This document shows, one piece after another, positions 1 to 64,000 of a stretch of 64,000 bases of DNA. The stretch comes from Dehalococcoidia bacterium. GTDB taxonomy: Bacteria > Chloroflexota > Dehalococcoidia > Lucifugimonadales > UBA3495. How positions within the stretch are numbered: position 1 is the first letter of the stretch; each line of letters begins with the position of its first letter. Position numbers and translations under genes: made by a program. The stretch spans positions 2,791,634 through 2,855,633 of the forward strand of contig OZ244064.1 in NCBI GenBank assembly GCA_965215425.1, read 5' to 3'. The notes below the pieces were generated by a model, which made no database searches, had not been told where the DNA came from, and saw nothing but the letters and a program-made list of their open reading frames with translations.

Positions 1-2
1 CG

Positions 3-719
3 GTGGAGTTGGCCGGCGCAATCCGGCAACAGGCCGGGACCGCCGCCGGCGCAGAGCTTGTTCTCTGTCCGCCCAGCATTTCCCTGGCCGCCGTACGGGA
101 TGCCCTGGACGGTTCTCCGGTAAAGGTAGGCGCCCAGAATATGCACTTCGAGGACGCCGGGGCCTTTACCGGAGAGATTGCTCCGCCGATGCTCTTGGGG
201 TTATGCGACTACGTTATTTTGGGACACTCGGAGCGGCGCCAGCTATTCGGCGAGACCGATGAAATGGTCAACCGCAAGGCCCTGGCCGCCCTTCGCCACG
301 GCTTGCGGCCCATCCTCTGCGTCGGGGAAACCCTGGCGCAGCGGGAAACCGGCAACGCCGCTGCCGTAATCGCTCAACAGGTGCGTTCCGGTCTCGCCGA
401 TATTCGCGAAGTTGACCTAAACCGCCTGATAGTCGCTTACGAGCCGGTCTGGGCGATCGGCGCCGGCCAGGCGGCCACCCCGGAAATCGCCGCCACGGTA
501 ATGGATGGAGCCGTCCGGGAAACTCTCCGCTCCCAATTCGGCGCCCTAGCCGGGGAAATACCGCTTCTCTACGGGGGCAGCGTGAACGCCGGCAACATTG
601 CCGACTTTGCCGCCCAGTCCTGCATTCACGGCGCGCTGGTCGGCGGCGCCAGCCTGCAAGCCGACTCCTTCATTGAAATCGCCCGATTGGCCGGGGAAGT
701 AAAGGCAGCCGTTTCATAA
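3..719 (+). CDS. tpiA: Triosephosphate isomerase (5' end outside window)
   Basis: ORF is open from the window edge. TIM hallmarks are present: GAQNMH..GAFTGEI, ILGHSERR, catalytic loop VAYEPVWAIGAG, YGGSV. Confidence 0.9.
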   Translation: MELAGAIRQQAGTAAGAELVLCPPSISLAAVRDALDGSPVKVGAQNMHFEDAGAFTGEIAPPMLLGLCDYVILGHSERRQLFGETDEMVNRKALAALRHGLRPILCVGETLAQRETGNAAAVIAQQVRSGLADIREVDLNRLIVAYEPVWAIGAGQAATPEIAATVMDGAVRETLRSQFGALAGEIPLLYGGSVNAGNIADFAAQSCIHGALVGGASLQADSFIEIARLAGEVKAAVS

Positions 720-764
720 GTCAACCAGCACGATGATCGAAGCCGTTATTATCGAACCGTTAAA

Positions 765-1751
765 ATGACCTTTGCTGACGCCCCGATTATTTTTCTAGTC
801 GGCCCTACAGCGGTGGGTAAGACCCGGCTGGCTATATCCCTGGCGCAAAGGTTGAACGGGGAGATAATCAACGCCGACAGCCGCCAGGTTTACCGGCACA
901 TGGACATCGGCACCGCCAAGCCTACGCCGGAAGAACAAAGCCAGGCTCCCCACCACTTACTCGACCTGCTCCCTCCCGACCGCAGCTTCAGCCTGGGAAG
1001 TTTTCTTTCCCTGGCCAGGCAAGCCATCATTGGTATTTCCGGGCGCGGCCATTTGCCCATCGTCGCTGGCGGCACCGGGCAATACGTCTGGGCCTTGCAA
1101 GAAGGTTGGGCCGTGCCGGAGGTTCCCCCCGATGCTGGGTTCCGGGAGCGCTGCCAACAGACGGCGGCAACCGCGGGTAATCAGTCCCTGTACCGTCGGC
1201 TACAGAAAATAGACGCTCAAAGGGCTGCGGAATTAGACCCGAGAAACCTCCGGCGAATAATCCGCGCCCTGGAAATTCACCACGTTACCGGTCACCTGCC
1301 CTCTGACTACCGCCGGCGGGAAGAAGAACTGCCCGGCTCCGGCGGGGGCGGGCTTACCGTCGGGCTTACACTGGAACGGGCTGCCCTCTATGAACGGATT
1401 GACCGGCGGATTGACCGGATGATGCGCGGCGGCTTGCTCGCCGAAGCCCGCAACATTGCCGCCATGGGCTATCCCCTGGGAACCGGGCCGCTGGCCTGCC
1501 CCGGCTACCGGGAATTGGGTCAGTATCTCAACGGCGAAACCTCTCTGGAGGAGGCGGTACAGCGAACCAAGTTTCAGACCCACCGCCTGGCCCGTCGCCA
1601 ATATACCTGGTTCAAGCCGGATGACCCTCGCATCCACTGGCTGGATGCGGATAATCCGGCCCTGGACGAGTTGGCCTGGGAGCGGGCCGCCGGGTTGAGG
1701 GGAAATGTAAATGTCGCCTCTTTCTCCTCCAGGGAGCCGGACCGGGGATGA
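765..1751 (+). CDS. miaA: tRNA dimethylallyltransferase
   Basis: P-loop GPTAVGKT followed by INADSRQVYRHMDIGTAKPT, typical of MiaA. Length 328 aa. Confidence 0.9.
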   Translation: MTFADAPIIFLVGPTAVGKTRLAISLAQRLNGEIINADSRQVYRHMDIGTAKPTPEEQSQAPHHLLDLLPPDRSFSLGSFLSLARQAIIGISGRGHLPIVAGGTGQYVWALQEGWAVPEVPPDAGFRERCQQTAATAGNQSLYRRLQKIDAQRAAELDPRNLRRIIRALEIHHVTGHLPSDYRRREEELPGSGGGGLTVGLTLERAALYERIDRRIDRMMRGGLLAEARNIAAMGYPLGTGPLACPGYRELGQYLNGETSLEEAVQRTKFQTHRLARRQYTWFKPDDPRIHWLDADNPALDELAWERAAGLRGNVNVASFSSREPDRG

Positions 1752-1799
1752 CCGGGCGGGATCTGGTACAATGAACCCAACCTGCGGAGCGAGGGCCTG

Positions 1800-2648
1800 A
1801 TGAAGTTTACCAAGATGCACGGGGCCGGCAACGACTACATCTATATCGATGCCCGCCACTTGGCGGAAGACTGGCCCGCTCTGTCCCGCGCGATGAGCGA
1901 CCGTCATTTCGGCATCGGCGGCGATGGAATCATCCTGATTCTCGACTCGGACCGGGCCGACCTGCGGATGCGGATGTTCAATGCCGACGGTTCGGAGGGG
2001 GAAATGTGCGGCAACGGCATCCGCTGCTTCACCAAGTACGCCATTGAACGGGAAATCGTACCCCGTCCGGAGGGTGGCCTCAGCGTAGATACCCTGGCCG
2101 GGGTCCGCACCGTGTTTCCCGTTTATGACCGGGACAAGGTAACTGCGGCGCGGGTTTCCATGGGCCGGCCCAAACTTAACCCCGTCGACATTCCGGTTAA
2201 CCTGGACCCGGCGATGAGTTCGGTCCACGGCCCGGTGCTCAAGTACCCGATACACCCCGGCAACTTCCGCCTGTTCCTGTCCTTTATATCCATGGGCAAT
2301 CCCCACGCGGTAACCTACATTGACCAGCCGGTAGGGGAGTTTCCCCTGCATAACATCGGCCCTTTGGTCGAAGGCCACCCCATATTCCCCCGACGCGTGA
2401 ACTTTGAGATCGTAAATCGGCAGGACGCCCGCCACCTGAATGCCCGGGTCTGGGAGCGGGGTTCCGGCGAAACCATGGCCTGCGGCACCGGCGCCTGCGC
2501 CATAGCCGTCGCTTCCCGGTTGCAGGGATTGATTGACGACCGGGTTGACATAACTCTCCCCGGCGGCACTTTGACCATCGAGTGGGACGGTGAGGGAGAG
2601 GTTTTCCTGGAAGGCCCGGCGGAAGAGGTTTTTTCCGGAGAGTGGTAG
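1800..2648 (+). CDS. dapF: Diaminopimelate epimerase
   Basis: N-terminus MKFTKMHGAGNDYIYID. Both catalytic Cys contexts are present (GEMCGNGIRC and ETMACGTGACA). Confidence 0.9.
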   Translation: MKFTKMHGAGNDYIYIDARHLAEDWPALSRAMSDRHFGIGGDGIILILDSDRADLRMRMFNADGSEGEMCGNGIRCFTKYAIEREIVPRPEGGLSVDTLAGVRTVFPVYDRDKVTAARVSMGRPKLNPVDIPVNLDPAMSSVHGPVLKYPIHPGNFRLFLSFISMGNPHAVTYIDQPVGEFPLHNIGPLVEGHPIFPRRVNFEIVNRQDARHLNARVWERGSGETMACGTGACAIAVASRLQGLIDDRVDITLPGGTLTIEWDGEGEVFLEGPAEEVFSGEW

Positions 2649-2717
2649 CCGTTATGAGCTTGGCGGCAAAAAGCTAACCTATATAGCTAACCTATATATT
2701 GAAGCAGAGTAAGCAAA

Positions 2718-3896
2718 ATGAACTTCTCCACCCGTCTAGGCAAGTTGGCTCCCTATCCCTTTGTAGAAATCTCTCGGATTATCGCCGAGAAGCGGGCTGC
2801 CGGGGCTGACGTAGTAACCTTTGGCATTGGCGACCCGGACATTCCCACGCCTCAGCCCATCATCGACCGGCTGCTGTCCGCCGCCCAGCATCCGCCCAAT
2901 CATCGCTACCCGGAAACCGACGGGCTGCCGGAAATGCGCCGGGCCATCGCCTGCTGGTACGAGCAGCGTTTCGCCGTCAGCCTGGACCCGGAGCGGGAAG
3001 TCCTGCCCCTCATTGGCGCCAAGGAAGGTATCGGCCACGTGGCTTTCTGTTTCCTGGACCCGGGCGACCTGGCCCTGGTGCCCGACCCGGCCTATCCGGT
3101 CTATGGTGTTGGCGCTATGTTCGCCGGCGCTGAGAGTTACATAATGCCCCTGTATGAGGCTAACGGCTGGCAGCCCGATCTGTCCGCCATTCCCCGGGAG
3201 GTGGCCCAGGCGGCCAAGGTGATGTGGCTCAACTATCCCAACAACCCGACCAGCGCGGTAGCCACCGCCGATGATTTGGCGTCTTACGTCGCCTTTTGTC
3301 GGGAGCACGACATCGCCCTGCTCCACGACGCCGCTTACAGCGAGGTAGGCTATGACGGCTACCGAGCGACCAGCCTGCTCCAGGTGGACGGGGCCAGGGA
3401 GGTGGGAATCGAGTTTCACTCCCTGTCCAAAAGCTACAATATGACCGGCTGGCGGATGGGCATGGCCGTGGGCAATGCTGACATGATCAAGGCGTTGTTC
3501 CAGATAAAGGCGAACCTGGACTCCGGCATCCCCCAGGCCATCCAGGAAATGTCCATGGAGGCCCTCACCGGCCCCCAGGATTGTATCGAAGAGAACCGGG
3601 TCATCTACCAGCGCCGGCGGGATCGGGTAGTTAACGCCCTGCGCAAGATGGGGTTGTCCGTGGCAGTTCCCCAGGCCAGCCTCTACATTTGGGCCAGGAC
3701 GCCGGAGGGTTTTACCTCTGCCGAGTTCGCCGCCCGGCTGCTGGAGGATACAGACATTGTGGTTACCCCCGGCTCCAGCTACGGACAGTACGGCGAGGGG
3801 TATATCCGCCTTTCCCTGACTACCCCGGATGAACAGGTGGAGAAAGGCTGTCAACGACTGGAATCCTGGGCCATACCGGCCCCCGCCGGGAGATAA
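2718..3896 (+). CDS. dapL: LL-diaminopimelate aminotransferase-type class I aminotransferase
   Basis: Motifs [17 protein letters not shown] and the PLP-Lys motif [14 protein letters not shown]. Directly downstream of dapF. Confidence 0.8.
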
Positions 3897-5076
3897 GCTC
3901 ATAGCTAAGCGGACGGTTGCCACCGAACCGGAGCCGGAAAAGGCTATTCTGGTTGCCGTAGAGGTAAAGAACCGCTCCCATCTCTGGGAGTTGGACGATA
4001 CCCTCGAGGAACTGGCCTACCTGACCCGCGCCGCCGGCGCCCAGGTGTCCGGCCAGGTAACCCAGCGGGCCGACCGGCTAACCCCTACCTACGTAGGCAA
4101 GGGCAAGCTGCAAGAAGTCCAGGAAATGGTGGCCGAGCGGGATGCCAAAACGGTCATCTTCGACGATGAGTTGACCCCTACCCAGCAGCGCAATCTGGAG
4201 GCAGCCCTTCAGGTGAAGGTCATTGACCGTACCGCCTTGATTCTCGATGTATTCGGACGCCACGCCCGCACCCATGAGGGTAAGCTCCAAGTTGAACTGG
4301 CCCAGCACCAGTATTTGCTGCCCCGGCTGGTCGGCCAGTGGTCTCACCTGGAGCGGCTGGGCGGCGGCATCGGCACCCGCGGCCCCGGCGAAACCCAGCT
4401 GGAGACCGACCGCCGTATAATTCGCCGTCATATCCAGAAAATCCAGCAGGAGTTGGACAAGGTCAGGCAGCGGCGTACTATCTACATCGGACGGCGCAAG
4501 AAGGCCAGCGTGCCGATGGCAACCCTGGTCGGCTACACCAACGCCGGCAAAAGCACCCTGTTCAACGCCTTGAGCGATGCTCAAGTGGAAGCCGAAGATC
4601 AGTTATTTTCCACCCTCGACCCGGTTACCCGCCGCATCCGTCTGCCCGCCGGCGACGAACTGCTCTTGACCGACACCGTGGGCTTTATCCAGAAACTCTC
4701 GCCAATGGTGGTAGCCGCCTTCCGCGCTACTCTGGAAGAACTGGCCGAGTCGGACATCCTGATTCACGTGCTGGACATAACGCATCCCAAAGCGCCGGAA
4801 CAGGCCGAGGTGGTAGAGGAGACCCTGGCAGACCTGGGGCTGAGCCAAAAGCCCCGCCTGCTGGTCATCAACAAGTTGGATTTGTTGGCCGACCAGCCGA
4901 TCGGTCGCACCTCAAGCCAGCCCCCTCTCCCTCCGTCGGGCCTGGAGTCCTGCCCCAGCGTCCTGGTCTCGGCAGCCAAAGGCTGGAATCTGGATTTGTT
5001 GCTGGAAGCGGTGGAAACGCAGCTGGTGGCGATGGACGGGGCGTTGACGGTGTTACTGCCCCCGGCCGGCCGGTAA
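3829..5076 (+). CDS. hflX: GTPase HflX
   Basis: HflX N-domain (EKAILVAV...) then G1 [10 protein letters not shown]3 DTVGF, G4 NKLD. The only canonical in-frame start is ATG 3829, which overlaps dapL by 68 nt, so the start is uncertain. Confidence 0.85.
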
Positions 5077-5282
5077 ACGCTTCCCAAACTCCCTGACCCA
5101 TTGGTTCGCACAATAGACGTTATGTAACATCCCCCAGCCAATTTTCCTTAATGGACTTGACATAACGGGTTTATGCCCGGTCAGGGGATTTTTCACCGCC
5201 GAGCTGCCGAGCGCGTGGAGATTCGCCGAGTTGCTCCGGCCAGCAGGATCTTCGGGATGACAAGGTATTCGGGAGGGATAGT

Positions 5283-6032
5283 ATGCGAGTTGCTGGAAAG
5301 GTGGCATTGGTCAGCGGGGGCGCCCGGGGTATTGGCGCCGCCACCGCTAAACTGCTGGCTCAGGAAGGGGCGACCGTCGTCCTGGCCGACGTGCTGGAAG
5401 TAGAGGGCCACGCTACGGCGGCGCAAATTGGGGAAGCCGGCGGTCGGGCGGTGTTCATGCCCCTGGATGTTACCGACGAAGAAAACTGGCGTCAGGTCAT
5501 TGCCGCGACGGTGGCCGCTTACGGCAAGCTGGACGTGGTAGTGAACAATGCCGGTATCAGTGGCCGCGCCGCGGTGGCCGAAACTGAGGTGGAGACTTGG
5601 GACCGGGTGATGGCGGTGAACGGCAAGGGGGTATTCCTGGGCGTCAAGCTGGCAATCCCGGAACTGCGGAAGGCCGGCGGTGGCTCCATTATCAACATCT
5701 CGTCCATCTACGGGATAGTTGGCAGTGAAACCTCCGCCGCTTACCACGCCTCCAAAGGCGCAGTGCGTATCTTCACCAAGTCGGCAGCCATCCAGTACGC
5801 CAAAGATGGCATCCGGGTTAACTCGGTGCATCCCGGCTTTGTGGACAGCCCGATGACCGCTGCCGCTCATGCCCTCCCGGAAGTTCACAACCTGCGGGTA
5901 GGCCGGACTCCTCTGGGCCGCATGGGAACGCCGGAAGACATCGCCGCGGGCATTCTCTACCTGGCCTCTGACGAATCCTCCTTCGTTACCGGCAGCGAGT
6001 TGGTGATTGACGGCGGGATGACGGCCCGTTAG
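5283..6032 (+). CDS. SDR family oxidoreductase
   Basis: Motifs SGGARGIGAA, NNAG and YHASKGA. SD GGGAGGGA lies upstream of the ATG. Confidence 0.8.
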   Translation: MRVAGKVALVSGGARGIGAATAKLLAQEGATVVLADVLEVEGHATAAQIGEAGGRAVFMPLDVTDEENWRQVIAATVAAYGKLDVVVNNAGISGRAAVAETEVETWDRVMAVNGKGVFLGVKLAIPELRKAGGGSIINISSIYGIVGSETSAAYHASKGAVRIFTKSAAIQYAKDGIRVNSVHPGFVDSPMTAAAHALPEVHNLRVGRTPLGRMGTPEDIAAGILYLASDESSFVTGSELVIDGGMTAR

Positions 6033-6110
6033 GGCCCGCTCGCCCCGGCCCTTTCTCCAGGGAGAAGGAGTAATTACGGAATAATTATCGATGCAATTAC
6101 GGTTTCAGGG

Positions 6111-6139
6111 TTGCGCCCTTGCTTCTATCTCCCTATAAT
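6111..6139 (+). promoter_or_regulatory. Putative sigma70-type promoter of the tRNA cluster
   Basis: TTGCGC (6111-6116), 17-nt spacer, TATAAT (6134-6139), about 30 nt upstream of the first tRNA. Confidence 0.4.
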
Positions 6140-6168
6140 GATACCAGTGTAACGTTAAGGGAACCGGC

Positions 6169-6244
6169 GGGCGGTTAGCTCAGTGGTTAGAGCGCCTCGT
6201 TCACACCGAGGAGGTCGGAGGTTCAAATCCTCCATCGCCCACCA
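6169..6244 (+). tRNA. tRNA-Val (anticodon CAC), CCA encoded
   Basis: Hand-folded cloverleaf: acceptor GGGCGGT/ATCGCCC, D arm GCTC..GAGC, anticodon stem CCTCG/CGAGG with loop TTCACAC, T arm GGAGG-TTCAAAT-CCTCC. Confidence 0.9.
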
Positions 6245-6286
6245 TACGAGGCTCGGTTCGATGGGGATCGGTTCCGGTTTAACCCG

Positions 6287-6373
6287 GCCGAGGTGGCGAA
6301 ACGGCAGACGCGCTGCGTTCAGGGCGCAGTGTCCTTTATGGACGTGTGGGTTCAAATCCCTCCCTCGGCACCA
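6287..6373 (+). tRNA. tRNA-Leu (anticodon CAG), long variable arm, CCA encoded
   Basis: Acceptor GCCGAGG/CCTCGGC, anticodon stem CTGCG/CGCAG with loop TTCAGGG, long variable arm, T loop TTCAAAT. Confidence 0.9.
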
Positions 6374-6472
6374 TCTTTTCCGGTAGTATTGTATTGTCGG
6401 TCCGACCTCCCGCAAGACGTTGAGCCTCCCGTCGGAAAAGAATATATCGTCAGACATCGGCGCCGGGAACAC

Positions 6473-6548
6473 GCGCTTGTAGCTCAGCGGATAGAGCGCT
6501 GCCCTGCGGAGGCAGAGGTCGTGGGTTCGAGTCCCACCAAGCGCGCCA
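6473..6548 (+). tRNA. tRNA-Arg (anticodon GCG), CCA encoded
   Basis: Acceptor GCGCTTG/CAAGCGC, anticodon stem CTGCC/GGCAG with loop CTGCGGA, T arm GTGGG-TTCGAGT-CCCAC. Confidence 0.9.
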
Positions 6549-6621
6549 GCTACGCCAGCTACCGGGAACCGTTAGGTAAACCCCGGCCCCCTCTTCCGCT
6601 AATGACCGGAGCCTTACTTTC

Positions 6622-6698
6622 GGGCGGTTAGCTCAGATGGCTAGAGCGCCTGCTTTACACGCAGGAGGTCACTGGTTCGAGTCCAGTACTGCCCACCA
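6622..6698 (+). tRNA. tRNA-Val (anticodon TAC), CCA encoded
   Basis: Acceptor GGGCGGT/ACTGCCC, anticodon stem CCTGC/GCAGG with loop TTTACAC, T arm ACTGG-TTCGAGT-CCAGT. Confidence 0.9.
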
Positions 6699-6869
6699 CT
6701 CCGGCTCTGTACCAGCCGAAACCTCTCGTGCCAAGGCTCGGATCGTGCTACTATCATCACCCCGGCGGAACCTTCCGGTCGGGCGGGATTTTCACAATCG
6801 GAAGCATCACCCCGGTAGAACCCCGGGTGATGGCTGGAGTAAGCGCGCTACCGGAGAAGGACCTTCATC

Positions 6870-7520
6870 ATGCTGAGATTCGTTGAGGAAATCGTTCTGC
6901 TCCTGCTCCGCGATGAGGGCGGGAGATTCGTGCAGTTGCCCAGCTGGTCGCTAGACTATGCCATCGCCGGCGGAGTGCTGATGGATCTGGCGATGGAAAA
7001 CCGGATCGACACCGATCTGGAGAACCTGATATTGCTTGATTCCACGCCAGTCGGCGACAGCCTGCTTGACCCGACGCTGGCCGAAATTGCCGCCGGAGAG
7101 CAGCGCGACGCCCGTTTTTGGGTGGAACACACCGCGCAACGCGCTTATGCAATCCACGACGAGGCCCTCTCCCGGCTGGCTGCCCTCGGCGTTCTGGAAC
7201 GCCGGGACGACCGTTTCCTGTGGGTTTTCCGCTCCAGACGCTATCCGGTCATTGACGGCCAGGCCGAGCGTGAGGTTAAGCTGCGCATTATGGGGGTGCT
7301 GTTCAGCGACGAAATCCCGGACCCGCGGGACGTGATGCTTATCTGCCTGGCCGACGTCTGCGGCATCTTCAACCGGCTGTTATCCCGGCAAGAGCTTAAC
7401 CGGGCATCCGGCCGCATCGCGCAGGTGCGCCGGCTGGACCTGATTGGTCAAGCTATGTCCCAGGCCATTTTTGACATCCAGGCATCCGTCGCCGCCTCGG
7501 TACAGGGCCACATGGTATAA
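6870..7520 (+). CDS. GPP34/GOLPH3-family protein
   Basis: N-terminus (L.EE..LL.L.DE.G.F.........A.AGAVL.DL....R) resembles the bacterial GPP34 family as I recall it. 216 aa. Confidence 0.65.
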   Translation: MLRFVEEIVLLLLRDEGGRFVQLPSWSLDYAIAGGVLMDLAMENRIDTDLENLILLDSTPVGDSLLDPTLAEIAAGEQRDARFWVEHTAQRAYAIHDEALSRLAALGVLERRDDRFLWVFRSRRYPVIDGQAEREVKLRIMGVLFSDEIPDPRDVMLICLADVCGIFNRLLSRQELNRASGRIAQVRRLDLIGQAMSQAIFDIQASVAASVQGHMV

Positions 7521-7665
7521 CAAGGTATAATTCGCCGTCATCCGCCGTCCGCCGCTCTATTGTCCGAGGCGCCGCCACTTCCGGCCAGGCTTTAGGGCGC
7601 CCGCCGGCGGTCATCGGATACGGTAAGTTAAGCCGCGGAAGCCCCGAGGCCTAAAAGCCGCGCCC

Positions 7666-7694
7666 TTGACAGCCTGCAATTATCCCCCTACATT
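7666..7694 (+). promoter_or_regulatory. Putative promoter of dxs
   Basis: TTGACA (7666-7671), 17-nt spacer, TACATT (7689-7694). Confidence 0.35.
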
Positions 7695-7766
7695 AACCGC
7701 AACCATTCAAACCCATCGGCGGCGGCGATTCCGCCACCAAGCCGAGGGGTCAAAAGGAAGTTTCCT

Positions 7767-9686
7767 ATGTCCAGCCGCCTTCTGGATAGGATAGATGCGC
7801 CGAGCGACCTCAAAGAACTGACTCGCCAGGAGTTAACCCAAGTCGCGCAAGAGGCCCGGGACACTATCATTTCGGTGATAACCGAGCGCGGCGGCCATCT
7901 AGCTTCCAACTTGGGCGTCGTCGAACTCACCCTGGCCTTACACCGGGTTTTCGACAGCCCCACCGACCGGATCGTCTGGGATACGACCAACCAGATGTAC
8001 ACGCACAAGCTGGTAACCGGGCGGCGCGAGGCCTTCAAAGACATCCGACTGGAGGGCGGCCTGTCCGGGTTCGGGGAGCCGATGGAAAGCCCTCACGATA
8101 CTCTCTGCGCCGGACATGCCGGCACCGGGCTTTCCATCGCCCTGGGCATAGCGCAGGGCGCGGCGAATCGCCGGAGCGACGCATGGACCATTGCGGTAGT
8201 CGGCGACGGGGCCTTGACCGCCGGCTCCAGCTTCGAAGCCCTCAACAACATCGTGCATCTCAACCCGGAAAAGTTAATCGTCGTGCTTAACGACAACGGG
8301 ATGTCCATCTCCGAGAACGTCGGTTTCCTCACCAACTGGCGCAAGCGCCTGATTACCCACCCCGAATACCGGGCGATGATCGGGCGCATGCAAGCCCTCT
8401 CGAAGCGGGTGCCTACGGGCGAGGCGATTTACCGTCTGGTCAAAAGATTCAAAGACGGGCTGGACAGTTTCATCCTACCGACGGTGTTCTGGACCGAGAT
8501 GGGATTCCAGTACCTGGGCCCGGTGGACGGCCACGATTTCAGACAACTTGAACAAACTCTCGTCCAGGCTAGAACGGCCACCGGCCTCGTTCCCTTGGTC
8601 CACGTCGTTACCCACAAAGGCCATGGCTATGCGCCGGCGGAGGATGACCCGGTCAAGTTTCATCAGCCAGGTTCGCCATTGGGCAGCGGAACCGGCGCGC
8701 CCACCTACTCCCGGGTATTCGCTCAGACCATCAGACGCCTTATGCAGGATGACGAATCCGTCGTCGGTATCTCCGCAGCGATGCTGGAGGGCACGGGTCT
8801 GGAGGAAGTCCGGCAAGAATTTCCCAACAACGTCTTTGATGTCGGCATCGCGGAGCAGCACGCCGTCAGCATGGCGGCCGGGATGGCCTCTACCGGCCTC
8901 AACCCTTTCGTTTCCATCTATTCAACGTTTCTCCAGCGGGCCTTCGACCAGATCGTCCACGACGTCTGCTTGCAGAACCTGCCGGTAACCCTGATTGCCG
9001 ATCGGGCCGGCATCGTTGGCGAGGATGGCAAGACCCACCACGGCGCCTTCGACATCTCGTACCTGCGTTGTCTCCCCAACGCCGTCGTGGCGGCGCCGAT
9101 GGATGAAAACGACTTGCAACACCTCATCTACACCGCCTATAAGCACTCCGGCCCTTTTGCGATCCGCATCGCCCGGGGAACCGCTACCGGCGCGCCGCTG
9201 GACCAGAATCTCCGGGAACTGCCGTTGGGCCGGGGCGCAGTGGTCCGGGAAGGCAACGACGTGGTCATCTTTGGCCTGGGCAAGCCGGCCAACGCGGCCC
9301 TGGAGGCCGCCGAGTTGCTTGCCGAATATGGCATTGCCTGTGGCGTGGTGAACTCGCTCTTTGTGAAGCCGCTGGATACCAGTATGCTGCTGGACACGGC
9401 CCGCAGTACCCGCCGCATCGTTACCGTTGAAGAAAACGTACTGGCCGGGGGGTTCGGCTCGGCAGTGCTGGAGGCCCTCGCCGCAGCCGGAATGGAGGTG
9501 ACGCCAGTCCACCGTATCGGTATGCCGGACTACTTCATTGAGCATGGCACGGCGGCAGACCAGCGCCGCCGGCTGCAACTGGACGCCGAAGGTATCGCTG
9601 ATCAAGTCCTGAAAGCCTTTTTCCCCGATGCAACGCCCTTGCCGTCTCGGAATAAAGCCGGACGGGAAGTGGCCGCCGGAACTTAG
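7767..9686 (+). CDS. dxs: 1-deoxy-D-xylulose-5-phosphate synthase
   Basis: Motifs HLASNLGVVELT, GHAGTGLS and TPP motif GDGALTAG...NDN. Transketolase-like middle and C-terminal domains. 639 aa. Confidence 0.95.
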   Translation: MSSRLLDRIDAPSDLKELTRQELTQVAQEARDTIISVITERGGHLASNLGVVELTLALHRVFDSPTDRIVWDTTNQMYTHKLVTGRREAFKDIRLEGGLSGFGEPMESPHDTLCAGHAGTGLSIALGIAQGAANRRSDAWTIAVVGDGALTAGSSFEALNNIVHLNPEKLIVVLNDNGMSISENVGFLTNWRKRLITHPEYRAMIGRMQALSKRVPTGEAIYRLVKRFKDGLDSFILPTVFWTEMGFQYLGPVDGHDFRQLEQTLVQARTATGLVPLVHVVTHKGHGYAPAEDDPVKFHQPGSPLGSGTGAPTYSRVFAQTIRRLMQDDESVVGISAAMLEGTGLEEVRQEFPNNVFDVGIAEQHAVSMAAGMASTGLNPFVSIYSTFLQRAFDQIVHDVCLQNLPVTLIADRAGIVGEDGKTHHGAFDISYLRCLPNAVVAAPMDENDLQHLIYTAYKHSGPFAIRIARGTATGAPLDQNLRELPLGRGAVVREGNDVVIFGLGKPANAALEAAELLAEYGIACGVVNSLFVKPLDTSMLLDTARSTRRIVTVEENVLAGGFGSAVLEALAAAGMEVTPVHRIGMPDYFIEHGTAADQRRRLQLDAEGIADQVLKAFFPDATPLPSRNKAGREVAAGT

Positions 9687-9788
9687 CTCTATTGACATTG
9701 TCCCGTCATTCTGGCGAAAGAGAGCCGGCCATCCCCCTGTACCACATACCTCAAAGGTCAACGCACCCTGGCAACCGGAGGCATTGTC

Positions 9789-10142
9789 ATGATAATCACG
9801 CGCATCTATACCGGCGAGGACGGCCAGTCCCACCTGGAAGAACTGGAAACCGATACCTTCCCCAACCCGGCCTCCCTTTCGGAGATAACCGGCATCCGGT
9901 TCCGGGTGCAGCCGCCGGGCCAGTTCAGCGATTGGCACGTCGAATCCCGTCGCAACTACATCATAACTCTTTCCGGCGAGGGAGAAATTGGCTTGGGCGA
10001 CGGCTCAGTGCACCGGATAAGCCCCGGCCAGGTTATGCTGGTGGAAGACCTGACCGGCCAGGGACACACGACCCGCGTCTCCAGCGAGGCGCCCCGGGTA
10101 ACCATCGCCATCCCGTTAGCCAACCAGACGCCAGGAACCTGA
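9789..10142 (+). CDS. Small cupin-like protein
   Basis: 117-aa ORF whose beta-rich pattern (W H....NYIITLSGEGEIGLGDG....PG.V.LVED..G.GH) is consistent with a cupin barrel. Weak assignment. Confidence 0.45.
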   Translation: MIITRIYTGEDGQSHLEELETDTFPNPASLSEITGIRFRVQPPGQFSDWHVESRRNYIITLSGEGEIGLGDGSVHRISPGQVMLVEDLTGQGHTTRVSSEAPRVTIAIPLANQTPGT

Positions 10143-10149
10143 CCGGCCT

Positions 10150-10953
10150 ATGCCCTACGTGAACAATGGCGATGTCCGTATCCATTACCAAGTCCAGCGC
10201 CAGGTCCAGCCCCGCGCTGAATCCAGCGACCTGGGGAATGAAGCCAACCCGCCCCTTGTACTCATGCACGGGTTTATGCAGAGCCTGGATGACTGGTTCG
10301 CTGCGGGTTATGTAAAGGCTCTGGGCCGGGACTACCCCTTGATTTTGATGGACGCCCGGGGGCACGGCGGCAGCGACAAGCCTTATGCCGTTGCGGAGTA
10401 TGGTATGGAGTCGCTGGTGGCCGACCTGACTGCCGTTCTGGACGTATTGGAAGTTCCCCAAGTTCGTTACTTCGGTTACTCTTTTGGCGGCTGGGTCGGC
10501 TTCGGCATGGCTAAATATGCGCCGGAGCGTATCCGTTCCCTGGTCATTGGCGGGATGCACCCCTACGTGCGCGATCCCGGCCCGCTCAACCGGCGCATTG
10601 AGCGTTTCTCCCGGACCAGAGAGGCACTGGCCGCCGGCGACCGGCGCGCCGAGTTGATTCCGCCTCAGGTCAAGGCCCAGTTTGAGCAGAACGACATTAA
10701 AGCCCTGATTGCCCTGACCGTTGCTATCCGGGACTCGGCCGGTTTTGAGGAGGCCTTGGACTCCCTTACTGCGCCGGGCCTGATTTACGCCGGAGCGAAT
10801 GACCCCGCCGGCCCGCTGGCCCAGCGTTGCGTCGCAGGGCGTCCCGGTTGGCAATTCCGGTCTCTGCCGGAATTGGACCACATGGCCGCCTGGCAGCGCA
10901 GCGACCTGGCTTTGCCCCCCATTGGCCGGTTCCTGGGTAAGGCAACGGTTTGA
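10150..10953 (+). CDS. Alpha/beta hydrolase
   Basis: Oxyanion region LVLMHGF, nucleophile elbow GYSFGG, C-terminal His context LDHMA. Confidence 0.75.
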   Translation: MPYVNNGDVRIHYQVQRQVQPRAESSDLGNEANPPLVLMHGFMQSLDDWFAAGYVKALGRDYPLILMDARGHGGSDKPYAVAEYGMESLVADLTAVLDVLEVPQVRYFGYSFGGWVGFGMAKYAPERIRSLVIGGMHPYVRDPGPLNRRIERFSRTREALAAGDRRAELIPPQVKAQFEQNDIKALIALTVAIRDSAGFEEALDSLTAPGLIYAGANDPAGPLAQRCVAGRPGWQFRSLPELDHMAAWQRSDLALPPIGRFLGKATV

Positions 10954-11075
10954 CCGCCCCGGCCTTCTCCCCGGGCGAAAGGGGCCGGGAGGTCCCGGTG
11001 GATACGTTGGCAGCGGCCAAAGAGCTTCTCCCCGGGAGAAAGGGCCCGGGAGTGAGCGGCAAGGCGAAGGGAAGG

Positions 11076-11104
11076 TTGATTCGGGAACCCCGGTAGCGTA
11101 GAAT
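11076..11104 (+). promoter_or_regulatory. Putative promoter of the decayed OFOR operon
   Basis: TTGATT (11076-11081), 17-nt spacer, TAGAAT (11099-11104), about 30 nt upstream of ATG 11136. Confidence 0.4.
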
Positions 11105-11135
11105 AGCCCAAGCAATTATTGCCAGGAGTAATCTG

Positions 11136-12158
11136 ATGCCACAGACCACGGAGTTGAACCTTCTCTGTATGTCCGGTCAAGGCTCGGTACAGGCCGGTGA
11201 AGCCCTGGCAAAGATTTATGCCGAGCAGGGCTGGTTCGTTTCGGTGAACGTCTATCCCGGCACCCGCGCCCGCAGCGGCCCGGTGATAAACTACGTCAAG
11301 ATATCCGATTCCCAGGTTATGGCAAGCTGCGCCAACTATCATCCTGCCGAGGTCATCGTTTTCCAGGAAGAATTGTTGCTCACCGCCAAACAGAATACTC
11401 ACGAACTGATTGCCGATGCCATTGGCCGGATGCAGCGGGGGGTTCTACTGGTCAACTCCCCCAAGTCGCCCCACGACGTTGACCTGCCCTTCGATTTTGA
11501 AGGGGTGGTGGCTACGGTAGATGCCACCGGCATTGCCGGGCGGCTGCTCCGGCGCAACCCTCCCCCGGTGGGCCTTACGCTGCTGGGCGCTTATGCGCGG
11601 ATAACCGAGGCCATTGACATGGATGCCCTGTTACGGGTAATCCGGGAAGCCTTCCCCGGCGTCGTCGGGGAACGCAACGCCGAGGCCACCCTGGAGGCTT
11701 ACGAAAGCGTGCAGGCTTTGGGCGGCGTGAAGTTCCGGGTGGAACGGAAACCCGCCCGGCTGGTTCATACTCCGGTGGAAGACCTGCCTCAGTACTACCA
11801 GTTCGACCGCTACGACCGGCTGCCCGGGTTCAGCCAGGGCAGTCCCTTCGTCTGGCGCGACCAGGTTCCAGTCTGCGCGGACAACCAGTGCATTTGCCCC
11901 GGCGTTTGCATCAGCGAAGTTATGTGTCCCGACGGCACCGGCTTTATCATCCGCCAGGACCTGCCGCACCAGGGTTACCGCATTGACGTGGACTTCTGCC
12001 GTGGCTGCGGTATCTGCGCCGAGGTTTGCGTGGGCAGCGCGCTGACGATGGTAGATGAGGACCAGGTGCGTAAGGACAATCCGGACTACACCGATATTAC
12101 GGCAGCGCCCCACCGGCCGGAGATTGCCACCCACCAGCGTCTGCATCTGAACCTTTAA
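11136..12158 (+). CDS. 2-oxoacid:ferredoxin oxidoreductase gamma subunit fused to a ferredoxin-like (delta) domain
   Basis: N-terminal gamma-like region (GQGSVQAGEALAKIY). C-terminal Cys clusters CADNQCICPGVC and CRGCGICAEVC. The ORF is intact. Confidence 0.7.
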   Translation: MPQTTELNLLCMSGQGSVQAGEALAKIYAEQGWFVSVNVYPGTRARSGPVINYVKISDSQVMASCANYHPAEVIVFQEELLLTAKQNTHELIADAIGRMQRGVLLVNSPKSPHDVDLPFDFEGVVATVDATGIAGRLLRRNPPPVGLTLLGAYARITEAIDMDALLRVIREAFPGVVGERNAEATLEAYESVQALGGVKFRVERKPARLVHTPVEDLPQYYQFDRYDRLPGFSQGSPFVWRDQVPVCADNQCICPGVCISEVMCPDGTGFIIRQDLPHQGYRIDVDFCRGCGICAEVCVGSALTMVDEDQVRKDNPDYTDITAAPHRPEIATHQRLHLNL

Positions 12159-12303
12159 CCGTCAGTCCGTTCTTGGTGTTCGCTCGTGGTGAAACAGGTC
12201 GAACCGTCCAACTGTCCTTTGGCCCAGCTCAAGGTGAAGAGAAAAAGCGACGACGCGGCTCCGGCATGAAAAAACCCAGCCCCAGAACCACAGGAGACTA
12301 TCG

Positions 12304-13563
12304 ATGACCTCTCCCCTACCGGCCCGGCGCCAGGCCCTGACCGGCAACAAGGCGGCGGCTCACGCCCTCAAACTGGCCCGCATCCAGGTGTTATGTTACT
12401 TTCCCATCGGCCCCTCCGATGAAGTGGGCGAAGAGCTATCCCGTATGATCCAGCGGGGCGAGTTGCCGGCCGAAGTTATAGAACTGGAACATGAACGCAG
12501 TGTGATGAACGCCCAACTTACCGCCACTCAGTCGGGCGCCCGCTGCTCCTTCGCCACCAACTCCGAGGGCTTGCTCATCGCCGCCCAGCAGCTTATCTTC
12601 GCCTCCTACGCTCGCATCCCCATCGTGGTCGTGGTCGCCCACCGGGCCCTGGAACCGCCGGCCATTGTGCGCTCCGACGATCAGGACACTATAATGTACC
12701 GGGATATTCACTGGATGCACTATCATTGCGAGAATGCCCAGGACGTGCTGGACACGGTTATCCAGGCCTACAAGGTCAGCGAGGACCCGGAAGGTGCTGC
12801 TGCCGGCCTTTGTTACCTACGACGGCTGGGAAGTTTCCCACAACAGCTACCCGGTGGAAGCCCCGTCCCAGGAAGCCATAGACGCCTTTTTGCCGCCCCT
12901 TCGAGTTGCCACCGGAAGTCGATTTTATCAAGAACCTGGATTTTGCGGCCTACTACGGAGGCCAGCGGATGAGTGGCTACGGGTATATTGACGTGGAGCG
13001 GGAGTATATGGAGCGCCGTTATCAGCTGGATGAGGCGCTGAACGTTACCGCCAAAGCCCGGTTGAAGCAAGCCCACCAGGATTATGTAAAGCTCGCCGGC
13101 CGGGGCTACGGCGGTCTGATTGAAACCTACCGGATGGAGGATGCCGAGGCCGCCATCGTAGCGATGGGTTCCCTGTCCGCCACCTCCCGGCTGGCTGTGG
13201 ACTTGATGCGCGACCAGGGCAAGGCGGTGGGCCTGGTCAAGGTTCGGACCTATCGCCCCTTTCCCACCGAGGACCTGCTGGAAGCTCTGAAAAAACGTGC
13301 GGGGTGTAGTAGCCCTGGACCGCAACACCGTGGCCGCCGTTTACCAGGACTTGCGCAGCGCCCTTTTCGGCCGCCCCAATCCCCCGGTAGTCCTGGGCCG
13401 CATCATCGGCCTGGGCGGGCGGGACGTTACCCAATACAATATCGTTTACGCCGCCGAGGAAGCCCTGGCCGCCGCGGCCAAAGGCCACGTCGACAAGCCG
13501 CTGGACTGGCATTTCGAGGTCATCGAGGACGCGGAAATGCTGGCCCGGGCGCTGGGCCGTTGA
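12304..13563 (+). pseudogene. OFOR alpha subunit (PorA/VorA-like), interrupted by three frameshifts
   Basis: One continuous PorA-like protein can only be read by joining four frame segments. These are frame 1 from 12304 to about 12790, frame 2 (KVLLPAFVTYDGWEVSH) to about 12900, frame 3 (PPEVDFIKNLDFAAYYGG...VKVRTYRPFP) to about 13300, and frame 1 (VVALDRNTVAAVYQDL) to 13563. Confidence 0.7.
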
Positions 13564-13826
13564 AGCCTATAGGTGGAAGAGCTACTGACCAATGCAAGGG
13601 CAGATACTGAACTACCCGGTTCAGACCAACCAGGATCTGTGCGCTGCCGCTGACGGCAACCGTTACTCCTTCACGGGGAGCGATTGGAGCGAAGGGCATC
13701 CTATATTTATTATCTTACCAAGTCCGATACAGAGTTTGAGCAAGAGTACATGGCGGGGCGCAAGGACTGGTTCTAGCCAGTCCTGCTGGAATCGCCCCTA
13801 AATCCTGCTATCAGGGAGAGCCGACT

Positions 13827-14691
13827 ATGCCCATCAAGATGATTCAGGAGACCCCACAGCAGCGGGTCTTTATGAACGTTACCGCCAACCAGTGCCCCGG
13901 CTGCCCGGAAAACCTGGCAACCCGGTTGGTGATGCACATCGTCTTTGACCACCTCAAGGAGGGAAAACCCGATTATCTTCGGCCAGGGCTGCGGTATCGG
14001 GCGGGATTTTCTCCAGCGCAGCGGCCTGGGCACCCACGACAGCGGTATCGCCGGTATGCTGACCGCCATGAAAGTACGCAACATTGACCGTCCTATTGTG
14101 GTCATTGACGGCGACGGGCAAGTTGACCTGGGGCTGGAGGACTTGGCAACCAGCTTCCAGCAGGGTTACAAGTACCTTCACGTGGTTTGCGACAACCAGG
14201 CCCATGCCGCCAGCGGCAGCCACGCCACCGGCAGCACCCAGCCCATGGCCCGCACCAGCGTCCGGCCCTCGGGTAAGCTGCGACACCCCAAACACTTTAC
14301 CTTGATGCTTATGTTCAGTGGCGCCGAGTATGTGGCAACTGCATCTACTTCCCATCCCCAGGACCTGGAGCGAAAAATAAAGGCCGCTTCCACCCGTCTG
14401 CCCGCATTTATCCAGATCCTGACCCCCTGTAACCCTTCCTGGGGCTACGATGATAACAAGGGAATCGAGGTGTCCCGGCTGGCCGTGGAAAGCGGCATCT
14501 GGCCCCTCTACGAGTGGAAGGACGGCGTTTTCCGTCGTCAGAATATAATGCGCAAGTCCACCGTCCGCGACTACGTCGCTTCCCAAAGACGCTATGCCCA
14601 CCTGGACGATGCGGGCATCCGGCAAATGGAGGAGTACGTCTCCGACTTGAACGGTATGATGCTTAAGCTGGAAACCGGTTTCTCCGCCTGA
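13827..14691 (+). pseudogene. OFOR beta subunit (TPP-binding), interrupted by one frameshift
   Basis: Frame 3 gives the N-terminus with CPGCPE. From about 13975, frame 1 continues with IIFGQGCG...VVIDGDGQVDLG...DNQ. The shift lies near GGAGGGAAAACCC. Confidence 0.7.
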
Positions 14692-14704
14692 GGCCCGCTC
14701 GTAG

Positions 14705-16417
14705 ATGGCTGACCACCCTCGCCCCTGGCTGAACTTCTACCCCCCGGAAGTGTCCGCTCGCCTGGACTACCCTCGGGCGCCCTTCTATCACTTCCTTCAG
14801 GAGTCCGCCGCCCGCTTTCCCCACCGGCCGGCCCTGGTTTATCCGGATGGGGCCGGAGGCCAGCCAGCCAGCAGGACCTACCGGGCGCTGGACGAAGAAT
14901 CCGACCGTTTTGCCGCCGCCCTGATTTCCCTGGGAATCGCCAAGGGCGACCGGGTGGCCTACTACCTCCAGAACTCGCCGGAACTGGTCGCCGGCTTTTA
15001 CGGCATCCTCAAAGCCGGCGCCGTGCCGGTTCCCTGCAACGTGATGTACCGGGCCGAGGAGTTGGCCTATCACCTTAACGATTCCGGGGCCGAAACCCTC
15101 CTCTGCGAAGCTGACCTCTATCCCACTGCCCGGGAAATCTTGGGCCGGACCCGGGTATCCCGCGTCATTGTCGCCGGTGAAATCGCCGGAGACGGGGCTT
15201 CTCCGGTTCAGTCCGCTCCCGGAGCGCCGCAGGGCCCGACGCCAGGGGGTGAAACTACCGGAAACAGCGTTTCCCCTATTCAGAGCTGGGATACCCTGCT
15301 GGCAACGCACGCGCCACTGAAGCGACTGCCGGAGATTGACCCCGGCCGGGACCTGGCCTTGCTGCCTTATACCGGCGGCACCACCGGGTTGCCCAAGGGC
15401 AGTATGTTGACCCACGCCAACCTGACGGCCAACGCGGTTCAATTCCGGGACTGGTTCGGTTATGAACCGGGCCGGGAGGTCTTTGTCGCCACGCTGCCCT
15501 TGTTCCATATTGGCGGCATTGCGGGGGTGATGAGCGTTCCGATAGCGGCTGGCGCTACCATTGTGTTGTTCCGCCGGTTTAATGCCGCCCGGGTGCTGCA
15601 AGCCATCCAGGACTACCGGGCCACCCGGTTCCTCGGCGTGCCGACGATGTATATTGCCCTGCTGAACCATGCGGCCGCCGCTTCCTATGACCTTTCCTCC
15701 CTGCGGCCCAGCCGCACCAGCGCTGCACCCCTGCCCCGGGCCGTTAAGGCGTCTTTCGATGCACTGGTGGGCCACGAAGTGTTGATTGAGGGTTACGGCC
15801 TGACCGAGACTTCACCCCTGACCCACGCCAATCCGGTAAACCGGGCCCAACCCGGCTCCATCGGCCTGCCCCTGCCCGGCACCGACGCCCGCGTTGTTGA
15901 CCCCGAGGCGGGAATCGAGCTTATGCCGGTGGGGGAAATCGGGGAACTGGCGCTGCGCGGCCCCCAGGTGATGCAAGGGTATTGGAACCAACCCGAGGAG
16001 ACCGCCGCCGCAATTCGCAACGGCTGGTTCTATACCGGCGACCTGGCTTACATGGACGAAAGGGGCTATTTCTACATCGTGGACCGGAAGAAGGACGTGA
16101 TAAACGCCGCCGGGTTCAAGGTCTGGCCCCGAGAGGTGGAAGAGGTACTGTACCAGCACCCCGCTATCCGGATAGCCGCCGTGCTGGGTATCCCCGACGA
16201 CTACCGGGGGGAAACGGTCAAGGCGGTCATCGCCCTGAAAGAGGGACACCCATTTGCCACCCCGGAGGCGGCCCGTCAGGACATCCTGGACTTCTGCCGT
16301 CGTCGCCTGGCTAACTACAAGATACCCCGCATCGTGGACTTCCGGGACGAACTGCCGGTCAGCGCCGCCGGCAAGGTGCTGCGCCGGGAGATACGGGACG
16401 AGACCGCCGGGCCGTAG
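14705..16417 (+). CDS. AMP-dependent acyl-CoA synthetase/ligase
   Basis: Motifs LPYTGGTTGLPKG, GYGLTE, YTGDL and C-terminal GKVLRR. Confidence 0.85.
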   Translation: MADHPRPWLNFYPPEVSARLDYPRAPFYHFLQESAARFPHRPALVYPDGAGGQPASRTYRALDEESDRFAAALISLGIAKGDRVAYYLQNSPELVAGFYGILKAGAVPVPCNVMYRAEELAYHLNDSGAETLLCEADLYPTAREILGRTRVSRVIVAGEIAGDGASPVQSAPGAPQGPTPGGETTGNSVSPIQSWDTLLATHAPLKRLPEIDPGRDLALLPYTGGTTGLPKGSMLTHANLTANAVQFRDWFGYEPGREVFVATLPLFHIGGIAGVMSVPIAAGATIVLFRRFNAARVLQAIQDYRATRFLGVPTMYIALLNHAAAASYDLSSLRPSRTSAAPLPRAVKASFDALVGHEVLIEGYGLTETSPLTHANPVNRAQPGSIGLPLPGTDARVVDPEAGIELMPVGEIGELALRGPQVMQGYWNQPEETAAAIRNGWFYTGDLAYMDERGYFYIVDRKKDVINAAGFKVWPREVEEVLYQHPAIRIAAVLGIPDDYRGETVKAVIALKEGHPFATPEAARQDILDFCRRRLANYKIPRIVDFRDELPVSAAGKVLRREIRDETAGP

Positions 16418-16561
16418 CGAGGCGGTTACCCGTACCTTTAGCCATCCTGATTGCCGTATCATTACCGGCCCGGTTGGCTGCCAGGTTACCCGTCCGCCTA
16501 TCTCGCCGGCGGCCAACCGACCCAGGCCAGCCGGCCCGCTCAGCACGGGCTTGGCCAGGGA

Positions 16562-17521
16562 TTACCGCACCGCCGGCAACACCTCCCGGGTAAACTTTGC
16601 CAACTGTTCCGGTTGGTTCGGGGAAGCAAAGCGCACGATGAAGTAGGTAACCCCGGCCTCCCGGTATTGGCCGATGACGTCAATGCACTTTTCCGGTGGG
16701 CCGAACACACAGAGCAATTGCCGGCGCACCGCCTCGTAGGGGCGACTGTAATAGGCTTGCATAAACCGGTCGCCCTCGGACAAGGCGTTGGCCTCATTGT
16801 TCAAGTTAATCGAAATGTAGAGGGCGCGGGGCAGCTTTTCCGGGTCGCGGCCGATTTTGACTGCGTTTTCCTGAACCCGCTCCCAGCACCGGCGGAACAG
16901 CTCAACCTCCGGCACATTGGTAATCCAGGCATCGCCTAACTCGGCAACCCGCCGCAATCCGCGTTGTACCCAATTGCTGGATACCCATATCGGCACCGGC
17001 TGCTGCAAGGGCTTGGGTTCCAGGGATACCTTTTGCAAGGGATAGTAGCCCTCCTCGCCGGTTACCTGTTCCTCCAGCCACAAGGCGCGGAGCAGACGAA
17101 TACCCTCCTCCATCCGCGCCGCCCGCTCCGATACGGGTATCCCCACAGCGGAATGTTCATCCACGTACATTTGATTATCCCCCCGGCCGGCCCCGGCGCC
17201 CAGGATGACCCGTCCGTTGGAAATGTTGTCGATGGTAGCCAGCGCATGGGCCAGGTGAACCGGATGACGCAGGGCGGTCAGCATTACCGCCGTTCCGATT
17301 TTGACCCGGTGGGTGCGGGCAGCCAGCGCGGCCATAATGGTCAGGGGTTCCAGGCGGGGTTTGGAAGTGATGCTGTCGCCAACCCAGACCGAATCGTAAC
17401 CCAGCCGTTCTACGGTTTCCGCCAGGTGCCAGTTCAACTCCACCCCGGGCCGGCCGCCGCCGGCGTACACCAGCACGCCCCGGGTCGGCAGCAGGATGCC
17501 AAAGTCATTAATCAAGTCCAT
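16562..17521 (-). CDS. Luciferase-like (LLM class) flavin/F420-dependent oxidoreductase
   Basis: TIM-barrel LLM pattern: GYDSVWVGDS, TSKPRLEP, RVILGAGAG. 319 aa. Confidence 0.8.
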   Translation of the reverse strand: MDLINDFGILLPTRGVLVYAGGGRPGVELNWHLAETVERLGYDSVWVGDSITSKPRLEPLTIMAALAARTHRVKIGTAVMLTALRHPVHLAHALATIDNISNGRVILGAGAGRGDNQMYVDEHSAVGIPVSERAARMEEGIRLLRALWLEEQVTGEEGYYPLQKVSLEPKPLQQPVPIWVSSNWVQRGLRRVAELGDAWITNVPEVELFRRCWERVQENAVKIGRDPEKLPRALYISINLNNEANALSEGDRFMQAYYSRPYEAVRRQLLCVFGPPEKCIDVIGQYREAGVTYFIVRFASPNQPEQLAKFTREVLPAVR

Positions 17522-17591
17522 CTTTACCTTTACCCTTACCTTTTCCGGCGGCCGGCGATGTGCGGCCGGCAGTCCCTGGGTAAGCCGGAAA

Positions 17592-18971
17592 TTAAACCAC
17601 CGGCCAGCGGGAGGGGAAGGAGATTCCGGTGCGGGCCAGCAATGCCTCCCCCAGAGCCTGCACTTTTTGGATTAGCTCCCATTCGTCCACGAACAGTGGC
17701 CGGTGATTCTCCACCCGTACCTGGCCGTCCACGATGACGGTGTGGACGCTGCGGCCATCGGCGTTATAGACCAGATTGTTGACCGGGTTGAACAAGGTGC
17801 GCCATTCCGGGCGGCGGGTGTCGAAAAGGACCAAGTCGGCCTTTTTCCCCTCCTCAATGGAGCCAATATCGCCGTCCAGGCCCAGAGCCGCTGCTCCCCC
17901 GATAGTCGCCATCTCCAGGGCCGTCTCTGCCGGAACCATGCCAACATCCTGCCGCGCATCCTTGTAGAGTACCGCGGCCAGGTACATCGAGCGCATTGGT
18001 TCCAGCAGGTTGGAGTTGTTGCCGGCATCGGTGCCTAACCCCACTTTAACCCCCTGTTGCAGCAACTCCGGCAGCATACCCTCGCGGGTCATTCCTGCGC
18101 CGCCCTTGATGGCGGCGGTGGGACACATAATTACCCCGGCGCCGCTGCGGGCGATGCAGTCCACTTCCGATTGGTCGATGCCCAGGCCGTGGGCCAGCGC
18201 CACGTTCGGCCCCAGGATGTTCCGGGATTCCAGATATTGGGCCGGGCGCATTCCATGGTCCCGGAGGCATTGCTGCACGTATTGAGCGCTGTTGTTGAAA
18301 TGCAGCGTCAGCCCGGTATGGTATTTGTCGGCCAGTCCCTTCGCCGCCACCAGCAGCGCATCGGTGGCAAAGGCCGGCGAAAAGGGCATCGCCCAGGCGC
18401 GTACCCGGTCATCCAGGCAATGGTCATAGTCCCGGACTACCCGTTCCATCAGGTTAATCGCTTCGCCGGTGCCGTAAACCGGCAAGTTGATGGGATTGGC
18501 CTTATCGGTAACCTGCCAACCCAGGATAATCCGGCAGCCCGACTTCCGGTAGGCTTGCATACCCGCATCCAACCCCTTGGTGCTGCCGGGGTCCAGAAAA
18601 CAGGTGGCGCCATACTTCAGCAGTTCGGTAATCGCCAGTAGCGAGGTATAGTATTCATCCTCCTCGGTCATCGCCCCTTGCAGGGTGAAAACGTTGGGCA
18701 AGTAAGCCTGCCCCAAGTCGTCGGGAAATATACCCCGGGTAGCATGGGCGTAGCTGAGGTGCAGATGCCCGTTTACGAAACCCGGCGTTACCACCATCTC
18801 GCCGGCGTCAATCACCCGGGCGGCGGGAACCTCGGCCAACTCGTCAGCCTTTCCCACCCGCAGGATTCGCTGTCCCTCAACCAGAAGGGAACCATCCTGG
18901 ATTATTCGTCGCTGCGGGTCAACGGTAACTATAAACCGGGCGCCCTGAATCTTGAGGGTAGGGTTCGGCAT
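17592..18971 (-). CDS. Amidohydrolase (chlorohydrolase / nucleoside-deaminase-like family)
   Basis: Metal-binding HxH (PGFVNGHLHLS), later HG and GTD(A/G) motifs. 459 aa. Confidence 0.8.
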   Translation of the reverse strand: MPNPTLKIQGARFIVTVDPQRRIIQDGSLLVEGQRILRVGKADELAEVPAARVIDAGEMVVTPGFVNGHLHLSYAHATRGIFPDDLGQAYLPNVFTLQGAMTEEDEYYTSLLAITELLKYGATCFLDPGSTKGLDAGMQAYRKSGCRIILGWQVTDKANPINLPVYGTGEAINLMERVVRDYDHCLDDRVRAWAMPFSPAFATDALLVAAKGLADKYHTGLTLHFNNSAQYVQQCLRDHGMRPAQYLESRNILGPNVALAHGLGIDQSEVDCIARSGAGVIMCPTAAIKGGAGMTREGMLPELLQQGVKVGLGTDAGNNSNLLEPMRSMYLAAVLYKDARQDVGMVPAETALEMATIGGAAALGLDGDIGSIEEGKKADLVLFDTRRPEWRTLFNPVNNLVYNADGRSVHTVIVDGQVRVENHRPLFVDEWELIQKVQALGEALLARTGISFPSRWPVV

Positions 18972-18993
18972 AGCGGTTCACCTCTTTCAGGGC

Positions 18994-19022
18994 ATAATAG
19001 GCATACCCCGGCGGCTTGGCAA
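18994..19022 (-). promoter_or_regulatory. Putative promoter of the amidohydrolase gene
   Basis: On the minus strand: TTGCCA, 17-nt spacer, TATTAT, about 20 nt upstream of the start codon region. Confidence 0.35.
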
Positions 19023-19056
19023 GCCTTTTACCTCCCCGGCGCGGCCGGACGCCATT

Positions 19057-19173
19057 TCTCTCGCCGGGTCAACCAACCCGTTATACTATTCCGGAGCAGT
19101 GTGCATTACGCCGCGGCCGAGGGTTATCGTTCCTCTCGCCGGGGCTACCAACCCGTTATATTATTCTGGAGCA
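19057..19173. repeat. Two 42-nt direct repeats (37/42 identical, 75-nt period) in a divergent intergenic region
   Basis: 19057-19098 TCTCTCGCCGGGTCAACCAACCCGTTATACTATTCCGGAGCA versus 19132-19173 CCTCTCGCCGGGGCTACCAACCCGTTATATTATTCTGGAGCA, aligned by hand. Confidence 0.6.
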
Positions 19174-19248
19174 ACTGCCCTCCGCCACCGCGAAATGCCT
19201 CTGCTATAATGAAACCCCGGTCGCCAATACGGAGGAGGCAGCACGCTT

Positions 19249-20025
19249 ATGCCCTATGCAGGACTAAATCTGGACGGAATGACGGCCCTGGTTACCGGCT
19301 CCGGCCGGGGCATCGGCAGCGCGCTGGCTCTCGGCCTGGCCCAGGCCGGCGCCAGCGTAGCCGTTTCCGACGTCCCGGAGCAATTGCCCGGCGCGAGGGA
19401 GACGGAGGAGCGAATCAAAGGGGAAGGCGTGGGCAGCCGAACCTATTGCCTGGATGTTCTGGACCTGGCTAACATCCGGCAGACCGTGGGGCAGGTAGTC
19501 CGAGACTTTGGGCGGCTGGATATTCTGGTAAACAACGCCGGTATCCGCCGCCGTCAGCCGGCCCTGGAGGTTACCGAGGCTAACTGGGACGCCGTAATTG
19601 ATACCAACTTGAAAGGGCCTTTTTTCTGCGCTCAGGCCGCGGCCCGGGCCATGATTAAGCAGGGTGGCGGGCGAATTATCAACATCTCTTCCCAGTTAGC
19701 CGTCATCGCCGGGGAGAATCGGGCCGCCTATTGCGCCAGCAAAGCCGGCCTGGCTAACCTGACCCGTGTCCTGGCCCTGGAGTGGCTGAAGTATGGAATC
19801 ACAGTTAACGCCATCGGCCCCGGCCCGACGGAGACACCCGGTTTGTTGGCGGCCGATACCCGCTCCGATACCGAGTTAGCCGCCGATTTGAAAGCGCATA
19901 TGCCCCTGGGCCGGCGAATGCTGCCGGAGGAACTGGTGGGCGCCGTCATCTATCTGTCCAGCCCCTCCGCCTCCGCCACCACCGGCCACCTGCTGATAGT
20001 GGACGGCGGCTGGACCACGCTGTAA
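19249..20025 (+). CDS. SDR family oxidoreductase
   Basis: Motifs TGSGRGIG, NNAG, YCASKAG. Confidence 0.85.
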   Translation: MPYAGLNLDGMTALVTGSGRGIGSALALGLAQAGASVAVSDVPEQLPGARETEERIKGEGVGSRTYCLDVLDLANIRQTVGQVVRDFGRLDILVNNAGIRRRQPALEVTEANWDAVIDTNLKGPFFCAQAAARAMIKQGGGRIINISSQLAVIAGENRAAYCASKAGLANLTRVLALEWLKYGITVNAIGPGPTETPGLLAADTRSDTELAADLKAHMPLGRRMLPEELVGAVIYLSSPSASATTGHLLIVDGGWTTL

Positions 20026-20074
20026 CCGGGTAATCCACCAACGAGCAGGACGGACCGGATAGAATGGAGCCACC

Positions 20075-20551
20075 TTGAAACCTGAAGTCCGCCCGGAAAT
20101 AACCATACGCCGCGCCAACGTGGCCGACCTGGACACCCTGGTCCGGTTTAATATCGCGATGGCCCTGGAAACGGAGGCCAGGACACTGGTCGAGCGCCGG
20201 CTCCGGGCCGGTGTCCTGGCAATCCTCCAAAACGAAGCCCTGGGTTTCGGCTGGCTGGCGGAAGTTGAGAACCAGCCCGCCGGGCAGTTATTCATCACCA
20301 CCGAGTGGAGCGACTGGCGCAACGCTTACTTCTGGTGGATTCAGAGTGTTTACGTAGCCCCGGAGTTCCGCCGTCGGGGAGTTTACCGCGCCCTGGAACG
20401 GCAAGTCCGGCGTGACGCCCTGGCCGCCGGCAATGTCTGTGGCCTCCGTCTTTACGTTGACCGGGACAACCGGGCCGCCCAGCGGGTTTATGTTAATCTG
20501 GGAATGACCCTATCCCGCTATGACTTTTACGAGGTGGAGTTTGAGCTTTAG
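20075..20551 (+). CDS. GNAT family N-acetyltransferase
   Basis: Acetyl-CoA-binding-type segment VAPEFRRRGVYRAL. 158 aa, TTG start. Confidence 0.75.
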   Translation: MKPEVRPEITIRRANVADLDTLVRFNIAMALETEARTLVERRLRAGVLAILQNEALGFGWLAEVENQPAGQLFITTEWSDWRNAYFWWIQSVYVAPEFRRRGVYRALERQVRRDALAAGNVCGLRLYVDRDNRAAQRVYVNLGMTLSRYDFYEVEFEL

Positions 20552-20587
20552 CCGGCGCGACCCGGCCGGCCCGTCCGGGTTGGTTGA

Positions 20588-21598
20588 TTGCTGTTTAGCC
20601 GGCGGGTAACTCGCAGGATTATGTTGGATCCGACTAGTGAATATGACTACCTGGCCCGGGGGCAGGTAAACCTGCGCCTGGGGAAATTGGACGAAGCCAT
20701 CCGGGACTTTGACCAAGCCCTGGCAGTCAACGGAAGTTTTGCCCTGGCCTGGTACTACCGGGGCTTGGCCCAGCGCCGGGCCGGTCGGCTTTCTCAGGCC
20801 ATTGCAGACTATACGGCGGCGGTGCAGACACAGCCGGACTATCCGGTAGCCTTTTACGCCCGGGGTGTGGTTTACCGGCAACTGGGCGAGTATGGGCAAG
20901 CCATCCGGGACTACGACGCGGCTATTTCCCTGGAGCCGGAAGACGCCGACTTTTACTATGCCCGGGGCGTGGCCTATGCTTCCCTGAACCGTTACGAACC
21001 GGCCATCGCCGACTTTGACCGGGCCATTGACCTGAACCCGGAAATGCCCAATGCTTACTACAACCGGGGCCTGGCCTACCGGGATGGGTACAACAACCTG
21101 GCGGCAGCGATGGAGAGCTTTCTCGAAGCCTTGAAACTGCGTCCCGCTGACCCGGACTGTCGCTATGCCCTGGGCAATCTCTATAACGACACTGAGCTTT
21201 ACACTTCGGCGGTGTCCGAATATGACCGGGCGTTGGCGGTAGCGCCCGACTTCGCCAACGCTTGGTACAACCGGGGCATTGCCCGGTGCAACCAGTGCCT
21301 TGAACTCCGCGAACCCGACCGGGACCGCCGCCGCGCCATCGCCGCCGAAGCCGTTGCCAGCTTCAACCGGGCCTTGCGTCACGGGCCGGAGTTTGCCCAC
21401 CTGTACCTGAACCGGGGCATTGCCCACACCTGCGCCGAGGAGTACCCGGCAGCCCTGGCCGACTTGAACTATGCGCTGGCAATGGACAATAACCTGGCGG
21501 CGGCTTACCGGGCCCGGGCGACCCTGTACCGGGCGATGGACCATCCCGCGGCCGCCGCGGCCGATGAACAGCGCTACCGGGAACTGGCTGGGCAATGA
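20588..21598 (+). CDS. Tetratricopeptide-repeat protein
   Basis: About eight consecutive 34-aa units of the form A..Y..A(I/L)...P..A.A(Y/W)YNRG.A. The start may be the internal ATG at 20621. Confidence 0.8.
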   Translation: MLFSRRVTRRIMLDPTSEYDYLARGQVNLRLGKLDEAIRDFDQALAVNGSFALAWYYRGLAQRRAGRLSQAIADYTAAVQTQPDYPVAFYARGVVYRQLGEYGQAIRDYDAAISLEPEDADFYYARGVAYASLNRYEPAIADFDRAIDLNPEMPNAYYNRGLAYRDGYNNLAAAMESFLEALKLRPADPDCRYALGNLYNDTELYTSAVSEYDRALAVAPDFANAWYNRGIARCNQCLELREPDRDRRRAIAAEAVASFNRALRHGPEFAHLYLNRGIAHTCAEEYPAALADLNYALAMDNNLAAAYRARATLYRAMDHPAAAAADEQRYRELAGQ

Positions 21599-22467
21599 CC
21601 GGCGGGGAGCGTTACTTCCAACGGATAACCGTTGGTGAGCAGTTGGGGCATCTGGAATACACGGTAACCGCCGGCAAGCTGCTCCGGTTTCGCGAGGCAG
21701 TGGCGTACCCGGAGGCCGCCTTTCCCAATATCGCCGCCCGGGAATACGTGGAAGTCCTGAGCCGCAAGTACGGCGCTCCGGCGGCCGCCAGCGTCCGGCA
21801 TACCGACCGCTATTTCCGCCCGCCCCAGTTGGGCCGGCGTCTGCAAGTAACCGGTTGGGTGCGGGATAAGTACCAAACGCGGGGCGCTGACCGGCTGGTA
21901 GTGGAAACCTTTGCCGTGGATGAAATCGGCACGGAGATTGTCCGCAGCGAGCACACTTTCCAGTTTGGCGCCGGGCGGGGGGCGGAACGCTTGGGAAGAA
22001 GGCCGCTCCGAACCCGCCGGTCAGCCGAAGCGGTGCACTTGCCCATCATTGAGAAGCGGATTACCGAAGAGGGCATAGAAAATTTCGAGTCGGTCAGTCG
22101 CTTCATGGTAACCGGCCAGCAGACCGAGACCGGAGCGCCCCCGGTAAGCATTCATGCCAACGCCGCGTTGGCCCAAGGCATGGGCTTGGCTGGAGTCGTT
22201 GCGCCCGGAGAGCTGGAGGTGGCTTGCCTGCACGAACTGCTGGACCGGCATTACGGTATAGATTTCCGGCAGGGCGGCCAGCTGAGCGTTGATTTTCTCC
22301 GTCCGGTTTACGCCGAAGACACGTTGACCGCCCGGGGCCTGGTGGTAAAACGGGAACCGGCCAACGGGGGAGTGAACTGGCAGCTACGGATCTGGCTTGC
22401 CAATCAGCGCGGCGAACCGGTCGCCGCCGGGGAAGCCCGGGTTACCGTTCCCAGTCCCTTGACCTGA
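21595..22467 (+). CDS. MaoC-like (double hot-dog) dehydratase
   Basis: 290 aa, with a hot-dog-like N-half and a MaoC-like C-half (SIHANAALAQGMGL..VAPG). The start overlaps the TPR gene stop (ATGA). Confidence 0.55.
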   Translation: MTGGERYFQRITVGEQLGHLEYTVTAGKLLRFREAVAYPEAAFPNIAAREYVEVLSRKYGAPAAASVRHTDRYFRPPQLGRRLQVTGWVRDKYQTRGADRLVVETFAVDEIGTEIVRSEHTFQFGAGRGAERLGRRPLRTRRSAEAVHLPIIEKRITEEGIENFESVSRFMVTGQQTETGAPPVSIHANAALAQGMGLAGVVAPGELEVACLHELLDRHYGIDFRQGGQLSVDFLRPVYAEDTLTARGLVVKREPANGGVNWQLRIWLANQRGEPVAAGEARVTVPSPLT

Positions 22468-22511
22468 GGCCAACCCCGCCAAAACTTGTTCTTTGCAGTG
22501 GAGCGTGAGCA

Positions 22512-23168
22512 ATGACCGAGAGTTTCAGCGAGCAACTTAAGGCGGAAGCGCAACCGATCTGGCGGCGCATTTTCAGCCACCCTTTCCTGGAGGAAATTAA
22601 GGACGGGACTTTGCCCTTGGAGAAGTTTCGTTACTACCTGACGCAGGACTATTTATACTTGGAAGGGTTCGCCCGCACCGTGGCCCTGGCCTTGGCGAAA
22701 GCCCCGGACGCCCGGACGTTGGAAGAACTTTCCCGACGCGTGCTAACCCCGGTGGAACGGCCCCTGCACCACCAGTTACTGGAAGCCGCCGGCGTATCCC
22801 GGGGCTACATATACGAGGTAGGGCGTTCCCCTACCAACGCCGCTTATGTCAACCATATGCTGACCACCGCCGCGCAATACGGCCTTGGCCCCACCGCCGC
22901 CGCCCTGTTGCCCTGCCCCTGGACCTATCACGAACTCAAGGACGAGATTGGGCCATCGGAACATCCCCTGTATCGCCAATGGACCGGGTTCTACGTAGCC
23001 GGATTCCTGCAAGACAGCGTCAATGCCTGGCGGGGGTTGGTGGATACCGCCGCCGCCCAAGCCGGCCCCCAAGAGTTGGCCGCCATGCGGGAAGCCTTCC
23101 TGACCAGCAGTCGCTACGAGTATATGTTCTGGGATATGGCTTACCGAATGGAGGGCTGGCCGGTTTAA
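22512..23168 (+). CDS. tenA: TenA-family aminopyrimidine aminohydrolase (thiaminase II)
   Basis: IWRRIFSHPFLEEIKDGTLPLEKFRYYLTQDYLYL is the characteristic TenA N-terminus. Confidence 0.8.
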   Translation: MTESFSEQLKAEAQPIWRRIFSHPFLEEIKDGTLPLEKFRYYLTQDYLYLEGFARTVALALAKAPDARTLEELSRRVLTPVERPLHHQLLEAAGVSRGYIYEVGRSPTNAAYVNHMLTTAAQYGLGPTAAALLPCPWTYHELKDEIGPSEHPLYRQWTGFYVAGFLQDSVNAWRGLVDTAAAQAGPQELAAMREAFLTSSRYEYMFWDMAYRMEGWPV

Positions 23169-23217
23169 GCCGCCTTCTTGACGGCGCCGGCAACAGGGAA
23201 TGGACTAGGGGGTGTCG

Positions 23218-23586
23218 TCAAAGTAATTTAGTCCAAATGACCATCGCCCGAATCTGGCAGATGGCCAAGTAGGAAAGGGAGTTCTTGGCATACCGGGTTG
23301 CCACCCCCCGCCACTGCTTGAAGTCCAGGAAGCCGTTTTCCACCAGGTGGCGCAGCTTGTACAGCGCCCGGTCATACTCCCGCTTTTCCCGGCGATTGCT
23401 CTTGGGCGGTATTACCGGGTTCATGCCCAACTCCGAGGCCGCAGCTATGATTTCATTGGTGTCGTAGGCTTTGTCAGCCAGCAGACACTCCGCTTCGATG
23501 CCTTCAATCAGGGGCAAGGCTTGGGTGCAGTCCGCCGCCGTGCCTCCGGTCACCATTACCCTTACCGGCATTCCGTGGGCATCCAC
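23218..23586 (-). CDS. IS5-family transposase, OrfB (DDE catalytic part, -1 frame)
   Basis: The -1 frame is open upstream of the listed Met and reads (R)GLNTKLHLAVDAHGMPVRV..LLADKAYD...IPPKSNR..YK.RHLVENGF..K.WRG.ATRY. It joins OrfA across the run ACAAAAGGGGGC (about 23595-23606). Confidence 0.85.
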   Translation of the reverse strand: MDAHGMPVRVMVTGGTAADCTQALPLIEGIEAECLLADKAYDTNEIIAAASELGMNPVIPPKSNRREKREYDRALYKLRHLVENGFLDFKQWRGVATRYAKNSLSYLAICQIRAMVIWTKLL

Positions 23587-23606
23587 CGCCAGATGCAGTT
23601 TGGTGT

Positions 23607-23996
23607 TCAGCCCCCTTTTGTGCGGGCGATGGCCTGGCTTCCGCCCTGGGCCCCGGCGCTGTGGGGATGGGCCTTGATGTAACTGGCGTCAATCATCAAC
23701 CATTCAAAATCAGGATCGTCGACCAGGGCATCCAGCAGCATGTCCCATACCCCTCTGTCCCGCCAGCGGCAGAAGCGGCGGTGGGTGTTCTTCCAATCCC
23801 CATAGTCCGGGGGCAGGTCCCGCCAGGGGGCGCCGGTGCGCAAAATCCAGAACACGGCGTTGAGAAAGAGACGATTATCGCAGGCGGGCCGGCCCGTCTT
23901 GCCCTTGCCGCCTGGGAGAAGGGGGTCCAGGACTTCCCATACCCGGTCTGAAATATCGTGACGCCGGTGCGCCGGCACTGCCATTGCTGCTGACAT
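23607..23996 (-). CDS. IS5-family transposase, OrfA (N-terminal part)
   Basis: GRPACDNRLFLNAVFWILRTGAPWRDLP..YG.W..THRRFCRWRDRGVW is the typical DUF4096/IS5 N-terminal region. The ORF ends in ...ARTKGG-stop. Confidence 0.85.
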   Translation of the reverse strand: MSAAMAVPAHRRHDISDRVWEVLDPLLPGGKGKTGRPACDNRLFLNAVFWILRTGAPWRDLPPDYGDWKNTHRRFCRWRDRGVWDMLLDALVDDPDFEWLMIDASYIKAHPHSAGAQGGSQAIARTKGG

Positions 23997-24062
23997 AGCC
24001 CAATCCTGCTACACTGGTTGCAATGTCAGCTTATCATCACACCCTTACTTTGACGACACCCC

Positions 24063-25001
24063 CTAGCGAACGGGCGGGTTCACCCGGATTTCGGGATCAT
24101 TGACGTCGAAGATCTCCGCGGTCATTACTGATACCAACTGCCGACCTGATTCCCCTTGAAGTGCGGGTAGGCCCATCATTTCAGCTAATACCTCCTGGTT
24201 AGCAACCGAACGCGCTTTTATTGCTACCGGCCAAGCGCCATCTTCGGCAATCCACACCTTCAACTCCTCGAAGGTAATGCCTTCCAGCTCCGCCGGTTGA
24301 ATCCCAAAGTCGCTGAGAGCCTCCAGCACTTCCCCCATATCATAGCGAATTGCTGGTACGCCGTTGTATTGTTCCGGTTGTCCCTCCATATCCTGGATCG
24401 AGAGGGTAGCAAAATCATCCCAGAAAGTAGGGGAGGCTGCACATAGTTCCATTGACTCTGCAACCACTGCGTCCTGGATAACAGTGGCGCGAAAACCCTC
24501 CCCGGTCTTAACCCAGGCGCTATTTCCAATCACCACCACTTCCTCTCCCGGAAAGGCCAGGCCACCCAGGGAAAATCTATGCTTGCAGGTGAACCGATCC
24601 GGCGCCTCGAATTCACCTTGAACCCAGATAGAGAAAATCCCCTCTTGTCCGTCTGCGCCAAGTAAGATTGTAGTTTTGTGCCGGTAGCTGTCCAGGTGCG
24701 CCATAGGGGAATTGGCCGCAACCTGCGGGGTTGGCGTGGGGGTAGGGGTATTGGTGGGGATATTGGTAGGCGCAGGCCAGGGCGTAGGCGTTGGGATCGG
24801 TGTAGCCGTAGGCGCCGGCGTTGGCGTGGGAATAGGCGTGGCGGTAGGCGCTGGGGTAATTGTTGGTTGGGAGCTAATAGCTGCGGCGATCGTTGCTGGA
24901 ATGTCCGGCGTTGCCGTTGGAGCAATCTGGCTACACCCGGTAACTCCCACCAGGATTATGCATAGCATTGATGCGGCAACCCGGAGTTCCTTTGCAGCCA
25001 T
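24063..25001 (-). CDS. Secreted lipoprotein with tandem Pro/Thr linker, function unknown
   Basis: Signal peptide plus lipobox (LVGVTGC). Duplicated PAPTATPIPTPT units. Globular C-terminal domain of about 200 aa that I do not recognise. Confidence 0.6.
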   Translation of the reverse strand: MAAKELRVAASMLCIILVGVTGCSQIAPTATPDIPATIAAAISSQPTITPAPTATPIPTPTPAPTATPIPTPTPWPAPTNIPTNTPTPTPTPQVAANSPMAHLDSYRHKTTILLGADGQEGIFSIWVQGEFEAPDRFTCKHRFSLGGLAFPGEEVVVIGNSAWVKTGEGFRATVIQDAVVAESMELCAASPTFWDDFATLSIQDMEGQPEQYNGVPAIRYDMGEVLEALSDFGIQPAELEGITFEELKVWIAEDGAWPVAIKARSVANQEVLAEMMGLPALQGESGRQLVSVMTAEIFDVNDPEIRVNPPVR

Positions 25002-25101
25002 TCTTAATTTTCCTGCTACCGGATCAAATACCGGGTCAAAATAGAGGGAAGGCCATCAGACGCACCCTGACCTTCCCGGTCGATTCCCCAGGTCTAATCC
25101 T

Positions 25102-26193
25102 CTAAGGCGCCATGCGCGCCGGCCCCCAACCGTAGGGAATGTTGATGAGGTTGGCTTCCAGGTTCTGCACCGAAGTCTGGCCGCAGACGGACAAAGCCCG
25201 GTCCAGCTCGGAGCGCAGGAGTTCCAGGACGCCGTGTACTCCCGCGGCGCCGTTGTTTGCCAGCCCCCAATAGAGGGGACGGCCAACGCCCACGGCCCGC
25301 GCGCCCAGGGCCAGGGCTTTCAGCACGTCGCTGCCCCGCCGGACCCCCGAATCCAGATAGACCTCACAGTGGTCGTTCACTGCATCCACGATTTCCGGCA
25401 GCATTTCCACCGAGCTCATAGTAGAGTCGATCTGTCGCCCGCCGTGGGTAGAGACCAGGATACCGTTGACCCCGCTTTCGGCGGCGACGTGGGCATCCTC
25501 GGCGGTGCGGATACCTTTCAACACCAGGGGCAGGGAAGTCAGTCCGCGCAGCCAGTCCAGTTCCGCCCAGGTCAGCGGCGGCACCTGGGCCGGCTGCCAA
25601 TTGGGGGCCTCGTCGGTGCCGCTGACCTCGGCCAGCCGCTCCGGAGTGGCCCGGAAGTTAGCCAGTTCCGCCGGGTTGACGTACTGATTGCGGATGTCCC
25701 GTTCCTTGGGCGCCGGCACCGGCGTGTCCACCGTCAGAACGATGGCCTGGTAGCCGGCCTCCTCGGCCCGGTGCACCAGCATCTCCGACAGGTCATGGCC
25801 GCGGTGGTAAAGCTGGAACCACAAGGGGCCGCTGGCCGCTGCCGACACTTCCTCCATGCTGTAGTGGGAAGAGGTACTCAACATCATCATCGTGTTGGAC
25901 ATCCCCGCGCCCCGGGCCGTCGCCAACTCCCCGTCGGGGTGGGCCAGCTTGTGCCCGCCGGCCGGGCAGACGAACACCGGCATACTGATTTCCGTCCCCA
26001 GCATGGTAGTACTCAAATCCCGGTCAGCTATATTGCGCAGGAAGCGGGGGCGAATGGTCAGGTCCTCAAAGGCGCTGCGGTTGCGCCGGGTGGTGAACTC
26101 ATCCATGGCCCCGGCTTCAATGAACTCCCAGTGGTTGTGGGGCAGGCTGGCTTTGGCCCGGGCCTCGTAATCATACAGATTTATCGGTTCCAT
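25102..26193 (-). CDS. FMN-dependent alpha-hydroxy-acid oxidase/dehydrogenase (LldD / glycolate-oxidase family)
   Basis: N-terminal YDYEARA, STHGGRQID, VYLDSGVRRGSDV.KALALGA. 363 aa. Confidence 0.85.
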   Translation of the reverse strand: MEPINLYDYEARAKASLPHNHWEFIEAGAMDEFTTRRNRSAFEDLTIRPRFLRNIADRDLSTTMLGTEISMPVFVCPAGGHKLAHPDGELATARGAGMSNTMMMLSTSSHYSMEEVSAAASGPLWFQLYHRGHDLSEMLVHRAEEAGYQAIVLTVDTPVPAPKERDIRNQYVNPAELANFRATPERLAEVSGTDEAPNWQPAQVPPLTWAELDWLRGLTSLPLVLKGIRTAEDAHVAAESGVNGILVSTHGGRQIDSTMSSVEMLPEIVDAVNDHCEVYLDSGVRRGSDVLKALALGARAVGVGRPLYWGLANNGAAGVHGVLELLRSELDRALSVCGQTSVQNLEANLINIPYGWGPARMAP

Positions 26194-26490
26194 TAACGCT
26201 ATGTTCTCCTTTGAAAGTAAGGTTTCCCTACTCTAATCCCTAACCGAGGGTTTTTCAACACGGAGCCGCCGGGGCACACTGCGACTCGCAGGGAACCATA
26301 TACCCGATGTCCGCTGCTTATCCGCCGCGCCGCTGCGTCCCGGCGTGAACCAAGCCGGTCTGCTCGATACCCCGTCTGAGTCAATGGAACAATAGCGCCG
26401 AATGATGCTGCTACTAAATTAAAGGGGGCGAGGGAGCTTTGTTGAAGAACGTCTAAAACTGGAGAGCAAGGGGGGGCTATGAGGCGGCTT

Positions 26491-26530
26491 GATAAAACCG
26501 GGCGCCGTTGCAATCAAAGCGGCGCCCGGT
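26491..26530 (-). terminator. Rho-independent terminator after the intact OFOR operon
   Basis: Minus strand: ACCGGGCGCCG-12-nt loop-CGGCGCCCGGT followed by TTTATC, about 25 nt after the beta-subunit stop. Confidence 0.6.
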
Positions 26531-26555
26531 CTGAATCGATCCTTGATTCTCCGAT

Positions 26556-27584
26556 TTAACCCTGCTCTTCCGGCGGGTTGAAGGGGACAATGCCGGGGAT
26601 CCACCACTTCTCCCAGCTTTCATCCACCCGGCCTTGGAAAAAGTCCAGGTCTTCCTCGGTCAGGTGGGCGAAGCGACCCTGGCGTTGCAGGTACTCCCGC
26701 ACCGGCTTGCGCCGCCGCACTCCGTTGCCGATGGCCCGGGAGGGGCCGCTGAGCAGCAGTTCCCCATCGGCGATTTCGTACTGCACCCACAGCCCGGTCT
26801 CCACGGCCAGCATGCCCAGTTCGTGGGAATACTTGGGGTCATAGTCCCAGCCTTTGGGGCAGGGGTCAATGACGTGGATGAAAGTCGGCCCGCCGATCGT
26901 CAGGGCGCGGCGAATCTTGTTGGTGAAGTCCAGGCCGTAGGAGGCGCAGGCCGTTGCCACGTAGCGGCAGCTGGGATGGCCGGCGGCCAGCATAGGCGCG
27001 GTATTCTTCTTCCACCGGCGGTTCATAATGCGGTGAACCTTGCCCGGCGGGCTGAAGGTAGAGTTGGCTCCCCAGGGAGAACTGCCCGAAACCTGGATGT
27101 CGGTGTTGGCGTAGGATTCGTTATCGTAGCAGAGGATGAGCAGGTTGTACTCATCATGCTGCAAGGCGGCAGAGATGCCGGACAGCCCCATGTCCACGCC
27201 GCCCCCGTCGCCGCAGAAAGCGATGACGTTGATCGGCTCGTCCTTCATCTTGCCTTTGCGCATCATCGAGGCCAGCCCGGCGGCGGTGCCGGTGGCGGCG
27301 GCCCCGGAAGAACCCAACTGCGTGTGCATCCACGGCACCACCCAGGGGGTGCTGTAGTAGGTGGTGTTGGCGACGTACATACAGCCGGTGCTGCCTACTA
27401 CGATGGTACGCGGGCCGGCGGCCTTAATCATGAGCCGCATGGTCAGGGCCGATTCACACCCCTGACAGGTGCGATGACCGGAAGTAAACCCCTCTTGCAG
27501 GGGTATGTTCTTGACCCCCCGAACTTGGGGAAGCTCTTGCAGTGTAGTCATTCTATCTACTCCCTCACTCCGATCCAGTTGCAT
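26556..27584 (-). CDS. 2-oxoacid:ferredoxin oxidoreductase beta subunit (TPP-binding)
   Basis: Motifs CQGCE, GSTGC, FCGDGGGVDMG...YDNESYANT. Confidence 0.85.
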   Translation of the reverse strand: MQLDRSEGVDRMTTLQELPQVRGVKNIPLQEGFTSGHRTCQGCESALTMRLMIKAAGPRTIVVGSTGCMYVANTTYYSTPWVVPWMHTQLGSSGAAATGTAAGLASMMRKGKMKDEPINVIAFCGDGGGVDMGLSGISAALQHDEYNLLILCYDNESYANTDIQVSGSSPWGANSTFSPPGKVHRIMNRRWKKNTAPMLAAGHPSCRYVATACASYGLDFTNKIRRALTIGGPTFIHVIDPCPKGWDYDPKYSHELGMLAVETGLWVQYEIADGELLLSGPSRAIGNGVRRRKPVREYLQRQGRFAHLTEEDLDFFQGRVDESWEKWWIPGIVPFNPPEEQG

Positions 27585-28786
27585 TCCCGCTCTATTTTAC
27601 CAGTATCGATGGCCTTTTGGGTAATTTCCACCATCTCTTCCACGTCCCGCACCCGGACTTCCCGCCCGCCCAGGCCGGCGATGAAGTTTACCACGTGGGG
27701 GCGCTTTTCCAGCGGATACAGAGCCGAGCGGACTTCGTTAAACAGCACCCCACCGAAGGAGGGGGAGCCGAAGGAGTAATCCCGGTCCACTACCGCCACC
27801 GCCTTGCAGTTGCCCAGGGCCTGTTGCACCTCTTCGGTGGCAAAGGGCCGGAAGAACTTCATCCGTACAAAGCCCACCTTCTTGCCCTGCTCCCGCATCC
27901 GCCGGATGGCAACGCGCACCGGCAGGGCCAGCGTCCCCATGCCCACCAGGACGATGTCCGGGTCATCGTCGGTCATGTATTCTTCCAGGAAGGGACTGGG
28001 GTCGCCGCGTCCAAAGACCTGTTTGAACTCTGCATAGACCTCTTTAATCACCCCAGGAGTCCGGTGCATCGCCGCATCGGACTGGCGGCGAATTTCCATC
28101 AGCCAGTCCTCGTTTACCTGGGGCGCGACGGTAATCGGATTGTCCGGGTGCAGCTGCAAGCGGCCCCGGTCGTAACCGGGGAGGAAGCGGCGCACCTGTT
28201 CCTGGGTTGGCACGTTGACGATCGCCTGAGAGTGGGTCAGGAAGGAACCGTCGCAACTGAGGGCAAAGGGCAGGAAAGCCCGGGAATCCTCCGCTATCTT
28301 CCAGGCCATCAACGCTATGTCCAGCGCCTCCTGCGCGGTAGCTACCCAGTAGAGCATCCAGCCCAGGTCCCGCACCGCCATGGCGTCGTTATGCTCCACG
28401 CCGAAGGCTCCCGGATCGTCCAGGGCCCGGTTGCCCACCATGGCCACCACCGGCAGGCGCAGGCCGGCGGTTACGGCGATGGCCTCAAAGGCGTAGAACC
28501 AGCCCACGCCGCTGGAGCCGCAGAAGGTCCTGGCCCCCACCGAGGAAGCGTGCTTGACAATCTCGAACTGGGAATGTTCGCTTTCGGCCACGATAAAGTC
28601 GCAGTCAAAGGCGCCATCGGCCTTGAGCTTGGACACGTACTGCATTACCGTGTCATAGGGTCGGATGGGGTAGGCGGTGATCACGTCAACATCGGCCAGG
28701 GCGCAGGCAATCGCCACGGCCTCGCTGCCGCTAATCAGCTCCTCCTTTTCGGTCATAAACAGCTGGGCTTCAGTAGTAGTAGTCAT
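27557..28786 (-). CDS. 2-oxoacid:ferredoxin oxidoreductase alpha subunit
   Basis: PorA-like: GSEAVAIACALADVDVITAYPIRP, AESEHS, VRMKFFRPF. Overlaps the beta gene by 28 nt. Confidence 0.85.
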   Translation of the reverse strand: MTTTTEAQLFMTEKEELISGSEAVAIACALADVDVITAYPIRPYDTVMQYVSKLKADGAFDCDFIVAESEHSQFEIVKHASSVGARTFCGSSGVGWFYAFEAIAVTAGLRLPVVAMVGNRALDDPGAFGVEHNDAMAVRDLGWMLYWVATAQEALDIALMAWKIAEDSRAFLPFALSCDGSFLTHSQAIVNVPTQEQVRRFLPGYDRGRLQLHPDNPITVAPQVNEDWLMEIRRQSDAAMHRTPGVIKEVYAEFKQVFGRGDPSPFLEEYMTDDDPDIVLVGMGTLALPVRVAIRRMREQGKKVGFVRMKFFRPFATEEVQQALGNCKAVAVVDRDYSFGSPSFGGVLFNEVRSALYPLEKRPHVVNFIAGLGGREVRVRDVEEMVEITQKAIDTGKIERECNWIGVRE

Positions 28787-29941
28787 TTAATCCTCCCCGG
28801 CCTCGGCAAGCTGCTCGGCGTAACCGCCTACGTGGTGGAACCCGTGGGTCCGCTCGACCTGCTTCTGCCGGTCAATGAGCGAGGTCATCCACTGCTTGTA
28901 GCCTTCCTTATCTTGCTGCCAGGCTTCGTACTGGCTGTTGTTATCGTTGAACTCGGCCTCGTTAATCATGGTTACGCAGTCGGGCACCGGGCAGACCGCC
29001 TCGCAGACGCCACAGCCGCAGCAGGACTCCATATTGGCGTCGTAAAGCCCGTCCGGAGTAACGTCGAAGCAGGTGTCCGGGCATTGAAGCCAGCACAGGG
29101 TGCATTTGATACAGGTTTCAAAGTTCACCACCGGCCGCATGGAGCGGGTGCTGTACTTCTTGAACACGGCGCTGCGTACCGGTTGGTAGCCGCCTTCAGA
29201 ACCGCCCCGGAAGCCGCCGCCTTGCTCAATGCCGCGAATCACCAGCCCCTCTTCCATGGTCGTCCAGCCGGGCAGGTCAAAGCTGAAGGGAGTCTCTGAA
29301 CTTCCTTCGCCGGGCTCCACCGGGCGGCTGCCGGTCCGCTCGTAGGCCCGCTCCGCCGACCGTATCTTCAGGTCGTCCCAACCCTGATCCTGGATGGCCT
29401 CCACCATAGACTCCAGGCTGACCAACTGGGGGCAGACCTTGGCCAACGCGCCGAGAATCCGCACGTCGGTGTGGTCGTCCTTATAAACCCACAGGCCGGA
29501 AAAGCTGGGTACAGCGGTTACCACCGAAAGGTTGTAGGGCTGGTCTTTCTGGTGGATGTCCTCAATCAGGGAATCGGAGTCCTGGCGGGAAGTAACAATC
29601 AGGGTGCCGCCGGGCTTGGTCAGGGCGTTGATGGGCTGCAAGCCGTACCAGGCCCAGGACTCAATGCCCTTGCACATCGTGTCGTCCACGTTAATGGTTA
29701 CGTCAACTTCCTGCGCTTCGTAAACTGCCAGGTTCTCCTCCAGTTCCTCCGGGTTGTCGGCGACGATGGCGAACTGCTTGGCCGGAATGCCGTTGCGCTC
29801 CGGGGAGTCGCCATAGCGGCCAAAGGCCGTGCCGTACTTGCCCTCTTTCCTGGCGGCGAATACTATGGAGCGCACAATGTTCCGCGCAAGGGTCTTCTGA
29901 AAGATGCCCCGGTACACCACCTCCACAGCTACCGTACTCAT
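28787..29941 (-). CDS. OFOR gamma subunit fused to 2x[4Fe-4S] ferredoxin (delta) domain
   Basis: C-terminal CIKCTLCWLQCP and CCGCGVCEAVCP. The N-terminal 230 aa are in the gamma position of the operon. Abuts the alpha gene with no gap. Confidence 0.75.
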   Translation of the reverse strand: MSTVAVEVVYRGIFQKTLARNIVRSIVFAARKEGKYGTAFGRYGDSPERNGIPAKQFAIVADNPEELEENLAVYEAQEVDVTINVDDTMCKGIESWAWYGLQPINALTKPGGTLIVTSRQDSDSLIEDIHQKDQPYNLSVVTAVPSFSGLWVYKDDHTDVRILGALAKVCPQLVSLESMVEAIQDQGWDDLKIRSAERAYERTGSRPVEPGEGSSETPFSFDLPGWTTMEEGLVIRGIEQGGGFRGGSEGGYQPVRSAVFKKYSTRSMRPVVNFETCIKCTLCWLQCPDTCFDVTPDGLYDANMESCCGCGVCEAVCPVPDCVTMINEAEFNDNNSQYEAWQQDKEGYKQWMTSLIDRQKQVERTHGFHHVGGYAEQLAEAGED

Positions 29942-29975
29942 AGGTTGCCTCCTGTTACGTTTTTTTGACGCTTAA

Positions 29976-29985
29976 TGGTTTCACC
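29976..29985. promoter_or_regulatory. Candidate GntR(FadR-subfamily) operator half-palindrome upstream of the OFOR operon
   Basis: TGGTTTCACC (TGGT-N3-ACC) lies 35-44 nt upstream of the gamma/delta start codon. Confidence 0.3.
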
Positions 29986-30041
29986 GCCGGCATTCGCTCA
30001 GGGCGAACCGGTGAACCGGTCGAACCACCGGGGAGTTGCCG

Positions 30042-30815
30042 TCAATCTCCCGCTGGTATGCCCTGGGTTAACGTTTGGAACTGGCCGGGCGGAACGCCGT
30101 CCGATCGACGGCCGGAACGGGCCGAGGGTTCTACCGCAGTCAGATGGTGGTCCATTGCTTGCCGGCAGCCAGCGGCGTCGCCGCTTTCGACCATCCGCAA
30201 AATCCGGCGGTGGGACTCCAGGGAACGCTGGGGACGGCCCGGCTCCTGCAACGACTTATCCCGGGACATCTGGAGGATGTCCTCAATGGCGCTGACCACC
30301 TTAACCAAGGCCGAGTTATGGGTAGCCGCCGCCAGAGTGAAGTGAAAGGCGGTGTCCGACTCCACTCCAGTCTCCCCCAAGTCAATCTGCCGCTGCTGTT
30401 CGGTCAGGATTTCCCGCATCCGACACACCTGGTCGGCGGTAGCCCGCTGGGCGGCCAGCGCGGCGATGTGAGGTTCCATCAGGTGGCGCATCTCGAAAAT
30501 GTCCTGCAGGGCCGCTGCTCCGCCGTTCAGGTTGGCCGCCAGCAGGTCCAGTGCCGCATCCAGGTTCTCGGTGTTGATAAAGGTGCCGGAACCCCGCCTG
30601 CTGACCACCAGCCCCTGCAATTCCAAAGCGCGAATCGCCTCCCGCACCGAACTGCGGCTGACCTGGAACTGCTCGGCCAGTTCCCGCTCCGCCGGCAGCC
30701 GGTCGCCATGCTTCAGCGCCCCCTGCCGGAGCAGGGCGTGAAACTGCTGCACAATGTCCTCGTACAGCCGCCGCCGCGTAACCTGGTGTATCTGCCGCTG
30801 CATCGCCGCATCCAC
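30042..30815 (-). CDS. GntR-family transcriptional regulator, FadR/FCD subfamily (LldR/PdhR-like)
   Basis: wHTH GDRLPAERELAEQFQVSRSSVREAIRALELQGLVVSRRGSGTFI plus an all-helical FCD-type C-terminal domain. Confidence 0.85.
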   Translation of the reverse strand: MDAAMQRQIHQVTRRRLYEDIVQQFHALLRQGALKHGDRLPAERELAEQFQVSRSSVREAIRALELQGLVVSRRGSGTFINTENLDAALDLLAANLNGGAAALQDIFEMRHLMEPHIAALAAQRATADQVCRMREILTEQQRQIDLGETGVESDTAFHFTLAAATHNSALVKVVSAIEDILQMSRDKSLQEPGRPQRSLESHRRILRMVESGDAAGCRQAMDHHLTAVEPSARSGRRSDGVPPGQFQTLTQGIPAGD

Positions 30816-30826
30816 GTTAAGGCAAG

Positions 30827-30837
30827 TGGTCAGACCA
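30827..30837. promoter_or_regulatory. Candidate autoregulatory operator TGGTCAGACCA
   Basis: Perfect TGGTC-N-GACCA inverted repeat between the predicted -10 box and the regulator start codon. It extends to ACCAATT, as in PdhR/LldR-type boxes. Confidence 0.45.
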
Positions 30838-30853
30838 ATTAAAGGGTGAGGCT

Positions 30854-30881
30854 ATTATACTATGGGAAGCGGGCTTGTCAA
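30854..30881 (-). promoter_or_regulatory. Strong sigma70-type promoter for the GntR regulator
   Basis: Minus strand: consensus TTGACA (30881-30876), 16-nt spacer, consensus TATAAT (30859-30854). Confidence 0.55.
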
Positions 30882-30976
30882 GGCGCGGGACCAGCGACTT
30901 CCATTTACTTTTAGGATTTGGCGTTATACCATACGGAGGGCGCATACGCACGCAACGGCGAAAGGAGTCAAGGCCA

Positions 30977-31456
30977 ATGTCAGCGAGGAAGATCACTTCA
31001 CGCACCAGGCAAATACGAACCCGCGCGGCGTCCTTACCCCCCCCCCCCCCCCCCCCCCCCCCGATTTTACACCCCTACTTGTCCGATAATGCCCTGGTTT
31101 GCGCCGACAATCTGGATACCCTCCGGGAGTTACCGGACGAGTGCGTTGCTCTGATTTACGCGACCGCTCCTTTCAACAGCAACCACAACTACCTGGCCGC
31201 CTTGGGCGCCCAAGGCCGGGTTGATGCCCAACGGCGCGACATCCGGCGTTGGACTGTTGAGCCCGACACCCAGTACCAGCCAGCCAACGGCGTTGCCCAT
31301 CCTAACATCCGTCCGCGCCAGGCAAAGCAGCCCCGGCGGGACATCGTACCCCGGGATGGTGCGCTCCCGCCGCAACACAAGCGGTTCCCGAAACTGGCCG
31401 CGGAACCGGGCCAAGATGGGAAAGCCGAAGGAGGGCATCACCATCAGGGCTTATAG
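30977..31456 (+). pseudogene. DNA methyltransferase N-terminal remnant containing the poly(C) tract
   Basis: AAGGAG (30962-30967) plus ATG 30977. The translation runs ...PPPPPPPPP-ILHPYLSDNALVCADNLDTLRELPDECVALIYATAPFNSNHNY. This resembles the N-terminus and motif IV region of N6A/N4C MTases, but DPPF is replaced by TAPF. Similarity is lost afterwards and no AdoMet motif was seen in any frame. Confidence 0.4.
31037..31062. repeat. Homopolymeric C26 tract
   Basis: Counted directly: C from 31037 through 31062, uninterrupted. Confidence 0.95.
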
Positions 31457-31660
31457 GGCTTATCCCCCGTTGGTCGCAAGAGGCCGCCCACTGGATGCCA
31501 GGTCCCCTTCCCGGATGCTTATACCCCCGTCGGTCGGAAGAAGTACCCGAGCTTAACGGGTAAACCCTGAAAGTAAACCGAACCTCCTTGAAAATGAAAC
31601 TCCGGCCGAATCCCTCTGATATTATAGTGGTCAGGCTAATTCGCCCAGGAAGCATTTATT

Positions 31661-33421
31661 GTGAAATCCGGACTCTCGCCGATTCTAATCGTTATCAGCC
31701 TGATGTTCCTGGTGGGCTGTGGAGCGTCGTCTCCCCCGGACCTGGCAACAGTGGTTGAACAAGTAGCGAGTGGCGTAGTTCGTATTGACACCCCTGACGG
31801 GAGCGGCTCCGGCGTTATCTTTGATACCACCGAGGACGGTGGCGCCCTGGTGTTGACCAACCATCACGTGGTGAAAGGCGCCAGCAGGATCGGCGTAGAG
31901 GTGGATGACTCAGATACTTACCGCGGAATCATTCAAGGCTTTGACGTTCAGATTGATCTGGCCGTATTAAGCATCTGCTGCGGGGATTTCCAGGTTTTGC
32001 CTTTTGGCGATGTACTCGAAATCATGCCGGGCAGTGAAGTAATTGTAATGGGCTATCCCCTGGGGTTGGCCGGCGCTCCGACCGTTACTCGCGGGATCGT
32101 ATCGGCCATTCGTCCCATGGGAGATTTTGAAATCATCCAGATCGACGCACCCCTGAACCCGGGAAATAGCGGCGGCCCCCTCCTGTCATTATCCGGGGAG
32201 GTATTAGGTATAAACACTTTCTCGATTAATAATACGGAAGGGTTAGGATTCGCTTTGTCGGAAAGGGCGGTACAGGCAAGTCTCTCGGAATTATCCGAGA
32301 AGAGAAGCCTTGCCGTCGCCACCCCCGCGCCGGCCTCTGCTCCAACTCCCGTAAATACGCCTACCCCGGCGCCCACCCCGGAGGCAGGGCTTTACTATGA
32401 CACCTCGGGCGGGATAGTAACGCCGGCCTGGACGGTTACGGCGACCCCGCGGCCAACTTCTACTTCTACTTCTGCTCCAACTGCGACGCCTGCCCGAACC
32501 CCGACGCCCGGACCTGCTCCTGTGCCGTCGTCCACCCCGTCGCCCGAACCCTTGAAATTAATTGCGGTCAGTACCGGCAGCGCAGAGTTTACCTGCGGAC
32601 TTCGATTAGATGGCACACCGGTCTGCTGGGGTTATCCCGAGGTAGGAATTCCGCCCGAAGGGGAGGACCTCCAGGATTTCCTGAAGGAGATCAGTCCCGG
32701 TTTAGTAGCTCTGCCCACAGGAGAGGAACTGACGGCAATCAGTAGCGGCCAGGTTCATGCATGCGGGCTGCGTACGAATGGCACACCCGTCTGCTGGGGA
32801 CGGGAAAGGCATATCGGGCGGGTGCCTGAGGGTGAAAAATTTACATCAATCAGCGCCGGAGCCGGATTCACCTGTGGACTGCGCGCGGACGGCGCCGCGG
32901 TTTGCTGGGGAGGTCCCGGGGGAGTGCCTACTGCGAAAGAGAAGTTTAAGTTCATCAGCAGTCATTATTCGGACGCTTGTGCCATACGGTTAGACGGAAC
33001 GCTGCATTGCTGGGGAGGCCAACGTGGTGTAGAGCTTCCTCCCTTGCCAGAGGGGGAAAAATTCATATCGGTCAGTGGCAACTGTGGACTGCGTAACGAC
33101 AGCGCTTTACTCTGCTGGGGCGGGCAGGAGTGGAACGAATGGTGGGATCGGGATCGCCTGCCACCCGAAGGCGAAAAGTTTAAGGCCATCAGCGGTAACT
33201 GCGGGCTACTGTTGGACGGCGCTCCGGTTTGCTGGGGCAAAGATCGTAACGGTTATGGTGAAACAAGCCCGCCTGAAGGGGAAAAGTTTGTAGCCATCAG
33301 CAGCAGTAGGCGGCACGGTGGGGAACACGTTTGCGCGCTGCGCGCCGATGGCATTCCAATTTGCTGGGGTCGTAATAACTGGGAAGAGGCGACTCCGCCT
33401 GCAGCGTCTATCCATAATTGA
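31661..33421 (+). CDS. Lipoprotein: S1 (trypsin-like) serine protease, Pro/Thr linker and seven RCC1-like repeats
   Basis: Lipobox MFLVGC. Triad contexts TNHHVV, DLAVL, NPGNSGGPLL. PT-rich linker. Seven units of C(G/A)LR.(D/N)G....CWG spaced by PEGEKF..IS. Confidence 0.8.
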   Translation: MKSGLSPILIVISLMFLVGCGASSPPDLATVVEQVASGVVRIDTPDGSGSGVIFDTTEDGGALVLTNHHVVKGASRIGVEVDDSDTYRGIIQGFDVQIDLAVLSICCGDFQVLPFGDVLEIMPGSEVIVMGYPLGLAGAPTVTRGIVSAIRPMGDFEIIQIDAPLNPGNSGGPLLSLSGEVLGINTFSINNTEGLGFALSERAVQASLSELSEKRSLAVATPAPASAPTPVNTPTPAPTPEAGLYYDTSGGIVTPAWTVTATPRPTSTSTSAPTATPARTPTPGPAPVPSSTPSPEPLKLIAVSTGSAEFTCGLRLDGTPVCWGYPEVGIPPEGEDLQDFLKEISPGLVALPTGEELTAISSGQVHACGLRTNGTPVCWGRERHIGRVPEGEKFTSISAGAGFTCGLRADGAAVCWGGPGGVPTAKEKFKFISSHYSDACAIRLDGTLHCWGGQRGVELPPLPEGEKFISVSGNCGLRNDSALLCWGGQEWNEWWDRDRLPPEGEKFKAISGNCGLLLDGAPVCWGKDRNGYGETSPPEGEKFVAISSSRRHGGEHVCALRADGIPICWGRNNWEEATPPAASIHN

Positions 33422-33543
33422 TAATTGATAGTATCTTTTGCTTGCCCTGGCGTTAGCCCAATCGCCGCCTATTATGTTAAACTTGCCCGGCGCCGGGCAG
33501 CCGGGCGCGTCGCATTATCCTTGAACGGCGGGAGGTATCCAGC

Positions 33544-35241
33544 GTGTCCCCACGACGGAAAGCGGGAGAGGCGGTTATTGAATTGCTCCGGCAGGAAGGG
33601 GTTTCCCATATCTTTGGTATTGTAGGTTCCTCTTTCCTGGACATTCTGGACCCGCTGTATGATGACGACTCCATGCAGTTCGTCGGGGTGCGGCATGAGC
33701 AAGGGGCGGCGCTGATGGCCGATGGGTTCAGCCGCATCTCCGGCGCCCCCTCCGTCTGCCTGGCAACCAACGGCCCCGGCGTGCTGAACCTGACCTACGG
33801 CATCGGCTCGGCCTACGTCGCCCATTCGCCGGTAGTGGTCCTGGCCCCTTCGGCTTCCCGGGACCACCAACACCGGGACTCCACCCAGGAGTTCGACCAA
33901 GTGGCCCTGTTCAAGCCCATCACCAAGGCCAGCTTTCCCATTAACAAGATTGAGCGGCTGCCCGATGCCCTGCGCCAGGCTTTCCGGGTCGCTACCTCGG
34001 GCAAGATGGGGCCGGTGCTGGTGGATATTCCCCGGGACTTGCTGCCCGGCGCCGAGATTGACCTGGAACCGCTGCCTCCGGAGAGCTACCGTTCTGGCCA
34101 GACCCGGGCCCGGGGCGACCGCAACCTGGTGGACCAGGCGACCCGCACCTTGCTATCCGCCCAGCGGCCGGTCATCGTGGCCGGCGGCGGAATCCAGTGG
34201 AGCAACGCCGGCGAGGCGGTAACGCGCCTGGCCGACCTGCTGGGCGCCGCCATCGTTACCTCCTACGGGCGGGCCGACGCCGTCCCCAACGACCATCCCC
34301 TGTTCCTGGGCCACCTGGGGCGTTTGGGGGCCGCGGAAGGCATTGAGGCAATCCGCCAGGCCGACGTGATTCTGGCGGCCGGCACCCGTCTGGGCCAGTC
34401 CACCACTTTTTATGATAACCGCTTCATTCCGGCGGACGCCCGCATCGTCCAGATTGAGATCGACCCGCAGGAAATCGGGCGCAACTATCCCGTAGCCGTG
34501 GGCATTGAAGGCGACGCCCAGGCAGTGCTGGCTGACTTGCTGGAGCAGACGCGGGCGCGGGAGCCGCGCCCCAACGCCCAGTGGGTTGCCGAAATCCACG
34601 ATTGGGCCGCCCGCCGCCACCATCGGCTGGAGGCCGAGGGCCGGCTCAATTCTACCCCGCTCAAGCCGCAGCGGGTCTATGCGGAATTGCGCAAGGTAAT
34701 GCCCCGAGACGCTATTGTAGCCCTGGACGCCGGGCTGGCCCCCAACTTCGGGCAGGACCGGCTTAATTTCTACCAGCCCCGCAGTCTGATGACCTCCCTG
34801 GACCTGGGCGGCCTGGGCTTCAGCTTTCCCGCCTCCCTGGGCGCCAGGTTTGCTGCCCCGGAGCGACCGGTGGTCAACTTCAATGGCGACGGCGGCTTTC
34901 TCTTCAACGCCCAGGAGTTCGCCACGGCGGTACGCTACAATCTCCAGGTGGTTACCGTGATTATGAACAATAGCTGCTGGGGTTCGGAAAAGGCGTACCA
35001 GCGTTATGCTTTTGCCGAACGCTACGTCGGCGCCGATACCAATAATCCCCGCTATGACCGCTATGCCGAGTTGTTTGGCGGAACCGGCTTTTACGTGGAA
35101 CGGGCCGAGGAGTTGGGCGATGCTCTGCTGACCGCCCTGCAAACCGAAGGCCCCAGCATTATTGAAATCCCCACCGACCCGGATGAGATGCCCCGGCCGG
35201 CGCGTCTGGCCGAGGTGCAGTCCCCGGAGGCGCGTTCCTGA
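33544..35241 (+). CDS. Thiamine-diphosphate enzyme of the acetolactate synthase / oxalyl-CoA decarboxylase superfamily
   Basis: N-terminal Pyr domain (FGIVGSSFLD..VRHEQGAALMADG). C-terminal TPP motif NGDGGFLFN...VIMNN. GTG start with SD GGGAGG. Confidence 0.8.
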   Translation: MSPRRKAGEAVIELLRQEGVSHIFGIVGSSFLDILDPLYDDDSMQFVGVRHEQGAALMADGFSRISGAPSVCLATNGPGVLNLTYGIGSAYVAHSPVVVLAPSASRDHQHRDSTQEFDQVALFKPITKASFPINKIERLPDALRQAFRVATSGKMGPVLVDIPRDLLPGAEIDLEPLPPESYRSGQTRARGDRNLVDQATRTLLSAQRPVIVAGGGIQWSNAGEAVTRLADLLGAAIVTSYGRADAVPNDHPLFLGHLGRLGAAEGIEAIRQADVILAAGTRLGQSTTFYDNRFIPADARIVQIEIDPQEIGRNYPVAVGIEGDAQAVLADLLEQTRAREPRPNAQWVAEIHDWAARRHHRLEAEGRLNSTPLKPQRVYAELRKVMPRDAIVALDAGLAPNFGQDRLNFYQPRSLMTSLDLGGLGFSFPASLGARFAAPERPVVNFNGDGGFLFNAQEFATAVRYNLQVVTVIMNNSCWGSEKAYQRYAFAERYVGADTNNPRYDRYAELFGGTGFYVERAEELGDALLTALQTEGPSIIEIPTDPDEMPRPARLAEVQSPEARS

Positions 35242-35303
35242 ATACAATTGACCGGAATTGCCAAGCGGGAATTACCCTTCCCGCCGGACAAGGTAACAAA
35301 AGT

Positions 35304-35672
35304 ATGGAAGAACCAGTATTTCCCAAAGAAGTAGATATTGACGGCGCAGTGATAACCATCCTTTGGGACGACGGCCACCGGGGCGTTTACCCGCACCGGA
35401 TGCTGCGGCTGCGTTGCCAGTGTGCCAGTTGCGTCGAGGAGATGACCGGCCGGCCCCGCCTGGACCCGGCGCGGGTGCCGGAGGGGGTGCGAGCGGTGGA
35501 CCAACTGCCGGTGGGCAACTACGCGCTGCAATTTCTGTGGAGCGATGCCCATTACACCGGCATTTACACCTTCCAATTCCTGCGCTCGATCTGCGCCTGC
35601 ATCCTCTGCAACGAGGCCCGCGCCCGGGGGTTGCGCCGGGACGCAGCAACCCCCGAGTTGCCCGGAGGGTAG
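35304..35672 (+). CDS. DUF971 (gamma-butyrobetaine-hydroxylase N-terminal-like) protein
   Basis: W.DGH...Y....LR..C.CA.C and W.D.H.TGIY.F..LR are characteristic of DUF971. Confidence 0.7.
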   Translation: MEEPVFPKEVDIDGAVITILWDDGHRGVYPHRMLRLRCQCASCVEEMTGRPRLDPARVPEGVRAVDQLPVGNYALQFLWSDAHYTGIYTFQFLRSICACILCNEARARGLRRDAATPELPGG

Positions 35673-35726
35673 GTTTATCTCGACGAAGCTATGCCGCCAA
35701 CTCCGCGTACCGGTACGATTCCCCCG

Positions 35727-35951
35727 TTACGGCCGCTCCGGGCGGTCCGCCGTGTAGGAACGCTTGGGTTTGGCCGCCGGCTTGAGCTTGGGCGCGGTGA
35801 AGGTGTTGGACTTGAAGGAAAAGGTGGATAGCTGGCGCTGGCCCGGTTCGTTGCAACTCTTGCAGGGGACCGGGGCATCGGCTTGGGATGCCGGGCGGAT
35901 CGCTTCGTATTCCGCGTTGCAGCTGGCGCAGTAGTATTCGTAAATCGGCAT
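35727..35951 (-). CDS. FmdB-family zinc-ribbon protein
   Basis: MPIYEYYCASCNAEYE...CKSC (CxxC...CxxC). Start taken at the Met preceded by GGGAG. Confidence 0.7.
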   Translation of the reverse strand: MPIYEYYCASCNAEYEAIRPASQADAPVPCKSCNEPGQRQLSTFSFKSNTFTAPKLKPAAKPKRSYTADRPERP

Positions 35952-36045
35952 TCTCGACTCCCGGGACATAGTATCGTTACCCGATTTTATACCAAAGGCT
36001 GGTCGGTATCCTAGTCCCCGAACACGACAGAGGAAAATTATCGGT

Positions 36046-37173
36046 ATGATAGAATCCAGCGACGTGGTGATTGTTGGCGGCGGCGTGGCCGGCTGCGCTG
36101 CCGCTTATTATCTGGCCCTGGCCGGGGTCAAGGCTACCATTATTGAGCGGGAAGGCATCGGCTCCCAGGCCTCCGGTTTTTCCGCCGGCGGGCTTAATCC
36201 TCTGGAGGGAACCCACATCCCGGGCCCCCTGGGCCCACTGGCGATAGAGGCCTACCGGATGCACTTGCAGCTTTGGGACGGGCTCCGGGCGGACACCGAA
36301 ATTAACTTTCAAGGCCGGATAGTACCCCTGGTCAAGGTAGCTTTCGAGGAACCGGAAATTCCGCTGCTGCAAGTCTCCCTGGATACCTTTTACGCCGCTG
36401 GCGCTGACGGGTTCTCCGGCCAGCGGCTGGACCGGCGGCAACTTGCCGAGCTGGAACCGCGGCTTTCCCCGGAAATCCTGGAGGCGGTGTATCTGCACGG
36501 CAACGCCGCTTTGGACAGTCGCCAATTTACCCTCGCCCTGGCTGCCGCCGCAGAGAAACGCGGGGCAACTGTTCGCGCAGCTTTAGCGCGGGGGGTGCGG
36601 CTGGAAAGCCGGCGGGTTCAGAGCGTCATCCTGGAAGATGGCGAAATCCCTTGCCAACAGCTGGTACTGGCCGCCGGGCCCTGGTCCCGGGAAGCTGAAC
36701 CCTGGCTGGATATTTCCCTGCCCGTTAACCCGCTGAAAGGGGAAATTATCCGGCTGGAGCCGGAGGGGCCGTCGCTCACCGCCGATTTTTCCGGTGGTGG
36801 TTCTTCCCTTTATGCTAAGTCCGACGGACAGGTTTGGTGCGGCGCTACCGAGGAGTGGCTCGGCTTTGACCGGGAGCCAACCGAGCGGGCCCGGCAATCA
36901 ATTTGGTCGGCGGCGGCAAGGCTGATGCCCGACCTGGCCCGTGCCCGCCTGGTGCGACATACCGCCTGCCTGCGTCCGGTAACCCCGGACTGGCTGCCAA
37001 TTATCGGCCAAGCCCCGGGTTGGGATAACGTTTACCTGGCGACCGGCGCCGGCAAGAAGGGAATTCTCCTCGGCCCGGCCCTGGGCCAGGCAACCGCTGA
37101 CCTGATAACCCGGGGGAGAAGCGACCTTTCCATCGCTCCCTGCGCTCCGGGCCGGTTTTCATCATCAGCCTGA
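36046..37173 (+). CDS. FAD-dependent oxidoreductase (DAO / glycine-sarcosine oxidase family)
   Basis: Dinucleotide fold VVIVGGGVAGCAAAYYLA. 375 aa. Confidence 0.8.
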   Translation: MIESSDVVIVGGGVAGCAAAYYLALAGVKATIIEREGIGSQASGFSAGGLNPLEGTHIPGPLGPLAIEAYRMHLQLWDGLRADTEINFQGRIVPLVKVAFEEPEIPLLQVSLDTFYAAGADGFSGQRLDRRQLAELEPRLSPEILEAVYLHGNAALDSRQFTLALAAAAEKRGATVRAALARGVRLESRRVQSVILEDGEIPCQQLVLAAGPWSREAEPWLDISLPVNPLKGEIIRLEPEGPSLTADFSGGGSSLYAKSDGQVWCGATEEWLGFDREPTERARQSIWSAAARLMPDLARARLVRHTACLRPVTPDWLPIIGQAPGWDNVYLATGAGKKGILLGPALGQATADLITRGRSDLSIAPCAPGRFSSSA

Positions 37174-37208
37174 GTCACCTTCCCGACATTCCTATACAGG
37201 AGCAATAA

Positions 37209-37586
37209 ATGGCCCGGAACATCCGCATAACCGCCGGCCCGGTGCAACTGGAGGCGACACTGAACGATACCCAGACGGCCCAGGCAGTAGGGGCTGCATT
37301 ACCCCTATCGGCTTCCGCCAGCGCCTGGGGTGATGAAATCTACTTTGGCATCCCGGTGAATGCCGAGTTGGAACAGGGACAGGAGACGGTCGAACTGGGC
37401 GACTTGGGCTACTGGCCGCCGGGCCGGGCTTTCTGCATCTTTTTCGGGCCTACCCCGGCCAGCCGGGGCGAGGAAATACGCCCGGCCAGCGCCGTAACCG
37501 TCATCGGACGGGTAGCCGGAAACTCGGCCCTTTTCAAGCAAGTCCGGGCGGGGGCCCCGGTAACTATAGAAGCAATAGAGAGTTGA
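37209..37586 (+). CDS. Cyclophilin-like-fold protein
   Basis: AWGDEIYF..P.......GDLGYWPPGRAFCIFFG matches the small cyclophilin-like family (TM1367-type) as I recall it. Confidence 0.55.
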   Translation: MARNIRITAGPVQLEATLNDTQTAQAVGAALPLSASASAWGDEIYFGIPVNAELEQGQETVELGDLGYWPPGRAFCIFFGPTPASRGEEIRPASAVTVIGRVAGNSALFKQVRAGAPVTIEAIES

Positions 37587-39958
37587 TTATGTTGGGAGCC
37601 TCTGGCGCCGAAAGCGCCGGGAGCGGGGCCCTGCAGGGCCTCCGCGTTTTGGACTGCGGCCATTACATCGCCGGCCCCTTGCTGGGTATGCTGCTGGCCG
37701 ACCAGGGAGCGGCAGTGGTCAAGCTGGAACGCCCCGGGGGCGACCCGGCCCGCCGGGAACCGGCCTTTGCCACCTGGAACCGGGGCAAGCGTTCCGTGGT
37801 TCTGGACCTGAAAACCGAAGCCGGAAAGGAAGCAGCCCGGCAACTGGCCCGAGAATCCGACGTGCTTATCGAGAACTTTCGCCCCGGCGTGGCCGACCGC
37901 CTGGGCATCGGTTACGCCGAACTGTCCGCCCTCAACCCCCGGCTCATCTATTGTTCCCTCCCCGGCTTTGGCGAGCGGAGTCCGCACCGGAATCGCCAGG
38001 GTTGGGAAGCCATTATTGGAGCGGCCACCGGCCTGTACCCCGGTGTCGAGGATTCGGCGGAACCACTTTTTACACCCTTGCCCATTGCCAGCGCCTTTGC
38101 CGCCATTGTCGGCGCGGTAGCCGTTACTATGGCCCTGTGCGCCCGCGACCAGAACGGAGCCGGCCAGCGCATTGATGTCCCCCTTTACGACGCTATGTTT
38201 ACCGCCATGGGCCGCCACCTAGTCAAGTTTCACGACAGCGACCTGCCGGATACCCGCACTCAACCCCGCCTGCCAATGCAGCGTCAGTACCGGTGCGCCG
38301 ATGGCCGGTGGGTACAAAACCACGGCAACTATGCGCGATTCGTCCACCAGTTTCTGGCCGCGGCCGGCCACCCTGACTGGGGGCCGGAGGCCGTCGCCGA
38401 CTTTGGCAAGCCCCTGGACGTGGAAACTGCCGCTATGTGGCGGCAACGCTTTGAAGAAACTTTTGCAGAGCGCACCGCCCTGGAATGGGAGGAAGCAATC
38501 AGCGCCGCCGGCGGCGCTTGTACCATCTGCAAGACCGTCGATGAATGGCTGAATCACCCCCACCCCCTGGAAGCCAGGATGGTGGTGGAGGTGGAGGATG
38601 CCCAACTGGGGCGGATGAAGCAGCCGGGCGTCCAGGTACGACTGCGGGGCACGCCCGGCGCCATCCAGGGCCGCGCTCCCCTGCTGGGCGAGCATACCGG
38701 GGAAATCCTGGCCCGGCGAAAAACCGGCCAAATCAATCCGACCGCCGACCCGGCCGTGCCGGCCGCCGATACCGACCCGGTGTGGCGCGCCCTCCAGGGT
38801 GTGCGGGTGCTGGATCTGTGCATCGTCTTGGCCGGCCCCACCTGCGGCCGCACCCTGGCCGAGTATGGCGCCGACGTTATAAAGATTGACGACCCGTCCC
38901 GGCCCTACGACCCGGCTGGCTCTCTTGACGTGAACCGGGGCAAGCGCAGCATCTGGTTAGACTTGAAAACCGACGCCGGCCAAGCCGTTTTCCTGAAGCT
39001 CCTGGATACTGCCGACGTGGTGGTGGAGAATTACCGCAAGGGCAGCCTGGCCAAGCTGGGACTGGATTATGCCCGCCTGCGGCAGCGCAAGCCGGACATC
39101 GTTTACGCTTCCCTGAACGCCTACGGCTACGATGGCCCCTGGAGCGAGCGGCCCGGTTGGGAACAATTGGCCCAGGCTACCAGCGGTATGCAAGTGCGGC
39201 GCGGCGGCCGGGACGCGGCGCCACTGCTGATGCCCTACCCGGTCAATGACTACGGCACCGGAATGATGGGCGCCTTTGCGGTGGCCCTGGCCCTGCACCA
39301 CCGCAACCGTACCGGTCAAGGCCAGTCGGTGGACAGCGGTCTGTCCTTGACCGCTGGGCTGCTCCAATCGCCCTTCTTCCTGGACTTTCCCGGATTTCAA
39401 CGAAATGAACCGGAGGGAAGACAGTTGCGCGGTCGCTCCGCTCTCTCCCGGCTTTACCAGGCCAGCGACGGCTGGTTTTACCTGCACTGCCCGGACGAAG
39501 ACGCCCGGCGCCGCCTGTTCCGGTTGGTTGGCCTCCAGGATGGTTTTGACCCGGCGGGAACGGCTCCGGCCCAGATTCCAGCTCACGTTCCGGCTCAGGA
39601 CGGCTCCCTGGCGGAGGAACTGGCCGGCCGTTTCTACCAAAGGCCCCGGGCCTACTGGCTGGAGCAGCTGCGCGGAGCCGGGATCAGCGCCATGGAAAAC
39701 GCGAGTATCGACGACTTTCGCAACGAACCCCAGGTCAGAGAGGCGGGGCTTATCGTAACCCGCGACCACCCCGGCCGGGGGCGGGCCGACCACTTGGGCA
39801 ACACGGCCCGGCTGTCCCAAACCCCGATGCGCCTGGGCCGCCCCGCGCCGGTCCTGGGAGCCGATGCCAGCGAAATACTCGGTGAAGCGGGCTATTCGTC
39901 CGCGGAGATGACGGCGCTGCTGGCCGACGGCGTGGTGCAAACGCCGGATGGCGGGTAA
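37583..39958 (+). CDS. Tandem fusion of two family-III (CaiB/BaiF) CoA-transferase domains
   Basis: Two N-terminal signatures about 395 aa apart: LQGLRVLDCGHYIAGPLLGMLLADQGAAVVKLERP and LQGVRVLDLCIVLAGPTCGRTLAEYGADVIKIDDP. Each is followed by NRGKRS and ENFRPG/ENYRKG. Confidence 0.8.
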   Translation: MIMLGASGAESAGSGALQGLRVLDCGHYIAGPLLGMLLADQGAAVVKLERPGGDPARREPAFATWNRGKRSVVLDLKTEAGKEAARQLARESDVLIENFRPGVADRLGIGYAELSALNPRLIYCSLPGFGERSPHRNRQGWEAIIGAATGLYPGVEDSAEPLFTPLPIASAFAAIVGAVAVTMALCARDQNGAGQRIDVPLYDAMFTAMGRHLVKFHDSDLPDTRTQPRLPMQRQYRCADGRWVQNHGNYARFVHQFLAAAGHPDWGPEAVADFGKPLDVETAAMWRQRFEETFAERTALEWEEAISAAGGACTICKTVDEWLNHPHPLEARMVVEVEDAQLGRMKQPGVQVRLRGTPGAIQGRAPLLGEHTGEILARRKTGQINPTADPAVPAADTDPVWRALQGVRVLDLCIVLAGPTCGRTLAEYGADVIKIDDPSRPYDPAGSLDVNRGKRSIWLDLKTDAGQAVFLKLLDTADVVVENYRKGSLAKLGLDYARLRQRKPDIVYASLNAYGYDGPWSERPGWEQLAQATSGMQVRRGGRDAAPLLMPYPVNDYGTGMMGAFAVALALHHRNRTGQGQSVDSGLSLTAGLLQSPFFLDFPGFQRNEPEGRQLRGRSALSRLYQASDGWFYLHCPDEDARRRLFRLVGLQDGFDPAGTAPAQIPAHVPAQDGSLAEELAGRFYQRPRAYWLEQLRGAGISAMENASIDDFRNEPQVREAGLIVTRDHPGRGRADHLGNTARLSQTPMRLGRPAPVLGADASEILGEAGYSSAEMTALLADGVVQTPDGG

Positions 39959-40225
39959 CAGGCAAGCGGCAACGGCCCGGCCCGCAGAAGTAGCCTGGAA
40001 CAGGCGATACGGATGCAAGCTACGAGATACCCGGCCGAGATACCCGGCAACGATTCCCGGATGCAAACCGGCCAGATACGTGATAAACTTGGGCCAAACC
40101 CAGCTTGATGGTTTTGTTTTCTGCGCCCCGACCGGGCAGTATGGTTTCAATGTCTAGGTTCAGGCTCCACCGGGTTTGGCGCCCCTCTGTGGTTGCCCGG
40201 GGCTTGTGCGGGAGGATAAAGAGCT

Positions 40226-42424
40226 TTGTTGCGCCTTTATAATAGCCTGAGTAAGCAAGTAGATGAAATTCGCACCATCGAACCGGGCCGGGTACGGATG
40301 TACACCTGCGGCCCTACGGTGTACCGCTACGCCCATATTGGCAACCTGCGCACCTACATGATGGCGGACTGGATCCGGCGCGCCCTGGAAATCGGCGGCA
40401 ACGAAGTTTATCACGTCAAGAACATTACCGACGTGGGTCATATGCGCCAGGAGTTGGTGGAGGCCGGCGGCGACAAGATGATCCTCGCCGCCCTCGCCGA
40501 AGGCAAGACAATCCAGGAGATTGCCCAGTTTTACGCCGATAGTTTCCACCAAGACGAGGCGCGGGTCAACATTCTCCCCGCCCACGTTTATCCCTGGGCG
40601 ACCCAGCACATCCCGGAAATGATTTCTCTGGTAGAACGCTTGATGGCTAACGGTTATGCCTATCTGGCCGGGGAAAACGTTTACTTCGACGTCCCCCAGT
40701 TTTCCAGGTATGGCAACCTTTCGCGAAATTTCGGCGGCAACCTGCTGGAAGGGGTAAGAGCAGATGCGGATCCCCTCAAACGCGATCCCCGGGACTTTAC
40801 CCTGTGGAAAGCCGCCGAGCCGGGCCGGGATGTGAAGTGGGACAGTCCCTGGGGTGAAGGTTTCCCCGGCTGGCATATTGAATGTTCGGCGATGGCGCAC
40901 AAGTATTTGGGCGAGCGTTTCGACCTCCACACCGGCGGCGTGGATAATATCTTCCCGCACCACGAGGATGAGATTGCCCAGAGCGAGGGCGCCTTTGGCG
41001 CTACCCACGTCAATTACTGGGTGCACGGTCAGCATCTGTTGGCCGACGGGGCCAAAATGGCCAAGTCCTCGGGCAACGTATTTTTGCTGGACGACCTGGT
41101 CTCCCGCGGCATTGACCCTCTTTCCTTCCGCTACCTGTGCATGACGGTTCGGTATCGACGCCGGATGAACTTCACCTTCAACTCCCTCAAGGCCAGCGAG
41201 AAAGCCCTTTCCAACTTGCGCAACCGGGTCTGGGAATGGAAAAACCTGCCGGAACTGCCGGAACTGCCCCCGGAAACCGAGGAGTGGCGGGAAAGGTTTT
41301 GGAAGGCCGTAGAGAATGACCTGGATTTACCCACCGGCCTGGCCCTTACCTGGGACATGGTCCGCTCCGGTCTGCCTCCCCAGGCGAAACTGTCCCTCCT
41401 GCTGGATTTCGACCGGCTGTTCGGGCTTGACCTGGACCGGGTGCCGGCCACCTATCCAGTACCGGAGCCGGTCGCAGCCGCCCTGGGCCGGCGCAGCGCC
41501 CTCCGGGAGGAGGTCAACTATTCTACCGCCGATACCCTGCGGGCCGAGTTGGCCTCCAGGGGCTATATAGTCCAGGACACGCCCCGGCTGACCCGCATCC
41601 GGCCCAAGACCCCCTTGGAGCAACTGGAAGGGCGCTGGCGCTGGGTGTCCTCGTCGCGGGAGGTGGACTCGGCCCTCGATTCCCCCGACCGCTATGACTT
41701 TACCTTCATCCTCAACGCTTACAACTACGCCGAAGACGTGCAACGGTGCGTAACTGCTATGCGGGCCTTTTCCCAAGGCTTTAGCGCTGAGATTATTGTA
41801 ATTGACAACGGCTCCACCGACGCCACCGCCGAATGGCTGGAGCAATATCAAGCCGTTAACACCGACTTTCGCGTGGTTCATTGCGACCATGTTATTGGCG
41901 ACGCGGCCGGCAAGAATATCGGCCTGAAGCTGAGCCGGGGCAAGTACATAGTCATCCTGGATGCCTCTACCGAGCTAACCGGAGATGTCCTGGGGCCAAT
42001 CGCCCGGCAGTTGTCCGATGAGTCCGTTGGTATCTTCGGCCCTTACGGCCTCACCACCGACGATATGCAACATTTTCACGAAGAGGTAGAAAAGGGCGAG
42101 GCGGACGCCATGCAGGCTTACTGCATGGCCTTCCGGCGGGAGGCGGTGCGTAAAGTGGGTCTGATGCACGAGGGGTTTCGCTTTTACCGGAACCTGGACA
42201 TTGACTATTGCTTCCAGTTCAAGGAAAGGGGCTACCGGGTGGTGGCCGACAACAGCCTTCCACTGGCACGCCACGAACATCGGCAATGGACTGAATTGGA
42301 GGACGGGCAGCGGGACGAATTGAGCCGCAAGAACTTTGGACGGTTCCTGCGTCGCTGGGGAAATCGGCCGGACCTGCTTATTTCCGCTAACGCCCGGGGC
42401 TTTCAAACCGGCTTCCGGCACTAA
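40226..42424 (+). CDS. cysS: Cysteinyl-tRNA-synthetase-family domain fused to a C-terminal family-2 glycosyltransferase domain
   Basis: CysRS motifs CGPTVY, HIGN, WHIECSAM, FPHHEDEIAQSE, KMAKS and a C-terminal ADTLRAELASRGY.VQD. From about residue 490 come FTFILNAYNYAEDV..IIVIDNGSTDAT...ILDAS (GT-A/GT2). TTG start with SD GGGAGGA. Confidence 0.85.
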   Translation: MLRLYNSLSKQVDEIRTIEPGRVRMYTCGPTVYRYAHIGNLRTYMMADWIRRALEIGGNEVYHVKNITDVGHMRQELVEAGGDKMILAALAEGKTIQEIAQFYADSFHQDEARVNILPAHVYPWATQHIPEMISLVERLMANGYAYLAGENVYFDVPQFSRYGNLSRNFGGNLLEGVRADADPLKRDPRDFTLWKAAEPGRDVKWDSPWGEGFPGWHIECSAMAHKYLGERFDLHTGGVDNIFPHHEDEIAQSEGAFGATHVNYWVHGQHLLADGAKMAKSSGNVFLLDDLVSRGIDPLSFRYLCMTVRYRRRMNFTFNSLKASEKALSNLRNRVWEWKNLPELPELPPETEEWRERFWKAVENDLDLPTGLALTWDMVRSGLPPQAKLSLLLDFDRLFGLDLDRVPATYPVPEPVAAALGRRSALREEVNYSTADTLRAELASRGYIVQDTPRLTRIRPKTPLEQLEGRWRWVSSSREVDSALDSPDRYDFTFILNAYNYAEDVQRCVTAMRAFSQGFSAEIIVIDNGSTDATAEWLEQYQAVNTDFRVVHCDHVIGDAAGKNIGLKLSRGKYIVILDASTELTGDVLGPIARQLSDESVGIFGPYGLTTDDMQHFHEEVEKGEADAMQAYCMAFRREAVRKVGLMHEGFRFYRNLDIDYCFQFKERGYRVVADNSLPLARHEHRQWTELEDGQRDELSRKNFGRFLRRWGNRPDLLISANARGFQTGFRH

Positions 42425-42677
42425 CCATCACTTACTGCTGCTATCGCTTACCGCGCGGGGTTCCGTTTGAAAACGGGGTTTAGCCCCGTTGAGGCCTTGC
42501 GCGTATGCGCCACACCACTAAACACTAAAAACGGAACCCACTTCGCTCCCCGTCGCCGCATCCCCTGAAGGCAACCCCGGTTTCCCCGGCTTTGAGGGAT
42601 ACCCGGCCGGCATCGCTTCCCCCTGAAGGCAGCCCCGCTGCTCCCCAACCTGACCGGCTTGACCGGATTGCCGGCCC

Positions 42678-42707
42678 CGCCGGGTCTTCCGGCGCTTTTC
42701 TATTTTT
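42678..42707 (+). terminator. Rho-independent terminator about 255 nt downstream of the cysS-GT2 stop
   Basis: CGCCGG-GTCTT-CCGGCG followed by CTTTTCTATTTTT. Confidence 0.5.
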
Positions 42708-42955
42708 CGCGGCCGAAGCGGTCCGTTTGAGCGCTACTTCTACGCATTAGGTAACCGGGAAATCGGTGGGGGAACCCTTGGTAACCTGTTTTGAGCGCAG
42801 TTCAATTTTGAACGAATTTCAGTTTGCGTTTTGCGAATCCGATTTTCAACAACTCGCCTACCTACCGCCAAGTAATCAACGAACACGGCAAAAATACTCC
42901 TGATACGCTCCAATTTCCACGTTTTCACCTCCAGGTTACCTATCTCCGGGTTACC

Positions 42956-42984
42956 TTGACGCTGAAAATGGGGGGTGCTAGAGT
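42956..42984 (+). promoter_or_regulatory. Putative promoter of meaB
   Basis: TTGACG (42956-42961), 17-nt spacer, TAGAGT (42979-42984). Confidence 0.45.
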
Positions 42985-43020
42985 CCCCTCATCCGAGGCC
43001 AATACCGGAGTCTCTGCCCA

Positions 43021-44010
43021 ATGATGGATGATGTGGCGCGGCTGTTGGGGGGCGACCAGCGAACCATTTCTCGAATGATGACCTTGCTGGAACAAAGAGA
43101 CCCGGTAGCGGCCTCGGTGATGCAGCAAATCGACCGCTATACCGGCCACGCTTATACCCTCGGCATCACGGGCCCGCCGGGCGTGGGCAAAAGCACCATC
43201 GTTGACCGCCTCACCGGACTCCTGCGGGCGCAGGGTTCCGGCGTGGGAATAATTGCGGTGGACCCCGACAGCCCCTTCAGCGGCGGCGCTCTCCTGGGAG
43301 ATCGGATCCGGATGCAGCGCCACTATCTGGATTCCGGGGTGTTCATTCGCAGCCTCTCCACCCGGGGACAGGGCGGCGGACTGCCTCGGATCGTCAAGAG
43401 CCTGGTACGCCTCCTGGATGCCGCCGGCAAGGACATCGTGCTGGTGGAGACGGTGGGGGTTGGGCAGACCGAGTTAGGAATTATGGGGGTAGCGGATACG
43501 GTGCTGGTGGCCCTGACGCCCGAATCCGGGGATACGATTCAGACCCTCAAAGCCGGCGTAATGGAAATCGCCGATATTTTCCTGGTCAACAAGGCCGACC
43601 GGGAGGGGGCCAACCGGATGGCGGTTGCAATCACCGCCATGCTGCAAACCGCGGCGGAACCCTTAGCCTGGGCGCCGCCGGTGCTGCTCACCCAGGCCGA
43701 CCGGGGCGAAGGAATCCCGGAACTGTGGGACAAAATCCAGGCGCACCGTCGTTTCCTGGATTCCCCAGCATTGGGAACTGGCTCCATATCTCAACTGGAG
43801 CAGCGCCGGGGCGAGCGCCGCCGCCAGGAGTTTCTGGAGGCGGTGCAGGAGGAGTTGAACCGGCGGCTCAACTCCCTTATCGCCCGGGACCCGGAGCTGG
43901 CGCAGATCCTGGAAAGCATCGCCGCCAGAGAAAGGGAGCCTTTTTCGGCGGCAGTGGAGTTCCTGGACAACTCCCCACTGTTGAGCGCCGGCCCGGTGGG
44001 CAATGGCTGA
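43021..44010 (+). CDS. meaB: MeaB/ArgK-type G3E GTPase (methylmalonyl-CoA-mutase-associated chaperone family)
   Basis: Motifs GPPGVGKST, VDPDSPFSGGALLGDRIRM, ETVGVGQ, NKADR. Confidence 0.85.
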   Translation: MMDDVARLLGGDQRTISRMMTLLEQRDPVAASVMQQIDRYTGHAYTLGITGPPGVGKSTIVDRLTGLLRAQGSGVGIIAVDPDSPFSGGALLGDRIRMQRHYLDSGVFIRSLSTRGQGGGLPRIVKSLVRLLDAAGKDIVLVETVGVGQTELGIMGVADTVLVALTPESGDTIQTLKAGVMEIADIFLVNKADREGANRMAVAITAMLQTAAEPLAWAPPVLLTQADRGEGIPELWDKIQAHRRFLDSPALGTGSISQLEQRRGERRRQEFLEAVQEELNRRLNSLIARDPELAQILESIAAREREPFSAAVEFLDNSPLLSAGPVGNG

Positions 44011-44052
44011 GGCAATCTCCCCGCATCCCGGTTTTTCTCAAAAGGACTTGAT

Positions 44053-44706
44053 ATGTCGTATCTAGGCATTGACTTGCGGACGTCCGGCAAGCATTCCAGC
44101 TCGGTGTCGATCATTGATGACTGTTCGCGGGTGGATTTTATCGGTTCCTTCTTCGAGGATCCCGAACTCTTCCAAATCATCGAGAAATGCCGGCCAACGC
44201 TTATCGCTATAGGAACCCCCCTGAGCTTGCCCGAAGGTCTTTGCTGCCTGGATCCGGCTTGCAGGTGTAAACCGGCCACCTCGCAGCGGAAGGGCCGCCA
44301 ATCAGAGTTGGAATTAGCCCGGATGGGTATCAGTTGCTTCTTCACCAACAAGGGGTCGATTATTCGCCGCCTGATCGACCGGGCTATGCGCCTGAACCTG
44401 AACCTGGTGGATTTGGGGTACAATACGATTGAAGTTTATCCCCACGCCACCAAGGTAATTCTCTTTGGGGATAAGGTTCCGCCCAAAAACAGCCCCCAAA
44501 GCCTGGCCTTCATGAAAGAGCAACTGCCCGGTCTGGTTACCGGCCTTGATGCTTACCTGGATACCCTGGACCGCAACGCCTGCGATTCCCTCATCAATGC
44601 CCACACCGCCCTGCTCCATTCCCACGATGCCACCGATCTGGTAGGCACACCCCAGGAAGGCTACATGGCCCTTCCCAAGCTAATCCGGCTGGATGGAGGC
44701 CCGTAA
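44053..44706 (+). CDS. DUF429-family (RNase-H-fold, predicted nuclease) protein
   Basis: N-terminus YLGIDL......S.V..ID and the overall pattern resemble DUF429. GC looks lower than in neighbouring genes (by eye). Confidence 0.5.
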   Translation: MSYLGIDLRTSGKHSSSVSIIDDCSRVDFIGSFFEDPELFQIIEKCRPTLIAIGTPLSLPEGLCCLDPACRCKPATSQRKGRQSELELARMGISCFFTNKGSIIRRLIDRAMRLNLNLVDLGYNTIEVYPHATKVILFGDKVPPKNSPQSLAFMKEQLPGLVTGLDAYLDTLDRNACDSLINAHTALLHSHDATDLVGTPQEGYMALPKLIRLDGGP

Positions 44707-44774
44707 GCCCGTAAGTCGGTATCTCTGCCGTTCCACTCCCCCGATTGGTTCAACCCCAATCAACCCCAAAGCTG

Positions 44775-44807
44775 CCCCCTTGTTTTTCAGGCGCAAAAAC
44801 AAGGGGG
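44775..44807. terminator. 13-bp perfect hairpin between convergent genes
   Basis: CCCCCTTGTTTTT-CAGGCGC-AAAAACAAGGGGG, between the DUF429 and SPFH gene ends. Confidence 0.5.
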
Positions 44808-44954
44808 CATTTACTGGCACGCTTACCGGCCGGTGAGAACAACCCGAACCATTTCCGACTGTCATGCCGACTAAACCGGAGGAGGGGGGTGGGGCGCCCC
44901 AGTTCGGCTCTTTATTCCCGCGTCAGCAATCCGGTTTGAAGCGGCAGCACCGGG

Positions 44955-45842
44955 TTAGTTCCGGTTGGCGTCATTATTCCCGCTGTTGCTCGGCTGATTC
45001 CCTCCTCCCATACCGAGGAAAGGCGACAGCATCGAGGTAAACTCCATCGGAAAGATGAACTTGGTTGAGGGGCTGGAGCCGAGGGACTTGAGAGTGTCAA
45101 AATACTGGAGGCTCATAGTCTTGGCATCCACGGTGTTGGCTACGCTGTAAATCTGCTCCAGGGCGGTGCTGAACCCCTGGGCGCGCAGGACGGTGGCCTG
45201 CTGGTCGCCCTCGGCTTGCAGAATCTCGGATTGCCGCTTGCCTTCCGCCTGGAGGATGGCCGCCTGCTTTTCCCCTTCGGCCCGGTTAATCTGGGCCTGG
45301 CGCTGTCCCTCGGACTCGGTAACCTCGGCGGTCTTGATGGCGGCGGCGGACTTTTCCCGCTCCATCGCCTGTTTCACCCCCGGCGGTGGGTCAATCTCGT
45401 TAATTGCCACGTTGCGCACCTTGACCCCCCAGCGTCCGGTATTCTCGTCCAGGGCAAGCTGCAACTGCCCCTGGATCCGTTCCCGTTCCGCCAGCGCCTC
45501 GGCCAGGGTGATATTGCCGATGATGGAGCGCAGTTCGGCCACGGCCAAGTTGATCACCGCCACCTCAAAGTTCTGGATGTCCAGCACCGCTTTCCGCGCG
45601 TTGTCCCCGTCGGGCAGCACCTGGTAATAGATGACAAAGTCTAGATCCACTACCACGTTGTCGGTGGTGATGTATTTCTGGGTCGGCACCCGCTGGGTTC
45701 GCTCCCAGACACCCACTTTGGTGCCGTTGTAGATGACCGGTATCAGGAAACGCAACCCCGGTCCTACCACCCGGGCGAAGCGGCCAAAACGCTGTACCAC
45801 CATCCGTTCCTGCTGTTGAACAATGACTATACCCGAAGCCAT
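44955..45842 (-). CDS. SPFH/band-7 (stomatin-like) protein
   Basis: PHB-domain sequence (VVQRFGRF....GPGL.F.IP) and a C-terminal coiled-coil rich in AEG..QA.IL.AEG. Start set at the ATG preceded by GGAGGTG. Confidence 0.85.
   Translation of the reverse strand: MASGIVIVQQQERMVVQRFGRFARVVGPGLRFLIPVIYNGTKVGVWERTQRVPTQKYITTDNVVVDLDFVIYYQVLPDGDNARKAVLDIQNFEVAVINLAVAELRSIIGNITLAEALAERERIQGQLQLALDENTGRWGVKVRNVAINEIDPPPGVKQAMEREKSAAAIKTAEVTESEGQRQAQINRAEGEKQAAILQAEGKRQSEILQAEGDQQATVLRAQGFSTALEQIYSVANTVDAKTMSLQYFDTLKSLGSSPSTKFIFPMEFTSMLSPFLGMGGGNQPSNSGNNDANRN

Positions 45843-64000: not shown

What the first reader, a model, noticed from the sequence alone, without database searches (positions are those of the whole stretch)
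30962..31456. C26 homopolymer in frame within a methyltransferase-like ORF: candidate slipped-strand phase switch, or an assembly artefact
31037-31062 is an uninterrupted run of 26 C, the only long homopolymer I saw in the 64 kb. It is not simple intergenic filler. An ATG at 30977 with AAGGAG 9 nt upstream reads through the tract (nine Pro codons) straight into LHPYLSDNALVCADNLDTLRELPDECVALIYATAPFNSNHNY. That segment aligns by eye with the N-terminus and motif-IV region of N6A/N4C DNA methyltransferases (usually ..LIY.DPPF/Y.N..). All three forward frames are open across the tract, but only the present length keeps ATG 30977 in frame with the MTase-like segment. The two alternative frames terminate at 31089 and 31154. 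This is the architecture of homopolymer-controlled phase-variable mod genes (phasevarions) known from Neisseria, Haemophilus and Helicobacter. To my knowledge it has not been described in GC-rich Chloroflexota-like genomes. Three points argue against current function. DPPF is replaced by TAPF. Recognisable similarity stops after about 60 aa. No AdoMet motif or restriction partner follows in any frame. It therefore looks like the 5' stump of a decayed R-M gene that retained its switch. The G26 on the opposite strand could also form G-quadruplex structure between the regulator promoter and the protease gene.
Basis: partly seen in the sequence, partly recalled or inferred. Interest (0 to 1): 0.65.

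Follow-up and report, generated by a model that had tools for sequence, protein, structure and literature searches.

The report
Poly-C repeat in dead methylase gene
A real run of about 26 C sits in the leftover first 100 codons of a broken DNA-methyltransferase gene in a Dehalococcoidia genome, and related methylase genes carry C runs of 11, 14 and 17 at the same spot, so it looks like the fossil of a slippage-prone on/off repeat and not an assembly error.

Summary
C26 lies at 31037-31062, and the next longest homopolymer in the 64 kb is 7. ATG 30977 reads through it into a true N-terminal remnant of a beta-class (PF01555) DNA methyltransferase: 72% identity to a full-length 545-aa homologue over 71 codons, E 1.6e-28.

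The tract is not a chimeric join. The left flank encodes the basic N-terminal tail typical of this family. Four independent loci carry a poly-C run at the same linker, all ending C(n)GA(C/T)T: C26 here, C11, C14 (one base out of frame) and C17. Two short-read assemblies of the same species break at both edges of the tract.

The gene here is dead. Only 71 homologous codons survive. Ten of 37 conserved positions are replaced (DPPF to TAPF), the two strains differ by 7 synonymous and 8 non-synonymous codons, and there are large indels. Nothing else of the methyltransferase is in the window.

The tract is therefore a genuine hypermutable repeat stranded in a pseudogene. Its past role as a phase switch is inferred, and no tract-bearing copy I found is intact. 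The exact length is uncertain, because the source appears to be a long-read genome. This is a new, decayed member of a known kind, of moderate interest.

The parts
30962..30967 (+). Shine-Dalgarno-like AAGGAG, 9 nt before ATG 30977
   Evidence: Read directly. It is conserved in the same-species MAG (L006).
30977..31036 (+). Codons 1-20 (MSARKITSRTRQIRTRAASL): the basic, low-complexity N-terminal tail of the methyltransferase family
   Evidence: Homologues have the same kind of K/R/T/A/P-rich tail of 10-70 aa before the (H/N)xYLxGN motif. This shows that the left flank belongs to the same gene.
31037..31062 (+). C26 mononucleotide repeat (G26 on the minus strand). It encodes most of a Pro9 run in the tail-to-core linker.
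   Evidence: Homologous tracts are C11 (L052/L053), C14 (L054) and C17 (L045), all ending C(n)GA(C/T)T. Contigs of the same-species short-read MAG stop at both edges.
31067..31279 (+). Remnant of the N-terminal 71 codons of a PF01555 beta-class DNA methyltransferase; pseudogene
   Evidence: tblastn against P0008 gives 72% identity, E 1.6e-28. Ten of 37 family-conserved positions are replaced, and the two strains differ by 7 synonymous and 8 non-synonymous codons.
31163..31174 (+). Degenerate catalytic motif IV: TAPF in place of DPPF
   Evidence: D is 17/17 and P is 16/17 in the other members.
31280..31456 (+). Non-homologous tail of the 159-aa ORF up to its stop codon
   Evidence: No methyltransferase or Pfam similarity. 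The same-species strain has 146 extra nt and an earlier stop here.
31457..31660 (.). Non-coding spacer before the protease gene. It contains a 60-nt-spaced direct repeat and a second GntR-operator-like site (31626-31641).
   Evidence: No Rfam family and no terminator were found.
30825..30881 (-). GntR/FadR-gene promoter (TTGACA, 16 nt, TATAAT; 12 of 12) and palindromic operator-like AGTGGTCAGACCAATT. This is the ancestral part of the intergenic region.
   Evidence: It is conserved in L008, where the GntR and protease genes lie about 140-230 nt apart with no stub.

Best explanation
The C26 run is a genuine hypermutable mononucleotide repeat. It lies in the proline-coding linker between the basic N-terminal tail and the catalytic core of a beta-class (PF01555, Type II-like) DNA methyltransferase. 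That family is common in Dehalococcoidia.

In this species only the first ~100 codons survive, lodged between a GntR/FadR regulator gene and a secreted protease gene, and they evolve neutrally. Strand slippage at the tract can therefore only toggle between a 159-aa junk product and products of 36-59 aa. The tract is a fossil with no present methyltransferase function.

In the near-intact homologues, a tract of 11-17 C in the same place would switch translation of the enzyme on and off. This is the classical slipped-strand phase variation of methyltransferase genes.

Shown here: the tract itself, its position in the gene, the homology, the decay, the recurrence at the same site, and one out-of-frame copy. 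Inferred: that the tract actually changes length within populations, and that it ever served as a selected switch.
For: **The tract**
- It is present and unique in the window.
- In 0.52 Mb of related Dehalococcoidia DNA not chosen through the methyltransferase, the only runs of 9 or more are one C9 and one contig-end G27 artefact.

**Homology**
- The stub is homologous to full-length methyltransferases.
- The left flank is the family's N-terminal tail, and short Pro runs (P2-P4) occupy the same linker in relatives.

**Recurrence at the same site**
- Poly-C tracts lie at the homologous site in L052/L053 (C11, in frame), L045 (C17, in frame) and L054 (C14, out of frame; 13 or 16 would be in frame).
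- L054 comes from a closed 4.1-Mb Dehalococcoidia MAG at 67x.
- The L045 and L054 bodies show dN/dS of about 0.09-0.14 with saturated dS. Tract-bearing genes were therefore functional for most of their history.

**Same-species evidence**
- The MAG GCA_964347845.1 is 97-98% identical in the flanking genes.
- Its contigs end within 0-3 nt of the tract on both sides. A second assembly breaks 13-20 nt away.

**Decay of the stub**
- TAPF replaces DPPF, and 10 of 37 conserved positions are replaced.
- The strains differ by 7 synonymous and 8 non-synonymous codons, against 28:7, 19:4 and 19:2 in the neighbouring genes.
- There are indels of 146, 59 and 8 nt.
- Relatives have the GntR and protease genes 140-390 nt apart with no stub.

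**Literature**
- Mononucleotide tracts of 9 nt already phase-vary at about 1e-3 (PMC5909438).
Against: - No reads are available, so length variation within a population is not shown.
- The count of 26 may be off, because long-read assemblies resolve long homopolymers poorly.
- Every tract-bearing copy found also has another lesion:
  - an IS cut in L053;
  - a TAG codon plus a frameshift in L045;
  - a 1-nt deletion in L054.
- So no intact gene with a tract has been seen. The long tracts could have expanded only after the genes died.
- L052 and L053, from two samples, both have C11.
- Relatives without lesions at that site use mixed Pro codons (L056, CCT CCG CCC CCT) or lack the run.
- No sigma-70-like promoter was found for the stub.
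Confidence: 0.6

Rival explanations
1. Neutral expansion only. The tract was never a switch. Once copies of this methyltransferase gene were inactivated, the CCN-CCN-CCN-CCG proline linker was free to become a pure C run and to grow by slippage. Long tracts therefore mark dead genes.
For: - All four tract-bearing loci carry other inactivating lesions.
- The longest tract (C26) is in the most decayed copy.
- L056 and P0008 have no homopolymer.
- Close relatives P0006 (PP) and P0013 (P6, C17) differ only in run length.
Against: - L045 and L054 are full-length apart from one or two lesions, and they show strong purifying selection over a saturated dS. The tract must have coexisted with a working gene, or else arisen independently and very recently in each copy.
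- Some lesions may be long-read errors. The L056 split is a T3-to-T4 run, and the L054 deletion lies in AAGCTT.
- The identical 3' boundary C(n)GA(C/T)T in all four suggests shared ancestry.
Confidence: 0.25
2. Sequencing or assembly artefact. The C26 run is a poly-G/C no-signal artefact, or a false join of two unrelated contigs.
For: - Poly-G artefacts do occur in related short-read data. L005 ends in G27, which is absent from the window.
- L007 ends in adapter-like sequence.
- Homopolymer length calls in long reads are unreliable.
Against: - The tract is internal to a 3.3-Mb contig.
- Both flanks belong to one gene architecture, in one frame.
- Independent assemblies of other organisms have a C tract at the same codon position.
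- Flanking synteny (GntR, stub, protease) is the same in the same-species MAG, on the two contigs that end at the tract.
Confidence: 0.05
3. The tract has a present-day function unrelated to methylation. For example, G26 on the minus strand could form a G-quadruplex, or the C strand an i-motif. Such a structure could insulate or modulate transcription between the GntR promoter and the protease gene. Alternatively, the tract could switch expression of a small proline-rich peptide.
For: - By sequence, a run of 26 G can form an intramolecular quadruplex.
- The stub, its Shine-Dalgarno sequence and its start codon are kept in both strains.
- An operator-like site and a 21-nt inverted repeat bracket the stub.
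Against: - The tract lies 155 nt beyond the GntR promoter, on its non-transcribed side, and 600 nt before the protease start.
- The protease gene has its own operator-like site close to it.
- The region evolves at the neutral rate with large indels.
- No promoter-like site was found for the stub.
Confidence: 0.1

Closest known systems
Homopolymer-controlled phase-variable DNA methyltransferase genes (phasevarions): modH, modJ and modL of Helicobacter pylori, and modU of Campylobacter upsaliensis, all with G(n) tracts. Survey in PMC5909438.
   Same: - A mononucleotide G/C run of 9 or more lies inside the 5' part of a methyltransferase ORF.
- Its length sets the reading frame of the catalytic body.
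- Lengths differ among homologues, and one is out of frame.
   Different: - The family here scores best as Type II-like beta-class, not Type III Mod, and no Res partner was seen.
- The hosts are uncultured, free-living, GC-rich Dehalococcoidia.
- The window copy is a 71-codon pseudogene.
- No switching or methylation phenotype has been observed.
PF01555 N6_N4_Mtase beta-class amino-methyltransferases (for example M.PvuII, M.RsrI, CcrM-like)
   Same: - The N-terminal architecture is the same: xYxGD(N/C)L..L..LPD.SVDLIxxDPPF/YN.
- P0008 and the L054 and L056 bodies match PF01555 at 1e-17 to 1e-45.
   Different: - The window keeps only the first strand-helix-motif IV segment.
- Motif IV is mutated to TAPF.
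- The target-recognition and AdoMet-binding regions are missing.
Hypermutable homopolymers persisting in pseudogenes of contingency loci (phase-variable genes locked off and then decaying; general knowledge from Neisseria, Haemophilus and Campylobacter genomics)
   Same: A repeat tract is retained in a gene that has accumulated further inactivating mutations.
   Different: Here the ancestral switching is inferred from homologues, not documented.

Membership tests
PF01555 beta-class DNA methyltransferase (functional member) | Significant sequence homology to family members | tested here: met
   tblastn against P0008 gives E 1.6e-28 at 72% identity over 71 aa. The profile search returns 5282 hits. 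PADLOC MTase_II hits at E 7e-6. The Pfam HMM on the ORF alone gives no hit.
PF01555 beta-class DNA methyltransferase (functional member) | Catalytic motif IV (D/S/N)PP(Y/F) | tested here: not met
   TAPF at 31163-31174. D is 17/17 and P is 16/17 in the other members.
PF01555 beta-class DNA methyltransferase (functional member) | Target-recognition region and AdoMet-binding motif I downstream | tested here: not met
   Homology ends at 31279. No other methyltransferase segment is found in any frame of the 64 kb.
SSR-controlled phase-variable methyltransferase (phasevarion type) | Mononucleotide repeat of 9 or more within the ORF (criterion of PMC5909438) | tested here: met
   C26 at 31037-31062. 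The criterion is quoted.
SSR-controlled phase-variable methyltransferase (phasevarion type) | Repeat length sets the frame between the start codon and the methyltransferase body | tested here: met
   In silico, lengths 23, 26 and 29 are in frame and the others stop after 36-59 aa. L054 (C14) is out of frame.
SSR-controlled phase-variable methyltransferase (phasevarion type) | Tract length varies among strains or within populations | tested here: inconclusive
   Homologues in other organisms have 11, 14 and 17. L052 and L053 both have 11. The same-species MAG breaks at the tract, so its length there is unknown. No reads are available.
SSR-controlled phase-variable methyltransferase (phasevarion type) | An active methyltransferase is produced in the ON state | tested here: not met
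   The window copy is a 71-codon stub with a dead motif IV. All other tract-bearing copies carry further lesions.
SSR-controlled phase-variable methyltransferase (phasevarion type) | Methylation-dependent change of gene expression | not testable with these tools
   Needs methylome and transcriptome data from ON and OFF variants.
Type III R-M Mod subunit | Best match to Type III Mod models, with an adjacent res gene | tested here: not met
   For P0008 and L056, the best PADLOC models are MTase_II (1e-59 to 1e-72), ahead of MTase_III (1e-35 to 1e-38). No res-like gene is next to the stub. Neighbours in L045 and L056 show none, and L054 has a DEAD helicase 1.4 kb downstream that was not examined.
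Assembly artefact (false join or terminal poly-G) | Flanks unrelated to each other, or the tract at a contig end | tested here: not met
   The flanks form one gene in one frame, with the family's architecture. The tract is internal to a 3.3-Mb contig.
G-quadruplex / i-motif forming sequence | At least four G3 runs with short loops; structure formed in vitro or in vivo | not testable with these tools
   G26 satisfies the sequence rule trivially. Whether the structure forms was not tested.

The most novel reading that the evidence does not exclude
A family of beta-class DNA methyltransferases in uncultured, free-living Dehalococcoidia (Chloroflexota) carries a conserved, selectively maintained poly-C contingency tract in the linker after its basic N-terminal tail. 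These environmental bacteria would then switch genome methylation on and off stochastically, as host-adapted pathogens do. The window would hold a dead copy of such a switch.
Probability: 0.3. Interest if true: 0.6.

Novelty: new member of a known kind. Interest (0 to 1): 0.4.

Why it matters
**For this genome**
- The practical message is small. The ORF annotated at 30977-31456 is a pseudogene.
- The C run is real, but its exact length should not be trusted.
- It explains why short-read assemblies of this species break at this spot.

**More broadly**
- The same poly-C site recurs in at least four Dehalococcoidia methyltransferase genes, with lengths of 11 to 26.
- One copy is a single base out of frame.
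- These genomes otherwise avoid long homopolymers.
- This gives a concrete, testable candidate for slipped-strand phase variation of DNA methylation in a free-living, uncultured, GC-rich phylum. I found no report of it there. The literature searches and the Type III survey PMC5909438 list environmental examples, but none from Chloroflexota.
- Existing long-read metagenomes could test it directly, by tabulating tract lengths and methylation per read.

Tried and rejected
**Searches that found little or nothing**
- Pfam and NCBIfam on the 159-aa ORF give no methyltransferase hit. Homology had to be shown through homologues.
- Exact look-ups of the ORF and the protease product did not find the source genome in the contig index.
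- The GTDB genome scan with the GntR protein found 34 related Dehalococcoidia/Chloroflexota (including SAR202) loci, plus two distant hits (Petroclostridium and Ca. Acidoferrum). It did not find the source species, and none of the loci has the stub or a long homopolymer.
- The JGI metagenome scan for C12-N(90-120)-DPPFN returned six hits. All are C/T-rich junk contigs, not methyltransferase genes. That collection therefore gave no further examples.
- Rfam, terminator and promoter scans of 30700-31800 gave nothing relevant except the GntR promoter.
- Pfam on the ORFs of 31130-31655 gave nothing.

**Leads that were rejected**
- The Pro7 run of P0140 is encoded by (CCG)n, not by a homopolymer. 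It is not an example.
- I tested whether the ~100-nt GntR promoter region is duplicated in inverted orientation on the far side of the stub. Only a 16-nt operator match and a 16-21-nt inverted repeat stand out, and 5 of 500 shuffles reach the score. The idea is left as a side note.

**Not run**
- Structure prediction was not run, because the fragment is too short and degenerate to be informative.

Full report
**1. The observation**

Positions 31037-31062 are an uninterrupted run of 26 C. Every other homopolymer in the 64-kb window is 7 nt or shorter. Base composition predicts about 4e-9 runs of this length.

AAGGAG lies at 30962-30967, 9 nt before ATG 30977. The ORF 30977-31456 (159 aa) reads MSARKITSRTRQIRTRAASL-P9-ILHPYLSDNALVCADNLDTLRELPDECVALIYATAPFNSNHNY.... 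The two other forward ORFs across the tract end at 31089 and 31154. Varying the tract in silico, lengths 23, 26 and 29 give the long product. All other lengths give 36-59 aa. The description is therefore accurate.

**2. Is the ORF methyltransferase-derived?**

Pfam and NCBIfam see nothing in the ORF itself. A word-indexed search found the identical 159-aa protein on a 3,302,831-bp NCBI/ENA contig. It also found two truncated relatives that keep the canonical DLIYLDPPFNSN motif.

An exhaustive profile search with these three sequences gave 5282 hits. The longer ones are PF01555 N6_N4_Mtase proteins. One is P0008, 545 aa, PF01555 at 6e-43 with a weak Mrr_cat-like C-terminus.

tblastn of P0008 against the window aligns aa 12-82 to 31067-31279 at 72% identity, E 1.6e-28. 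It finds no other segment in any frame of the 64 kb. PADLOC's Type II methyltransferase model PDLC03300 hits the window ORF directly at E 7e-6. The full-length relatives score best on Type II models (1e-59 to 1e-72), ahead of Type III models.

The gene is a beta-class, Type II-like amino-methyltransferase, and only its first 71 core codons remain.

**3. Is the tract a join or an artefact?**

Members of this subfamily share one architecture. A basic, low-complexity N-terminal tail of 10-70 aa comes first, then a short proline-containing linker, then (H/N)xYL(S/A)GNALVC. The window's left flank encodes such a tail, in frame, with a start codon at the usual distance. The tract occupies the linker. 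The two flanks therefore belong to one gene.

The tract is also internal to a 3.3-Mb contig.

The same-species MAG GCA_964347845.1 is 97-98% identical in the POR, GntR, protease and TPP-enzyme genes. It has the locus split over two contigs.
- Contig 2 ends where the tract begins (L006).
- Contig 36 begins 3 nt after the tract ends (L004).
- Two further short-read contigs, one from each of two further samples, break 13 nt before the tract and 20 nt after it (L007 and L005).

This is the behaviour expected of a long G/C homopolymer in low-coverage Illumina data. The same data sets do contain true artefacts, but these are terminal and absent from the window. L005 ends in G27, and L007 ends in adapter-like sequence.

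**4. The same tract in homologues**

Three other loci carry a poly-C run at the homologous linker position, all ending C(n)GA(C/T)T (alignment, frames).

| Locus | Source | Tract | Frame | Other lesions |
|---|---|---|---|---|
| window | 3.3-Mb contig | C26 | in frame | 71-codon stub, TAPF |
| L052/L053 | two ENA samples | C11 | in frame | cut by an IS after about 134 aa |
| L045 | 207-kb contig | C17 | in frame | CAG-to-TAG at codon 100 and a C-terminal frameshift |
| L054 | OZ240220.1, closed 4.1-Mb Dehalococcoidia MAG, 67x | C14 | one base out of frame; 13 or 16 would be in frame | 1-nt deletion further on |

Relatives without a homopolymer encode the linker differently.
- L056 uses mixed codons, CCT CCG CCC CCT.
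- P0008 lacks the run.
- P0140's Pro7 run is (CCG)n and is not an example.

In 0.52 Mb of related Dehalococcoidia DNA fetched for other reasons, the only runs of 9 or more are one C9 and the terminal G27 artefact. The recurrence at this one site is therefore not background.

The L045 and L054 bodies differ at saturated synonymous sites, with dN/dS of about 0.09-0.14. Tract-bearing genes were under purifying selection for most of their divergence.

**5. State of the window copy**

- Ten of 37 positions that are at least 85% conserved in the subfamily are replaced. These include the D and a P of DPPF, now TAPF at 31163-31174.
- Between the two strains, the 71 codons differ by 7 synonymous and 8 non-synonymous changes. 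The neighbouring genes show 28:7, 19:4 and 19:2.
- Nucleotide identity is 89-94% in the stub region, against 97-98% in the neighbouring genes. The region also differs by indels of 146, 59 and 8 nt.
- More distant relatives have the GntR and protease genes divergent and only 140-390 nt apart, with no stub. Here the distance is 858 nt.
- The only promoter-like site is a perfect TTGACA-16-TATAAT on the minus strand for the GntR gene. There is no terminator and no Rfam family.

The stub is an insertion remnant specific to this species, and it evolves at the neutral rate.

**6. Mechanism**

*What is shown.* A long, genuine mononucleotide repeat lies in the 5' coding part of a methyltransferase gene lineage, at a conserved site. 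Its length differs between lineages, and one copy is out of frame.

*What follows from established knowledge.* Tracts of 9 nt already slip at about 1e-3 per generation (PMC5909438). Tracts of 11-26 nt should therefore be highly unstable, and in an intact gene they would switch translation on and off.

*What is inferred.* The ancestor of the window copy was such a switchable gene. In the window itself the switch is disconnected, because slippage only exchanges junk products.

I give this account 0.6. The rivals are as follows.
- **Neutral expansion after gene death (0.25).** No tract-bearing copy found is fully intact. Some of the lesions may be long-read errors, however. The L056 split is a T3-to-T4 run, and the L054 deletion sits in AAGCTT.
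- **A present-day structural or regulatory role of the G26/C26 run (0.1).** This is untested. The neutral evolution of the region and the tract's position relative to the promoters argue against it.
- **A pure artefact (0.05).**

**7. Comparison with what is known**

The locus works like homopolymer-controlled phase-variable methyltransferase genes such as modH, modJ, modL and modU. It fails membership of the Type III Mod class: Type II models score best and no res gene is adjacent. The window copy also fails the requirement for an active enzyme.

The REBASE survey reports SSR-bearing mod genes in some environmental species, but none from Chloroflexota. My text searches found no report for this phylum either.

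I classify it as a new, decayed member of a known kind.

**8. Caveats**

- The source assembly and most informative relatives appear to be long-read MAGs. The exact tract lengths, and some frameshifts, are uncertain.
- No read data could be examined.

Noticed in passing
window 30825-30840 and 31626-31641: The palindromic GntR/FadR-operator-like AGTGGTCAGACCAATT next to the GntR promoter recurs as AGTGGTCAGGCTAATT, 20 nt before the protease GTG. Relatives with the two genes adjacent have a single copy. The protease gene may have kept regulator control after the stub separated the two genes.
   Followed up: partly
window 30899-30919 and 31562-31582: A 21-nt inverted repeat (81% complementary; 13 nt exact in the same-species MAG) brackets the whole methyltransferase stub. 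It occurs nowhere else in the window or the fetched loci. A larger inverted duplication is not statistically supported (5 of 500 shuffles reach the score).
   Followed up: partly
window 31463-31482 and 31523-31542: A direct repeat with 60-nt spacing lies in the spacer. The same-species strain L004 has one copy, so this is a recent 59-60-nt duplication or deletion.
   Followed up: partly
L005 4645-4671: This short-read contig ends in G27, which has no counterpart in the window (about 35637). It looks like a terminal two-colour-chemistry poly-G artefact, and serves as a useful contrast to the internal C26.
   Followed up: yes
L007 1-20: The contig end reads AAGATCGGAATAGCGTCGTT, which is Illumina-adapter-like. 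It lies 13 nt before the position of the tract.
   Followed up: no
L001/L002 6001-6498, L003 6001-6297, L053 199-636: Other N-terminal stubs of the same methyltransferase subfamily sit in IS-rich regions. They are cut within about 20 codons of where the window copy loses homology (aa 71-91 of P0008), except L053, which is cut at about aa 134. Whether this clustering of breakpoints means anything is unknown.
   Followed up: partly
L054 2836-2857, L056 3330-3342, L045 3298-3300: Near-full-length family members in long-read MAGs each carry one or two small lesions: a 1-nt deletion inside AAGCTT, a T3-to-T4 run, and a CAG-to-TAG change. These may be real mutations or read errors, possibly linked to methylated motifs.
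   Followed up: no
window 31661-33421: The neighbouring gene encodes a lipoprotein-like trypsin-family protease fused to five RCC1-type repeats through a Pro/Thr-rich linker. In the relative L008 the orthologous position holds a protease fused to a cyclophilin domain instead.
   Followed up: no

What the first reader, a model, noticed from the sequence alone, without database searches (positions are those of the whole stretch)
31661..33421. Lipoprotein combining an S1 serine protease with a seven-repeat RCC1-like propeller
One 586-aa ORF contains four parts in order. First, a lipoprotein signal (lipobox LVGC). Second, a trypsin/HtrA-like S1 domain with an intact triad context (TNHHVV, DLAVL, GNSGGPL). 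Third, a roughly 90-aa Pro/Thr/Ala linker. Fourth, seven tandem repeats, each with C(G/A)LR.(D/N)G....CWG and mostly preceded by PEGEKF..IS. The repeat count and motif fit an RCC1/BLIP-II-type seven-bladed beta-propeller, and each blade carries two conserved Cys, suggesting extracytoplasmic disulfides. A surface-tethered protease carrying its own propeller, a likely ligand- or substrate-recognition module, is an unusual architecture with no function I can assign. The gene looks lower in GC than the flanking core genes (by eye). It sits next to the MTase stump and poly(C) tract, so the 30.9-33.4 kb stretch may be a small acquired islet. A second PT-linker lipoprotein of unknown function (24063-25001) lies next to the IS element.
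Basis: partly seen in the sequence, partly recalled or inferred. Interest (0 to 1): 0.55.

Follow-up and report, generated by a model that had tools for sequence, protein, structure and literature searches.

The report
Lipoprotein protease with cysteine-stapled propeller
A Chloroflexota bacterium carries, in a swappable slot of its genome, a membrane-tethered HtrA-like protease whose usual PDZ domain is replaced by a seven-bladed, cysteine-stapled propeller most like the ectodomain of plant CRINKLY4 receptors. The design is real and untested experimentally, but it is common in this lineage, not a one-off.

Summary
ORF 31661-33421 (+) encodes 586 aa in four parts:
- a lipoprotein signal (LVGC, Cys20);
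- an S1C/HtrA-type protease domain (Trypsin_2 E=4e-29) whose triad H69/D99/S170 is invariant in 43 homologues;
- a disordered Pro/Thr/Ala linker of about 80 aa;
- seven C-x9-CWG repeats (RCC1_2 E=1e-20) that AlphaFold2 models as a seven-blade, three-strand-per-blade propeller (pTM 0.84).

Three refinements.
1. The closest solved relative of the propeller is the CRINKLY4/ACR4 plant receptor ectodomain, by sequence (E=4e-18) and by fold. BLIP-II and RCC1 are more distant. In the CRINKLY4 crystal structures the aligned Cys pair is a disulfide in every blade.
2. The architecture is not rare. 87 of the best 120 database clusters carry both domains, often with a lipobox and a PT linker. The same protease cassette is also found fused to other C-terminal modules, most clearly LRRs.
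3. The "islet" idea is supported. Window DNA 30884-33528 is missing from the GntR|TPP-enzyme junction of close relatives, which hold other cargo there, and the gene's GC3 is 0.58 against about 0.75.

Best reading: an accessory, surface-tethered endopeptidase that uses a fast-evolving propeller on a leash to recruit targets. Substrate unknown. Moderate interest.

The parts
30884..33528 (.). Window-specific variable segment ('islet') between the GntR/FCD regulator gene and the ThDP-enzyme gene. It holds the MTase relic, the poly(C) tract and the protease-propeller gene.
   Evidence: blastn against syntenic loci of relatives: homology stops at about 30883 and resumes at about 33529. L012 has 471 bp there and L010 has 2.4 kb of different cargo. 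GC is 0.583, in the lowest 0.65% of same-length windows.
31037..31062 (+). Poly(C) tract of 26 nt
   Evidence: Read directly. All three short-read contigs of the sister strain end at this point.
31085..31198 (+). Relic of the N-terminal part of a type II DNA methyltransferase. Motif IV has decayed to TAPFN.
   Evidence: PADLOC MTase_II E=9.4e-6, residues 71-104 of ORF 30875-31456 matching profile positions 11-44 of 302. No Pfam hit. There are indels relative to the sister strain.
31617..31641 (+). Possible extended -10 element (TGATATTAT, 31617-31625) followed by a GntR-operator-like site (GTGGTCAGGCTAATT, 31627-31641)
   Evidence: Differs by 2 mismatches from the perfect palindromic site at 30826-30840. 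Inference only; the site is less well kept in the sister strain.
31647..31652 (+). Shine-Dalgarno-like AGGAAG, 8 nt before the GTG start
   Evidence: Read directly.
31661..33421 (+). Coding sequence of the 586-aa lipoprotein protease-propeller fusion (end includes the stop codon)
   Evidence: dN/dS against the sister strain is 0.285.
31661..31720 (+). Signal peptide with lipobox L-V-G-C. Cys20 is the predicted lipid-modified first residue of the mature protein.
   Evidence: Sequence pattern. Cys is conserved in 32/43 homologues. A lipobox-like motif is present in 52 of 86 fusion homologues.
31775..32296 (+). S1C (HtrA-type) chymotrypsin-fold protease domain, residues 39-212. Triad codons: H69 31865-31867, D99 31955-31957, S170 32168-32170. 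Conserved vicinal Cys106-Cys107.
   Evidence: Pfam Trypsin_2; PDB sequence hits to HtrA/HTRA1/DegS/DegQ; Foldseek hits to MucD/DegQ/DegP/DegS/HTRA1/Rv3671c, target TM up to 0.84; pLDDT mostly 85-96; triad invariant.
32303..32545 (+). Disordered Pro/Thr/Ala-rich linker, residues 215-295
   Evidence: Composition. pLDDT <50 for 215-284. 7 of 19 aa substitutions plus a 2-aa indel against the sister strain fall here.
32546..33385 (+). Seven-bladed, three-strand-per-blade RCC1-superfamily propeller of the 'crinkly' type, residues 296-575. It has seven C-x9-CWG units, and blade 2 carries an insertion of about 28 aa.
   Evidence: Pfam RCC1_2; AF2 pLDDT 84.6, pTM 0.84, 21 strands; Foldseek best hits 7a0j/7a0k; phmmer against PDB 7a0k/7a0j E=4e-18; all 14 Cys invariant or nearly so.
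30042..30815 (-). Flanking core gene: GntR/FCD-family regulator. A perfect sigma-70 promoter lies at 30881..30854 and a palindromic operator-like site at 30826-30840.
   Evidence: Pfam GntR+FCD; promoter scan 12/12; conserved in relatives.
33544..35241 (+). Flanking core gene: ThDP-dependent enzyme (acetolactate-synthase-like). Used as the synteny and taxonomy anchor.
   Evidence: Pfam TPP_enzyme_N/M/C. 87-94% identical orthologues, some named Chloroflexota/Chloroflexi (87-89%) and Dehalococcoidia (84%).

Best explanation
The gene encodes an accessory, extracytoplasmic endopeptidase of a Chloroflexota (probably Dehalococcoidia-related) bacterium.

Shown:
- The N-terminus has a lipobox.
- The protease domain is an HtrA-clade (S1C) chymotrypsin fold with a complete, conserved H69-D99-S170 triad and a GNSGGP oxyanion-hole motif.
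- There is no PDZ domain.
- The C-terminal 280 aa form a seven-bladed RCC1-superfamily propeller. Each blade carries the C-x9-CWG 'crinkly' motif, which forms a blade-stapling disulfide in the plant CRINKLY4 ectodomain.
- The two folded domains are joined by a disordered PT linker of about 80 residues.
- The gene sits in a variable genomic slot and belongs to a large, modular, fast-diverging family.

Inferred:
- After Lgt/LspA processing the protein hangs from the outer face of the cytoplasmic membrane by Cys20. The protease lies close to the membrane and the oxidised, disulfide-stapled propeller sits on a flexible leash.
- The propeller takes the place of the PDZ domain of classical HtrA proteases as the target-binding module. 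It captures a macromolecular ligand (a protein or glycoconjugate from the environment or the cell envelope) and so raises that ligand's local concentration at the tethered active site (recruitment, not allosteric gating).
- The protease cassette is kept (59-75% identity). The C-terminal module is exchanged (propeller, LRR, others) or diverges (34% identity outside the repeat core). This points to changing targets, i.e. niche-adaptive surface proteolysis such as protein scavenging or processing of extracellular or surface proteins, and not housekeeping envelope quality control.
For: - Domain calls.
- Triad and Cys invariance.
- Disordered linker and independent domains.
- Propeller model and its best matches.
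- A disulfide in each CRINKLY4 blade, and the C(X~10)CWG motif: bioRxiv 10.1101/2020.08.10.245050 and PMC4617170.
- Family size and recurring four-part design: 87/120 clusters with both Pfam domains; of the 86 fusions by motif count, 52 have a lipobox-like motif and 61 a PT-rich linker.
- Same lipoprotein-protease cassette (SPPDLATMVEEVR..., DLAVLSICC) fused to other C-termini: clearly LRRs in P0111; matches to other Pfam models (BamE-like, MORN, CelD_N, DUF7323, DUF3862) are weak, most of them with no stretch significant on its own; three paralogues show no recognisable C-terminal domain. None has a PDZ.
- Protease 59-75% identical against propeller 40-52% within the near subfamily; repeat core 65% against non-core 34%.
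- Purifying but relaxed selection against the sister strain: dN/dS 0.285 against 0.081 for the neighbouring gene, with 1 change in the protease, 7 in the linker and 11 in the propeller.
- Accessory status: the gene is absent from the syntenic slot in relatives whose flanking genes are 90-94% identical. A genome whose DXS is 91% identical and whose flanking ThDP enzyme is 94% identical has only a 47%-identical homologue elsewhere. Homologues lie in unrelated contexts next to toxin-antitoxin and transposase genes with no conserved partner gene. GC3 is anomalous.
Against: - No experiment exists on any member, and the substrate and ligand are unknown.
- Lipidation is inferred from a pattern only. 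No signal-peptide predictor was available, and Lgt/LspA were not looked for in this genome.
- Disulfides are inferred by homology.
- The order anchor-protease-linker-propeller would also fit a propeller that anchors the enzyme to an envelope polymer instead of catching substrates.
- Classical HtrA proteases work as trimers or oligomers gated by PDZ domains. Whether this one oligomerises or is regulated is unknown.
- Taxonomy rests on names attached to orthologues of the neighbouring gene, not on a marker phylogeny.
Confidence: 0.55

Rival explanations
1. Housekeeping envelope quality-control protease. This would be a functional HtrA/DegP equivalent in which the propeller replaces the PDZ domains as sensor of misfolded proteins and allosteric activator.
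For: The best sequence and structure matches of the protease domain are HtrA/DegP/DegQ/DegS/MucD/HTRA1. The location is extracytoplasmic and the triad is intact.
Against: The gene is absent from the syntenic site of close relatives and has no conserved context. There are several divergent paralogues with interchangeable C-terminal modules. A disordered 80-aa linker makes direct allosteric coupling unlikely. GC3 is atypical. All HtrA NCBIfam models score far below their cut-offs.
Confidence: 0.12
2. The propeller is an envelope-anchoring or localisation module. It would bind an S-layer, cell-wall or exopolysaccharide component, so that the protein spans membrane to wall and processes the cell's own surface proteins, not external targets.
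For: The domain order places the propeller distal on a long leash. In the same hit list, RCC1_2 propellers occur with Pfam families that I recall as SLH (PF00395) and PG_binding_1 (PF01471) wall-binding domains, in other proteins. The list gives accession numbers only; the family names are from memory.
Against: Fast divergence of the propeller surface and swapping for LRR and other modules fit variable targets better than a conserved wall polymer. There is no direct evidence either way.
Confidence: 0.2
3. The protein is part of an inter-organism conflict system (anti-phage, anti-competitor or host interaction). A hypervariable recognition propeller would direct a surface protease against foreign proteins such as phage receptor-binding proteins.
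For: The gene lies in a slot that in relatives holds a methyl-directed restriction enzyme, a dCTP-deaminase-like gene and toxin-antitoxin genes, and in this window holds an MTase relic. The binding module is variable. Homologues lie next to TA and transposase genes.
Against: The PADLOC hits are only generic trypsin-domain similarity (RT-Protease_XI E=1.5e-12). Integration hotspots collect any accessory gene. No fusion was found on IMG/VR viral contigs. No known defence system works this way.
Confidence: 0.08
4. BLIP-II-like inhibitor: the propeller binds and blocks a secreted enzyme (for example a beta-lactamase or a protease), and the protease domain is secondary.
For: BLIP-II (1jtd, 3qi0) is among the Foldseek hits (E about 1e-10) and is a secreted bacterial propeller with three-stranded blades.
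Against: BLIP-II is not detected by sequence at E<=1, while CRINKLY4 scores 4e-18. TM scores to BLIP-II are lower (0.45-0.49). BLIP-II lacks the blade Cys pairs. The protease triad is invariant, so catalysis is selected for.
Confidence: 0.03

Closest known systems
HtrA/DegP/DegS (MEROPS S1C) extracytoplasmic serine proteases
   Same: Chymotrypsin-fold protease domain with a His-Asp-Ser triad and a GNSGGP motif. About 35-40% identity to T. maritima HtrA and human HTRA1 (E about 1e-24 to 1e-25). Target TM 0.75-0.84 to the DegS-deltaPDZ and HTRA1 protease domains. Extracytoplasmic targeting signal.
   Different: No PDZ domain at all. Lipid anchor instead of a soluble form or a TM helix. A PT linker plus seven-bladed propeller at the C-terminus. 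A conserved vicinal Cys106-Cys107. An accessory gene, not a core gene. All NCBIfam HtrA models score far below their cut-offs (135 bits against 416).
CRINKLY4 (ACR4/PpCR4) receptor-kinase ectodomain propeller ('crinkly repeats'), PDB 7A0J/7A0K
   Same: Best PDB match by sequence (E=4e-18) and by fold (Foldseek E=8e-13, TM 0.69/0.74). Seven repeats of about 39 aa with C-x(9-11)-CWG and three-stranded blades. The Cys pairs align. In the crystal structures each pair is a blade-stabilising disulfide, interpreted as an adaptation to the extracellular milieu.
   Different: Bacterial, not plant. Fused to a protease instead of a TNFR-like cysteine-rich domain, TM helix and kinase. Spacing is x9, not about x10. 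A pore-filling N-terminal strand could not be checked. Only about 22-24% identity. The ligand is unknown in both cases.
BLIP-II (Streptomyces exfoliatus beta-lactamase inhibitor protein II), PDB 1JTD
   Same: Secreted bacterial seven-bladed RCC1-superfamily propeller with short, three-stranded blades. Found by Foldseek (E about 1e-10).
   Different: No detectable sequence match at E<=1. Lacks the per-blade Cys pair. Stand-alone inhibitor, not fused to an enzyme.
MarP (Rv3671c) of Mycobacterium tuberculosis, a membrane-tethered periplasmic S1 protease without a PDZ domain
   Same: Trypsin_2-type protease held at the membrane and lacking a PDZ domain. NCBIfam MarP_fam_protase E=5e-23 (below cut-off). 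Foldseek 3lt3 E=4e-16, target TM 0.77.
   Different: MarP is anchored by four TM helices and has no C-terminal binding domain. It is a conserved gene with a role in acid resistance (the last two points are from my own knowledge, not tested here).
Modular secreted hydrolases with Pro/Thr linkers and binding modules (e.g. cellulases with CBMs): analogy of design only
   Same: A catalytic cassette joined by a flexible PT-rich linker to an exchangeable binding module. Cassette shuffling is seen within the family.
   Different: Different catalytic class and different binding fold. The analogy rests on general knowledge, not on homology.

Membership tests
HtrA/DegP family (S1C protease with PDZ) | Chymotrypsin-fold protease domain with an aligned His-Asp-Ser triad | tested here: met
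   Trypsin_2 E=3.8e-29. H69/D99/S170 align to the HtrA triad and are invariant in 43/43 homologues. Fold matches.
HtrA/DegP family (S1C protease with PDZ) | At least one C-terminal PDZ domain | tested here: not met
   No PDZ hit in Pfam at E<=1. NCBIfam HtrA/Do models match only their protease part and score 68-135 bits against cut-offs of 408-800. The sequence after residue 215 is linker plus propeller.
HtrA/DegP family (S1C protease with PDZ) | Trimer-based oligomer | not testable with these tools
   Only monomer models were made.
RCC1/BLIP-II propeller superfamily (Pfam RCC1_2) | Repeats score above the Pfam gathering threshold | tested here: met
   RCC1_2 scores 72.9 bits against 22, with 5 stretches. 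WD40_RLD scores 37 bits against 150, so it is not met as a whole-domain model.
RCC1/BLIP-II propeller superfamily (Pfam RCC1_2) | Seven blades closing into a propeller | tested here: met
   The AF2 domain model has pLDDT 84.6, pTM 0.84 and 7 x 3 strands. The top 50 Foldseek hits are all seven-bladed RCC1-like propellers and cover the whole domain. This is a prediction, not a structure.
CRINKLY4-type propeller ('crinkly repeats') | Seven repeats of about 39 aa, each with C(X~10)CWG | tested here: met
   Seven C-x9-CWG units. Motif definition from PMC4617170. Best PDB sequence hits are 7a0k/7a0j at E=4e-18 with aligned Cys.
CRINKLY4-type propeller ('crinkly repeats') | One disulfide bond within each blade | not testable with these tools
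   Inferred from aligned Cys, from their position on adjacent strands of one hairpin in the DSSP string, and from the signal peptide. No coordinates or chemistry were available.
CRINKLY4-type propeller ('crinkly repeats') | N-terminal strand buried in the propeller pore | not testable with these tools
CRINKLY4 receptor kinases | TNFR-like cysteine-rich domain, TM helix and cytoplasmic kinase after the propeller | tested here: not met
   The protein ends 11 residues after blade 7, and there are no such Pfam hits. It shares the propeller type only.
Bacterial lipoproteins | Signal peptide ending in a lipobox [LVI][ASTVI][GAS]C | tested here: met
   K2 n-region, 13-residue hydrophobic core, then L-V-G-C20. 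Cys conserved in 32/43 homologues. A pattern match only.
Bacterial lipoproteins | Lgt/LspA machinery in the genome and actual lipidation | not tested
   Not searched for. Only a 64-kb window of a 3.3-Mb contig was available.
Genomic islet / horizontally acquired segment | Absent from the same site in close relatives | tested here: met
   L012 has GntR-[471 bp]-ThDP enzyme. L010 has different cargo. Homology breaks at 30883 and 33529. The segment is present in the 96%-identical sister strain.
Genomic islet / horizontally acquired segment | Atypical composition | tested here: met
   GC3 is 0.584 against 0.754 +/- 0.056. The segment's GC of 0.583 is in the lowest 0.65% of same-length windows.
Genomic islet / horizontally acquired segment | Mobility signatures (integrase, flanking direct repeats, tRNA target) | tested here: not met
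   No flanking repeats, no integrase or transposase ORF in 30.8-33.6 kb, and no tRNA nearby. Only an MTase relic is present.

The most novel reading that the evidence does not exclude
The cysteine-stapled 'crinkly' propeller was described in the CRINKLY4 structure paper as a unique feature of plant-specific receptor kinases. It may instead be a widespread bacterial extracytoplasmic recognition module. In Chloroflexota it would be coupled to a conserved lipoprotein protease cassette to form a family of hypervariable 'recognise-and-cut' surface effectors used in interactions with other organisms (phage, competitors or hosts). The bacterial modules could be the evolutionary source of the plant ectodomain.
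Probability: 0.12. Interest if true: 0.7.

Novelty: new variant of a known kind. Interest (0 to 1): 0.35.

Why it matters
The result would define an HtrA-clade protease that has dropped the PDZ domain and instead uses exchangeable, leash-borne binding modules. That is a different answer to substrate selection at the cell surface, in a phylum with very few experimentally studied surface proteins.

It also gives the plant CRINKLY4 ectodomain, whose ligand is still unknown, a large set of bacterial relatives with the same per-blade Cys staple. Those relatives can be used for comparative analysis of the ligand groove.

For genome annotation, it gives a concrete description to several thousand 'hypothetical' proteins.

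It does not overturn anything. Every part is a known fold and the fusion is already abundant in sequence databases.

Tried and rejected
- The scan of genome contigs with the single protein returned only unrelated HtrA loci (Nicoletella, Levybacteria).
- The DXS search for taxonomy gave 120 close hits but no organism names. Taxonomy came instead from the neighbouring ThDP enzyme.
- The listing of cluster members gave no names or accession numbers.
- Literature searches: 'RCC1 + Chloroflexi/sponge', 'RCC1 + serine protease + lipoprotein', 'RCC1_2/PF13540' (which matched algal strain numbers) and 'crinkly repeats + bacterial' found no description of this fusion or of bacterial crinkly repeats. 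The polymorphic-toxin paper mentions RCC1 only inside a strain name, so a polymorphic-toxin reading was dropped.
- Foldseek on the full-length model returned only protease hits, so a propeller-only model was made.
- PADLOC hits for the protease are generic trypsin similarity, so the gene was not classed as a defence gene.
- IMG/VR holds only protease-domain relatives and no fusion, so phage carriage was rejected.
- No paralogue of either domain exists elsewhere in the window.
- No intrinsic terminator and no canonical -35/-10 promoter was found for the gene.
- No flanking direct repeats mark the islet.
- Model coordinates are not exposed. Cys-Cys distances, the pore strand and inter-domain contacts could therefore not be measured.
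Full report
**1. The observation**

The ORF is at 31661..33421 on the + strand and encodes 586 aa from a GTG start. An AGGAAG ribosome-binding site lies 8 nt upstream. The product begins MKSGLSPILIVISLMFLVGC: one Lys, a 13-residue hydrophobic core and the lipobox L-V-G-C20.

Pfam finds Trypsin_2 at residues 49-184 (E=3.8e-29) and RCC1_2 in five stretches (E=1.4e-20). Both are far above their gathering scores. NCBIfam matches only the protease half of the Do/HtrA, HhoA, DegS, DegQ and MarP models. All scores are far below the curated cut-offs because nothing matches the PDZ part of those models.

Against PDB sequences, residues 43-216 match T. maritima HtrA (E=2e-25), human HTRA1/2, HhoA, DegS, DegQ and DegP. 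TNHHVV, DLAVL and GNSGGPL align on the catalytic His, Asp and Ser. In an alignment of 43 full-length homologues, H69, D99 and S170 are invariant.

Residues 218-300 contain 21 Pro, 18 Thr and 13 Ala out of 83.

Seven C-x9-CWG units follow, with Cys pairs 312/322, 368/378, 405/415, 440/450, 475/485, 514/524 and 558/568. At the DNA level they form seven copies at only 62-71% identity, so this is an old, diverged repeat and not a recent amplification.

**2. Structure**

AlphaFold2 on the 43-sequence alignment gives a confident protease domain (pLDDT mostly 85-96), a disordered linker (pLDDT <50 for 215-284) and a confident C-terminal domain. The overall pTM is only 0.53, so there is no defined mutual orientation of the two domains. 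Foldseek with the full model finds MucD, DegQ, DegP, DegS, HTRA1 and M. tuberculosis Rv3671c, with target TM up to 0.84.

A model of residues 293-586 alone has pLDDT 84.6 and pTM 0.84. It shows 21 strands arranged as seven three-stranded blades. Its best PDB matches are:
- the 'CRINKLY WD40' ectodomains of Arabidopsis ACR4 and Physcomitrella CR4 (7a0j/7a0k, E about 1e-12, TM 0.69/0.74);
- then UVR8;
- then BLIP-II;
- then RCC1 and the HERC2 RLDs.

Sequence search agrees and is sharper. 7a0k and 7a0j score E=4e-18, UVR8 1e-4 and yeast RCC1 3e-4. BLIP-II is not listed at E<=1.

The CRINKLY4 literature defines the repeat by a C(X~10)CWG core (PMC4617170). The crystal structures show that each of the seven blades is stabilised by a disulfide between exactly these Cys, read by the authors as an adaptation to the extracellular environment. 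They state that BLIP-II and UVR8 lack this pattern (bioRxiv 10.1101/2020.08.10.245050). In the HMMER alignments both Cys of three consecutive blades of the window protein align to the Cys of PpCR4.

In the model the two Cys lie on the second and third strands of each blade. With x9 spacing around an x-(D/N)-G turn they can sit directly opposite each other; this is an inference from the DSSP string. All 14 Cys are invariant or nearly so in the homologues.

The precise comparator is the crinkly repeat.

**3. How common is it?**

The collection of 5.8 billion clusters returns 5,154 significant relatives among the 8,000 candidates scored. Of the best 120 clusters, 87 carry both PF13365 and PF13540. 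By motif counting, 86 of them have GxSGG plus at least three C-x(8-12)-C[WYF]G units, and seven is the modal count. Of these, 52 have a lipobox-like motif in the first 45 residues and 61 have a 40-residue window with at least 50% Pro+Thr. So the whole four-part design recurs.

An exhaustive phmmer search of 1.84 billion representatives (50% identity clusters) finds 3,039 proteins at E<=1e-30. These include about twenty distinct fusion clusters among the best 150. They also include giant proteins of up to 7,013 aa with up to 26 matched stretches of the same repeat.

Close paralogues keep the N-terminal cassette (lipoprotein signal, SPPDLATMVEEVR, DLAVLSICC; 53-72% identical over the aligned part) but carry other C-termini. 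P0111 clearly has LRRs. Matches to other Pfam models (BamE-like, MORN, CelD_N, DUF7323, DUF3862) are weak, most of them with no stretch significant on its own. Three paralogues show no recognisable C-terminal domain. None has a PDZ.

Only one relative carries an organism name ('Chloroflexi bacterium', hypothetical protein), and no paper found here describes the fusion. The architecture is thus common and catalogued by domain databases, but uncharacterised.

**4. Organism and genomic context**

The window's own sequence lies on a 3.3-Mb contig. Orthologues of the neighbouring ThDP enzyme that are 87-89% identical are named Chloroflexota or Chloroflexi bacterium, and one at 84% is named Dehalococcoidia bacterium.

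A sister strain (protein 96-97% identical, GCA_964347845.1) has the same locus: MTase relic, gene, ThDP enzyme, GBBH-like, Zn-ribbon, DAO, cyclophilin-like, CoA-transferase and the CysRS-GT2 fusion.

In two relatives whose ThDP enzyme is 94% and 90% identical, the POR operon, the GntR/FCD regulator and the ThDP enzyme are syntenic but the protease gene is absent.
- L012 has 471 bp between GntR and the ThDP enzyme, with a Phd-antitoxin-like relic.
- L010 has 2.4 kb there, carrying a methyl-directed restriction enzyme (PADLOC E=1e-52), a dCTP-deaminase/dUTPase-like gene and a Phd-type pair.

blastn places the breaks at window positions 30883 and 33529.

The genome of L010 (DXS 91% identical) has as its best homologue a protein only 47% identical, at another locus. 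Other homologues at 46-50% identity sit in unrelated contexts next to PIN/Phd, HicB, HepT/MNT and transposase genes. There is no conserved partner gene.

The gene's GC3 is 0.584 against 0.754 +/- 0.056 for 17 other genes of the window. The 2,645-bp segment is in the lowest 0.65% of same-length windows for GC. No integrase, flanking repeat or tRNA marks the segment.

It is best described as cargo in a variable hotspot between two core genes.

**5. Is the gene functional?**

Against the sister strain, dN/dS is 0.285, compared with 0.081 for the adjacent ThDP enzyme. There are 19 amino-acid changes: one in the protease domain, seven plus a 2-aa indel in the linker, and eleven in the propeller. 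None touches a Cys or the CWG motif.

Within the near subfamily the protease is 59-75% identical and the propeller 40-52%. Inside the propeller the 13-residue repeat cores are 65% identical and the rest 34%. The catalytic cassette is conserved, while the propeller surface and linker evolve fast.

**6. Mechanism**

Shown:
- a lipobox signal;
- an intact S1C catalytic domain;
- no PDZ domain;
- a disordered leash;
- a crinkly-type seven-blade propeller;
- accessory, modular, fast-evolving family status.

Inferred:
- The protein is lipid-anchored on the outer face of the cytoplasmic membrane.
- The propeller is oxidised to seven intra-blade disulfides.
- The propeller acts as the target-binding module that PDZ domains provide in classical HtrA proteases.
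- Because it sits on an 80-residue leash, it recruits targets and does not gate the active site.
- Exchange of the C-terminal module and divergence of the propeller surface point to changing targets. That fits niche-adaptive surface proteolysis (scavenging or processing of extracellular or surface proteins) better than housekeeping quality control.

Rivals are a housekeeping HtrA equivalent, a propeller that anchors the enzyme to an envelope polymer, a conflict or defence effector, and a BLIP-II-like inhibitor. They are weighed in the rival list. None is excluded by experiment.

**7. Comparison and novelty**

The protein works like an HtrA-clade protease but fails the family's PDZ criterion. 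Its propeller belongs to the RCC1_2 superfamily and meets the sequence definition of crinkly repeats, but it is not a CRINKLY4 receptor kinase. MarP is a precedent for a membrane-tethered, PDZ-less Trypsin_2 protease.

I rate the finding a new variant of a known kind. Every part is known and the fusion is abundant in databases, but no member has been studied. The link between bacterial RCC1_2 repeats and the CRINKLY4 disulfide-stapled propeller was not found in the literature searched here.

Interest is moderate (0.35). It is kept above background by the CRINKLY4 connection and the clean modular, accessory pattern.

Noticed in passing
window 31037-31062 and 31085-31198: A 26-nt poly(C) tract lies inside a decayed type II DNA methyltransferase stump (PADLOC MTase_II E=9e-6; motif IV reads TAPFN). 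All three short-read contigs of the sister strain end exactly at the tract. The relic region also differs from the sister strain by a 140-bp and a 59-bp indel.
   Followed up: partly
L010 4531-6985; L012 6516-6986 (syntenic to window 30884-33528): The junction between the GntR/FCD regulator and the ThDP enzyme is a cargo hotspot. One relative carries a methyl-directed restriction enzyme (PADLOC mREase_II E=1e-52), a dCTP-deaminase/dUTPase-like gene and a Phd-type antitoxin pair. Another keeps only a Phd-like relic.
   Followed up: partly
window 30826-30840 and 31627-31641: A perfect palindromic FadR/GntR-type site, GTGGTCAGACCAATT, lies just downstream of a 12/12 sigma-70 promoter of the GntR gene (- strand). 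A copy with 2 mismatches lies directly after TGATATTAT and 20 nt before the protease start codon. About 0.1 such sites are expected per window (my estimate for a 15-mer with up to 2 mismatches on both strands). The sister strain's copy has 3 mismatches, so regulation by the neighbouring repressor is only a possibility.
   Followed up: partly
window 24063-25001 (-) and 23218-23996 (-): The second PT-linker lipoprotein (lipobox VTGC; no Pfam, PADLOC or meaningful PDB match for its C-terminal domain) has the same low GC3 (0.569) as the protease gene. It lies next to a two-ORF IS5-like transposase (DUF4096-type N-terminal ORF plus a DDE C-terminal ORF). The same transposase type lies next to a protease-propeller homologue in L009.
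   Followed up: partly
window 31976-31981 (Cys106-Cys107): A vicinal Cys-Cys ('SICCG') just after the catalytic Asp strand is conserved in 24/43 fusion homologues and in all ten examined paralogues with other C-terminal modules. These are the only Cys of the mature protease domain, which suggests a vicinal disulfide or a redox-sensitive site.
   Followed up: partly
window 40226-42424 (+): A cysteinyl-tRNA synthetase catalytic domain is fused to a C-terminal family-2 glycosyltransferase domain (732 aa). The fusion is conserved at the same length in all relatives examined.
   Followed up: no
proteins P0363, P0366, P0385, P0413: Giant proteins of 6,285-7,013 aa contain 21-26 matched stretches of the same crinkly-type repeat, which implies many tandem propellers per protein.
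   Followed up: no
L011 13774-15594 (-): In a more distant relative a 39%-identical protease-propeller paralogue (P0024) lies at the other end of the same conserved ThDP-enzyme to CoA-transferase block, at a rearrangement boundary.
   Followed up: no
window 6169-6698 (+): A cluster of four tRNA genes (Val-CAC, Leu-CAG, Arg-GCG, Val-TAC).
   Followed up: no
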